A DNA stretch of 32,000 nucleotides, from contig NC_020304.1 in assembly GCF_000341395.1 (NCBI RefSeq), positions 2,040,001-2,072,000 of the forward strand, written 5' to 3'. Below are positions 1 through 32,000 of this stretch, piece after piece; the stretch's first letter is position 1, and each line of letters begins with the position of its first letter. The notes below the pieces were generated by a model. That model did no database searches, was not told the origin of the DNA, and saw nothing but the letters and a program-made list of their open reading frames with translations. This stretch comes from Desulfocapsa sulfexigens DSM 10523 (GTDB lineage: Bacteria; Desulfobacterota; Desulfobulbia; Desulfobulbales; Desulfocapsaceae). The translations under genes and the position numbers were made by a program.

Positions 1-512
1 ACCATGGAATTGATGTTTACAACGAGTACTTCCTTTTTTCCATCCTTGGTTCTTTTAATGGTTGCAGTATCACCAGCACCCTCCTTCAGGCCACCGGCTT
101 GGGAAACGATCTCAAGAAAGGTGGTTGCGCCACGTAATTCTGCTATTCCAGGCTTGTATACCTGTCCGAGAATTACGGCTTTTTTTGAGCGAAATTCTTC
201 TATGAAAATATTTACCTGAGGGTTTACGATGTAGCCATCAGCCAGGAGTGTCGTGAGCTTCTGAGTAACTTCTGTTAAGGACATGCCGCCAACATGAACC
301 AGGCCGATAAAGGGGATAACAATTGAACCGTCGTTTGAGACCCGGACTGTTTTCTGTAAATCCGGGTGATCATAAACATCAATTTTCAAGACATCGCCGG
401 AACCAACGATGTAATTATCGGCAAGGCTGTTTGTGGAGAAACAAAGCAGGATTGTCAGGCAGAACGTAGCAAAGAACAAATAAGTTTGAAAAGGAAATTT
501 CACATTACACAT
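1..512 (-). CDS. Polysaccharide export protein (Wza / Poly_export + SLBB type), N-terminal part; C-terminus runs off the window start
   Basis: Absent from the ORF track because it has no stop in the window. My minus-strand translation from the ATG at 512-510 reads MCNVKFPFQTYLFFATFCLTILLCFSTNSLADNYIVGSGDVLKIDVYDHPDLQKTVRVSNDGSIVIPFIGLVHVGGMSLTEVTQKLTTLLADGYIVNPQVNIFIEEFRSKKAVILGQVYKPGIAELRGATTFLEIVSQAGGLKEGAG... This is a signal peptide followed by the classic Poly_export pattern. It lies downstream of an OMP gene on the same strand. Confidence 0.75.
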   Translation of the reverse strand, partial: MCNVKFPFQTYLFFATFCLTILLCFSTNSLADNYIVGSGDVLKIDVYDHPDLQKTVRVSNDGSIVIPFIGLVHVGGMSLTEVTQKLTTLLADGYIVNPQVNIFIEEFRSKKAVILGQVYKPGIAELRGATTFLEIVSQAGGLKEGAGDTATIKRTKDGKKEVLVVNINSM

Positions 513-670
513 AACAGGATTTTCTTTATTTGTGCCTCAGAAGAGTAACTTCTTTGGCATGAAAAAATATGTATCCTGTTATTCAAAGTCACTACGCTTC
601 AAGAAGAGACTGAAACACAATATGTAATATAACAGGAGTTTTTTTCAAAGGATGAAAAAAACTTTACCCA

Positions 671-2095
671 TTATAGCGCAGAATTCAAACTAAAGGAAAC
701 AGTGTTTGTGTCATACTCGTAAATTTCATCGGTTGAATTCCTTTGTTCCCATGTGTAGGCAAGTTCAGCCATTAGCCAGTCATTAAAAATATACTGCAGG
801 GCAGGGCGGAGGATAAAGCGATCATCATCACGTTTAGGGCCAGTTATTTGATTATAGTCAGCGTTTTCATATGTGAAATCCAGCATTCCTATAAAATCTT
901 CAGCGAATTCCTGATTGTAACGGAACGTCCCGCCAAGAATTCTTTTATCCAGTGCCTCCGTACTGTCAGTTTCCTCTATCTGATGATGCATGCCAAGGGA
1001 AAGGCTTGTTTTCTGGGTGACCTTGTACTGAACGTCCAGCTCAAAAATAAGTCCGTCATTGTTTGAGTTATAGGAGTTTTCGCTGATATCGTTTACTGCT
1101 TTGTCTTTATACTCACGTGTCTGATAACCTGCTTTGAAGTCTATCGAAGTTTTGGTGGAGGCAATCCAGCTTATACCGCCGTATATGGAGTCCTGATCAT
1201 TGTCTTTGTCAGTTTCGGTGTCGTAACTTACGTCTATGTACCTGTACTCCAGAAAAAGTGCGGTTTTCGGACTGAATGTGAAAATACCGTAAAGTGAAAA
1301 GGCATTATCAGTTCTGTTGAGGAAAGCATCATCAACTTCCTTGTAGTCGAGAAAGAAGTTCGAATAGTCGACCTTCAGGCCGATTTTTTCTGTAATGTCC
1401 CAGATAACATTAAACAAAGCTATATTTGAATTATAACGTCTTAAGCTTATTTCACCGAGGAAGTTACCAATATCAAAGCGATCCTGGCTACGGGTGTAAT
1501 GGTCAACAAGCTCAAAAGAAAGGCCGCTTCTCAGGTTAAGTTTGAAGAAACCTTCAACGTTGGCGTCGTAATCGTTTAATTCTGAATCTTCAGAATAATA
1601 TTTAAAGTCCAGTGCACCGAGGATATAGGCATTATATCGCTCAAATCCGGGGTAATCGGGTAGGGCCATCTGAAGTCCGCCCGGGGTCGAGTTGTTTGGA
1701 GCAATGGCAAGCGGCACCTCCTTTGTCCTGGGAAATGCGAGCCAGATACCTGGAGACAATGTCGTCAGGAAGTTACTCTTTTCATCTGTATAGACATTGA
1801 AAAGGTTGTCGGTGTATTCACCGGCGACACTGAAGAAGGGATGTATATAACCACCACCCTTAGTTCCGAAAAGATCGTCATCATCCGTCTGGAGGTTGTC
1901 TTCCGGCAGAAGAGATTCGGACGTTCCCGATGGTCCCTGTCCCATGGGGGTGTCCTGGGCTGGAGCAACCGCATCGGTTTGGGCGACGACAGTCATTTTG
2001 TCTATTGTTAATTCCTTTGATTCAACACTGTTGATGAGAAGTGAGGAAAAGATAAAGAAGCACGCCGAGGGGAGAAGGTATTTATTTTTCATCAT
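671..2095 (-). CDS. Outer-membrane beta-barrel protein of the kind found in exopolysaccharide loci
   Basis: 474-aa ORF with an N-terminal signal peptide (MMKNKYLLPSACFFIFSSLLINSVES). The body is Y/F/D/N/S/T-rich with alternating strand-like segments. It sits directly upstream of the Wza-like gene. The family assignment is by resemblance only. Confidence 0.55.
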   Translation of the reverse strand: MMKNKYLLPSACFFIFSSLLINSVESKELTIDKMTVVAQTDAVAPAQDTPMGQGPSGTSESLLPEDNLQTDDDDLFGTKGGGYIHPFFSVAGEYTDNLFNVYTDEKSNFLTTLSPGIWLAFPRTKEVPLAIAPNNSTPGGLQMALPDYPGFERYNAYILGALDFKYYSEDSELNDYDANVEGFFKLNLRSGLSFELVDHYTRSQDRFDIGNFLGEISLRRYNSNIALFNVIWDITEKIGLKVDYSNFFLDYKEVDDAFLNRTDNAFSLYGIFTFSPKTALFLEYRYIDVSYDTETDKDNDQDSIYGGISWIASTKTSIDFKAGYQTREYKDKAVNDISENSYNSNNDGLIFELDVQYKVTQKTSLSLGMHHQIEETDSTEALDKRILGGTFRYNQEFAEDFIGMLDFTYENADYNQITGPKRDDDRFILRPALQYIFNDWLMAELAYTWEQRNSTDEIYEYDTNTVSFSLNSAL

Positions 2096-2161
2096 ATTTT
2101 CTTGGTCGAAGAAGTAAGGAAAGAATAGTGTCTAAAGCTGGTGTGTGCTGCTGTGTGTACT

Positions 2162-2205
2162 GTTAAAGCAAAACCAGCTCTGTTCGTAAGGTCGAACAGA
2201 GCTGG
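2162..2205 (-). terminator. Rho-independent terminator of the small secreted-protein gene
   Basis: On the minus strand: CCAGCTCTGTTCG-acctta-CGAACAGAGCTGG, a perfect 13-bp stem (2174-2186 / 2193-2205), followed by TTTTGCTTT. It starts 10 nt after the stop at 2216. Confidence 0.75.
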
Positions 2206-2215
2206 AGGATATTTC

Positions 2216-2650
2216 TTAAAAAGTGGACTGGCTTACAAACCTTTGCGTGCTGCGATTCTGAGATCTTGGCATTCCAGCAAAAGTTGCTCTTGCAACAGGC
2301 GTATATGCCTGGCTGTCTGCCACAGCGTCACCACATTCTACGAGGCTTTTCTCAAAAGCCGCCACAAGAATGATGTCCGAAATTCCAGCACTGTCAGAAG
2401 CAGCCTTCACGTCATCTCCGTCAACGCCCTCACAATAAAGAGCTTTCAGGATATGTTGAGGGTTGACATTGGCAATTTTCAGTCCTTCATCGACAATGCT
2501 CGTTGGATCCATTCCAGCCTTAAGTGCCTCTGCAACGGCGACCTCAATACCTTGGGTCTGATTGTTGACCGAAAAATCTTCGACCCAGTCAGCAAAGGAT
2601 GCCGACGCAACAAAAACCCCTAAGAGAGCTGATATCATTATTTTCTTCAT
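2216..2650 (-). CDS. Small secreted protein of unknown function
   Basis: Start moved to the ATG at 2650 (MKKIMISALLGVFVASASFA, a signal peptide), which is preceded by AGGAGA 6 nt upstream. A strong terminator follows. I recognise no family. Confidence 0.6.
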   Translation of the reverse strand: MKKIMISALLGVFVASASFADWVEDFSVNNQTQGIEVAVAEALKAGMDPTSIVDEGLKIANVNPQHILKALYCEGVDGDDVKAASDSAGISDIILVAAFEKSLVECGDAVADSQAYTPVARATFAGMPRSQNRSTQRFVSQSTF

Positions 2651-3079
2651 AATTTCTCCTGACATTGTCATACGTTCGATTATGATAACTACTCACAATC
2701 TAATAGCAATACACCTTAAAAGCAATACAAAAATACATGTTACCAATAAGATACTGCTGTTTCCTTCCGCCGACCAAGGCTTTTTTTTGCTGTCGGACAA
2801 TATGACCAAAGCCTGAAAGAAAGAGTTATGTCGCTCCGTCTCAGGTTTGTGTTCTTTATTTGCCCGGCTAGAACACCATTTCCCAGATACTGCACTGTTG
2901 ATCAGAAGATCAAGCGACTGGCCGAATGCCAGCTGCGGACGGCAGTTTTTGTTATCTGAGTTTTCCGATGCTCCTAAAAACAAAGACATCTGTTTTCTCA
3001 ATAATACGATCCCGGGCGGTAAAGGTAAATAGTCAAAATACTTAATTTACACTATTCGGATGCCGTTTATTATAGATAC

Positions 3080-3109
3080 TTGCTGTCCTGTGGACCTTTA
3101 CTGTATAAT
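3080..3109 (+). promoter_or_regulatory. Candidate sigma70 promoter for the DciA-like gene
   Basis: TTGCTG (3080-3085), an 18-nt spacer, then TATAAT (3104-3109) with an upstream TG (extended -10). A 17-bp palindrome, AATCTCTT-T-AAGAGATT (3107-3123), overlaps the -10 and start region. Confidence 0.35.
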
Positions 3110-3273
3110 CTCTTTAAGAGATTCATTGTCCAGTCAATTGTGACGAGTCTGACTTGACATTTCACCCTTTCAGGTAGCATTTGATTCATGATATATATTA
3201 TATCCCTGTTATGGAAAATGTAAATAGGTAGAAATACCCAATTTTTAGTTTGATGTGGTCGAGATAAAGGGTC

Positions 3274-3747
3274 GTGGAAAAAAAGAGTAAGCATCTGCAA
3301 TGCTTGGAAGAATTGCTACCTCAAGTTACCATCCAACGGGGCTGGGAAGAACAGCTTGATCTTCATTCCATCTTTTTGCGGTGGGATGATCTTGTTGAAA
3401 GTGATGTGGCTGAGCATTGTCAGCCATTGAAAATTATAAAGTCCGTGTTATGGGTCGAGGTGGAAAACTCTGCCTGGTTACAGCAACTCCAGTATCAGAC
3501 CGTTCCGTTATTAGATATTTTGAATAATTCGCTCCGTTTGTCCAAGTTGAAGGGCCTGCGGTTTTGCCTGGCGGAGAAGAATTCTGAAAAGAAAAAGAGT
3601 GAGGCCGTTCTTCGCTATATTCAACCATCTTCCCGGGATATTGAAGCTTTTGAACAGCAAGCAGGGACAATAGCCGATAAGGATTCCCGAGATGCTCTGG
3701 TGCGTTTCTGGTATCTTTCACAGGCCTGTATAAAAAATGATCTGTAG
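3274..3747 (+). CDS. DUF721 / DciA-like protein
   Basis: The segment HCQPLKIIKSVLWVEVENSAWLQQLQYQTVPLLDILNNSL matches the remembered DUF721 core (H..P..l..g.L.v.v.s..W...L.......ll..lN). GTG start at 3274. Confidence 0.6.
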   Translation: MEKKSKHLQCLEELLPQVTIQRGWEEQLDLHSIFLRWDDLVESDVAEHCQPLKIIKSVLWVEVENSAWLQQLQYQTVPLLDILNNSLRLSKLKGLRFCLAEKNSEKKKSEAVLRYIQPSSRDIEAFEQQAGTIADKDSRDALVRFWYLSQACIKNDL

Positions 3748-3844
3748 TTCTCCTTTCTTCCTGCTTGCCTGAAGCGCCGATTCGCAATAGAATACATACC
3801 TGTCTGTTTGTGCTTCTTACTGAAAATAAATTACTTCTGTCAAT

Positions 3845-6172
3845 GTGATGATTTACGATAACGTTTTAGACGCCATTGGAAATACTCCGCTCATTAGGGT
3901 GAATCGTTTGAATTCTTCTGATGTTCCGGTCTATGCAAAACTCGAATCCAGTAATCCTGGCGGCTCTGTGAAAGAAAGAATCTCTCTGTCCCTGATTGAG
4001 GCTGGTGAGGCCAGTGGAGAGTTGAGTGCTGATAAGATAGTCCTTGAGGCAACCAGTGGTAATACCGGTATTGGGCTTGCCATGGTTTGTGCAGCAAAAG
4101 GATATCGTTGTCAGCTGGTCATGCCAGAATCCGCATCCCTGGAGCGAAGGCAGATTATGCAGGCCTATGGGGCTGAGATTCTTCTTACTCCTGCAAAAAG
4201 GAGTACGGACGGAGCCATAGAAAAAGCCTATGCGATGGCTCGTGAGCACCCTGATCGCTACTATCTTACAGATCAATTCAATAACGAAGCTAACTGGCGG
4301 GCTCATTATGACCACACTGCACCAGAAATCTGGCAACAGACAGATGGAAGGGTTACCCATGTAGTAGCAACACTTGGTACATCGGGCACTGTTATGGGGC
4401 TCTGTAAGTGGTTTGCTGAACATCATCCCGAAGTAGAGGTTGTTGCCGTAGAGCCATTCCTTGGGCATAAAATTCAGGGCCTTAAAAACATGAAAGAGTC
4501 TTATCGTCCTGGAATATTTGACAAATCTCTCCCGACAAGGATTGTGAACATTGAGGATGAAGATGCTTTTCGTATGGCAAGACTCCTTGCAAGGGAAGAG
4601 GGCTTGCTGGTTGGTATGAGTAGTGGTGCCGCAATGTTCTGCGCGCTTCAATTAGCGGGAGAACTGGATGACGGGTTTATCGTAACAATTATTCCGGATG
4701 GTGGTGAGCGCTATCTTTCAACACCCCTGTTTACACGAAAGAATAAGGTTACTGAGAAAAAAACTGATCTTTGTTTTTTTAATACACTCACCAAAAAGAA
4801 GGAAGAATTTCGTCCACAGAAGGAAAAATACGTCAGTTTCTATACCTGTGGACCGACCGCTTACGAACCTGCCAATCTTTCCCTTTGCAGGCGTTTTGTT
4901 GTTTCAGATCTTATTACCCGCTATCTGGAACACAAGGGTTATGAAGTGAATTCCTGTATGAACTTTACCGATCTCGATGATAATACAATACAGGGTGCGA
5001 ATAAGGCCGGTAAGTCACTTGGGGAATTCACCAGTAAGTATATTGATGGATTTATGGCGGATATCGATTCGCTCAGTATTAAGCGGGCTACTCATTACCC
5101 CAGGGCTTCCGAGCATGTTGCAGACATGATAGAAATCAGCCATGAGTTGCTCCATAAAGGGTTTGCCTATGAAAAGCATGGCTCTATTTATTTCGATATT
5201 TCCAAATTTAAGAAATATGGCCGCCTGTCAGGCATTGATCTTGGCAAGATTCAGCTGGGAAAAACAGTCGATCTTGATAATTATGAAAAGGATAATCCCC
5301 GTGATTTTACACTGCTGAAACGTTCAACCCTGGCAGAGTTGAAAAAGGGGATATTTTATGAGACTGATTGGGGAAATGTACGACCAGGATGGCATATTGA
5401 GTGTTCGGCAATGTCGACCAAATATCTTGGCGAAACCATGGATATACATACCTCCAGCCGTGATCTGATTTTCCCTCATCATGAAAATGAAATAGCCATT
5501 GCTGAAGCGCTGACGGGAAAGCAACTGGCCAGGTACTGGCTGCATTCGGAACTGTTGCTGGTTGACGGAAAAAAAATGTCAGTGGAAGCTGGAAATGTAG
5601 TGACCCTGAATGATGCCGTTCTGCGTGGTTTTACGCCACGGGATGTCCGTTTCATGCTGCTCTCAGTCCATTATCGGAAGCCGATTAATTTTTCTTTCCG
5701 ACGGCTGATCAACGTCCGAACTGCTCTACGCCGGATTGATGAGTTTACCTGTAAATTGCTTTGTCTGCCTCCTGGAAAACCTCACCCCGAAGTTGCTGCC
5801 TATGTTTCTGCAATGGAGGAACAGTTTTTTGCCGCCATGGATGATGATCTGAATGTTTCAAAGGGGATGGGGGCAATTTATAAGTTTATCAAGCGCACCA
5901 ATCCGATTCTTCATGTGAATCATCTGGATGGTGATCAAAAAAAATACATTCTCGAAAGTTTGGGAAAGATAAACGGAATCCTGCAAATTTTCCGTCTCAA
6001 AGGTTGTCCGCTTGCCCCTTCCGTGAATGCTATTATTAAGCGACGAGAGGAGGCGCGACAGGGGAAAGACTGGAAAGCTGCTGATGAGGCTCGTGATGAA
6101 CTCATTCGCCAGGGAATCCAGATTATTGATACAGCCACCGGGCCTGTATGGAAAAAGGTCGATGAGGAATGA
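3845..6172 (+). CDS. Fusion protein: cysteine synthase (CysK/CysM-like, PLP-dependent) joined to a cysteinyl-tRNA-synthetase-like module with degenerate HIGH and KMSKS motifs
   Basis: Single 775-aa ORF; the ATG at 3848 is the likely start. The N-terminal ~305 aa carry NPGGSVKER (PLP lysine), TSGNTG, GTSGT, SSGAA and GGERYLS. From about nt 4765 the sequence LCFFNTLTKKKEEF...YTCGPTAY...NFTDLDDN...PGWHIECSAM...FPHHENEIA...RREEARQGKDWKAADEARDEL...GPVWKK is colinear with CysRS. See findings. Confidence 0.85.
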   Translation: MMIYDNVLDAIGNTPLIRVNRLNSSDVPVYAKLESSNPGGSVKERISLSLIEAGEASGELSADKIVLEATSGNTGIGLAMVCAAKGYRCQLVMPESASLERRQIMQAYGAEILLTPAKRSTDGAIEKAYAMAREHPDRYYLTDQFNNEANWRAHYDHTAPEIWQQTDGRVTHVVATLGTSGTVMGLCKWFAEHHPEVEVVAVEPFLGHKIQGLKNMKESYRPGIFDKSLPTRIVNIEDEDAFRMARLLAREEGLLVGMSSGAAMFCALQLAGELDDGFIVTIIPDGGERYLSTPLFTRKNKVTEKKTDLCFFNTLTKKKEEFRPQKEKYVSFYTCGPTAYEPANLSLCRRFVVSDLITRYLEHKGYEVNSCMNFTDLDDNTIQGANKAGKSLGEFTSKYIDGFMADIDSLSIKRATHYPRASEHVADMIEISHELLHKGFAYEKHGSIYFDISKFKKYGRLSGIDLGKIQLGKTVDLDNYEKDNPRDFTLLKRSTLAELKKGIFYETDWGNVRPGWHIECSAMSTKYLGETMDIHTSSRDLIFPHHENEIAIAEALTGKQLARYWLHSELLLVDGKKMSVEAGNVVTLNDAVLRGFTPRDVRFMLLSVHYRKPINFSFRRLINVRTALRRIDEFTCKLLCLPPGKPHPEVAAYVSAMEEQFFAAMDDDLNVSKGMGAIYKFIKRTNPILHVNHLDGDQKKYILESLGKINGILQIFRLKGCPLAPSVNAIIKRREEARQGKDWKAADEARDELIRQGIQIIDTATGPVWKKVDEE

Positions 6173-6201
6173 TCTGGTCCGGGGGGTAGTAAAGAATGGT
6201 A

Positions 6202-6230
6202 TTGATTTTTTGTCGGCTATATTTTATAGC
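6202..6230 (+). promoter_or_regulatory. Candidate sigma70 promoter for the tRNA-Arg gene
   Basis: TTGATT (6202-6207), a 17-nt spacer, then TATAGC (6225-6230). The tRNA 5' end is 12 nt downstream. Confidence 0.35.
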
Positions 6231-6241
6231 ACTTATTACAT

Positions 6242-6318
6242 GCGCCAGTAGCTCAGCTGGATAGAGCAACGGCCTTCTAAGCCGTAGGTCACAGGTTCGA
6301 ACCCTGTCTGGCGTACCA
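6242..6318 (+). tRNA. tRNA-Arg (anticodon UCU), CCA encoded
   Basis: Cloverleaf folded by hand. Acceptor GCGCCAG/CTGGCGT (G1-U72 wobble). D arm GCTC-AGCTGGATA-GAGC. Anticodon arm ACGGC-CTTCTAA-GCCGT, giving anticodon TCT. Variable loop AGGTC. T arm ACAGG-TTCGAAC-CCTGT. Discriminator A plus CCA. 77 nt in total. Confidence 0.9.
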
Positions 6319-6326
6319 ATTTCAAT

Positions 6327-6364
6327 AAGGGTTTCAGTCTTCTTGGCTGGAACCCTTTTTTTTT
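6327..6364 (+). terminator. Rho-independent terminator after tRNA-Arg
   Basis: AAGGGTT (6327-6333) pairs with AACCCTT (6351-6357), with an inner CAG/CTG pairing, followed by a run of 9 T. Confidence 0.7.
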
Positions 6365-6445
6365 GCGTTGGAGGCATGTCGGAAAATGCCCTTTTTCCAC
6401 ACTTCGTTATTGGAAAGATTTTTTCATATTTTTAAAAGGATAAAG

Positions 6446-6739
6446 ATGAGAAAAATTTACAAATTGACCCACCCGAAAATTAAAGTCGATAGACTGGTGG
6501 AAGGTGTAAAGCACGACATCAAGAAATACGTTAAGCGAGAGCGTAAAAAAGCGCTGCCGGTGGGCGTCGATTATTGGGATTTTGACTGCAAATTTGGCAA
6601 TACTGTTAAAGGATTGCAGGATATTCACCTTGCTGAGATGAATACCTACATTGATCGAGCCAAAGAACAGCAGCTTGAGTCATTTTGTATTGAAATTCAA
6701 GTAAAGCCAGGGCGCAGAATGAAAAAATCTGGTACTTGA
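6446..6739 (+). CDS. Small basic protein, DUF6172-like
   Basis: Start moved to the ATG at 6446, with AAGGA 6 nt upstream. MRKIYKLTHPKIKVDRLVEGVKHDIKKYVKRERKKALPVGVDYWDFDCKFG resembles my memory of the DUF6172 family. The upstream extension in the ORF track overlaps the tRNA terminator. Confidence 0.55.
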   Translation: MRKIYKLTHPKIKVDRLVEGVKHDIKKYVKRERKKALPVGVDYWDFDCKFGNTVKGLQDIHLAEMNTYIDRAKEQQLESFCIEIQVKPGRRMKKSGT

Positions 6740-6790
6740 TTGATTTCGGAAGGTTCTATTCTTGTCTTTAACGGAGAATGAAAAATAATC

Positions 6791-7576
6791 ATGAGTGGTA
6801 AAAGTAAACTACGCCGCTATAGGCTAATACTTGAGTATGATGGAACCAATTTCAGTGGCTGGCAGAAACAGGTGAATGTCCGGACTGTGCAGGGGGATGT
6901 ACTGAAGGGTGCGGCACGTGTTTTTGGGGAGGTCCCGATGGATCTTCAGGGCTGTGGTCGTACCGATTCTGGGGTCCATGCTCTCGAATATGTAGCCCAC
7001 CTTGAGGTGGCAGCTGATATGGGGCCACATGAAGTTGCAAGAAAGCTTAATGAGACACTGCCAAAAGACATAGCCGTAAGGTCAGTTGAAGCAGCAGGGG
7101 CTCGTTTTCATGCACGTCATAACTGTATAGCAAGAAGTTATGTCTATCAGATTCGAACAGAGAAATCGGCTTTTGGAAAACGTTATGACTGGTGGGTACA
7201 GGCGGATTTGGATCTGCCTGCGATGCAGCATGCCGGGTCGTTGATGACAGGCATGCATGATTTTGCCGCTTTTGCCGAAAAAAAGGAGCTGAAAAAATCA
7301 ACCAGGGTCTTGATTCATAACGTTGAGGTTTTTAAAGAGAAGGAAATTCTTAAGATCCGGGTTGTCGGGTCTCATTTTCTCTGGCATATGGTTCGAAGGA
7401 TGGTTGGGATTATGGTTGAGGTGGGCTGTCACCGCTTAACGGAGGAAGATGTTCAAAACATGCTCGAAGACCATTCCAATGCTTTACCATCTCATCATAC
7501 TGCACCGAGCGCTGGCCTGTTTTTCGAGAAAGCCTTTTATGACAGTGAGGGGCTGGCTGAATTGTTAAAAGAGTGA
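6791..7576 (+). CDS. truA: tRNA pseudouridine(38-40) synthase TruA
   Basis: YRLILEYDGTNFSGWQKQ and GCGRTDSGVHA (catalytic Asp motif); the 261-aa length is typical. Confidence 0.9.
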   Translation: MSGKSKLRRYRLILEYDGTNFSGWQKQVNVRTVQGDVLKGAARVFGEVPMDLQGCGRTDSGVHALEYVAHLEVAADMGPHEVARKLNETLPKDIAVRSVEAAGARFHARHNCIARSYVYQIRTEKSAFGKRYDWWVQADLDLPAMQHAGSLMTGMHDFAAFAEKKELKKSTRVLIHNVEVFKEKEILKIRVVGSHFLWHMVRRMVGIMVEVGCHRLTEEDVQNMLEDHSNALPSHHTAPSAGLFFEKAFYDSEGLAELLKE

Positions 7577-7605
7577 TTTTGATGGCATCGTAGAAAATAA
7601 TAATT

Positions 7606-7783
7606 CCTGATTACCATCGAAACTCAGCTTTGCAACCCGGAGTTGTTTCGTGTCGGTTATATGGGACGCCATAAACCCATCCCTGGGGGCTCTGCTGCGG
7701 CCATCCAGGCCGCAGATGCCCATATAATCAACACGAAAAAACTCCTCCTCAGACGGGTAGGCTGAGGATTAGTGGTAATCAGG
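7606..7783 (+). repeat. Structured MITE-like intergenic repeat, copy A
   Basis: 178 bp, with 6 substitutions against 12969-13146 over the 176-bp core. 11-bp terminal inverted repeats CCTGATTACCA / TGGTAATCAGG. Flanked by an exact 8-bp direct repeat TAATAATT (7598-7605 and 7784-7791). Internal 27-bp helix (7639-7665 / 7719-7745) and apical hairpin CTGCGGCC-atcca-GGCCGCAG (7695-7715). Confidence 0.85.
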
Positions 7784-7800
7784 TAATAATTTGTGCTATC

Positions 7801-7830
7801 CCGTCACTCCCGCCTATGCGGGAAGGACGG
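7801..7830. other. GC-rich stem-loop between convergent genes (possible terminator, no canonical U-tract)
   Basis: CCGTC-ac-TCCCGC-ctat-GCGGGA-ag-GACGG (5 + 6 bp). On the plus strand a T5 run begins only 10 nt after the stem. On the minus strand there is no T run. Confidence 0.3.
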
Positions 7831-7854
7831 AACGGGGGACTTTTTACGAGCGTA

Positions 7855-8496
7855 TCACTTTTGTCTGGTCGTAGCTATTTTTGCCTTCTTGCTCGTCTTT
7901 ATGGACGGTATGATACGCAGTAACAAGTTGTCAGGTTGTAGTCGCATTTCTTCGATATTCATGGAAATGGAAAGGAATTTGCTTCCGGTATTTGTAACAA
8001 TAGGTTTGAGTCTGTCGATTTGAATCGGGAATTCCCGGTTGTTAAAAAGGAGAACAATGGCGGACGCAACATCGGTTTTGTTCTGACTTGAAGCTTGGAG
8101 ATCGGTTATGACGGGTTTGAGGAAAAGCGTCTGGCTCGGAGCGTGATAGCGAATGGTTGCGTCGCATTGAAAGCGCATGTCGAGCGCACCTATTTTCATG
8201 CGAAGATCATGTCCTCCAATGGATGTGACAATGTGCAGATCATGACCGACGATGCTTATGCGGCTGGAAAGTGTATCTTTCCGGAACTGCAGGTTCTCAA
8301 TTTTCTGTATAAATACCGATCCAACAAGGGCTGTGGAGTTTATGTCGACAGGTACTGGCAGACTTTTGGCTACTGCCTCTGAAACGACACTGACCGGGAC
8401 GTGCATGGTGATGGGGGCTTGTCTGGAGGCTGCAGAAGAGAGCGTGCCAGTCAGGAGAATAAAAAGAATGGCGGTGAAGAAAATTTTATTGTTCAT
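7855..8496 (-). CDS. Secreted protein of unknown function
   Basis: Start moved to the ATG at 8496 (MNNKIFFTAILFILLTGTLSSAAS, a signal peptide). It overlaps the stop of the upstream gene by 11 nt, consistent with translational coupling. The longer ORF-track version would overlap that gene extensively. Confidence 0.6.
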   Translation of the reverse strand: MNNKIFFTAILFILLTGTLSSAASRQAPITMHVPVSVVSEAVAKSLPVPVDINSTALVGSVFIQKIENLQFRKDTLSSRISIVGHDLHIVTSIGGHDLRMKIGALDMRFQCDATIRYHAPSQTLFLKPVITDLQASSQNKTDVASAIVLLFNNREFPIQIDRLKPIVTNTGSKFLSISMNIEEMRLQPDNLLLRIIPSIKTSKKAKIATTRQK

Positions 8497-9391
8497 TGGA
8501 AGATCCTGTGTGAATGGTTGCTGTGTTTTTGCGGATAAGTGACTGTAACCAGAGAAGAAGTGAGAGCAGAAGGCCCACGTAGGATGCAAAGCTTCGTGGA
8601 AAGTTGTGGATATGATACTCCTGTAATTCGAGGGTTTTTGGGTCTGTGAAACGGCCACGAATCGAAATAGTTCCGGAATGTATCACTGGCAGGTTTGTGA
8701 CCCTGAGTTCTTTGTCGATATAGCATTCCAGGAATCGGGTGTCGGGATTAACTCTGGCTCGATCAATTTCCACATATTTTCCCGTTCGGGTCTGTTTGTT
8801 GTTCAGGGTGTTGCTGTAATGGACATCTGCGTTGTAGGCAGAGGTTGTCAGCAGTATCGGACTGGCGAAATATAGTAAAATCAATGTTACGGCCAGCAGT
8901 GCTTTTGTTATGCCCGGCTTTTCGAGCAGCAGGTCATCGTTGATAGCCTTGGGCCAGAGAAAAAGAAGGACCAGGAGGCCTGCGCCACTGAAAATATAAT
9001 TGGAAAAGTGCTCGGGCCAGAAGAGGTCAAAGTTGGTGCTATACCAGGAGAATGGGACCAGTAGGTTCGCTCCATTCCCCCATTTGTTTTGAGTCGCATC
9101 AATGAGCAGATGTAACAGACTGTTCCCGGCCAGGATCAGGAAAACCTGTCTACTGTTACGGGTCAACATGGAAAGAGCCAGGGCAAGTAGCAGGCAGTAG
9201 GCAAGACTCGCCTGGGTGACTGAGTAGAGACGCAGGGCCAGAGGATCTGTGAACGGAGTGAGAATGCGCTGGACAATCCAGGGAAGGTCAGGAATAATGC
9301 AGCCTAGGATGATCCACTGCAGAGGGGATTTCTTGAGCCCAAGTCGGGTCAATGGTGTTTGTATTCCGATATGAACCAGAGTATTGGGCAT
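8486..9391 (-). CDS. Polytopic membrane protein, DUF457 / YdjM-like putative metal-dependent hydrolase with a C-terminal extra domain
   Basis: From the ATG at 9391: MPNTLVHIGIQ..., several hydrophobic helices, and NSLLHLLIDATQNKWGNG, which resembles the SHLLxDxxT..G motif of the DUF457 family. The start (9391 vs 9481) is uncertain. Confidence 0.5.
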   Translation of the reverse strand: MPNTLVHIGIQTPLTRLGLKKSPLQWIILGCIIPDLPWIVQRILTPFTDPLALRLYSVTQASLAYCLLLALALSMLTRNSRQVFLILAGNSLLHLLIDATQNKWGNGANLLVPFSWYSTNFDLFWPEHFSNYIFSGAGLLVLLFLWPKAINDDLLLEKPGITKALLAVTLILLYFASPILLTTSAYNADVHYSNTLNNKQTRTGKYVEIDRARVNPDTRFLECYIDKELRVTNLPVIHSGTISIRGRFTDPKTLELQEYHIHNFPRSFASYVGLLLSLLLWLQSLIRKNTATIHTGSSNEQ

Positions 9392-9496
9392 GCGGGAAAT
9401 TTCTTTTTTTAAAGATATAAAGAGTAACCTTCGTGCTGACTGTTCCTGAGTAGCAATGCCACAGACCTCCCAGATAATCAATTGAAAAGTGTAGCC

Positions 9497-10846
9497 ATGC
9501 CATCTCTCACCGTTGCTGCCGACTGTCTTTTGGAAAATATCTCATTTTCCCTGGAAAAGGCTGTTAAGGAACAACTGAGCATAGATAATCCCAAGTATAT
9601 AGCAGCGAAAAAATATGGTCGCTGGATTGGGAAAAAGCTTGAGCCCACATTGAAGTATTATGAGCCTGTGCAAAATGGGTTGCGCTTCCCTCGGGGATTT
9701 GCCAACCAGGCCGTACTGTTGTGCCGTGAATTTATGCAGGAAACGCCGGAGATTCACGATAAACGCCTGTTGCTGCCTGAAGAAAACTTTTTTTTTAAGG
9801 GGGTTTTACGGCCCTATCAACAGGCTGCAATAGTTGCCGCTGAACGGCGGTCCTTTGGGGTTCTCGAAGCTGGGACGGGCAGTGGAAAAACGGTTATGGC
9901 CCTTGCTATTATGGCTGCTCGCAGACAGCCAACTCTGATTGTTGTTCACACCAAGGAGTTACTGTACCAGTGGCAGGAGCGTGTTAAGGATTTCTTGGAT
10001 TATGCGCCGGGATTGATTGGAGATGGGCATTTTGATGTGCGTCCCATAACGGTGGCCATTGTCAATACTGCCAGAAAAAGGGTTGGGGAGCTGGCGCCAC
10101 ACTTCGGCCATCTGGTGGTTGACGAGTGTCACCGTGTCCCTGCGGCTCTCTTTACAGATGTTGTGAGTAATTTCCCCGGCCATTATCTTCTTGGGCTTTC
10201 AGCCACAGCATTTCGTAGTGATGAAGGCTTAACGAAGCTGATTAATTTTTATATGGGAGACCGGTTTCATAAAGTTGATCAGGGAGAGCTTCAGGCGACA
10301 GGGGCTATCGTAAAACCTGAGTTGATCCGCTGCCAGACAGCTTTTCAGTATCATTATCAGGGAGAGTATCAGCCTTTAATTGCGGCGCTCGTTAAAGATG
10401 AGGCACGCAACCAGCAGATTATTGCTGATGTTCTCCGTGAGAGCAGACAGCACGATAACGGGATTCAGCTGCTGGTTTCTGATCGAGTTAGTCATTGCCA
10501 GGTCTTTGAAAAGGAGCTCAGCTCGTTGGGGGTTGATGTGGTACTGCTTACGGGACAGACATCCTCCGATCAGCGTGCGTCCATAGTGGAATCAGTGCAG
10601 TCCGGGAAGGTGCAGGTCCTGGTGGCTACTCTGCAACTGATCGGTGAAGGTTTTGATTGTCCGGGATTGAGTAATCTGTTTCTTACCACTCCCATCACTT
10701 TTGAGGGGCGTCTTCTTCAGGTGTTGGGCCGGATTATGCGCCCTGCTGAAGGGAAGAAGCCAAAGGTCTATGATTATGTTGACGAAGCTGTTTCTGTGCT
10801 GAGGCGTTCTGCTGAAGGGCGAAAAAAAATCCTCGATTTGTTCTGA
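9497..10846 (+). CDS. Superfamily-2 DEAD/DEAH-box helicase (ResIII/XPB-like)
   Basis: Motif I EAGTGSGKT, motif II VDECH, motif III SAT, motif VI QVLGRIMRP. The ATG at 9497 is preferred over the TTG at 9482. Confidence 0.8.
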   Translation: MPSLTVAADCLLENISFSLEKAVKEQLSIDNPKYIAAKKYGRWIGKKLEPTLKYYEPVQNGLRFPRGFANQAVLLCREFMQETPEIHDKRLLLPEENFFFKGVLRPYQQAAIVAAERRSFGVLEAGTGSGKTVMALAIMAARRQPTLIVVHTKELLYQWQERVKDFLDYAPGLIGDGHFDVRPITVAIVNTARKRVGELAPHFGHLVVDECHRVPAALFTDVVSNFPGHYLLGLSATAFRSDEGLTKLINFYMGDRFHKVDQGELQATGAIVKPELIRCQTAFQYHYQGEYQPLIAALVKDEARNQQIIADVLRESRQHDNGIQLLVSDRVSHCQVFEKELSSLGVDVVLLTGQTSSDQRASIVESVQSGKVQVLVATLQLIGEGFDCPGLSNLFLTTPITFEGRLLQVLGRIMRPAEGKKPKVYDYVDEAVSVLRRSAEGRKKILDLF

Positions 10847-10856
10847 TTTAATATCC

Positions 10857-10885
10857 TTGCTAATATCTTGATGTTTTGTTAATCT
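10857..10885 (+). promoter_or_regulatory. Candidate sigma70 promoter for typA
   Basis: TTGCTA (10857-10862), a 17-nt spacer, then TAATCT (10880-10885). Confidence 0.4.
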
Positions 10886-10915
10886 GCTGAGTTCTCCGAA
10901 TTTAGGAACATTTAA

Positions 10916-10945
10916 AGCATCCGCATATGGCTGGGTGCTTTTTTC
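10916..10945 (+). terminator. Terminator-like hairpin plus U-tract (ends the helicase transcript and/or acts as a typA leader attenuator)
   Basis: AGCATCC (10916-10922) pairs with GGGTGCT (10933-10939), including one G-U pair, with a 10-nt loop and then T6. It ends only 17 nt before the typA ATG. Confidence 0.45.
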
Positions 10946-10962
10946 ATTTTAAGAGGCACTAG

Positions 10963-12762
10963 ATGGAACAGGATAAGATTCGAAACGTTGCAATTATCGC
11001 TCATGTTGACCATGGCAAAACAACTCTTGTTGATGAGTTATTTAAGCATTCCGGTATGTTCAGGGATAATGAGAAGGTCACCGAACGGTTGATGGATTCA
11101 GGTGATCTGGAGCGGGAACGTGGAATTACCATCACTGCTAAAAATGGATCCTACGAGTACCAGGATTACTGGATTAATATAATTGATACGCCCGGGCATG
11201 CCGACTTCGGAGGGCAGGTGGAGCGCGTGCTGCGCATGGCCGATGGTGCACTACTTCTCGTAGATGCTCAGGAAGGTCCCATGCCTCAGACCTATTTTGT
11301 TCTCAAAAAGGCTTTGGAAAATCATTTGCCGGTAATTGTTGTTATTAACAAAATTGATAAGCCTGCTGCCCGGTGCGAATGGGTTGTGGATCAGGTCTTT
11401 GACCTTTTTGTTAAACTGAATGCCCCCGATGATGTTCTTGATTTTCCGGTTGTTTACGCCTCTGCCAAGGAGGGGTATGCCATAAAAGACCATACTGATC
11501 CCGTGGAGAATGGTGGAAACATGGATATTATTTCCCAGATGATTGTTGACCATACTCCGGCGCCCTCAGGATCACCCGATGCTCCATTGCAGATGCAGGT
11601 AGGAACCATCGACTATTCACCGTATCTTGGGCGTCTTGGAATCGGCAAGGTGGTGAATGGAACCCTTTCCATCAATCAACCTGTTGTGGTTGCCCGTCGC
11701 GACGGTTCGATTAAGCCAGTGCGGATTTCCAAGATCTATCGTTTTTCCTCTGATGAAAAGATCTCCACGGAAACAGCCACTACCGGTGAGATAGTAGCTG
11801 TTGCCGGAATGGATGATGTGACCGTCGGTGTTACCTTCACTGACCCGGATGATCCACGCCCATTACCATTAATTGATATTGATCCACCCACCATTTCGAT
11901 GAACTTTATTCCTAATGATTCGCCTTTTGCCGGGAAAGAAGGAAAGTTTGTCACTTCCCGTCATATTGAGGAACGTTTGAAGCGTGAGACACTTGCCGAT
12001 GTGGCCCTGCAGTATGAAGCACTTACCGATGCCGTGGGCTTCAGGGTTTCCGGGCGTGGTGAATTGCATCTTTCCATTCTTATCGAGAAGATGAGACGCG
12101 AAGATTACGAACTGCAGGTGACCCGTCCTCGAGTGATTTTGATTGAAAAAGATGGTAAGACTCTTGAACCATACGAAGAGCTCACCGTTGATGTGGATGA
12201 ACAGTATCAAGGGCCGGTTATTGAGAAACTTGGCAAACTGAAAGGTCAAATGGAAGAGATGACCACTAGCAATGGTATGGCTCGGTTGAAGTTTAAGATC
12301 CCAACCCGTGGCCTGCTTGGGTATCGTTCACAGTTTATGACCGATACCAAGGGAATGGGGATGATGAGTTATGTCTTCGCAGAGTATGGGCCCTGGGCCG
12401 GAGACATTACGAATCGAGTTAGCGGTGTTCTGGTTGTCAAGGAGCCCTGCACTTCTGTTGCCTATGCCCTGTTTAACCTTCAGGACCGTGGAAAACTCTT
12501 TGTTGGAGCTGGGTTTCCAATGTATCAAGGACAGATTATAGGTGAACATTGTCGGAGTTCTGATCTGGTTGTGAATCCTGCAAAGGGAAAGAAGCTCACT
12601 AATATGCGCGCCTCGGGATCTGATGAGTCAGTGGTTTTGACACCTCCTGTGGACATGACTCTTGAAGATTGTATTGCCTATATTAACGATGATGAGCTGG
12701 TTGAGGTCACGCCTAAGTCGATTCGTCTTCGTAAGAAAAGTGGTGTTCGGATCAAAGGGTAA
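10963..12762 (+). CDS. typA: Translational GTPase TypA/BipA
   Basis: [33 protein letters not shown]-like G motifs and NKID. The ~600-aa length and C-terminal region are typical of BipA. AAGAGG lies 7 nt upstream of the start. Confidence 0.95.
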
Positions 12763-12968
12763 AACAGAAGTATGAGCGATCTGATTTTTTTTATTATTGC
12801 AGGGGTGGCCGCTGTTGCCACCTTTGCGATTATAGCAAAAAAATATGGGAGTGACTGTATACCCTGACTTATGCTGTATAGCTCTGCAGGTGCAGGGCTG
12901 GGGGTGTTCTTCCTGTTGAAATGGATTTTTGGGTAGGGGAAAGCGACCCGGCACTACGTATTTTCTTA

Positions 12969-13146
12969 CCTGATTACCATCGAAACTCAGCTTTGCAACC
13001 CGGAGTTGTTTCGTGTCGATTATATGGGACGCCATAAACTCATCCCTGGGGGCTCTGCTGCGGCCGTCCAGGCCGCAGATGCCCATATAATCAATACGAA
13101 ACAACTCCTCCTCAGGCGGGTAGGCTGAGGATTAGTGGTAATCAGA
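12969..13146 (+). repeat. Structured MITE-like intergenic repeat, copy B
   Basis: Same element and orientation as 7606-7783. The terminal inverted repeat is perfect for 10 bp and the 11th position is mismatched. The 8-bp flanks TTTTCTTA / TTCTCCTA match at 6 of 8. It ends 13 nt before the stop of the convergent NUDIX gene. Confidence 0.85.
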
Positions 13147-13158
13147 TTCTCCTATTAC

Positions 13159-13596
13159 TTACCCTGCTGATAGCTGTTTTTTTGTAGCAAAATAATCGGC
13201 TATGATTTTGCCGTGATCAAATACTAGTTCCGGTAAATCACTTTCCGTAAAGAGTTTCGCTTCTGCAGCATCATCTCCAGCTATAGGTGGTTTTTCGGCC
13301 TGGGCGATGAAGACTGTTGAGGCCGTGTGCTGACGCGGATCACGGTCCGGATCGGAATAGGTCCTGAATTGCTGTAAATTCTGTACTGCGAGCCCTGTCT
13401 CTTCCTTCGCCTCCCTGATAGCAGCTGCCTCATAGGATTCTCCATAATCAACAAAGCCTCCCGGTAAAGCCCATCCATGGGGTGGATTCTTGCGTTTGAT
13501 CAGTACTATGGTTCTATCAACTTCTATAATGATGTCAACTGTGGGAACCGGATTGCGATACAGCTGGAGTTTTTTCTGACAGTAGGGGCAGTGCAT
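13159..13596 (-). CDS. NUDIX hydrolase with N-terminal CxxC motif
   Basis: Nudix box [24 protein letters not shown]. Start moved to the ATG at 13596 (MHCPYCQKK...), which abuts the upstream stop (TAGCATG junction). Confidence 0.8.
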
Positions 13597-13597
13597 G

Positions 13598-14182
13598 CTA
13601 TGACATATCCCGTTTATGCAATAATTCGCTGATTTCCTGCCAGTTACTGACGCTTTGAAGGTGGTGTTTGTCATGGTTCCATGGCTGTTTGTACACAATG
13701 GGAATGATATCTGTCTCGGCCAATTGAAGGCATGTTTCAACCCGATCATCGATGAAATAATTAAGGTCGTGCTCCTTTATATAACGTGCCTTGTCGTCAT
13801 GATCACCCATTGCCACAAGCTTAATCTTTTTGCATGTCTCAGCGGGGAAGAAGTGGTCAAGCCAATCGGCAACAGGTTGTTCAAGTGGTCTTGCTGTGAT
13901 GATGGTTACGGGAGACTGCTCTGCCATGGTGGTGATAACCTCTACTGCTCCAGGATTTGGTTTGAGTCCGGTGCCGAGTGAGTCTTTGAGGATGGCATGA
14001 AAAATTTTTTCGACCCTGTCGGTTGGAATGCTGAGACATTCTTCAACCTGGAAACTGGTAATATCTTCCAGGCGAAAAGAGCAGTAGTTATATTCTTCAC
14101 AGGCGAGACGGATAAAGGCTTCGCCAGTATCTGCAATTACGCCATCCAGATCGAATCCTATTTCATAGCTGTTGATGTTCAT
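13598..14182 (-). CDS. HAD-superfamily 5'(3')-deoxyribonucleotidase-like protein (NT5C family)
   Basis: N-terminal [11 protein letters not shown] (DxDGV nucleophile motif) and C-terminal YFIDDR...PIVYKQPWN, typical of NT5C-like HAD proteins. Confidence 0.65.
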
Positions 14183-15110
14183 TGTATGTACCTTCTATGT
14201 CTCTTATCTGAGAGGCTATTGAATCATTCAATGGGGTCGCGATGTTGTAATTTCTGCCCAGTTGGCTGATTGCACCATTTATGGCATCAATTTCAGTGGG
14301 GCGGTGGTTACGAACATCCTGGAGCATGGAGGAGACATTTTCAGCTGTGTGTTTGCACACTGTGAGGGTCGCCGCAACAGGATCTTCCTGGATGCTGATT
14401 CCAGAAGCGATGGCCACTTGCTCGGCCTCTCCCACCAGTCCTTTGAGTTGTTGCAGTACTGGATCGGATGTGAGCAGTCTGCCGTTGGGTATATTATGAA
14501 TAGCGGTCAAGGCATTGATGCCTACGTTAATAAAAAGCTTGGCCCATATTCTGGATCTGATATCCTTCGAAACCGTACAGGAGATCCCTCCCTTCTTGAG
14601 GAGAGATTGTATCGCTGATAGTTTGTTACAGGTTGTTTGTTCCTGAGGGGAGAGAAAGCCCAGGAACGTCTGTCCGCTTCCAGCATGTCTGATATGCCCT
14701 GAAGCTATACGAGTAGCTCCTTCTGAACTTGTGGCAAGAACTGGAATACCCCGTGGAAGCCTGTTGCCATATTTGAGGTGATTGATGCCATTTTGGAGAA
14801 ATATAAGCAAAGTGGTCGGCGAAAGGAGCGGGGCAGCAAAGGTGATACTTCTATCCAGCTGGTATGATTTGACACAGGAAAAAAGTACATCAAGGGGGCC
14901 AACATCTGCGGGTTTACTGGATACAGGAATGGCAAGCTGTTGTTGACCAGTGGTGGCAGATTCAAAGGTGATGCCCTTACTGTTGAGACTGTCGGCCCTG
15001 GCATCCCTGTGGTCAATAAGCAGGATTCTGTCCCGCGTGTCCTTGGCGAGAAAGAGTTTGGAGGCGAAGAGGCAACCCAGGGCACCCGGGCCAATGATAC
15101 CAATCTTCAC
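14163..15110 (-). CDS. panE: 2-dehydropantoate 2-reductase (ketopantoate reductase)
   Basis: MKIGIIGPGALGCLFASKL Rossmann N-terminus and SSMLQDVRNHRPTEIDAINGAI near the C-terminus. It overlaps the next gene by 20 nt. Confidence 0.8.
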   Translation of the reverse strand: MKIGIIGPGALGCLFASKLFLAKDTRDRILLIDHRDARADSLNSKGITFESATTGQQQLAIPVSSKPADVGPLDVLFSCVKSYQLDRSITFAAPLLSPTTLLIFLQNGINHLKYGNRLPRGIPVLATSSEGATRIASGHIRHAGSGQTFLGFLSPQEQTTCNKLSAIQSLLKKGGISCTVSKDIRSRIWAKLFINVGINALTAIHNIPNGRLLTSDPVLQQLKGLVGEAEQVAIASGISIQEDPVAATLTVCKHTAENVSSMLQDVRNHRPTEIDAINGAISQLGRNYNIATPLNDSIASQIRDIEGTYNEHQQL

Positions 15111-15142
15111 CTCTTCTCTCCTTCTCGTAGCAGATGATTGTG

Positions 15143-15949
15143 TTATTTTACAGTCTTTGCTTCTTCAACAATTGCTACGTACTTGTATCCAGCACCAAAA
15201 TCTTTGTTGGCAGCAAGGACACCTTCAACTGTAATGACATCGTCAACTGCTACTTGCTCTGACGTTGTTATAACAAGGTCGTGGGTGTTGCTTGCAGGAT
15301 CGCCGGAGCCATCCTGAAGGTGAACCCAGTTGCGTCCCATAATCATGGGGCTGAACTTCACAACTTTTCCCTGGATGCGGATCGTTTTACCATCAAGGGC
15401 TTCAGTTTTTTCAAAAACTTCAATCACACTGTATGCATTCTCGCCAGTAGCTTTTTCGACTTTGATTTCACTAAAGGGAGCTATGGCGCCAAGGCTTCCA
15501 GCAGATCCAGCGGCCTGAGCCTGGGTTGCTGCTGGCATACCACCCTCTGCCTGAACTGCACTGGCAAAGGAATCTTCACCACCCTGAGGGGTTGCTTTTC
15601 CGTGGGGATTCTGCATTGTGCTGCCCATTCCACCACTACCGTGGGGAGATGCAGCACCAACAAGGCCGGCTGAAAAGACGATGGCGTCAAATGTACGGTT
15701 CAGAGTTTTGGAGGCAAAGTTATTCATGACCATACCGGGTTGGTAGGTGACCTCCTGGCCAACTGCCACCTGTGCTTCAGGGATTGCAACCCATGGCTGC
15801 TCAGCGCCGATATCCACTTTCATATAGGTGTAACCATTGGAATTCATCGTTTCCAGTACTTTTCCAGTAAGATTTTGAGAAGCACTGGCAAATGTGGCAA
15901 GGCTGATGAAAAGGCAGGCAATGAGTCCTTTTAAGAGTGTTTTCTTCAT
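15143..15949 (-). CDS. Periplasmic protein with two OB-fold-like domains joined by a Gly/His/Met-rich linker
   Basis: Start moved to the ATG at 15949, with AAGGA upstream (MKKTLLKGLIACLFISLATFASA, a signal peptide). Its function is not recognised. Confidence 0.6.
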   Translation of the reverse strand: MKKTLLKGLIACLFISLATFASASQNLTGKVLETMNSNGYTYMKVDIGAEQPWVAIPEAQVAVGQEVTYQPGMVMNNFASKTLNRTFDAIVFSAGLVGAASPHGSGGMGSTMQNPHGKATPQGGEDSFASAVQAEGGMPAATQAQAAGSAGSLGAIAPFSEIKVEKATGENAYSVIEVFEKTEALDGKTIRIQGKVVKFSPMIMGRNWVHLQDGSGDPASNTHDLVITTSEQVAVDDVITVEGVLAANKDFGAGYKYVAIVEEAKTVK

Positions 15950-16018
15950 GTCTTTTTCCTTTGTTTGTGGTGAAAAAATAAATGGTACTTTATGCACCTT
16001 TGTCTTTTGGGTTCTATT

Positions 16019-16540
16019 CTAGTCTTCAATTAAAAATGCAACAAATTCAAGTATGGATTTTGACCAAAGGTCGTATGCCTTTGGTGTTAAATGGATGCCA
16101 TCATCTCGAAAAAAATCAGAGTTTGCTTTAAATTTCGAAAACATATCAAGATAACAGGAACCGGTTAACTGGGTCATGGCATCAATTGATCCGTTAATTC
16201 GTTGCAGAGTATCCAGGGTGACCCAGGGGAGCTGGCAGGGGAGAAGGCTGTTGGTGATAACTTCTGCCGTTGGGAAGGCGGACGTCAGAAGAATCGTTAT
16301 CTGGCGTAGATGCTCCAGAAAACTGTAGTCTTCGATGATAAGATTGTTTGTCCCAATCATAACCAGAACTAACTCCGGGGGTTCGATTTCCCTGATAATT
16401 GATGGAATCCTGTGTCGCAGTCCCTGAGCGGTTTCGCCGGGCAGTCCATAGTTGAGGATGTTAAAATGGTGCATCCTCGTCTGCCAGTCAAAGTCTGCTA
16501 TGAGCGAATCGCCAAGAAAGAGAAAGTTACTTTGAGTCAT
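16019..16540 (-). CDS. SGNH/GDSL-family hydrolase
   Basis: Block I FLFLGDSLI at the N-terminus, a GTNN block and a DGIHLT block (catalytic D..H). Confidence 0.75.
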   Translation of the reverse strand: MTQSNFLFLGDSLIADFDWQTRMHHFNILNYGLPGETAQGLRHRIPSIIREIEPPELVLVMIGTNNLIIEDYSFLEHLRQITILLTSAFPTAEVITNSLLPCQLPWVTLDTLQRINGSIDAMTQLTGSCYLDMFSKFKANSDFFRDDGIHLTPKAYDLWSKSILEFVAFLIED

Positions 16541-16730
16541 TATAAAAAAATTCCCTAACGGGATTCATTACTGATTTGAATTATGCGTTTTTCACAGTGT
16601 GCTGAAGATAATAAGTATTACTCATTAGTCTGACAACCATACCACAATGAAAAACTACTGCCAACCTGAAGAAGTTGATTATATTGAGAACTGTTGCTTC
16701 GCTCAGTCAACGCTTTTGCGGGTAGGGGGA

Positions 16731-18794
16731 TCATGTCACAGATTGAAGAACAACTGCTGCCATAGCTTTTACCCGGATCGTGTCGCCGCCTCTGCGTGTA
16801 ATAGCATGGCCTGGTTCTCGGAAATCGAAAGGGCTGATGCGGGCCGTGTCGACGATCTGTTTCCAGAATCGTTTTTTTCCTGATACCGGTGGAATAGTGA
16901 ATTCAGCTCGTTCCGTTCGATGGCCATTGAGCATGATAAAAAAATCGGAATCTTTTTTTCTCGCTTGAAGAAAGAATGCCAGGGTATGACAGTCTGAAGA
17001 CCAGTCTTCACGCCCTGGTTTGAGAGACTGCCATGAAATCTCCTGTCCCGGGCCATGGCTGAAAAAGTTGCGGCGCCGAAAAAGGCGATGTGTTTTTCGA
17101 AGATGGAGACATTTTCTGAAAAAACGCAGCAAGCCTTTGTTGCTCTCTGCGAGTTTCCAGTCGATCCAGCTGGTTTTGTTGTCCTGACACCAGGCATTGT
17201 TATTGCCACCCTGACTTCGCCCAAATTCGTCTCCTGCCGTAATCATGGGAACGCCCTGGGAGAGAATGAGGATCAAAGCCAAACTACGGACACGTCTGAA
17301 ACGTAGGGCCAGGATATGGTCCTCGTTGCTTATCCCTTCAACACCACTGTTCCAGCTGATGTTATGGTTGTCGCCATCACGGTTTTCCTCACCGTTGCCG
17401 GCATTTTGCTTCTGTTCAAAACTAACCAGGTCATAAAGGGTAAAACCGTCGTGACTGGTGATAAAGTTGACCGAGTTGCATGGAGTGCGGGCACTTGTCT
17501 GATAGAGATCTGAGCTGCCGCTTATGCGCGTTGCCAGGTTGGCTACTGTATTATCATGGCCTGCCATAAATGCCCGGACATCGTCCCGGAATTTTCCATT
17601 CCACTCAGCCCAGCGACTATCCTGTGAAAAACTTCCGACTTGATAGAGGCCTGCGGCATCCCAGGCTTCAGCAATAATTTTGGTGTCACGAAGAATGGGG
17701 TCTTCGGCAATCATCTCAATCATGGGGGGATTGGCGAGGACATGTCCCTTGCTGTCACGTCCAAGAATTGAAGCAAGGTCAAAACGGAATCCGTCCACGT
17801 GCATTTCCACAACCCAGTAGCGCAGTGAATCTTTAATAAATGACCGGACCACGGGGTGATTACAGTTGAAGGTGTTGCCGCAGCCTGAAAAATTGAGATA
17901 GTCGTGGCTGTGCTGATCCAGGAGGTAATAAATGGAGTTGTCGATACCACGGAAGCTGCTGGTACTACCCTCATATCCGCCTTCACCCGTGTGGTTGTAA
18001 ACCATGTCGAGAATGACCTCTATTCCAGCCTGATGCAGGCTGCGGACCATGGTTTTGAATTCGTTGATATGATCTGCAGGGTCGGAGGCAAATCCCGATT
18101 TGAGGGCGAAAAAAGAAATAGGGTTGTAGCCCCAGTAATTTTTTAATTTCTCGCCTGTTTCCGGGTTATAAAAAACATTGTCGTTTTCATCCCACTCCGT
18201 GACAGGCATCAGTTCCACGGCTGTGACTCCCAGTTCCTTCAGGTAGGGAATTTTTTCTATTATACCAAGATATGTTCCTGGGTGCTTGACGTCTGCACTA
18301 GGGTCCCTTGTGAAGCCGCGAACATGTAACTCGTATATGACGGAGTCTACCATGGGGGTCTTGAGGGGTCTGTCATCCTGCCAGTCAAAATCGTGCGTTG
18401 TCAGTTTGCAGAGAGGAGTGGCTGTTCCGGAGAATTTTTTTCCCCAGGAACGCGAAATAATATTTTGACAGAGCGGGTCGAGCAGGATCTGTTTCCGGTT
18501 GTAGACCAGGCCCTGTCCCTGGATATCTGTTTTTCCATCAAGCCGATACCCGAAGGAAAAATCACGTTCTTCGGTGACCAGAAAAATATGCCACATGTCT
18601 CCAGTACGGTTTAATTCGGGATCAAGCTGCAGTTCGAGCCTGCTGCCTTCTTTTCCTGAGTTCTGAATGACAAGAGTTACTGATGTGGCATGCCTGGAGA
18701 AGAGAGTAAAATTGACCCCATCGTCTATTGGTGTTGCTCCACCGGGTAGTGGAAAACCCTGTTTTGTGTGGGGACCTGTTTTTTGCTTGATCAT
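16731..18794 (-). CDS. glgX: Glycogen debranching enzyme GlgX (isoamylase, GH13)
   Basis: GATPIDDGVNFTLFS N-domain, YWGYNP, VILDMVYNHT, GFRFDLAS, EAWD and FITSHDGFTL (GH13 conserved regions). The ATG at 18794 is preferred over the upstream TTG. Confidence 0.9.
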   Translation of the reverse strand: MIKQKTGPHTKQGFPLPGGATPIDDGVNFTLFSRHATSVTLVIQNSGKEGSRLELQLDPELNRTGDMWHIFLVTEERDFSFGYRLDGKTDIQGQGLVYNRKQILLDPLCQNIISRSWGKKFSGTATPLCKLTTHDFDWQDDRPLKTPMVDSVIYELHVRGFTRDPSADVKHPGTYLGIIEKIPYLKELGVTAVELMPVTEWDENDNVFYNPETGEKLKNYWGYNPISFFALKSGFASDPADHINEFKTMVRSLHQAGIEVILDMVYNHTGEGGYEGSTSSFRGIDNSIYYLLDQHSHDYLNFSGCGNTFNCNHPVVRSFIKDSLRYWVVEMHVDGFRFDLASILGRDSKGHVLANPPMIEMIAEDPILRDTKIIAEAWDAAGLYQVGSFSQDSRWAEWNGKFRDDVRAFMAGHDNTVANLATRISGSSDLYQTSARTPCNSVNFITSHDGFTLYDLVSFEQKQNAGNGEENRDGDNHNISWNSGVEGISNEDHILALRFRRVRSLALILILSQGVPMITAGDEFGRSQGGNNNAWCQDNKTSWIDWKLAESNKGLLRFFRKCLHLRKTHRLFRRRNFFSHGPGQEISWQSLKPGREDWSSDCHTLAFFLQARKKDSDFFIMLNGHRTERAEFTIPPVSGKKRFWKQIVDTARISPFDFREPGHAITRRGGDTIRVKAMAAVVLQSVT

Positions 18795-18950
18795 TTTAAT
18801 AATGGTAATTATAATTAATTCTATTGTTAGCTGGAACACAAATCTCTTTCTATTGTCTGACAATACACCAGTGAAAGAAAAAGTAGAATTTTTTTATGGG
18901 CAGAGAAAAGTCAAAAGCAGATCATTCAACTCACAGCAAAGGAGTTTTCT

Positions 18951-19898
18951 ATGGGCATGTTTCAGAAATTACAGATCGGCGATAGCGTTACCCCGGAAAT
19001 CGATTGGGAAATGACACCGGACATGACTTTTGGAACATTTGAGTCCTGGGGTGGGCGTGAGCAGATGCGCAGCAGGATAAGTGGTACCGATCGGGTCTAC
19101 TATTTCTTTATTGATAATTGGGATGATGAGCCGAAACTCTGCCTTATGGAGCGTGGAGTAAAACACGCAAGAGTTGCAGCTGAGATCAGGGCTCCTGAGC
19201 AGATGCTTAAAAAATGTGTTGAAAATCATGGAACGTCGTCTCTTTTTGAGAAAAGTTATGCCATTAATGGTGAGATCAAAGAGTGGCTGATCGCCAATGT
19301 TCTTGAGTCAGAAGATACCTCTGCTGTTATTCCTCTTTATGATAAACCCGAGGTTGAGGATATGGGAGGGGCTTTGCCGCTTCTTTCTGAGTCAGGTTTT
19401 GCGGGAGAAAAAGTTGCGTTGCCGACGGAACACAGTTTTATCAATGATGATGAGCTTGCTCCTTTGATGAAGAAATGGAATTTCTACGACGGTGATCTGA
19501 ATGCAGAAGGAAACTTCGAAAATTTTCTCGTGGATCCAGGCGACAGGAGAGTGGTCGTTGACCAGCGAACCGGATTGATGTGGCAGCGAGGTGGGCTTGA
19601 TATAACCGCTGTGCGAAGTATGAAACGCAAAATAGAGCAGTTAAATAAAGATGGTTATGCAGGATTCCATGACTGGCGGATGCCAACCATGGAAGAGGCC
19701 ATGTCTATCATGAATAAAGAGGTAAACAGTAAGGATATTCACCTGGAGCTCTGTTTTTCCAAGGAGCAGCCTTTTATCTTTGTCGATGCCCAGCGCAGGC
19801 CAGGTGGCTACTGGTATGTGGATTATAAGCATGGTCGTGCCTTCTGGTCCTCCGGAACCATTCCCGGTGGCTTTGCAAGACTTTGTCGTAGCATGTAG
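18951..19898 (+). CDS. DUF1566 (Lcl C-terminal-like) domain protein with an unrecognised N-terminal half
   Basis: AAAGGAG lies 6 nt upstream of the ATG. The C-terminal half has TGLMWQRG ... GFHDWRMPTMEEAMSIM, matching the DUF1566 signature. I see no signal peptide. Confidence 0.6.
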   Translation: MGMFQKLQIGDSVTPEIDWEMTPDMTFGTFESWGGREQMRSRISGTDRVYYFFIDNWDDEPKLCLMERGVKHARVAAEIRAPEQMLKKCVENHGTSSLFEKSYAINGEIKEWLIANVLESEDTSAVIPLYDKPEVEDMGGALPLLSESGFAGEKVALPTEHSFINDDELAPLMKKWNFYDGDLNAEGNFENFLVDPGDRRVVVDQRTGLMWQRGGLDITAVRSMKRKIEQLNKDGYAGFHDWRMPTMEEAMSIMNKEVNSKDIHLELCFSKEQPFIFVDAQRRPGGYWYVDYKHGRAFWSSGTIPGGFARLCRSM

Positions 19899-19922
19899 TT
19901 TTTTTTCTTTCCTCCTCCTGAG

Positions 19923-19961
19923 TACCCGAAAGAGAGTTATCTTTTTCGGGTATTTTTTTTT
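19923..19961 (+). terminator. Rho-independent terminator after the DUF1566 gene
   Basis: TACCCGAAA (19923-19931) pairs with TTTCGGGTA (19944-19952), followed by T9. Confidence 0.75.
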
Positions 19962-19971
19962 GCAAAAAGTA

Positions 19972-20028
19972 AATGTACATTGACATGTGAGGATGATTTG
20001 CTGTATTGGTGTTATGTGAATGTACATT
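19972..20028 (+). promoter_or_regulatory. lexA-operon promoter bracketed by two AATGTACATT palindromes (candidate LexA operators)
   Basis: Perfect 10-bp palindromes at 19972-19981 and 20019-20028. TTGACA at 19980-19985, a 16-nt spacer, then TGTATT at 20002-20007. Box 1 overlaps the -35. Box 2 lies just downstream of the -10. Confidence 0.45.
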
Positions 20029-20049
20029 TGTCGTGAGCGAGGAAAATAT

Positions 20050-20673
20050 ATGGATCTTACAGAAAAGCAACAGCAACTTTTTGACTATTTACAGGAATAT
20101 CTTGAGCGGGAAGGACGGGCACCCAGCTTGCGCCAGTCTGCCGAAAGTCTGGGTGTAAGTCATAATGCCGTGGCGCAGTTAATCACTCAGCTGGAACGGA
20201 AAGGGGTCGTTGAGCGGGAGGGTCGCTACAGCAGAACCATCCGTATTTTATCTCCACACACTGCAGCAAAAGCGAAGATGCGGGTACGGGAATTGCCGAT
20301 TGTAGGAAGGGTTACGGCAGGGTTGCCCATGTACGCCCAGCAGGAATGGGATGGTTCCGTGGTGGTTGATGGAAATCTGTTTCCCGGTAATAATCTTTTT
20401 TGTCTGCGGGTGCAGGGTGAGTCCATGCAGGATGCGGGCATATTAAATGGTGATCTGGTTGTCTGCGAACCCCGGCAGTATGCAGAGAATGGAGAGATTG
20501 TCGCTGTTCTCATTCAGGGGGAAGAGGCCACGGTGAAACGGTTCTTTCTTGGAAGGGATCATATCGAGTTGCGACCGGAGAATAAAAAATTCACTGCCGT
20601 CCGTTATCCCTTTTCCGAAATTCTGGTGCAGGGAAAGGTTATGGGTGTGATCAGAAGCTATGACAAAAGATAA
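20050..20673 (+). CDS. lexA: LexA repressor (S24 peptidase)
   Basis: The start at ATG 20050 has GAGGAA upstream. Winged-HTH N-terminus (SLRQSAESLGVSHNAVAQLITQLERKG), cleavage-site region GRVTAGLP, catalytic Ser in QGESM and Lys in TVKRF. Confidence 0.9.
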   Translation: MDLTEKQQQLFDYLQEYLEREGRAPSLRQSAESLGVSHNAVAQLITQLERKGVVEREGRYSRTIRILSPHTAAKAKMRVRELPIVGRVTAGLPMYAQQEWDGSVVVDGNLFPGNNLFCLRVQGESMQDAGILNGDLVVCEPRQYAENGEIVAVLIQGEEATVKRFFLGRDHIELRPENKKFTAVRYPFSEILVQGKVMGVIRSYDKR

Positions 20674-21454
20674 GTTGTGCCCGGTGCTCATCGGCACCAG
20701 TGGGTATTCCTATACCGAGTGGGTGGATAGTGGTTTTTATCCACAGGGTACAAGAACCCCAGGAATGCTGGAGCTTTATGCAGATGTATTTCCCATTGTT
20801 GAACTGAATTACACCTGGTACCAGATGGTGCGCGCAGAAGCCATCAGCCGTATGATTGCAAAGGCTCCCGAGAGCTTTTTGTTTGCTGCCAAACTGACAA
20901 GGACACTTACTCACGAAAGAAATCGTGACTGGCAACAGGAACTGAAGCAGTATCGTGAGGGGATTCAGCCTCTGCGCAAGCAACTGACAGCGATTCTGGT
21001 TCAGTTGCCGCCTGATTTTGATTGGAGCAGAAGTAATCGCTATTATTTGGCTCATCTGCTCGATGCTTTGCGTGGCTTTCCCCTCGCAGTTGAATTTCGT
21101 CACGTCTCCTGGGCAAGAGATTCGGTGTTTGCAGAGCTTGAGAAGAGGCGTGTGACCATAGTTACCGTAGATTCCCCGTCAGAGCCAAATCTTTTTCCCT
21201 GTCTGGATATTGTTACTAACCCTGATCTCTTTTTTGTCCGTTTTCATGGGCGCAACAGGCAGGGATGGAAATCTGCTAATATGCAGAAGAAATTTGACTA
21301 CTCCTATTCCAGGGAGGAACTGGAAGAGTGGAATGAAAAATATTTGACTTCGTTGCGTGCCAATGCCGAGCTGGGTGTTGTCTTCTTCAATAACCATGTT
21401 CGTGCCCAGGCACCAGAAAATGGCAGGCTTTTACAGACTCTTTTGCAGAACTGA
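20660..21454 (+). CDS. DUF72 (YecE / UPF0759) family protein
   Basis: LIGTSGYSYTEWVDSGFYP, FPIVELNYTWY, LAVEFRHVSW, FVRFHGRN and VFFNNH are the remembered DUF72 blocks. The ATG overlaps the lexA 3' end by 14 nt. Confidence 0.85.
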   Translation: MTKDKLCPVLIGTSGYSYTEWVDSGFYPQGTRTPGMLELYADVFPIVELNYTWYQMVRAEAISRMIAKAPESFLFAAKLTRTLTHERNRDWQQELKQYREGIQPLRKQLTAILVQLPPDFDWSRSNRYYLAHLLDALRGFPLAVEFRHVSWARDSVFAELEKRRVTIVTVDSPSEPNLFPCLDIVTNPDLFFVRFHGRNRQGWKSANMQKKFDYSYSREELEEWNEKYLTSLRANAELGVVFFNNHVRAQAPENGRLLQTLLQN

Positions 21455-21460
21455 AAGGAA

Positions 21461-22633
21461 ATGGATAGAGCCATTATTCATTTGAATGTCACTGATTTTG
21501 CAGTGGCAGTGGAACGGATTCGGGATAGTTCCTTGAGGCAGGTCCCCTTGATTGTTGCGACCGGAGAGGCTGGAAAAGGAAGAACCCTTGTCTTTGATAT
21601 GAGTGAGGAAGCATATCAGGAGGGAGTGCGCAAGGGCATGCAGTTGAACCTTGCTCGTAAGTACTGCAACAGGGCAAAGGTCATTACCCCCTGTCCCGCT
21701 TTGTATCGCAGAGCTATGGCAGCTCTTGTTAAACGGGTGGCCTACTATACTCCCCTGGTGGAGCAGGGAGAAGAGGATGGCCATCTGTTTCTTGATGTCA
21801 CCGGGACACATCGGCTCTTCGGGCCGGCCCCTGATGTGGCCTGGAGACTTCGTAAACAGCTGCTGGATGAGTTGGGGCTTGATCCTGTCTGGAGTCTTGC
21901 TTCTAATAAACTGGTTTCCAAGGTTGCTTCAAGAGTGGTACGACCTTTTGGTGAGTATATTGTGAGCGTGGGTGAGGAAGATACATTTCTGGCACCCCTG
22001 CCGCTGTCCATGTTGCCAGGGGTAACTGCTGAGGAGATACGGCTTCTGGAGGATTTTAACGTAAGGCGGATTGGTCAACTTGCAGAACTCAGCAGGAAGC
22101 AACTTCTGGTGGTTTCCAGGACGCGTAACGGGGTTCTCCATGATGCCAGTCGGGGCCGGGACATTACAGCGGTTCTTCCCGGGATAACAAAGGATGATCA
22201 AATAACAGAGGAGCATGTTTTTGAAGAAGATACGGCAAGATACGGGGAGGTGCAGGCGGTCCTTACCCAGCTTGTTCACGGGATAGCAAGAGTCCTGCGG
22301 CAGAGACGCCTTCTTGGACAGCGCGTGGGGATCTGTCTGGTCTATGGAGATGGAAAAAAAACATCCAGGCAGGTGTCCAGGAAAGGAGGGTCTGATAGTG
22401 ATTTCATCCTGCGCAGGATGGCTCTTACAGCCCTAGACAGGGCCTGGGGGAGGCGCATTCGGATCCGTAGTTGTGTTTTGATTTGTGATCGTCTGCTGCC
22501 ACGTACCCAACAGCAGACGCTTTTTGTCATGCAGAGCGAGCGGGAACAGCAGGAGGAAAAAATTATGAGTGCCATGGATATGGTGCGCAGTCGTTTTGGT
22601 GCTGGACGGCTATACCTGGGGACTAGCTCCTAG
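21461..22633 (+). CDS. imuB: ImuB-type catalytically inactive Y-family polymerase homolog
   Basis: The Y-family N-terminus is colinear with DinB, but IHVDMDCF reads IHLNVTDF and the SLDE catalytic pair reads DGH, so the catalytic acidic residues are missing as in ImuB. It sits directly upstream of dnaE2. Confidence 0.8.
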   Translation: MDRAIIHLNVTDFAVAVERIRDSSLRQVPLIVATGEAGKGRTLVFDMSEEAYQEGVRKGMQLNLARKYCNRAKVITPCPALYRRAMAALVKRVAYYTPLVEQGEEDGHLFLDVTGTHRLFGPAPDVAWRLRKQLLDELGLDPVWSLASNKLVSKVASRVVRPFGEYIVSVGEEDTFLAPLPLSMLPGVTAEEIRLLEDFNVRRIGQLAELSRKQLLVVSRTRNGVLHDASRGRDITAVLPGITKDDQITEEHVFEEDTARYGEVQAVLTQLVHGIARVLRQRRLLGQRVGICLVYGDGKKTSRQVSRKGGSDSDFILRRMALTALDRAWGRRIRIRSCVLICDRLLPRTQQQTLFVMQSEREQQEEKIMSAMDMVRSRFGAGRLYLGTSS

Positions 22634-22636
22634 GCC

Positions 22637-25633
22637 GTGTTCCCTCTTTTTGTCCGTTCTTACTATTCGTTTATGCGTGGTTGCAGTTCTCCAGCAAGTA
22701 TCTGCAAACGTGCTCAGGAGCTTGGCTACACCGTTCTGGCACTCACCGATTGTGATTCACTCGCCGGGGTCTGGCCCTTTCTTGCCGCCTGTAAAAAATA
22801 TGGTATTCGTCCTCTTATTGCTGCAGAAATCAGTGACCGAAAGAATTCCGATACGGTTATCTGTCTGGTACGTAATGCTATCGGTTATAGGAATTTATGC
22901 AATTTAATAACCAGGAGAAAAGGAGATCCTCTTTTCACCCTGGAACAGAATCTTATACAATATAGTGATGGCCTTATCTGTATCGCTTCCTCGCGTCCTC
23001 TCCTGGAAAAGCTTCAAAAGAATACTATAGACCTGGCTGTAAACCTTGGTGACAGGCCGACGGAAAAATCCAGTTATTTGAGGAAATGGGCGCAAAAAAA
23101 AAGTGTTTCCGCCGTGGCCATCCCTATTGTGTTTATGGCAGATAAAAAAGAGAGATTGCTCCTGCAGCTCATGAGGGCGATAGAGACCAAAAGCCTCCTG
23201 ACATCATGTGAGGTGAAGTCGGGACTACCATCGTGCTGGTTGCAATCTCCTGCAACGTATTATGAAAAATTTGCGGTGTGGCCCGAAGCATTAACAGAAG
23301 CTGAGAATCTTGCGAGACGCTGCAGCTTTTCCGGCCCGCCATCAGACCTGGTCATGCCTCCCTGGAACAGAAGTGGGAGAGGGGCAGCTTTTTCACTCCG
23401 ACAGGCCGCTTATGAGGGGGCCTGTGTTCGCTATGGGACAGATCTTTCCGAGGCTGTGGTTGAGCGATTGGAGATGGAGCTTCGAGTGATTGATTCCATG
23501 GGCTTTTCTTCCTATTTTCTCGTTGTCCGCGATATCGTACATCAGGCTGTTGGAGAAAGAAGTGGCCGCTGCTTACGCATATGCGGTCGTGGGTCAGGTG
23601 CAGCTTCACTTGTGGCCTACTGTCTTGAAATTACCAATGTCTGTCCTTTAAAGTACAATCTTTATTTTGAACGATTTCTTAACCCAGGTCGTACTGATCC
23701 TCCTGATATTGACATTGATTTTTCATGGGATGAACGGGATGGAGTGCTTGCGCAGGTTCTCCGGAAATATGGGCATAATGCCGCCATGGTCTCAACTATT
23801 ATCCGCTTCCAGCCCCGAATGGCTATTCGGGAAACAGCAAGGGCGTTTGGGTTGCCAGCAGAGGAAATTGCAAAGACAGGTAACCTCAGCAGATTACCGG
23901 GTGCAGGGACCAAAAAGCTTGTGGCACCATGGCCTGAAATTATGGAACTTGCTTCTTCTTTACTGGGTGTGCCGCGTCACCTGTCAGTTCATCCAGGAGG
24001 GGTCATTATAACACCGGAACCTGTAAGCAATTATGTCCCGGTTGAGACTGCTTCCAAGGGGGTCCCTATCATCCAGTGGGATAAGGATGGAGCAGAGGCG
24101 GGAGGACTCGTGAAGATCGACCTGCTTGGTAATCGCAGTCTTGGGGTGATCAGGGATTGTATTGCATCCCTTTCAGAGAGTGGTCGAAGTTTTGATGAAG
24201 AGTACTGGCAGCCTGAGGATGACCCGGCAACGAAAATGGCAGTAGCAGCGGGAGAGACCATGGGGTGCTTTTATATAGAAAGTCCGGCCATGCGTCTGTT
24301 GCAACAGAAGGCGGGAAGCGGGGACTTTGAGCAGCTTGTGCTGCAGTCTTCTATCATTCGTCCTGCTGCCAATGATTTTATACGTGAATATGTGCGCCGT
24401 CTTCACGGGGGGGCGTGGCAGTATCTACATCCGGAATTGGCAACAGTGCTTGATGAGACCTTTGGTCTTATGGTGTATCAGGAGGATGTGTCGAGGGTAG
24501 CTGTTGCCCTTGCGGGCTTCAGTCATGCACGCGCAGATTGCCTGCGTAAAGTGATGTCTAAAAAAGATAAGCAGCTGCGTTTAAAAGATTATCGGCTTGA
24601 ATTTGAAAGGGGATGTGAAGCTAGAGGTGTCGACAGGGAAACAATTGAAAAACTCTGGGACATGATGATGAGTTTTGATGGGTATTCGTTCTGTAAACCG
24701 CATTCGGCTTCCTATGCACGGGTGTCGTATCAGGCTGCATACCTGAAGACACATCATCCAGCGGAATTTATGGCAGCGGTAATTTCCAATCAAGGAGGCT
24801 ATTACTCAACATTTGCCTATGTTTCAGAAGCAAAACGAATGGGGATAGGCATATTGCCTCCCTGCGTGAATCACAGTCAGGTAAGATGGTGTAGAGAGGG
24901 AGATGTATCGGTAAAAAATATCCGGGTGGGATTGATGGCTGTGAAGAATTTGTCAACGGCCACCATGGGCAGGATCTTGTATTGCAGAGAGAAAAAAGAA
25001 TTCGTTTCAAGTATTGATTTCTGGCAACGTGTCCAGCCGCAAAAGGATGAATGCAGATCGCTTATCCAGGCTGGTGCACTGGATGCGCTTGGTAGTAAAA
25101 ATAAAAGAAATAGAAGCAATCTGTTTTGGGAACTTGCTCAGTTCAGGTGTTTTGCAGGGGCACAGGCGAGAAGCCCTCTTTTCTGCCTGGATTTACCTCC
25201 GGCTCCAGATCTTCCATCGTTTAATGTGAGGGAAATACAGCAGCAGGAGTATGATGCACTGGATTTCCTTTGCAGCTCCCATCCACTGCTTTTCTATGAA
25301 CAACAGCTCAATGGGAGGATAAAAGGCTGTGATCTGAAGAGCTATGCTGGAAAGAATATCCGCTTTGCCGGATGGTTGCTCAGCAGAAAGATGGTTTCAA
25401 CAAAAACCGGAGAGGTAATGGAATTTCTAACCTTTGAGGACGAAACAGGGGTAGTGGAAACAACATTTTTTCCACGAGTCTATCGTCGCTATGCAGCAAT
25501 TCTGAATCCAGGACAGGCCTATATGTTACTGGGAAAGGTAGAAGAAGAATATGGCGCGGTGACCCTGACGGTAGCCGGAGTGGAGAAACTCGGATCAGTT
25601 TTTGTTCGAGGTGCGCTGCAGGTCGGCGATTAA
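22637..25633 (+). CDS. dnaE2: Error-prone DNA polymerase III alpha paralog DnaE2 (ImuC)
   Basis: 998 aa, with a PHP-like N-terminus (SYYSFMRGCS...LALTDCDSLAG) and Pol III alpha core blocks (DIDIDF, HPGGVII, FYIESPAMR, QEDV, FCKPHSASYA). The GTG start is 3 nt after the imuB stop. Confidence 0.85.
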   Translation: MFPLFVRSYYSFMRGCSSPASICKRAQELGYTVLALTDCDSLAGVWPFLAACKKYGIRPLIAAEISDRKNSDTVICLVRNAIGYRNLCNLITRRKGDPLFTLEQNLIQYSDGLICIASSRPLLEKLQKNTIDLAVNLGDRPTEKSSYLRKWAQKKSVSAVAIPIVFMADKKERLLLQLMRAIETKSLLTSCEVKSGLPSCWLQSPATYYEKFAVWPEALTEAENLARRCSFSGPPSDLVMPPWNRSGRGAAFSLRQAAYEGACVRYGTDLSEAVVERLEMELRVIDSMGFSSYFLVVRDIVHQAVGERSGRCLRICGRGSGAASLVAYCLEITNVCPLKYNLYFERFLNPGRTDPPDIDIDFSWDERDGVLAQVLRKYGHNAAMVSTIIRFQPRMAIRETARAFGLPAEEIAKTGNLSRLPGAGTKKLVAPWPEIMELASSLLGVPRHLSVHPGGVIITPEPVSNYVPVETASKGVPIIQWDKDGAEAGGLVKIDLLGNRSLGVIRDCIASLSESGRSFDEEYWQPEDDPATKMAVAAGETMGCFYIESPAMRLLQQKAGSGDFEQLVLQSSIIRPAANDFIREYVRRLHGGAWQYLHPELATVLDETFGLMVYQEDVSRVAVALAGFSHARADCLRKVMSKKDKQLRLKDYRLEFERGCEARGVDRETIEKLWDMMMSFDGYSFCKPHSASYARVSYQAAYLKTHHPAEFMAAVISNQGGYYSTFAYVSEAKRMGIGILPPCVNHSQVRWCREGDVSVKNIRVGLMAVKNLSTATMGRILYCREKKEFVSSIDFWQRVQPQKDECRSLIQAGALDALGSKNKRNRSNLFWELAQFRCFAGAQARSPLFCLDLPPAPDLPSFNVREIQQQEYDALDFLCSSHPLLFYEQQLNGRIKGCDLKSYAGKNIRFAGWLLSRKMVSTKTGEVMEFLTFEDETGVVETTFFPRVYRRYAAILNPGQAYMLLGKVEEEYGAVTLTVAGVEKLGSVFVRGALQVGD

Positions 25634-26725
25634 CTCGATATCACCACCCATGACCTCTCTCTCTCTGGTCATGGCAACCTTTTTCTGAAACCCGTAGGTT
25701 ACCAATTGTTTAATGTCGGACCACATGGTCTCACTGCCCATGATAGCTACAATAATCTCATCTTTTCCACGCTTGAACTTCCCCACATACGTCTGCCGGG
25801 CTGCATTGGTGTAGCCGGTTTTTCCACCCAGCGTGCCCTCTACCTGCCACAGGGCTTTATTATGACTACGAAGAAGCTTTCCTTCCGTGGTGCGTGTTTT
25901 CAACTGCTTCATCCTGGTGGAAAATTCAGGATCATTCATGGCATGACGGAAAATAGTTGCGAGGTCACGGGCGGTGGATTTCTGCCCCTTTGCAGTGAGA
26001 CCCGTAGCAGTTTTGCAGATGGTGTTTTTTGCTCCCCACAGTTTGGCTCGAAGGGTCATCATTGCAGCAAAATCTTTTTCATTTCCGGCAATTTTTTCAG
26101 CGAGTGCCACACTGGCATCATTGGCTGAAGCAAGCAGAACAGCGTTAATCAGATCATTTGCCTGATACTTCTTTTTCTGATCGAGGTATACCTTGGAGCG
26201 GGGCTGTCTTGCAGCTTTTTGACTGACCGAAACAGGTTCTGCCATGGTCAGGGATTTCATGGCGATCATTCCTGTGAGTACTTTGATGGTAGAAGCCGGT
26301 TGTCTCTGACTGTCAGGATTCCTGGAGTACAGTGTTTCTCCACTCACGGCATCAATGATGATGGCTGACCTGGATGAGATTTTTTTATTGAGTCGTTTGG
26401 TGGTAGCTGCGGTAACAGGGGGGGCAATTCGTTTTTTGATATGAAGAATATTATTAACCTGACCGAGACTGATCGGAGTGGATTTAGTGACAGTTGCTTC
26501 TGTGCGTGGAGAGGGTTGAGCGATCTTTTCTGTCTGCTTTGCAGGTTCTGGAACAGATGTGGCTACCTGCCACTTTGCTGTATCGTTGAGGAGAGGGAGC
26601 TCCGCCCGAGACTCCGCGTTGCTCGTAAAGAGCAGAACAAGAAGACAGAATACGAAAAAAACAGGAGTAGAATGTAATATCTTGTGCATGGTGCTGTATG
26701 GGGAGGTTCTGTTTAAAGTTAGCAT
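25595..26725 (-). CDS. D-alanyl-D-alanine carboxypeptidase (S11, PBP5/6-like)
   Basis: SxxK (ASTIKVLT), SxN (SAND) and KTG (KTGYT) motifs plus a signal peptide. The start could be 26725 or the ATG at 26689 (MHKILHSTPVFFVFCLL...). Confidence 0.85.
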   Translation of the reverse strand: MLTLNRTSPYSTMHKILHSTPVFFVFCLLVLLFTSNAESRAELPLLNDTAKWQVATSVPEPAKQTEKIAQPSPRTEATVTKSTPISLGQVNNILHIKKRIAPPVTAATTKRLNKKISSRSAIIIDAVSGETLYSRNPDSQRQPASTIKVLTGMIAMKSLTMAEPVSVSQKAARQPRSKVYLDQKKKYQANDLINAVLLASANDASVALAEKIAGNEKDFAAMMTLRAKLWGAKNTICKTATGLTAKGQKSTARDLATIFRHAMNDPEFSTRMKQLKTRTTEGKLLRSHNKALWQVEGTLGGKTGYTNAARQTYVGKFKRGKDEIIVAIMGSETMWSDIKQLVTYGFQKKVAMTREREVMGGDIELIADLQRTSNKN

Positions 26726-26852
26726 AATCTCGAAACAGTATAGCTTATCTTGTTAATTTTTATAAACTGTCGGCTTAACTGTCAAGATTATTCCGGTGTT
26801 TTGTTGAATAAATGCAAATTAGGGTGGGAAAACCGGTGCGCATCATTCTTAA

Positions 26853-26881
26853 TTGACCAAAAAACTACTTTTAGGTAAGAT
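26853..26881 (+). promoter_or_regulatory. Candidate sigma70 promoter for the acyl-CoA synthetase / fadL pair
   Basis: TTGACC (26853-26858), a 17-nt spacer, then TAAGAT (26876-26881). Confidence 0.45.
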
Positions 26882-26941
26882 GCGGCACATTTTAAGCCAC
26901 GAAGAATCCTACGATCAAATTTGTTTACTCATGAGGTGTTT

Positions 26942-28636
26942 ATGCCGGAATCCAACGATGTACGGATGACCTTAAATTATATACTCGATAATAGCGTGGA
27001 GCGGTATGGAGAACTGCCAGCAATTGGAATGGCAGCAGATGGTGCTTTAACCTATCGTGAATTTTATGATAACATCATAGCGCTTGCCCATCATCTGACT
27101 AAGGAGGGAGTAAAAAAAGGTGATCGGGTTGCTATTTTATCGGAAAATTCTCCCCAATGGGGAATGGCCTATTTTGCGATCATACGTATAGGGGCAATTG
27201 CCGTCCCCATTCTTCCCGACCTTCCCGAGGCAGATGTTCACCATATTCTTAATGAGATGGAGGTGCCTGTCCTCTTTGTTTCTGATCGTCAGATTGAAAA
27301 GATTTATGAGTTGAACCAAAAGTCATTACGGCGAATTATTACACTTGATGATCTGGGTGCAACGCAGGATGTGGTTGATGTTACATTCTTTTCAAAGTAC
27401 CTTGAGGATGCAGTAGTTGCACAAAAAGCTGCAGATGAGAAGGGGGAAGGGATGTCTTTTGCCGATGTTACAGAGGATGACCTTGCTTCCATTCTTTACA
27501 CCTCCGGAACATCAGGCTACTCAAAAGCTGTAATGCTCAGTCATAAAAATCTGACGGCCAATGCTTATAGTGCGGCAACCATGTTAGGTGTTGAAAGTGG
27601 CAGTGTTTTTCTCTCCGTCCTGCCGATGTCTCATACCTATGAGTTTACCCTTGGATTTATTACGCCCTTGATTAAAGGCTGCAAGGTTGCTTATGCCGGA
27701 AAGACACCAACCCCAGCGATCCTCGAGAAACTGTGTAGGCATGAAAAGCCCAGAGTTATGTTTGCGGTGCCCCTGATTATGGAGAAAATTTATAAAAAAC
27801 GGGTGTTGCCACAGATTGAAAAGAGTCGTTTACTTTCCCTGCTCTGCCGCTTTTCCTTTGGTCGAAAGTTTGTCTATAAAAAGATCGGTGCAAAACTTAT
27901 AGCATTTTTTGGAGGTAATCTTGAGCTCATGGGGATTGGTGGTGCGGCCTTAAATCCTGAGGTTGAAAATTTTCTCCGCGAGGCTGAATTCCCCTATATT
28001 ATCGGCTATGGACTGACTGAATCCGCTCCTATTCTTGCCGGTGGTCCAGTGGGTGATAAAACTATCACCGTTGGCTCAACTGGAAAACCTTTCCCTGGAG
28101 TGGAGGTGAAGATTGTCAATCCTGATCCAGGCAGTGGCGTTGGGGAAATTTACGGACGTGGTCCCAATGTCATGCAGGGGTATTACGGTGACCCCGATGC
28201 TTCTGCAGAAGCACTTACAGAAGATGGATGGCTCATCACCGGTGATCTTGGATCATTTGACGATGCTGGAAACCTCCATATCCGCGGACGGTCCAAAAAT
28301 GTTATTGTTATGGCTAACGGGGAAAATGTCTATCCGGAACCCATTGAGCATAAAATAAATTCGTATTTCTGGGTTGTTGAATCACTGGTTGTTGAAAACA
28401 ACGGCAAGCTCGATGCCTGGGTTTATCCTGATTATGAAGTTATTGATGAAATGACCGAGGGGCAATCCCGGGTTGAGCGTCGGGAATACATTGACAAACT
28501 CTGTGCGACTTTGCGAAAAGAAGTAAATGCTCAGGTGTCCACAGCTTCTCGTCTTATGCGGATTGTGGAGAGGCGTGAACCTTTTATTAAGACTGCAACG
28601 CATAAAATCAAGCGATACCTCTATAATGGTGACTAA
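26942..28636 (+). CDS. Long-chain acyl-CoA synthetase (AMP-forming, ANL superfamily)
   Basis: AMP-binding motif YTSGTSGYSKAVMLSH, plus GYGLTE and TGDLG blocks. The ATG at 26942 has GAGGTG 5 nt upstream. Confidence 0.85.
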   Translation: MPESNDVRMTLNYILDNSVERYGELPAIGMAADGALTYREFYDNIIALAHHLTKEGVKKGDRVAILSENSPQWGMAYFAIIRIGAIAVPILPDLPEADVHHILNEMEVPVLFVSDRQIEKIYELNQKSLRRIITLDDLGATQDVVDVTFFSKYLEDAVVAQKAADEKGEGMSFADVTEDDLASILYTSGTSGYSKAVMLSHKNLTANAYSAATMLGVESGSVFLSVLPMSHTYEFTLGFITPLIKGCKVAYAGKTPTPAILEKLCRHEKPRVMFAVPLIMEKIYKKRVLPQIEKSRLLSLLCRFSFGRKFVYKKIGAKLIAFFGGNLELMGIGGAALNPEVENFLREAEFPYIIGYGLTESAPILAGGPVGDKTITVGSTGKPFPGVEVKIVNPDPGSGVGEIYGRGPNVMQGYYGDPDASAEALTEDGWLITGDLGSFDDAGNLHIRGRSKNVIVMANGENVYPEPIEHKINSYFWVVESLVVENNGKLDAWVYPDYEVIDEMTEGQSRVERREYIDKLCATLRKEVNAQVSTASRLMRIVERREPFIKTATHKIKRYLYNGD

Positions 28637-28757
28637 TAGAATTTGTAATTATACCTGTGGTGCTAGATACATTTACTGCCATGTTAACCAGTTTACCCGT
28701 CAGTCCACTTACGGAATGATCGGAAACACTATTCTTTCAAAGAAGAGGGAGAAAACA

Positions 28758-30002
28758 ATGAAAAAAAAGATTTCCATAGTGGCTTTGAGTTCTGTACTGA
28801 TAGCCGGATCTGCCATGGCCTCTGGCTATCGCATTCCCGAGCAGTCTGTTGACTCGGTAGCCAAAGCTGGTGCCAATGTTGCCTCAGCCAACCAGGCGGA
28901 TACCGCCTATTATAATCCTGCCAATATGGGATGGTTGAAGAAAGATGCATGGCAGTTTGAAGGTGCATTGACCTATATTAATCTGCCATCTGTCAGCTAT
29001 GAGGATAACCGTAGCCCTCTTATGAATGGTAGCTCCAAGACTGAGAATTTTCTTCTCCCCACTTTCTTTCTTGTTTCTCCAGATATGAATAATTTCCGTC
29101 TCGGAATTTCAGCAATCGCTCCATTTGGCCTTTCCAAACGCTGGGAACAGCCCTTTCCCCGGAGTACTGCCGAAGAATATAGCCTTAACGTCTATGAGTT
29201 GAATCCAACCGTATCCTACACCATATCCGATATGTTCTCACTTGCAGGTGGTGTCCGTATGATCTACAGTACTGCCCAGGTGAGCAATTACGCGGTGCAG
29301 TCCAGCGGAATGATGGTTACCCGAAGTATGGAAGGTGATGCCATGGAGTGGGGATACAATCTGGCTGCTTCGGTTCGCCCTACCAAAGATATGAACATAT
29401 CTGCGACCTATCGTTCCAACGTTGATCTGGGGCTGGATGGTGATGTCACAATGGGAACAAATACCCCTTCAATCTTTGTCATGGAGACAAGTGGGGCTGT
29501 TGATCTTCCCGCACCCGCTGTATTGTCTCTTTCTCTTGCTTACACCTTTGGTCCAGCCACCATTGATCTGACCTGGGACAGAACATTCTGGTCAGAATAT
29601 GAAAGTATTGAATTTGACTATTCAAGCCCTGTTGCACATCCAGTGCTGAATGCTGTTTATACTCCAGCGATTCCTAAAAACTGGGATGACTCCAATGGCT
29701 ATCGCATAGGTCTTTCCTATGTGTTGAATCAGGATGTTACTCTGATGGCAGGGTTTGCCTATGACGAAACTCCAATACCGGATGAGACCCTTGGGTTTGA
29801 ACTTCCTGGTAGCAACGCCTGGCTCTACTCTGTTGGTGTTCGGTATCGTGTGAGTGAAGCCATGGAAATTGGGGCAGGATATCTGTATGATTACAAAGAA
29901 AGCCGAACCGTTGTCAATGGAAGCGCTACTACTGGCATCAATGGTGAATTCACTGATGCTGCTGCACATTTGTTAAGCTTTGGGTTGAGTTACGATTTCT
30001 AG
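28758..30002 (+). CDS. fadL: Outer-membrane long-chain fatty acid / hydrophobic compound transporter (FadL/OMPP1/TodX family)
   Basis: Start moved to the ATG at 28758, with GAGGGAGA upstream. Signal peptide MKKKISIVALSSVLIAGSAMA, then SGYRIPEQSVDSVAKAGANVA...YYNPANM, typical of FadL. C-terminal ...SYDF. Confidence 0.85.
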   Translation: MKKKISIVALSSVLIAGSAMASGYRIPEQSVDSVAKAGANVASANQADTAYYNPANMGWLKKDAWQFEGALTYINLPSVSYEDNRSPLMNGSSKTENFLLPTFFLVSPDMNNFRLGISAIAPFGLSKRWEQPFPRSTAEEYSLNVYELNPTVSYTISDMFSLAGGVRMIYSTAQVSNYAVQSSGMMVTRSMEGDAMEWGYNLAASVRPTKDMNISATYRSNVDLGLDGDVTMGTNTPSIFVMETSGAVDLPAPAVLSLSLAYTFGPATIDLTWDRTFWSEYESIEFDYSSPVAHPVLNAVYTPAIPKNWDDSNGYRIGLSYVLNQDVTLMAGFAYDETPIPDETLGFELPGSNAWLYSVGVRYRVSEAMEIGAGYLYDYKESRTVVNGSATTGINGEFTDAAAHLLSFGLSYDF

Positions 30003-30028
30003 ACCGCTTACAGAATATGTTCTTAAAA

Positions 30029-30066
30029 GCCCCTTGTCGACCGATGTTGGCAGGGGGCTTTTTTTT
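30029..30066 (+). terminator. Rho-independent terminator after fadL
   Basis: GCCCCTTG (30029-30036) pairs with CAGGGGGC (30051-30058), including one G-U pair, followed by T8. Confidence 0.75.
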
Positions 30067-30115
30067 AGCTGGTAGAATGACCTGTCGCCTTGATTTCTGG
30101 ATAAGGATATCTGCT

Positions 30116-30745
30116 CTATAATAAGATATTTCGAGCAAAGTCAATGATCGGTAGTATCATCTTTGACAGTATGCCTGAAAATGCCAGGAGTATAATAATA
30201 ACAAACCCATAACGTTCAACCGATGCGTATGATCTTGCCATATCCGGAGGGAGGATGCCTGCAAGAATCTTGCTCCCGTCCAGTGGTGGAATGGGTAGGA
30301 AGTTAAAGATACAGAGTACCAGATTTATCCAGACGGAAGCCATGAGCACCTCATTCAACGGGACAAGGATAGCTTCGGCAATGGGGGAATAGGGAATGGT
30401 GGCGGCAATGAACCAGACGATCTTTGTAAGTATTGCACTGATAACAGCCAGCGCCAGATTCACAGCAGGGCCTGCAAGGGCCACCCATAGCATGTCCTTA
30501 CGTGGATTCTTGAAATAATACGGATTCACGGGTACCGGTTTTGCCCAACCGATTTTAATAATAAAAAATGCCAGTGTTCCTAGTGGATCAAGGTGTTTCA
30601 AAGGGTTTAATGTCAGGCGTCCCTCGTTTCTTGCAGTGGGGTCACCGAAACGGTAGGCTACATAGCCGTGGGCAAATTCGTGGACGGTCAGGGCCAGGAG
30701 GATTGGTGGGGCGAGAATTATTATCTGAAGAATAATACTATTCAT
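30116..30745 (-). CDS. Site-2 protease family (peptidase M50) membrane metalloprotease
   Basis: HEFAH (HExxH) in the first TM helix, a polytopic body, and LPIPPLDGS, the second zinc-ligand motif of M50. Confidence 0.85.
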   Translation of the reverse strand: MNSIILQIIILAPPILLALTVHEFAHGYVAYRFGDPTARNEGRLTLNPLKHLDPLGTLAFFIIKIGWAKPVPVNPYYFKNPRKDMLWVALAGPAVNLALAVISAILTKIVWFIAATIPYSPIAEAILVPLNEVLMASVWINLVLCIFNFLPIPPLDGSKILAGILPPDMARSYASVERYGFVIIILLAFSGILSKMILPIIDFARNILL

Positions 30746-30905
30746 AGTGTTTCTATTTCCAATGAAGTGTTTACGTGTCAGGGAAGAGTAATCATTGAAG
30801 GGTGAAGGCGCAAGGAGTCGGAGTTTCTCTTAATGATTGAGGATTGTGTTTATTTAAAAGCACAATTCTGGCATTGTTACTGAAGCGATTTTAGACAGAG
30901 CCCTG

Positions 30906-31802
30906 TCATCTTTTTCCTTCTCGTTTGTTTTCAAGATATTGAAAAACCCGGCTGAGCAGTAGAGTTATGATACAGGCCATGGCTAGTCGGCTGATGACAA
31001 TAATCCAGTAGTTTGCCCCAAAAAGAACGAAAATAAGAGGGTCTTCGAGAAGAGAATGGCAGATCATAAGGAAGGTAGCAATGAAAAAGATATCCTTTTT
31101 CTGAAGGTTACCCGATTCAGCTTCTTTAAAGAGAATCCCAGCACCATAGGTGATTCCCAGGAGTTGCCCGGTAAGTAATGAAAACGAAGTTTGCACCCGT
31201 TGACCATAGTGTGTAATAAACTGTGTCCGCTTAATTGTATCCATCAGAAAAATAACAATAGTAATGAGACTGATTATCTTTAGAGACAGGACTGCTGCAT
31301 TCGCCAGTGAGTGGAGTAGCATGTCGGGGATACTCGAATATGACGCGAGCTGGATGTTTTTCCCACTCCGTTCTCCTGTGAAAAATGAGGCAGGCAGGAA
31401 AAAAAGAGGCATGGTGGTGAGAAAGGCCATGGATATCCTCAGGCAGGTGGAGTAGAGAAAGCTGATGCCGAGCTTTTTCATAATACTGTTTTCCACTGGA
31501 AGGCTGTGACAGACTCCAAGGAAGACCCCGAGGATCGTCCATTCGTAGGAACTGAGCCCCAGCGGTGCTGCAAATGCTACTGCAGCGTATATATTGAGGA
31601 AGACCCCTGCGCAGATGGCCATTGCCGTTTCTGAAGGAAGCTGCAGAATGCTGGTAACCGGAGAAAAGAGAAAACTTACTGGTCGGAGGAGATCAAAGTA
31701 AAGAAGAATGTCGGCGAGAATATAAAATGGAATAACCAGTTTCAGTATAAGGATTGCACTGGCAAATGATGCTTTTAGGCTTTCGCGCAAAGAGTTTGGC
31801 AT
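30906..31802 (-). CDS. Polytopic membrane protein, nucleoside-recognition (Gate) domain-like
   Basis: 298 aa and highly hydrophobic, with 8 or more predicted helices. It resembles Gate-domain proteins, but the family call is weak. Confidence 0.45.
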   Translation of the reverse strand: MPNSLRESLKASFASAILILKLVIPFYILADILLYFDLLRPVSFLFSPVTSILQLPSETAMAICAGVFLNIYAAVAFAAPLGLSSYEWTILGVFLGVCHSLPVENSIMKKLGISFLYSTCLRISMAFLTTMPLFFLPASFFTGERSGKNIQLASYSSIPDMLLHSLANAAVLSLKIISLITIVIFLMDTIKRTQFITHYGQRVQTSFSLLTGQLLGITYGAGILFKEAESGNLQKKDIFFIATFLMICHSLLEDPLIFVLFGANYWIIVISRLAMACIITLLLSRVFQYLENKREGKR

Positions 31803-32000
31803 GGTAAGATGCTGTATACGGTATATTGCTTATAGCCGCAATGCTTATTCTACTCTTGACGATAAAGTAACTGCCTAATACATTACGCAATGTCTGAGAT
31901 GTCGTGTGCCGGTAGTTTTTTAAGGTTTAAATGAGTGTCAACTACAGTGAGGATTTTTGTGAATTACAGATATTGGTGGGTTTTCCTGCTTGCTTTTTTG

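Follow-up and report, generated by a model that had tools for sequence, protein, structure and literature searches.

Desulfocapsa sulfexigens DSM 10523 encodes, within the 32,000-nt window analysed here (the whole stretch of DNA presented above), a 775-residue protein in which a CysM-like cysteine synthase is fused to a full-length relative of cysteinyl-tRNA synthetase (CysRS) whose ATP-site motifs have been replaced. On sequence grounds we give a probability of about one half to the following explanation: the N-terminal half is a predicted catalytically competent CysM-type O-acetyl/O-phosphoserine sulfhydrylase, and the C-terminal 465 residues are a CysRS paralog that has lost adenylation and most likely serves the synthase as a cysteine/tRNA-Cys sensor. 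The pseudo-CysRS retains its Zn-thiolate pocket for cysteine and the residues for reading the GCA anticodon but would not make Cys-AMP, and this proposed built-in ligand sensor would couple cysteine synthesis to the free-cysteine pool, the state of tRNA-Cys, or both, while the housekeeping CysRS would be encoded elsewhere in the genome. Loss of adenylation, binding of cysteine and tRNA, allosteric coupling and a second cysS in the lineage are four elements that we infer.

The fused gene and its cysteine synthase half

The gene is laid out as follows.

3845-6172, + strand: whole gene, 775-aa fusion of a CysM-like cysteine synthase and a pseudo-CysRS (ORF, Pfam, NCBIfam)
3857-4735, + strand: CysK/CysM-type PLP domain, aa 5-297 (Pfam PALP, TIGR01136, Foldseek)
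4736-4768, + strand: Lys-rich linker TRKNKVTEKKT, aa 298-308, 11 aa, disordered (identity, pLDDT)
4769-5710, + strand: CysRS-like Rossmann and CP catalytic body, aa 309-622 (Pfam tRNA-synt_1e, Foldseek, pLDDT)
5711-6010, + strand: stem-contact fold and helical bundle, aa 623-722 (Pfam DALR_2, pLDDT)
6011-6157, + strand: C-terminal alpha/beta anticodon-binding domain, aa 723-771 (Pfam CysS_C, model)

A first-pass annotation of this DNA had described a single unbroken 775-aa frame, which is present at 3845-6172 on the forward strand; the start codon is probably the ATG at 3848, preferred because homologues open with M[LI]Y. An identical copy of the gene lies on an independent Logan contig with matching synteny. 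As had also been claimed, no start codon separates the halves (zero in-frame ATG, GTG or TTG), and the positions given for NLSL (4874-4885), KMSVE (5573-5587) and the A7 (4757-4763) and T7 (4774-4780) runs were right. The fusion is common to all 120 listed homologue clusters (at least 120, from independent assemblies), with sizes of 773-807 aa in 118 of them and 683 aa in the other two. The frame across the homopolymers is therefore genuine and owes nothing to a frame error or an assembly artefact.

Besides the start codon, another small point needed correction: the two halves had been thought to join without a linker, whereas a short one, aa 298-308, connects them. Mean identity drops there to 51%, against 82-84% in the neighbouring domains, and in an AlphaFold model of the whole protein (pLDDT 93.3) values below 50 occur only at aa 300-305, within this segment. 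The A7 run falls inside the linker and the T7 run just downstream of it; in split relatives, a stop codon and a gap of 2-4 nt sit where the linker lies.

The N-terminal half matches Pfam PALP over aa 8-285 (4e-70) and the cysKM profile TIGR01136 with 359.5 bits, above the cut-off of 344.15. Its PLP lysine, K43 in SVKER (nt 3971-3973), the Asn loop TSGNTG (aa 70-75), the phosphate loop GTSGT (aa 178-182) and SSGAA (aa 259-263) line up with the PLP lysine, Asn loop, phosphate loop and pyridine-N serine of Mtb CysK1. The motifs are retained across the 121 family sequences (a set that includes two N-terminally truncated members): S[VI]KER in 119, TSGNTG in 118, and GTSGT or GTTGT in all. The best PDB sequence matches are Mtb CysK1 and the CysM enzymes of E. 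coli and Salmonella; compared with CysM structures (2v03, 2bhs, 2jc3) the half shows about 44% identity and a short, CysM-type loop. By Foldseek, the TM score is 0.94-0.96 to CysM 2bhs, 2v03 and 2bht (0.96, rmsd 1.6, for 2v03/2bht) and 0.91 to CysK1 2q3b. Profile, motifs and fold thus support the original assignment to CysK/CysM-type PLP enzymes, with the small correction that CysM is nearest by structure. Both equivalog models are missed (CysM 349.7 against 394.2 bits; CysK 322.7 against 350.95), so the substrate and nucleophile of the synthase half are uncertain. CysM (O-acetylserine sulfhydrylase B) shares the fold and all the PLP motifs with this half but is without the 465-aa module that the present protein carries.

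Fold and active-site motifs of the CysRS-like half

The CysRS-like body is full length, spanning aa 309-771. Pfam recognizes tRNA-synt_1e (PF01406) at aa 322-622 (6e-92), DALR_2 at aa 660-715, in a region (aa 623-722) whose helices are modelled at high confidence, and CysS_C (PF23493), an 'anticodon binding domain', at aa 723-760. The NCBIfam cysS model TIGR00435 gives 398 bits against a cut-off of 340, and the match covers profile positions 2-465 of 466; that the protein still passes this equivalog cut-off is an observation that speaks against a non-synthetase reading. In the AlphaFold model, pLDDT is mostly above 95 in the Rossmann/CP body, and Foldseek aligns the half with CysRS 8qhp (TM 0.93, rmsd 2.0) and with the CysRS:tRNA-Cys complex 1u0b (TM 0.82), superposed over 476 columns. 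As modelled, the CysRS fold appears intact, including its anticodon domain, beside the CysM-like N-terminal half.

Residue-by-residue alignment against the solved CysRS 8qhp and E. coli 1li5 places the motifs as listed.

4847-4858, + strand: CGPT, aa 335-338; C335 corresponds to Zn ligand C28 and G336 to G29 of E. coli (121/121)
4874-4894, + strand: former HIGH, NLSL, aa 344-347, followed by C348 and RR, aa 349-350 (alignment)
5390-5404, + strand: WHIEC, aa 516-520; W516 corresponds to W205 of the cysteine pocket and C520 to Zn ligand C209 (W and C 121/121)
5450-5464, + strand: former GGxD, TSSRD, aa 536-540 (G226S, G227S)
5477-5491, + strand: HHENE, aa 545-549; H545 corresponds to Zn ligand H234 and E549 to E238 (alignment)
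5573-5587, + strand: former KMSKS loop, KMSVE, aa 577-581 (alignment)

The losses reported in the first-pass annotation were all confirmed (NLSL at HIGH/HLGH, IHTSSRDL at IHGGGxDL, KMSVE at KMSKS), and DDNTIQG sits at the DDKIIKR column; the motifs described as kept, CGPT, NFTD, PGWHIECS and FPHHENE, were likewise recovered. Throughout the family the former HIGH reads NLSL, NLLL, SLSL or similar, with His in none of the 121 sequences, while C348 and the paralog-specific RR occur in all of them. The glycines that give ATP room are replaced in the former GGxD segment, which appears as TSSRN (60 sequences), TSSRD (39) or TASRN (18 of the 121), Asp being Asn in most relatives. The second Lys of KMSKS is found in 0/121 and the first is Met in about 45/121. 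HHENE is present in 118 members and HHDNE in three.

As a yardstick we took the 89 columns in which conservation reaches 85% or more across 88 canonical CysRS and the E. coli enzyme. Of these, 73 are retained in the family; the 16 changed ones include the ATP site, namely H37N and G39S (HIGH), G226S, G227S, K269V/A and S270E (KMSKS), as well as K73N (KIIK) and several CP-domain positions. The ATP site also drifts across the 121 members, position 266 being K or M and 229 D or N, whereas the equivalents of C28, G29, T68, W205, C209, H234 and E238 are invariant (121/121). Of these, C28, C209, H234 and E238 are the residues that we take to be the Zn ligands of E. coli CysRS; C28 and C209 are given in PMC5660078. 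The present protein hence shares with canonical CysRS (1li5, 1u0b) the fold (TM 0.82-0.93), Zn ligands, pocket Trp and anticodon domain, and differs by the replacement of HIGH, GGxD, KMSKS and KIIK, by CP-domain changes (R168T, W184L, W194Y, G201V) and by its N-terminal PLP enzyme.

Conservation extends to the tRNA-facing end of the protein. R734, R738, D747, R750 and D762, the counterparts of E. coli R423, R427, D436, R439 and D451, are present in 121/121; these positions are at least 88% conserved in canonical CysRS and are retained in every paralog class. Further invariant residues are the cysteines C636-x3-C640 and C721 (121/121); H647, invariant in a 16-sequence alignment, lies together with C636-x3-C640 in the invariant EFTCKLLCLPPGKPHPE (nt 5750-5785). 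Purifying selection is strong, and equally so, in the two halves: in the comparison with L001, where synonymous sites are saturated, the CysK half has a pN of 0.069 and an identity of 82%, and the CysRS-like half a pN of 0.057 and an identity of 84%. The CysRS-like half is equally constrained and is therefore functional, not decaying. The initial proposal that the module probably cannot adenylate canonically is supported by ATP-site residues that are both replaced and variable within the family; the proposal that it may bind cysteine and tRNA-Cys gains support from the sequence, in the Zn/cysteine pocket and anticodon-domain residues conserved in 121/121.

A paralog clade and the rival explanations

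Carriers of the fusion among the listed clusters are Desulfotalea, Desulfocapsa, Desulfoprunum and Desulfobulbaceae. Related forms occur in unclassified deltaproteobacterial MAGs and in one or more Desulfovibrio species. Phylogenetically, the CysRS-like half falls within a monophyletic clade of paralogs recovered in 59 of 60 NJ bootstraps, a support that could be inflated by long-branch attraction among fast-evolving sequences. Shared derived states of the clade are R168T, W184L/F, G201V/A, Q241I, S242A and a residue other than Lys at 269, and all members with readable gene context are fused to, or lie directly after, a CysK/M gene. Among its members the catalytic motifs decay step by step; at the far end, the Desulfovibrio ferrophilus protein has lost even its Zn ligands, scores only 113 bits with TIGR00435 and therefore cannot be a synthetase, but keeps the anticodon-domain residues. 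Cysteine binding is thus not the common denominator of the clade, a point against the preferred explanation. A split member (P0133) and a canonical CysRS (P0217) are encoded together on one 269,753-bp contig.

We consider it unlikely that the protein is a true bifunctional enzyme, in which a non-canonical ATP site would charge tRNA-Cys, perhaps as the sole CysRS, with newly made cysteine channelled into charging. The TIGR00435 score, the invariant Zn/Cys pocket and anticodon residues and the strong purifying selection are what such an enzyme would display. Moreover, a Nanoarchaeota MAG encodes an independent CysK-CysRS fusion, P0124, whose motifs are all canonical, which indicates that such proteins are viable; on the other side of the balance, P0124 falls outside the clade (0/60 bootstraps) and is canonical at every derived position. 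Loss of KMSKS alone is weak evidence of inactivity, since the EcCARS mutants K266A and K269A kept cell-free translation (PMC5660078). No cysS was found in the 32-kb window, and a search for a canonical cysS in Desulfobulbales from the seeds P0137, P0212 and P0217 returned matches only in other phyla, a negative result that counts on the side of a bifunctional enzyme and against the preferred explanation. Against charging stand the absence of the HIGH His at both positions in 121/121, the replacement of both GG glycines, and the free variation of the K266 and D229 equivalents, which is the signature of an unconstrained ATP site. The derived states and clade membership shared with P0133, encoded beside a canonical CysRS, and with Zn-less forms point the same way.

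The conserved anticodon residues also invite a reading that we judge no more probable, namely tRNA-dependent chemistry, in which the pseudo-CysRS would dock tRNA-Cys, either charged or bearing a precursor, and the PLP domain would act on the bound amino acid, by SepCysS-like beta-replacement or by persulfidation of Cys-tRNA-Cys. These residues persist across all classes of the clade, including those without Zn and ATP sites, which makes tRNA binding the best candidate for a common function, and the model superposes on the CysRS:tRNA-Cys complex. The Asn loop of CysK/M enzymes, however, clamps a free alpha-carboxylate; TSGNTG is intact here, and an ester-linked aminoacyl-tRNA would need remodelling to fit. 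SepRS or another partner was not found in the neighbourhoods examined. CARS proteins are reported to produce cysteine persulfide with PLP (PMC5660078), which ties CysRS, PLP and sulfur chemistry together, but the PLP lysines proposed for their persulfide-synthase activity, K73, K76 and K269, are all replaced. Among the three options put forward in the first-pass annotation (cysteine sensor, tRNA-binding scaffold, SepCysS-like chemistry), the evidence favours the first two.

The subfamily-specific cysteines could instead serve sulfur relay or redox control: C636, C640, C721 and C348, the last in the former ATP site, would work together with H647 as a redox switch, as a second metal site or in relaying persulfide, delivering sulfur to the synthase or gating it in sulfur-cycling bacteria. 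None of the four cysteines is found in canonical CysRS, most other clade members lack them as well, H647 lies inside an invariant motif, and the hosts are sulfate-reducing or sulfur-disproportionating Desulfobulbales. We nevertheless regard this as improbable, given that the cysteines are confined to the Desulfobulbales subfamily and cannot account for the wider clade, and that no sulfur-carrier genes (CysO/ThiS-like, rhodanese, IscS) were found near the gene. An inert relic, the decaying remnant of a bifunctional fusion kept for folding or oligomerisation only, would explain the stepwise motif loss down to Zn-less forms but is very improbable, because constraint on the CysRS-like half equals that on the enzyme half, the pocket and anticodon residues are invariant, and split forms still carry the pair as two genes, one of which would be lost if it were of no use.

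Comparison with known systems and annotation

The preferred reading, a sensing module on a cysteine synthase, has its closest parallel in HisZ, a non-adenylating HisRS paralog that mediates feedback control of histidine synthesis (PMC9437257). Both are synthetase paralogs with lost ATP motifs and a kept pocket, and each is physically linked to an enzyme from the pathway of its cognate amino acid, HisZ being the regulatory subunit of the ATP phosphoribosyltransferase HisG; here the coupling takes the form of fusion in at least 120 clusters, or of adjacency with gaps of 2-4 nt. HisZ, by contrast, is a class II protein and a separate subunit without an anticodon domain, acting at the first pathway step, whereas the present protein is class I, usually fused, carries a full anticodon domain and sits at the last step, cysteine synthase, where its regulatory role would be exerted. 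If this is correct, the protein would parallel HisZ within class I, as a synthetase paralog that has come to control the synthesis of its own amino acid, and because a tRNA-reading domain is kept, unlike in HisZ, it would make tRNA-sensed control of metabolism directly testable in bacteria.

The anticodon domain, which HisZ lacks and this family conserves, would be superfluous in a pure cysteine sensor. A more specific and rather doubtful proposal is that tRNA-Cys gates the fused synthase, the anticodon domain reading charged or uncharged tRNA-Cys and the Zn pocket reading free cysteine. On the same tentative footing, the wider clade, fused or split, with or without a Zn site, might consist of proteins that regulate cysteine synthesis in response to tRNA-Cys. 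In GCN2, a HisRS-like domain reports on the supply of amino acids by binding uncharged tRNA, and it too is a degenerate synthetase-like domain fused to an effector enzyme, with tRNA determinants but without catalysis. GCN2 is eukaryotic, has a kinase effector and responds to many tRNAs; in the present protein a biosynthetic PLP enzyme takes the place of the kinase, and the anticodon residues suggest that tRNA-Cys is recognized specifically. Were tRNA gating true, it would represent a post-translational, prokaryotic counterpart of GCN2 logic acting on a biosynthetic enzyme.

Two CysRS paralogs were considered as identities and rejected. MshC keeps the class I motifs and lacks an anticodon domain. 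It is a CysRS-derived Cys:GlcN-Ins ligase that is ATP-dependent, not tRNA-dependent, and functions outside translation (PMC9437257). The Zn/cysteine site is kept in both and the folds match with TM 0.84, but the present protein scores 193.8 bits with TIGR03447 (cut-off 485.1) and has lost the class I motifs. CysRS* of Desulfobacterales (Mukai et al.) is active, has no anticodon domain and charges a SelC-like tRNA (PMC9437257). It resembles the present family in being a CysRS paralog of the same bacterial phylum that coexists with a normal enzyme; the present family is the reverse, with the anticodon domain kept and the catalytic motifs lost. A 2022 review of aminoacyl-tRNA synthetase paralogs has only CysRS* and MshC as CysRS entries (PMC9437257), and our literature search found no description of a CysM/pseudo-CysRS fusion, in line with the initial impression that the architecture is uncharacterised.

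Members of the family abound in sulfur-cycling Desulfobulbales, and the series from canonical through intermediate to Zn-less forms would constitute a natural experiment on the dismantling of a synthetase that keeps a new role. NCBI and IMG label its members 'cysteine--tRNA ligase' because they pass the TIGR00435 cut-off; the label is probably a functional misannotation. Such misannotation can mask the absence of cysS from a genome bin or make cysS look duplicated when it is not. TIGR00435 is used as a single-copy marker.

Domain organization of the fusion gene

A single unbroken frame of 775 codons occupies window 3845-6172 (+) and joins a PLP-dependent cysteine synthase of CysK/CysM type to a CysRS-like module, as the first-pass annotation had proposed. 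Both halves are recognized by Pfam and NCBIfam profiles, the Pfam domains being:

aa 8-285, PALP, PLP-dependent (4e-70)
aa 322-622, class I CysRS catalytic domain (6e-92)
aa 660-715, DALR_2
aa 723-760, CysS_C, the CysRS anticodon-binding domain

The NCBIfam profile TIGR00435 (cysS) matches end to end with 398 bits (cut-off 340) and TIGR01136 (cysKM) reaches 359.5 bits (cut-off 344); the protein falls short of the equivalog cut-offs for both CysM and CysK. More precisely, CysM is nearest to the N-terminal half, which Foldseek superposes on CysM 2v03 and 2bht (TM 0.96, rmsd 1.6). The C-terminal half matches CysRS 8qhp (TM 0.93) and the E. coli CysRS:tRNA-Cys complex 1u0b (476 columns, TM 0.82), and no solved chain among the Foldseek matches covers both halves. 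The AlphaFold2 model, based on a 117-sequence alignment, has a mean pLDDT of 93.3 and a pTM of 0.74, with pLDDT below 50 at aa 300-305 only; it supersedes an earlier model from 16 sequences in which the CysRS half was unusable (pLDDT 55.8).

The halves had been described as abutting without a linker, but a short Lys-rich linker lies between them (aa 298-308). All nucleotide coordinates of the first-pass annotation were right and its frame stands, but ATG 3848 is a likelier start than 3845, because homologues begin with M[LI]Y; the ORF opens with GTG-ATG (3845-3850) and no obvious Shine-Dalgarno sequence precedes it. Long antisense or out-of-frame ORFs inside the gene, at 3866-4651 (-), 4698-4949 (+) and 5324-5545 (-), most likely exist only as side effects of its coding frame.

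Among 5.8 billion proteins searched, more than 120 clusters share 75-92% identity with the fusion protein; all have both domains, and 118 are 773-807 aa long. Those clusters that bear a name are labelled Desulfotalea psychrophila, Desulfocapsa, Desulfoprunum, Desulfobulbaceae or Thermodesulfobacteriota. An independent Logan contig carries the identical protein in identical synteny. The first-pass annotation had wished to see the A7 and T7 runs of the junction checked; an error of assembly or reading frame there is ruled out by this copy and by the recurrence of the same fusion in the independently assembled clusters.

Selective loss of ATP-site residues

Residue-level alignment to 8qhp and E. 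coli CysRS (1li5) places NLSL under HIGH, IHTSSRDL under IHGGGxDL, KMSVE under KMSKS and DDNTIQG under DDKIIKR, while CGPT, NFTD, PGWHIECS and FPHHENE are all retained, so that the motif losses and retentions read from the sequence alone are borne out. Intact HIGH or KMSKS motifs elsewhere in the protein are excluded by the alignments to these two solved enzymes together with a 106-sequence alignment. We further compared the fusion family with E. coli CysRS and 88 canonical representatives. Among 89 columns conserved at 85% or more in canonical CysRS, 73 are unchanged in the family and 16 differ (E. coli numbering): H37N and G39S in HIGH, G226S and G227S in the GGxD segment, K269V/A and S270E in KMSKS, and K73N in KIIK at the ATP site; R168T, W184L, W194Y, G201V, Q241I, S242A, V32A, T115S and A355G in the CP domain and elsewhere. 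The Zn/cysteine pocket (C28, G29, T68, W205, C209, H234, E238) and the anticodon-domain residues R423, R427, D436, R439, G446, D451 and G455 are kept.

The positions of the former ATP site drift among the 121 family sequences. In place of HIGH stands NLSL, NLLL, SLSL or the like, in no case with a His; the first Lys of KMSKS is Met in about 45 of the 121 and the second is absent from all; most have Asn for the ribose-binding Asp. Pocket and anticodon residues are unchanged in every one. In E. coli CysRS, the K266A and K269A variants retained cell-free translation, which was lost in C28D and C209D (PMC5660078). Taken by itself, loss of KMSKS is thus weak support, and it is the combined pattern that carries the argument.

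A clade of CysK-coupled CysRS paralogs

Scanned exhaustively with HMMER, 1.84 billion representatives yielded distant relatives in several states.

Forms of the CysK-coupled CysRS-like module (P, homologous proteins; L, loci)
P0124, 768-aa fusion, Nanoarchaeota MAG: HIGN / GGxDL / KMSKS, fully canonical
P0121 and P0125 (fused), P0131, P0136 (split), intermediate class: HxG[NL], IHTSG, KMSRS; the 90% cluster of P0131 contains P0280, a 782-aa fusion
Window's family, fused: NLSL / KMSVE
P0122, fused: Zn ligand C209 gone
P0126-P0128, fused: C28, T68, H206, E208, C209 and E238 gone, anticodon-domain residues retained
P0133, split, L087 5108-7455: CysK/M gene, then CysRS-like gene
P0136, split, L089 251-2588: CysK/M gene, then CysRS-like gene

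TIGR00435 scores fall from 519 bits (canonical CysRS P0217) through 517 (P0124), 451 (P0121), 398 (window) and 376 (P0133) to 113 (P0126, a Desulfovibrio ferrophilus protein annotated "cysteine synthase"). The derived states R168T, W184L/F, G201V/A, Q241I/M/V, S242A/C and a residue other than Lys at 269 are shared by all CysK-associated forms except P0124. Without P0124 these forms make one clade (59 of 60 NJ bootstraps), and P0124 groups with canonical enzymes. P0124 (L093 8001-10307), which occurs on four contigs, is an independent CysK-CysRS fusion outside the paralog clade and presumably a true bifunctional enzyme.

In the stand-alone forms P0133 and P0136, a separate CysK/M gene lies immediately upstream with a stop-to-start gap of 2-4 nt. 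Identity between these split CysK genes and the N-terminal halves of the fusions is about 60%, a value in the range seen among the fused halves themselves; the CysK and CysRS-like pair is therefore one module, fused or split, and a functional unit.

P0133 (HIGT / KMARS) lies about 160 kb from the canonical P0217 (HIGHARA / KMSKS) on one contig (JGI Ga0377239_000086, 269,753 bp), which directly shows this clade member to be a paralog rather than the housekeeping enzyme. On this contig (L087), P0217 adjoins serA-like and serC-like genes. The main gap concerns Desulfobulbales, whose canonical CysRS was not obtained through the seeds P0137 (relatives in Omnitrophica, Coatesbacteria and Acidobacteriota), P0212 (Syntrophales and Nitrospirota, by genome-collection scan) or P0217 (no relatives above about 52% identity); the cluster names of 20 canonical representatives gave no usable seed, and no canonical cysS was found in the supplements of Desulfobulbales papers.

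Three observations point to a non-adenylating module: ATP-site residues are selectively lost and their positions drift, the protein belongs to this clade, and a relative coexists with canonical CysRS. That the window protein is an unusual yet active CysRS, as the TIGR00435 score and the tolerance of E. coli CysRS to KMSKS lysine changes might allow, is unlikely in view of the same three lines of evidence. Having lost the Zn site, the D. ferrophilus form cannot be a synthetase. Naming of the fusion proteins as "cysteine--tRNA ligase" is a probable systematic misannotation.

Proposed role and genomic context

The Zn/cysteine pocket and the anticodon-reading residues are strongly constrained, which suggests that the CysRS-like half still binds both cysteine and tRNA-Cys. 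For such a module the best parallels are HisZ and the HisRS-like domain of GCN2. The GCN2 domain is a sensor of uncharged tRNA. HisZ is a non-adenylating paralog of HisRS through which histidine exerts feedback on HisG (PMC9437257). Given these precedents and that constraint, we favour, with a probability of about 0.5, a built-in sensor by which cysteine synthesis would respond to the status of cysteine and/or tRNA-Cys. As a pure cysteine sensor would need no anticodon domain and the Zn-less members cannot sense cysteine in that manner, tRNA binding may be the function common to the clade. Synthetase paralogs that regulate the making of their own amino acid are a known kind, of which this fusion would be a new variant, and it is clearly relevant to work on synthetases. 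The architecture had been thought uncharacterized, and indeed we found no description of it in the literature searched, the 2022 review of synthetase paralogs giving only CysRS* and MshC for CysRS (PMC9437257).

Chemistry on a tRNA-bound substrate, to which the retained anticodon residues would also be suited, is about as unlikely as an active CysRS; no conserved partner (cysE, SepRS, sulfur carriers) occurs across eight neighbourhoods, DciA alone being syntenic, in close relatives. Beside the intermediate-class fusion P0280, from a deltaproteobacterial MAG, a HAD-family gene (PF12710; L095 2698-3387) lies 35 nt upstream; it is possibly SerB-like and hints at a phosphoserine link, and none was seen in the neighbourhoods of other lineages.

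Slightly less probable still is a Cys-based sulfur or redox module. The family-specific C348, C636, C640 and C721 are present in 121 of 121 sequences, and with H647 could form a second metal or redox site. C348 (window 4886-4888) directly follows the former HIGH motif; C636-x3-C640 and H647 lie at 5750-5785 and C721 at 6005-6007. H647 is invariant in a 16-sequence alignment, and the four cysteines and the His are absent from canonical CysRS. An inert relic is very improbable: purifying selection is equally strong on both halves (pN against L001, with synonymous sites saturated, 0.069 for CysK and 0.057 for the CysRS-like half), and mean identity is 82% in the CysK half and 84% in the CysRS-like catalytic part but just 51% in the linker.

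The genes around the fusion are:

3274-3747, DciA, upstream of the fusion
6242-6318 (+), tRNA-Arg (anticodon TCT), 70 nt past the fusion stop codon
6368-6739, DUF6172, small protein
6791-7576, TruA

This order (DciA, fusion, tRNA-Arg, DUF6172, TruA) recurs in Desulfotalea-like genomes; in other lineages the neighbours are unrelated. Rfam found no upstream riboswitch, T-box or leader, its sole match being the downstream tRNA-Arg.

Other CysRS architectures among the hits are P0460 (705 aa, a hexapeptide-repeat, perhaps CysE-like, domain with CysRS), P0453/P0454 (652 aa, PF08915, a ThrRS-type editing domain, with CysRS) and P0188 (711-aa CysRS with a 210-aa N-terminal extension). Elsewhere in the window, 20020-25633 (+) looks, from its gene content, like an SOS-inducible mutagenesis cassette:

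20020-20673 (+), LexA
20660-21454 (+), DUF72
21461-22633 (+), ImuB-like Y-family polymerase
22637-25633 (+), DnaE2-like Pol III alpha

Follow-up and report, generated by a model that had tools for sequence, protein, structure and literature searches.

The 32,000-nucleotide stretch of Desulfocapsa sulfexigens DSM 10523 DNA analyzed here (the window) contains four same-strand (+) genes in the order lexA, DUF72, iPolY and dnaE2. We read this locus, with somewhat better than even confidence, as a LexA-repressed DnaE2B/iPolY damage-tolerance cassette that includes a DUF72 protein as an accessory enzyme. Such an arrangement would tie the DUF72 family to DNA-damage handling through the error-prone polymerase operon of one branch of sulfate reducers.

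Gene junctions and predicted control

The four ORFs (20020–20673, 20660–21454, 21461–22633 and 22637–25633) are closely packed. The DUF72 ATG (20660) precedes the lexA TAA (20671–20673), giving a 14-nt overlap. The DUF72 TGA (21452–21454) is followed by AAGGAA (21455–21460) and the iPolY ATG (21461), a gap of 6 nt, and the iPolY TAG (22631–22633) is separated by gcc, a gap of 3 nt, from the dnaE2 GTG (22637). This order and spacing agreed with an initial annotation of the locus as a compact four-gene cassette. The same annotation had taken AAAGGAA as the Shine–Dalgarno sequence of the third gene, a reading that we did not retain, because AAGGAA ends 1 nt before the ATG, too near for a normal Shine–Dalgarno sequence; translation of iPolY is thus more likely to be coupled to that of DUF72 by re-initiation. 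The last 39 nt of dnaE2 are shared with a convergent gene for D-Ala-D-Ala carboxypeptidase.

The product of lexA (207 aa, 20050–20673) matched the TIGR00498 equivalog with 177 bits (cut-off, 110.95) and contained LexA_DNA_bind and Peptidase_S24 domains in a Pfam scan; an Ala90–Gly91 cleavage site, Ser125 and Lys163 were identified by reading. The start codon is more likely to be ATG 20050 than ATG 20020, because AGGA is present at 20040–20043 and homologues align from residue 1. The alternative ATG 20020 falls within the second of two palindromes in the promoter region.

Both these palindromes and a terminator ahead of the cassette had been described in the initial annotation, and all were found. 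The intrinsic terminator of the upstream gene (18951–19898) spans 19920–19963 (+) and comprises a 16-pair stem (19920–19955, inverted repeat I2), five pairs of which are G–C, followed by a T run; it is predicted to shield the cassette from upstream read-through. The palindromes are exact copies of AATGTACATT at 19972 and 20019, and no other copy was present in the window. Copy 1 of the candidate operator (19969–19986, +) combines AATGTACATT (19972–19981) with ATGT-N6-ACAT (19973–19986) and overlaps a −35 hexamer, TTGACA (19980–19985); copy 2 (ATGTGAATGTACATTT, 20014–20029, +) lies 21 nt 5′ of the likely lexA start. The AAATGTACATTGACAT arrangement recurs in orthologous lexA promoters. Among related loci, 19 copies of AATGTACATT lay in the 150 nt preceding lexA, against a single copy in the other ~968 kb of loci, an enrichment of about 1800-fold. 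Each of 19 related loci contained exactly one 16-bp palindrome, AATGTA-N4-TACATT, invariably just 5′ of lexA. We consider both operator copies to be candidate LexA boxes with predicted LexA binding.

The polymerase pair and its module type

The third gene (390 aa, 21461–22633), labeled imuB in the initial annotation, encodes a protein with IMS and IMS_C domains (Pfam scan). As the annotation had noted, the Y-family catalytic acidic residues are absent: in an alignment with E. coli DinB, D8, D10 and E104 are replaced by N9, T11 and H108, and D103 may persist as D106. A clamp motif, QQTLF, is located at residues 351–355 and a RecA-NT-like motif at about residues 366–388, where positions 1–23 of DUF4113 gave a sub-threshold match (E = 0.0087). 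The protein aligned over its full length with gbDinB2-like proteins of Nitrospira and Citrifermentans, with Q351, L354, F355, D373, G380 and G387 invariant, and its scores were 182 and 132 bits with inactive PolYs of the gbDinB2-like type but 36 and 30 bits with canonical ImuB1. It lacks an ImuB-C domain, because it ends at residue 390, directly after the RecA-NT-like motif. The low ImuB1 scores and the missing ImuB-C domain do not support its identity as ImuB, and it is referred to here as iPolY.

DnaE2 (998 aa, GTG start, 22637–25633) contains PHP, DNA_pol3_alpha, finger, HHH_6 and OB domains, and the Asp motifs PDIDIDF and KIDLLG were read from its translation. Its scores against NF004225 (583 bits) and NF004226 (609 bits) were below the respective cut-offs of 939 and 1002. 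The N-terminal 420 aa scored 239, 202 and 187 bits against DnaE2B versus 147 and 134 bits against DnaE2A; by similarity, DnaE2B is the nearer of the two types. The reported absence of the usual His residues from the PHP N-terminus was confirmed by an N-terminal alignment, in which PLFVRS stands in place of the HLHAHS of Geobacter-type DnaE2B. Canonical DnaE2A likewise has degenerate versions of this H-x-H motif (ELHCLS, ELQATT), so its absence here is unremarkable.

It is highly probable from these comparisons that the cassette belongs to the DnaE2B–iPolY–RecA module type, characterized by a gbDinB2-like inactive PolY and published from genomes without imuA and imuB (Timinskas & Venclovas, NAR 2019, PMC6511836; NAR 2026, PMC12926913). 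Shared features are a lexA-linked inactive Y-family polymerase followed by DnaE2, a QxxLF clamp motif, the C-terminal RecA-NT-like motif and the lack of both ImuB-C and imuA, and the published examples from Citrifermentans and Nitrospira can be aligned with the window proteins over the entire length. The cassette differs in the loss of the PHP H-x-H motif in this clade and in the extra DUF72 gene between lexA and iPolY; DUF72 is mentioned neither in the main texts of PMC6511836 and PMC12926913 nor in the searched supplements of PMC12926913. The canonical imuA–imuB–dnaE2 cassette (ImuABC) is comparable in its SOS regulation (predicted here), in its combination of a dead Y-family adaptor with an active DnaE2, in its gene order (regulator, accessory gene, Y-family protein, DnaE2) and in moving as a whole, exemplified for the present type by plasmid Do28_1. 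In the present cassette, by contrast, ImuA is absent, the second gene encodes a TIM-barrel enzyme rather than a RecA/SulA-like ATPase, the polymerase resembles DnaE2B more than DnaE2A, and the Y-family protein, which lacks ImuB-C, reaches 30–36 bits with ImuB1.

The initial annotation had seen no ImuA ORF, and Pfam scans of 25 window ORFs likewise detected no RecA/SulA-like protein; a tblastn search with P. aeruginosa ImuA gave no match, a result of limited weight given the divergence of ImuA. In outgroup loci of the same module type (n = 47; one 98% identical to Citrifermentans, the others without a taxonomic label), lexA abuts iPolY–dnaE2 in 47/47, DUF72 is present in 0/47 and ImuA is absent. 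As these modules have neither ImuA nor DUF72, there is no slot for DUF72 to fill.

Distribution of the DUF72 gene

Among 80 species genomes of Desulfobulbales and Desulfobacterales, 78 of them informative, DUF72 was located between lexA and iPolY in 71 loci, comprising 66 with a full-length copy immediately 5′ of iPolY and 5 with a copy cut by a contig end; it was decayed in 3/78 and absent in 4/78. The lexA–DUF72–iPolY order is thus not peculiar to one genome, a point on which the initial annotation had sought a check. The position is kept in both orders, even where iPolY identity falls to 40%. The lexA–DUF72 gap has a median of 18 nt and is ≤0 nt (overlapping or abutting) in 22 of 65 junctions, the identities of the four genes co-vary (r = 0.93–0.96), and DUF72 is better conserved than iPolY in 49/49 loci. 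The entire cassette, including DUF72, is also carried by the mobilizable plasmid Do28_1 of Desulfosarcina ovata. Insertion of trkAH has divided the cassette in two loci, L082 (Desulfogranum japonicum) and L084, and the operator motif is kept by both the lexA–DUF72 and the iPolY–dnaE2 halves; DUF72 remains with lexA under the operator, not with the polymerases. Besides trkAH, a toxin–antitoxin pair (L072) and small ORFs were observed as insertions in the operon.

DUF72 was lost or decayed in six loci, five of which (L041, L047, L064, L079 and L087) retain an otherwise intact operon, while dnaE2 is also disrupted in the sixth (L049). These losses indicate that the polymerase module can do without DUF72. 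The claim that DUF72 occupies the imuA slot, and with it DUF72 as an ImuA replacement, is contradicted by the 0/47 outgroup count and by the intact lexA–iPolY–dnaE2 left after loss. The insertion of DUF72 looks like approximately a single evolutionary event, so that the conserved synteny is partly inheritance. Considering the limits of the synteny, the operator, the losses and the co-divergence, DUF72 is, as judged from these genomes, a lineage-specific, dispensable and probably SOS-controlled accessory.

Fold and possible role of DUF72

DUF72 (264 aa, 20660–21454) matched PF01904 (E = 3e-57) and the TM1631 structure 1vpq (E = 2e-39; TM-score 0.82 for an AF2 model with pLDDT 88). The family motifs GTSGYS, VELN, K78, Q115, E145-F-R-H, D171, H196-G-R-N and N244-N-H246 are invariant in the alignment, and K78 corresponds to Lys73 of Tm1631, a proposed general base (PMC3828134). 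The proposal of an endonuclease-IV-like Thermotoga DUF72 protein, cited in the initial annotation, agrees with the published study (PMC3828134). Beyond DUF72 structures, Foldseek returned generic TIM barrels (TM-score ≤0.51) and no RecA/SulA fold. The endonuclease IV family member 6khy was among them (TM 0.47, E = 1.4e-3) but matched no better than unrelated TIM barrels; UVDE was not among the top 50 matches, and Pfam UvdE and AP_endonuc_2 gave no signal at E up to 10. To our knowledge, no DUF72 protein has a demonstrated biochemical activity. An endonuclease role has been proposed from molecular dynamics and docking (PMC3828134, PMC4939058) and from a stated similarity to UVDE (PMC11791011). 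Like UVDE and endonuclease IV (xylose-isomerase-like), DUF72 is a TIM barrel of ~260–290 residues in which the strand ends carry conserved His, Lys and acidic residues, and incision of damaged DNA has been proposed for it (PMC3828134; PMC11791011), but a sequence-level relation to them was not detectable. No metal was seen in the Tm1631 crystal structure (PMC4939058). A link to SOS is not a general property of the DUF72 family: the majority of the plasmid-borne DUF72 genes sampled lack a recognisable repair context, and E. coli yecE appeared in the searched literature as a phage insertion site and nothing else.

A second association with error-prone polymerases has been published. PolB2 translesion operons show an enrichment of DUF72 (119 neighbourhoods, e.g., SRAP–DUF72–iRadA–PPB2–PolB2; PMC11791011, 2025), although the gene is not universal in them. 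As in the present cassette, DUF72 there lies in a damage-inducible, often LexA-linked operon whose polymerase has an inactivated RecA/RadA-type or adaptor partner; unlike here, the operons encode B-family PolB2 with iRadA and PPB2 instead of C-family DnaE2 with iPolY, and the SRAP gene is absent from our locus. A Deinococcus plasmid carries a DUF72 gene near an SRAP gene.

An SOS-regulated, damage-related role for DUF72 is likely. This part of the initial proposal is supported by the 71/78 synteny, the tight junctions and the conserved operator, whereas its ImuA-slot framing did not stand. Of the two roles that it had offered, mutasome factor or damage-processing nuclease, the latter is the better reading, although a specific nuclease or phosphodiesterase activity can be put forward only tentatively.

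A passenger enzyme with a non-DNA function (e.g., small-molecule metabolism), inserted once and inherited since but functionally unconnected to the polymerases, is unlikely. It would explain an insertion limited to one clade and possibly single, the entry of unrelated or selfish genes into the same operon (L072, small ORFs, L082/L084), the lack of obvious repair context for most DUF72 genes elsewhere (including most of those sampled on plasmids) and the lack of a DNA-repair family detectable in DUF72 by sequence. It does not readily explain a position kept across two orders with conservation above that of iPolY, a start overlapping lexA maintained in many lineages, carriage with the cassette on a plasmid, operator control retained even apart from the polymerases, or the independent association with PolB2 operons in archaea and bacteria. 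Somewhat less likely still is a stoichiometric mutasome subunit in the role of ImuA, acting as scaffold or regulator of iPolY–DnaE2. The location of DUF72 at the imuA position of lexA–imuA–imuB–dnaE2 cassettes with coupled junctions, its co-divergence with iPolY and DnaE2 (r = 0.95–0.96) and its retention on the cassette's move to a plasmid would fit such a subunit, but all 47 outgroup loci lack a gene between lexA and iPolY, iPolY retains the RecA-NT-like motif, which points to a RecA partner (PMC6511836), six Desulfobacterota loci have DUF72 deleted or pseudogenised with iPolY–dnaE2 intact in five, split cassettes keep DUF72 away from the polymerases, and DUF72 has a complete enzyme-like set of invariant residues without a RecA/SulA fold. 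An action on nucleotides or RNA, such as sanitising or altering the SOS nucleotide pool and thereby affecting DnaE2 incorporation, is improbable: most of the sites matched to that of Tm1631 bind nucleotides or phosphate, the phosphate pattern being Tyr/His/Arg/Glu/Arg (PMC3828134), the E-F-R-H and H-G-R-N motifs suit phosphate binding, and the likeness to DNA endonucleases is weak, but no nucleotide-hydrolase family was detectable in DUF72 by sequence, the presence of SRAP, an abasic-site sensor, beside DUF72 in PolB2 operons suggests a connection with DNA lesions, and the Tm1631 authors docked bent DNA whereas nucleotides clashed (PMC3828134).

We favor a damage-tolerance cassette with an accessory enzyme, which could operate as follows. 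LexA would be bound at the two ATGT-N6-ACAT-type operators overlapping the promoter, and DNA damage, through RecA-stimulated self-cleavage of LexA, would de-repress a single transcript for LexA, DUF72, iPolY and DnaE2. As a catalytically dead adaptor, iPolY would bind the beta clamp via QQTLF, and its C-terminal motif very probably binds RecA; by these contacts it would deliver active DnaE2 to lesions or gaps, with RecA, not ImuA, as the third partner. DUF72, presumably placed between lexA and iPolY either in an ancestor shared by Desulfobulbales and Desulfobacterales or through transfer among members of these orders, is strongly conserved yet dispensable and would be translationally coupled to lexA. 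It may act on damaged DNA as a metal-dependent phosphodiesterase, by lesion incision or cleaning of blocked ends, and would make or prepare 3′-OH or gap substrates that DnaE2 then fills. In this scheme, SOS induction would supply DUF72 as an accessory enzyme that works ahead of translesion synthesis or alongside it, and DUF72 would not replace ImuA structurally. In non-replicating Caulobacter, excision-repair gaps are known to be filled by DnaE2 (PMC8102061).

Gene order and a candidate LexA operator

The cassette is made up of four + strand genes. ORF calling gave lexA at 20020–20673 in its longest form, followed by DUF72 (20660–21454; PF01904), an inactive Y-family polymerase gene hereafter termed iPolY (21461–22633; Pfam IMS and IMS_C domains) and dnaE2 (22637–25633; GTG start, full set of C-family polymerase domains). 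The junction sequences confirmed the positions and spacing in the initial annotation: lexA and DUF72 overlap by 14 nt, a 6-nt gap (AAGGAA) separates DUF72 from iPolY, and 3 nt lie ahead of the dnaE2 GTG. AAAGGAA had been read as the Shine-Dalgarno sequence of iPolY. The motif is there as AAGGAA, but it ends 1 nt before the ATG, and re-initiation coupling is therefore more likely than initiation via a classical Shine-Dalgarno site. For lexA, ATG 20050 is more likely to be the start than ATG 20020, because an AGGA lies 6 nt upstream of it and homologue alignments begin at that residue; ATG 20020 falls within the second of two promoter palindromes.

The terminator reported ahead of the cassette was found as a 16-pair hairpin followed by a T run at 19920–19955, and belongs to the upstream gene (18951–19898, + strand). 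That gene encodes an N-terminal DVU0772-family domain and a C-terminal Lcl_C domain and has no evident tie to the cassette, the terminator lying between the two. At the other end, dnaE2 overlaps by 39 nt (25595–25633) a convergent D-Ala-D-Ala carboxypeptidase gene (Peptidase_S11, 25595–26725, − strand), with no terminator between the two genes; the carboxypeptidase followed by an AMP-binding enzyme recurs in three of the fetched loci (L001, L003 and L005). Elsewhere in the window, a single 775-aa ORF (3845–6172, + strand) carries a PALP domain (cysteine-synthase-like, PLP-dependent) at residues 8–285 and a complete class I cysteinyl-tRNA synthetase at residues 322–760, and would be a cysteine synthase/CysRS fusion.

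The first gene product matched the LexA equivalog TIGR00498 with 177 bits (cut-off, 110.95), and an A90–G91 cleavage site and a Ser/Lys dyad (S125 and K163) were read from its sequence. As the initial annotation had noted, its own promoter contains two palindromes, which are exact copies of AATGTACATT at 19972 and 20019 and the only ones in the 32-kb window, so that by sequence the unit has the features of a LexA-controlled SOS operon. In the lexA promoters of close relatives, AAATGTACATTGACAT covers the −35 hexamer and AATGTA-N4-TACATT sits close to the start. AATGTACATT occurred 19 times within 150 nt upstream of lexA versus once in the other ~968 kb fetched, and each of 19 loci has a single copy of the 16-bp palindrome AATGTA-N4-TACATT, in every case upstream of lexA. 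This analysis thus supplies AATGTA-N4-TACATT, with the core ATGT-N6-ACAT, as a candidate LexA operator of Desulfobulbales. More distant Desulfobacterales lexA promoters (L079, L065, L077, L056 and L057) contain instead runs of TTTACAT direct repeats with 11–12-bp spacing around TTGACA, an arrangement that is unusual for a dimeric repressor. No match to a published LexA motif was found for the candidate operator.

Identity of the polymerase genes

DnaE2B polymerases have been described from genomes that lack both imuA and imuB; their partners are inactive PolYs with clamp and RecA-NT motifs. Geobacter bemidjiensis DinB2 represents one such group (gbDinB2-like), and RecA is the presumed third subunit (PMC6511836, PMC12926913). 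The genome list in the PMC12926913 supplement includes Desulfocapsa, Desulfobulbus and Desulfotalea species; a literature search found no paper on Desulfotalea dnaE2 with lexA. The gbDinB2-like and DnaE2B proteins of Nitrospira japonica and Citrifermentans bremense, taken from the polymerase-survey supplement, served as reference sequences.

The iPolY protein aligned end to end with the gbDinB2-like references (29–34% identity), and the loss of Y-family catalytic acidic residues noticed initially was borne out by alignment: D8, D10 and E104 of E. coli DinB correspond to N9, T11 and H108, the N being conserved in the clade. The label imuB, on the other hand, did not hold, since BLASTP gave 182 and 132 bits against gbDinB2-like proteins, the scores for ImuB1 of Caulobacter and of Pseudomonas being 36 and 30 bits, and the protein has no ImuB-C. 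Residues 351–355 (QQTLF) form a QxxLF clamp motif, of which Q351, L354 and F355 are invariant across the window, Desulfobulbales, Nitrospira and Citrifermentans proteins. Residues 366–388 matched positions 1–23 of DUF4113, with an E value of 0.0087 when the tail was searched by itself and of 0.2 when the full protein was used; neither passes the Pfam threshold. The N-terminal part of DUF4113 has been equated with RecA-NT. D373, G380 and G387 of this motif are invariant in an alignment with published RecA-NT-bearing gbDinB2-like proteins, and iPolY ends at residue 390, 3 residues past it.

The adjacent DnaE2 has all the polymerase domains (Pfam), and its translation contains the motifs PDIDIDF and KIDLLG, whose aspartates we take to be the equivalents of E. 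coli DnaE D401, D403 and D555. In comparisons with its N-terminal 420 aa, three DnaE2B proteins scored 239, 202 and 187 bits and two DnaE2A proteins 147 and 134 bits, and the whole protein gave 583 bits against NF004225, below the cut-off of 939. The PHP His residues pointed out in the initial annotation are indeed absent (the H-x-H motif is missing), but canonical DnaE2A also has a degenerate version of it, so this loss is unremarkable. As first reported, no RecA/SulA-like imuA or imuA′ was present among the 25 window ORFs (Pfam), and tblastn with Pseudomonas aeruginosa ImuA found no match in the window or in 134 loci, a weak test because ImuA is divergent.

A canonical ImuA–ImuB–DnaE2 cassette was therefore rejected: the window differs from it in the absence of ImuA, of ImuB-C and, by bit scores, of a DnaE2A-type polymerase. 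With the DnaE2B–iPolY–RecA module it shares an inactive Y-family fold, the QxxLF clamp motif and an adjacent DnaE2. The scores against gbDinB2-like and DnaE2B proteins, the common motifs and the lack of ImuB-C indicate that the unit is, on sequence grounds, a DnaE2B–iPolY(–RecA) module, and not an ImuABC cassette stripped of imuA. Genes annotated as "imuB", "DNA polymerase III alpha" or "hypothetical protein" in the carrier genomes would accordingly represent a DnaE2B–iPolY mutasome.

Distribution and retention of DUF72

Close DUF72 homologues (65–98% identity) are plentiful in Desulfocapsa-like organisms, and the order lexA–DUF72–IMS–DnaE2 was the same in three genomes looked up. GTDB species genomes were then scanned with an iPolY alignment, and the best 80 of at least 457 confirmed loci were sorted by tblastn and ORF tracing; by record title, nearly all were from Desulfobulbales, Desulfobacterales or related Desulfobacterota metagenome-assembled genomes (MAGs), with a few labelled Proteobacteria. 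Full-length DUF72 stood immediately upstream of iPolY in 66 loci, 61 of them with a complete lexA in front, and was cut by a contig end in five more. It had decayed in three (L041, with a 109-aa internal-deletion remnant, L047 and L049), was absent from three in which lexA abuts iPolY (L064, L079 and L087), and was missing together with lexA from one (L080); two loci were uninformative. DUF72 was thus present in 71 of the 78 informative loci among these best 80, and the DUF72–iPolY adjacency extends well beyond one genome. lexA and DUF72 are separated by a median of 18 nt; at 22 of 65 junctions the two genes abut or overlap (≤0 nt). Cultured carriers of the cassette include Desulfosarcina ovata, Desulfogranum japonicum, D. 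marinum and Desulfoprunum benzoelyticum.

When metagenomes were scanned with Geobacter and Nitrospira proteins, 47 outgroup loci were obtained, a set biased to Geobacter-like sequences. Their records came without taxonomic labels; the iPolYs share 29–43% identity with that of the window, and one locus is 98% identical to the Citrifermentans protein. All of those with enough sequence read lexA–iPolY–dnaE2, and DUF72 was found in none of the 47. The edge of DUF72 presence would lie between about 40% and 35% iPolY identity. The two counts (71/78 and 0/47) indicate that DUF72 is, as judged from these loci, an insertion specific to one branch of Desulfobacterota into a module that is already complete in its absence, and the insertion may have been a single event. 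Other inserts within the operon are confined to single lineages and consist of small selfish or unrelated genes: a putative AbrB-type antitoxin and PIN-domain toxin pair, by sequence reading, between DUF72 and iPolY in L072 (3871–4511), and short ORFs in L031 (6604–6855), L054 (8270–8497) and L065 (8326–8667).

In the 49 loci with all four genes, identities to the window proteins co-vary (r = 0.93–0.96), and DUF72 is more conserved than iPolY in 49/49 and than DnaE2 in 47/49. In Desulfogranum japonicum (L082, 3317–6703) and a related MAG (L084), the cassette is split by an opposite-strand trkH–trkA pair, within a 3.7-kb insert that carries TrkH, TrkA and one unassigned gene. DUF72 stays with lexA, iPolY–dnaE2 forms the other half, and the operator motif is present on both halves, the iPolY–dnaE2 half having acquired or kept its copies. 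Desulfosarcina ovata also has a complete four-gene cassette on its plasmid Do28_1 (L135, NZ_AP021877.1, 6304–12079), a 136-kb mobilizable MOBQ plasmid, where the cassette adjoins traA and an IS200/IS605 transposase. Related TACAT repeats surround TTGACA and TATAAT at its promoter, and PGAP labels its iPolY "hypothetical protein" and its DnaE2 "DNA polymerase III subunit alpha". DUF72 has therefore been kept with lexA and the candidate operator across two bacterial orders, on a plasmid and in a split operon.

These data partly support the initial interpretation. The SOS link of DUF72 is real, as seen in the conserved candidate operator, in the association with lexA in 71 of 78 loci and in its retention there when the operon is split. 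The placement of DUF72 in the imuA slot, as a replacement for ImuA, was wrong: DUF72 is dispensable for the module (0/47 in the outgroup), remains with lexA in the split operons, and looks enzyme-like instead of resembling a RecA-like scaffold. The idea that DUF72 compensates for a dead PHP domain in DnaE2 was dropped because other PHP ligands, the Asp of SxxDG and the His of TDH, are missing already from the DnaE2B proteins of Geobacter and Nitrospira, where DUF72 is absent, and the DUF72-less Desulfobacterota loci L064 and L079 have the same degenerate motif.

Fold of DUF72 and its possible role

The DUF72 protein, a TM1631-like TIM barrel, matched PF01904 with E = 3e-57 (194.6 bits; cut-off, 25.3) and 1vpq (TM1631) with E = 2e-39. 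Its AF2 model (pLDDT 88) superimposed on 1vpq with a TM-score of 0.82, the scores across the three DUF72 crystal structures being about 0.8. It does not belong to the YecE equivalog NF007637 (44.6 bits; cut-off, 412). The signature residues of the family do not vary among the cassette copies; one of them, K78, aligns with Lys73 of Tm1631. Docking and molecular dynamics predicted endonuclease-IV-like DNA binding of Tm1631 (PMC3828134), a QM/MM study followed (PMC4939058), and Lys73 was proposed as a general base.

In the suggested comparison with endonuclease IV TIM barrels, Foldseek returned, beyond DUF72 structures, only generic TIM barrels (TM ≤0.51; MbnB, 0.51). The African swine fever virus (ASFV) AP endonuclease 6khy was the best match from the endonuclease IV family (TM 0.47, E = 1.4e-3), but this is no better than the generic barrels, and UVDE was absent from the top 50 matches. 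Neither UvdE nor AP_endonuc_2 was matched by 34 DUF72 proteins in Pfam at E values up to 10, or by a profile of the cassette DUF72 alignment against PDB sequences, and AP-endonuclease matches in BFVD were weak. Membership in these two families was thus rejected, with no sequence signal and a fold similarity of TM 0.47 at best. PADLOC gave no defence-system match for DUF72 or iPolY, PHROGs matched DUF72 only to the unannotated phage protein family phrog_9933, and none of 75 pattern matches from a viral-contig scan with the DUF72 alignment was confirmed by tblastn.

In agreement with the initial statement that DUF72/YecE has no assigned function, our literature search found no experimental function for DUF72, YecE or TM1631. 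Enrichment of DUF72 has been reported for the translesion operons of PolB2 (119 neighbourhoods; PMC11791011, 2025), where SRAP and LexA are frequent companions. The cassette adds a second, mechanistically unrelated error-prone polymerase system with DUF72 under a candidate SOS operator, and with it a second independent link of this family to translesion synthesis.

If DUF72 were a passenger, an ordinary lineage-specific operon variant would remain. The best-supported picture is that of a LexA-repressed DnaE2B–iPolY cassette with RecA, not ImuA, as partner, to which one lineage would have added a translationally coupled DUF72 enzyme. DnaE2 has been found to fill excision gaps (PMC8102061). We infer that DUF72 might have a damage-processing activity ahead of DnaE2; in the most economical mechanism, damage would induce incision or end-cleaning, and DnaE2 would receive the substrates prepared in this way. 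The convergence of two polymerase systems turns a vague "maybe DNA-binding" prediction into a testable hypothesis, namely that incision or end-processing induced by damage feeds a TLS polymerase. More broadly, we tentatively propose, at somewhat less than even chances, that DUF72 is an SOS-induced family processing DNA lesions or DNA ends, recruited independently by PolB2–iRadA–PPB2 in archaea and bacteria and by DnaE2B–iPolY–RecA in Desulfobacterota to generate or clean substrates. What is at stake is the function of a large family with solved structures: were the proposal true, YecE/TM1631, a family widespread in bacteria, archaea, giant viruses and phages, would represent a missing DNA-repair activity.

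The further contexts of DUF72 were mixed, and some had unrelated neighbours. A Deinococcus taeanensis plasmid (L141, 4986–10210) has a DUF72 gene 1.5 kb away from a fragment of an SOS-response-associated peptidase (SRAP) and from a 771-aa protein labelled "ribonuclease H-like domain", and this locus may be one of the PolB2-type neighbourhoods of PMC11791011. Distant DUF72 proteins (about 30% identity) are encoded on plasmids of Rhodanobacter (L136), Paraburkholderia aromaticivorans (pBN4, L139) and P. sprentiae (L137/L138). The Paraburkholderia and Rhodanobacter copies adjoin or lie close to "phosphoadenosine phosphosulfate reductase family" genes, and the P. sprentiae copy has a small DNA ligase and a lone imuA in its vicinity; these proteobacterial plasmid neighbourhoods are possibly another DNA-related context of DUF72. 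BFVD also contains DUF72 from the giant viruses Edafosvirus, Pithovirus, Hyperionvirus and Marseillevirus.
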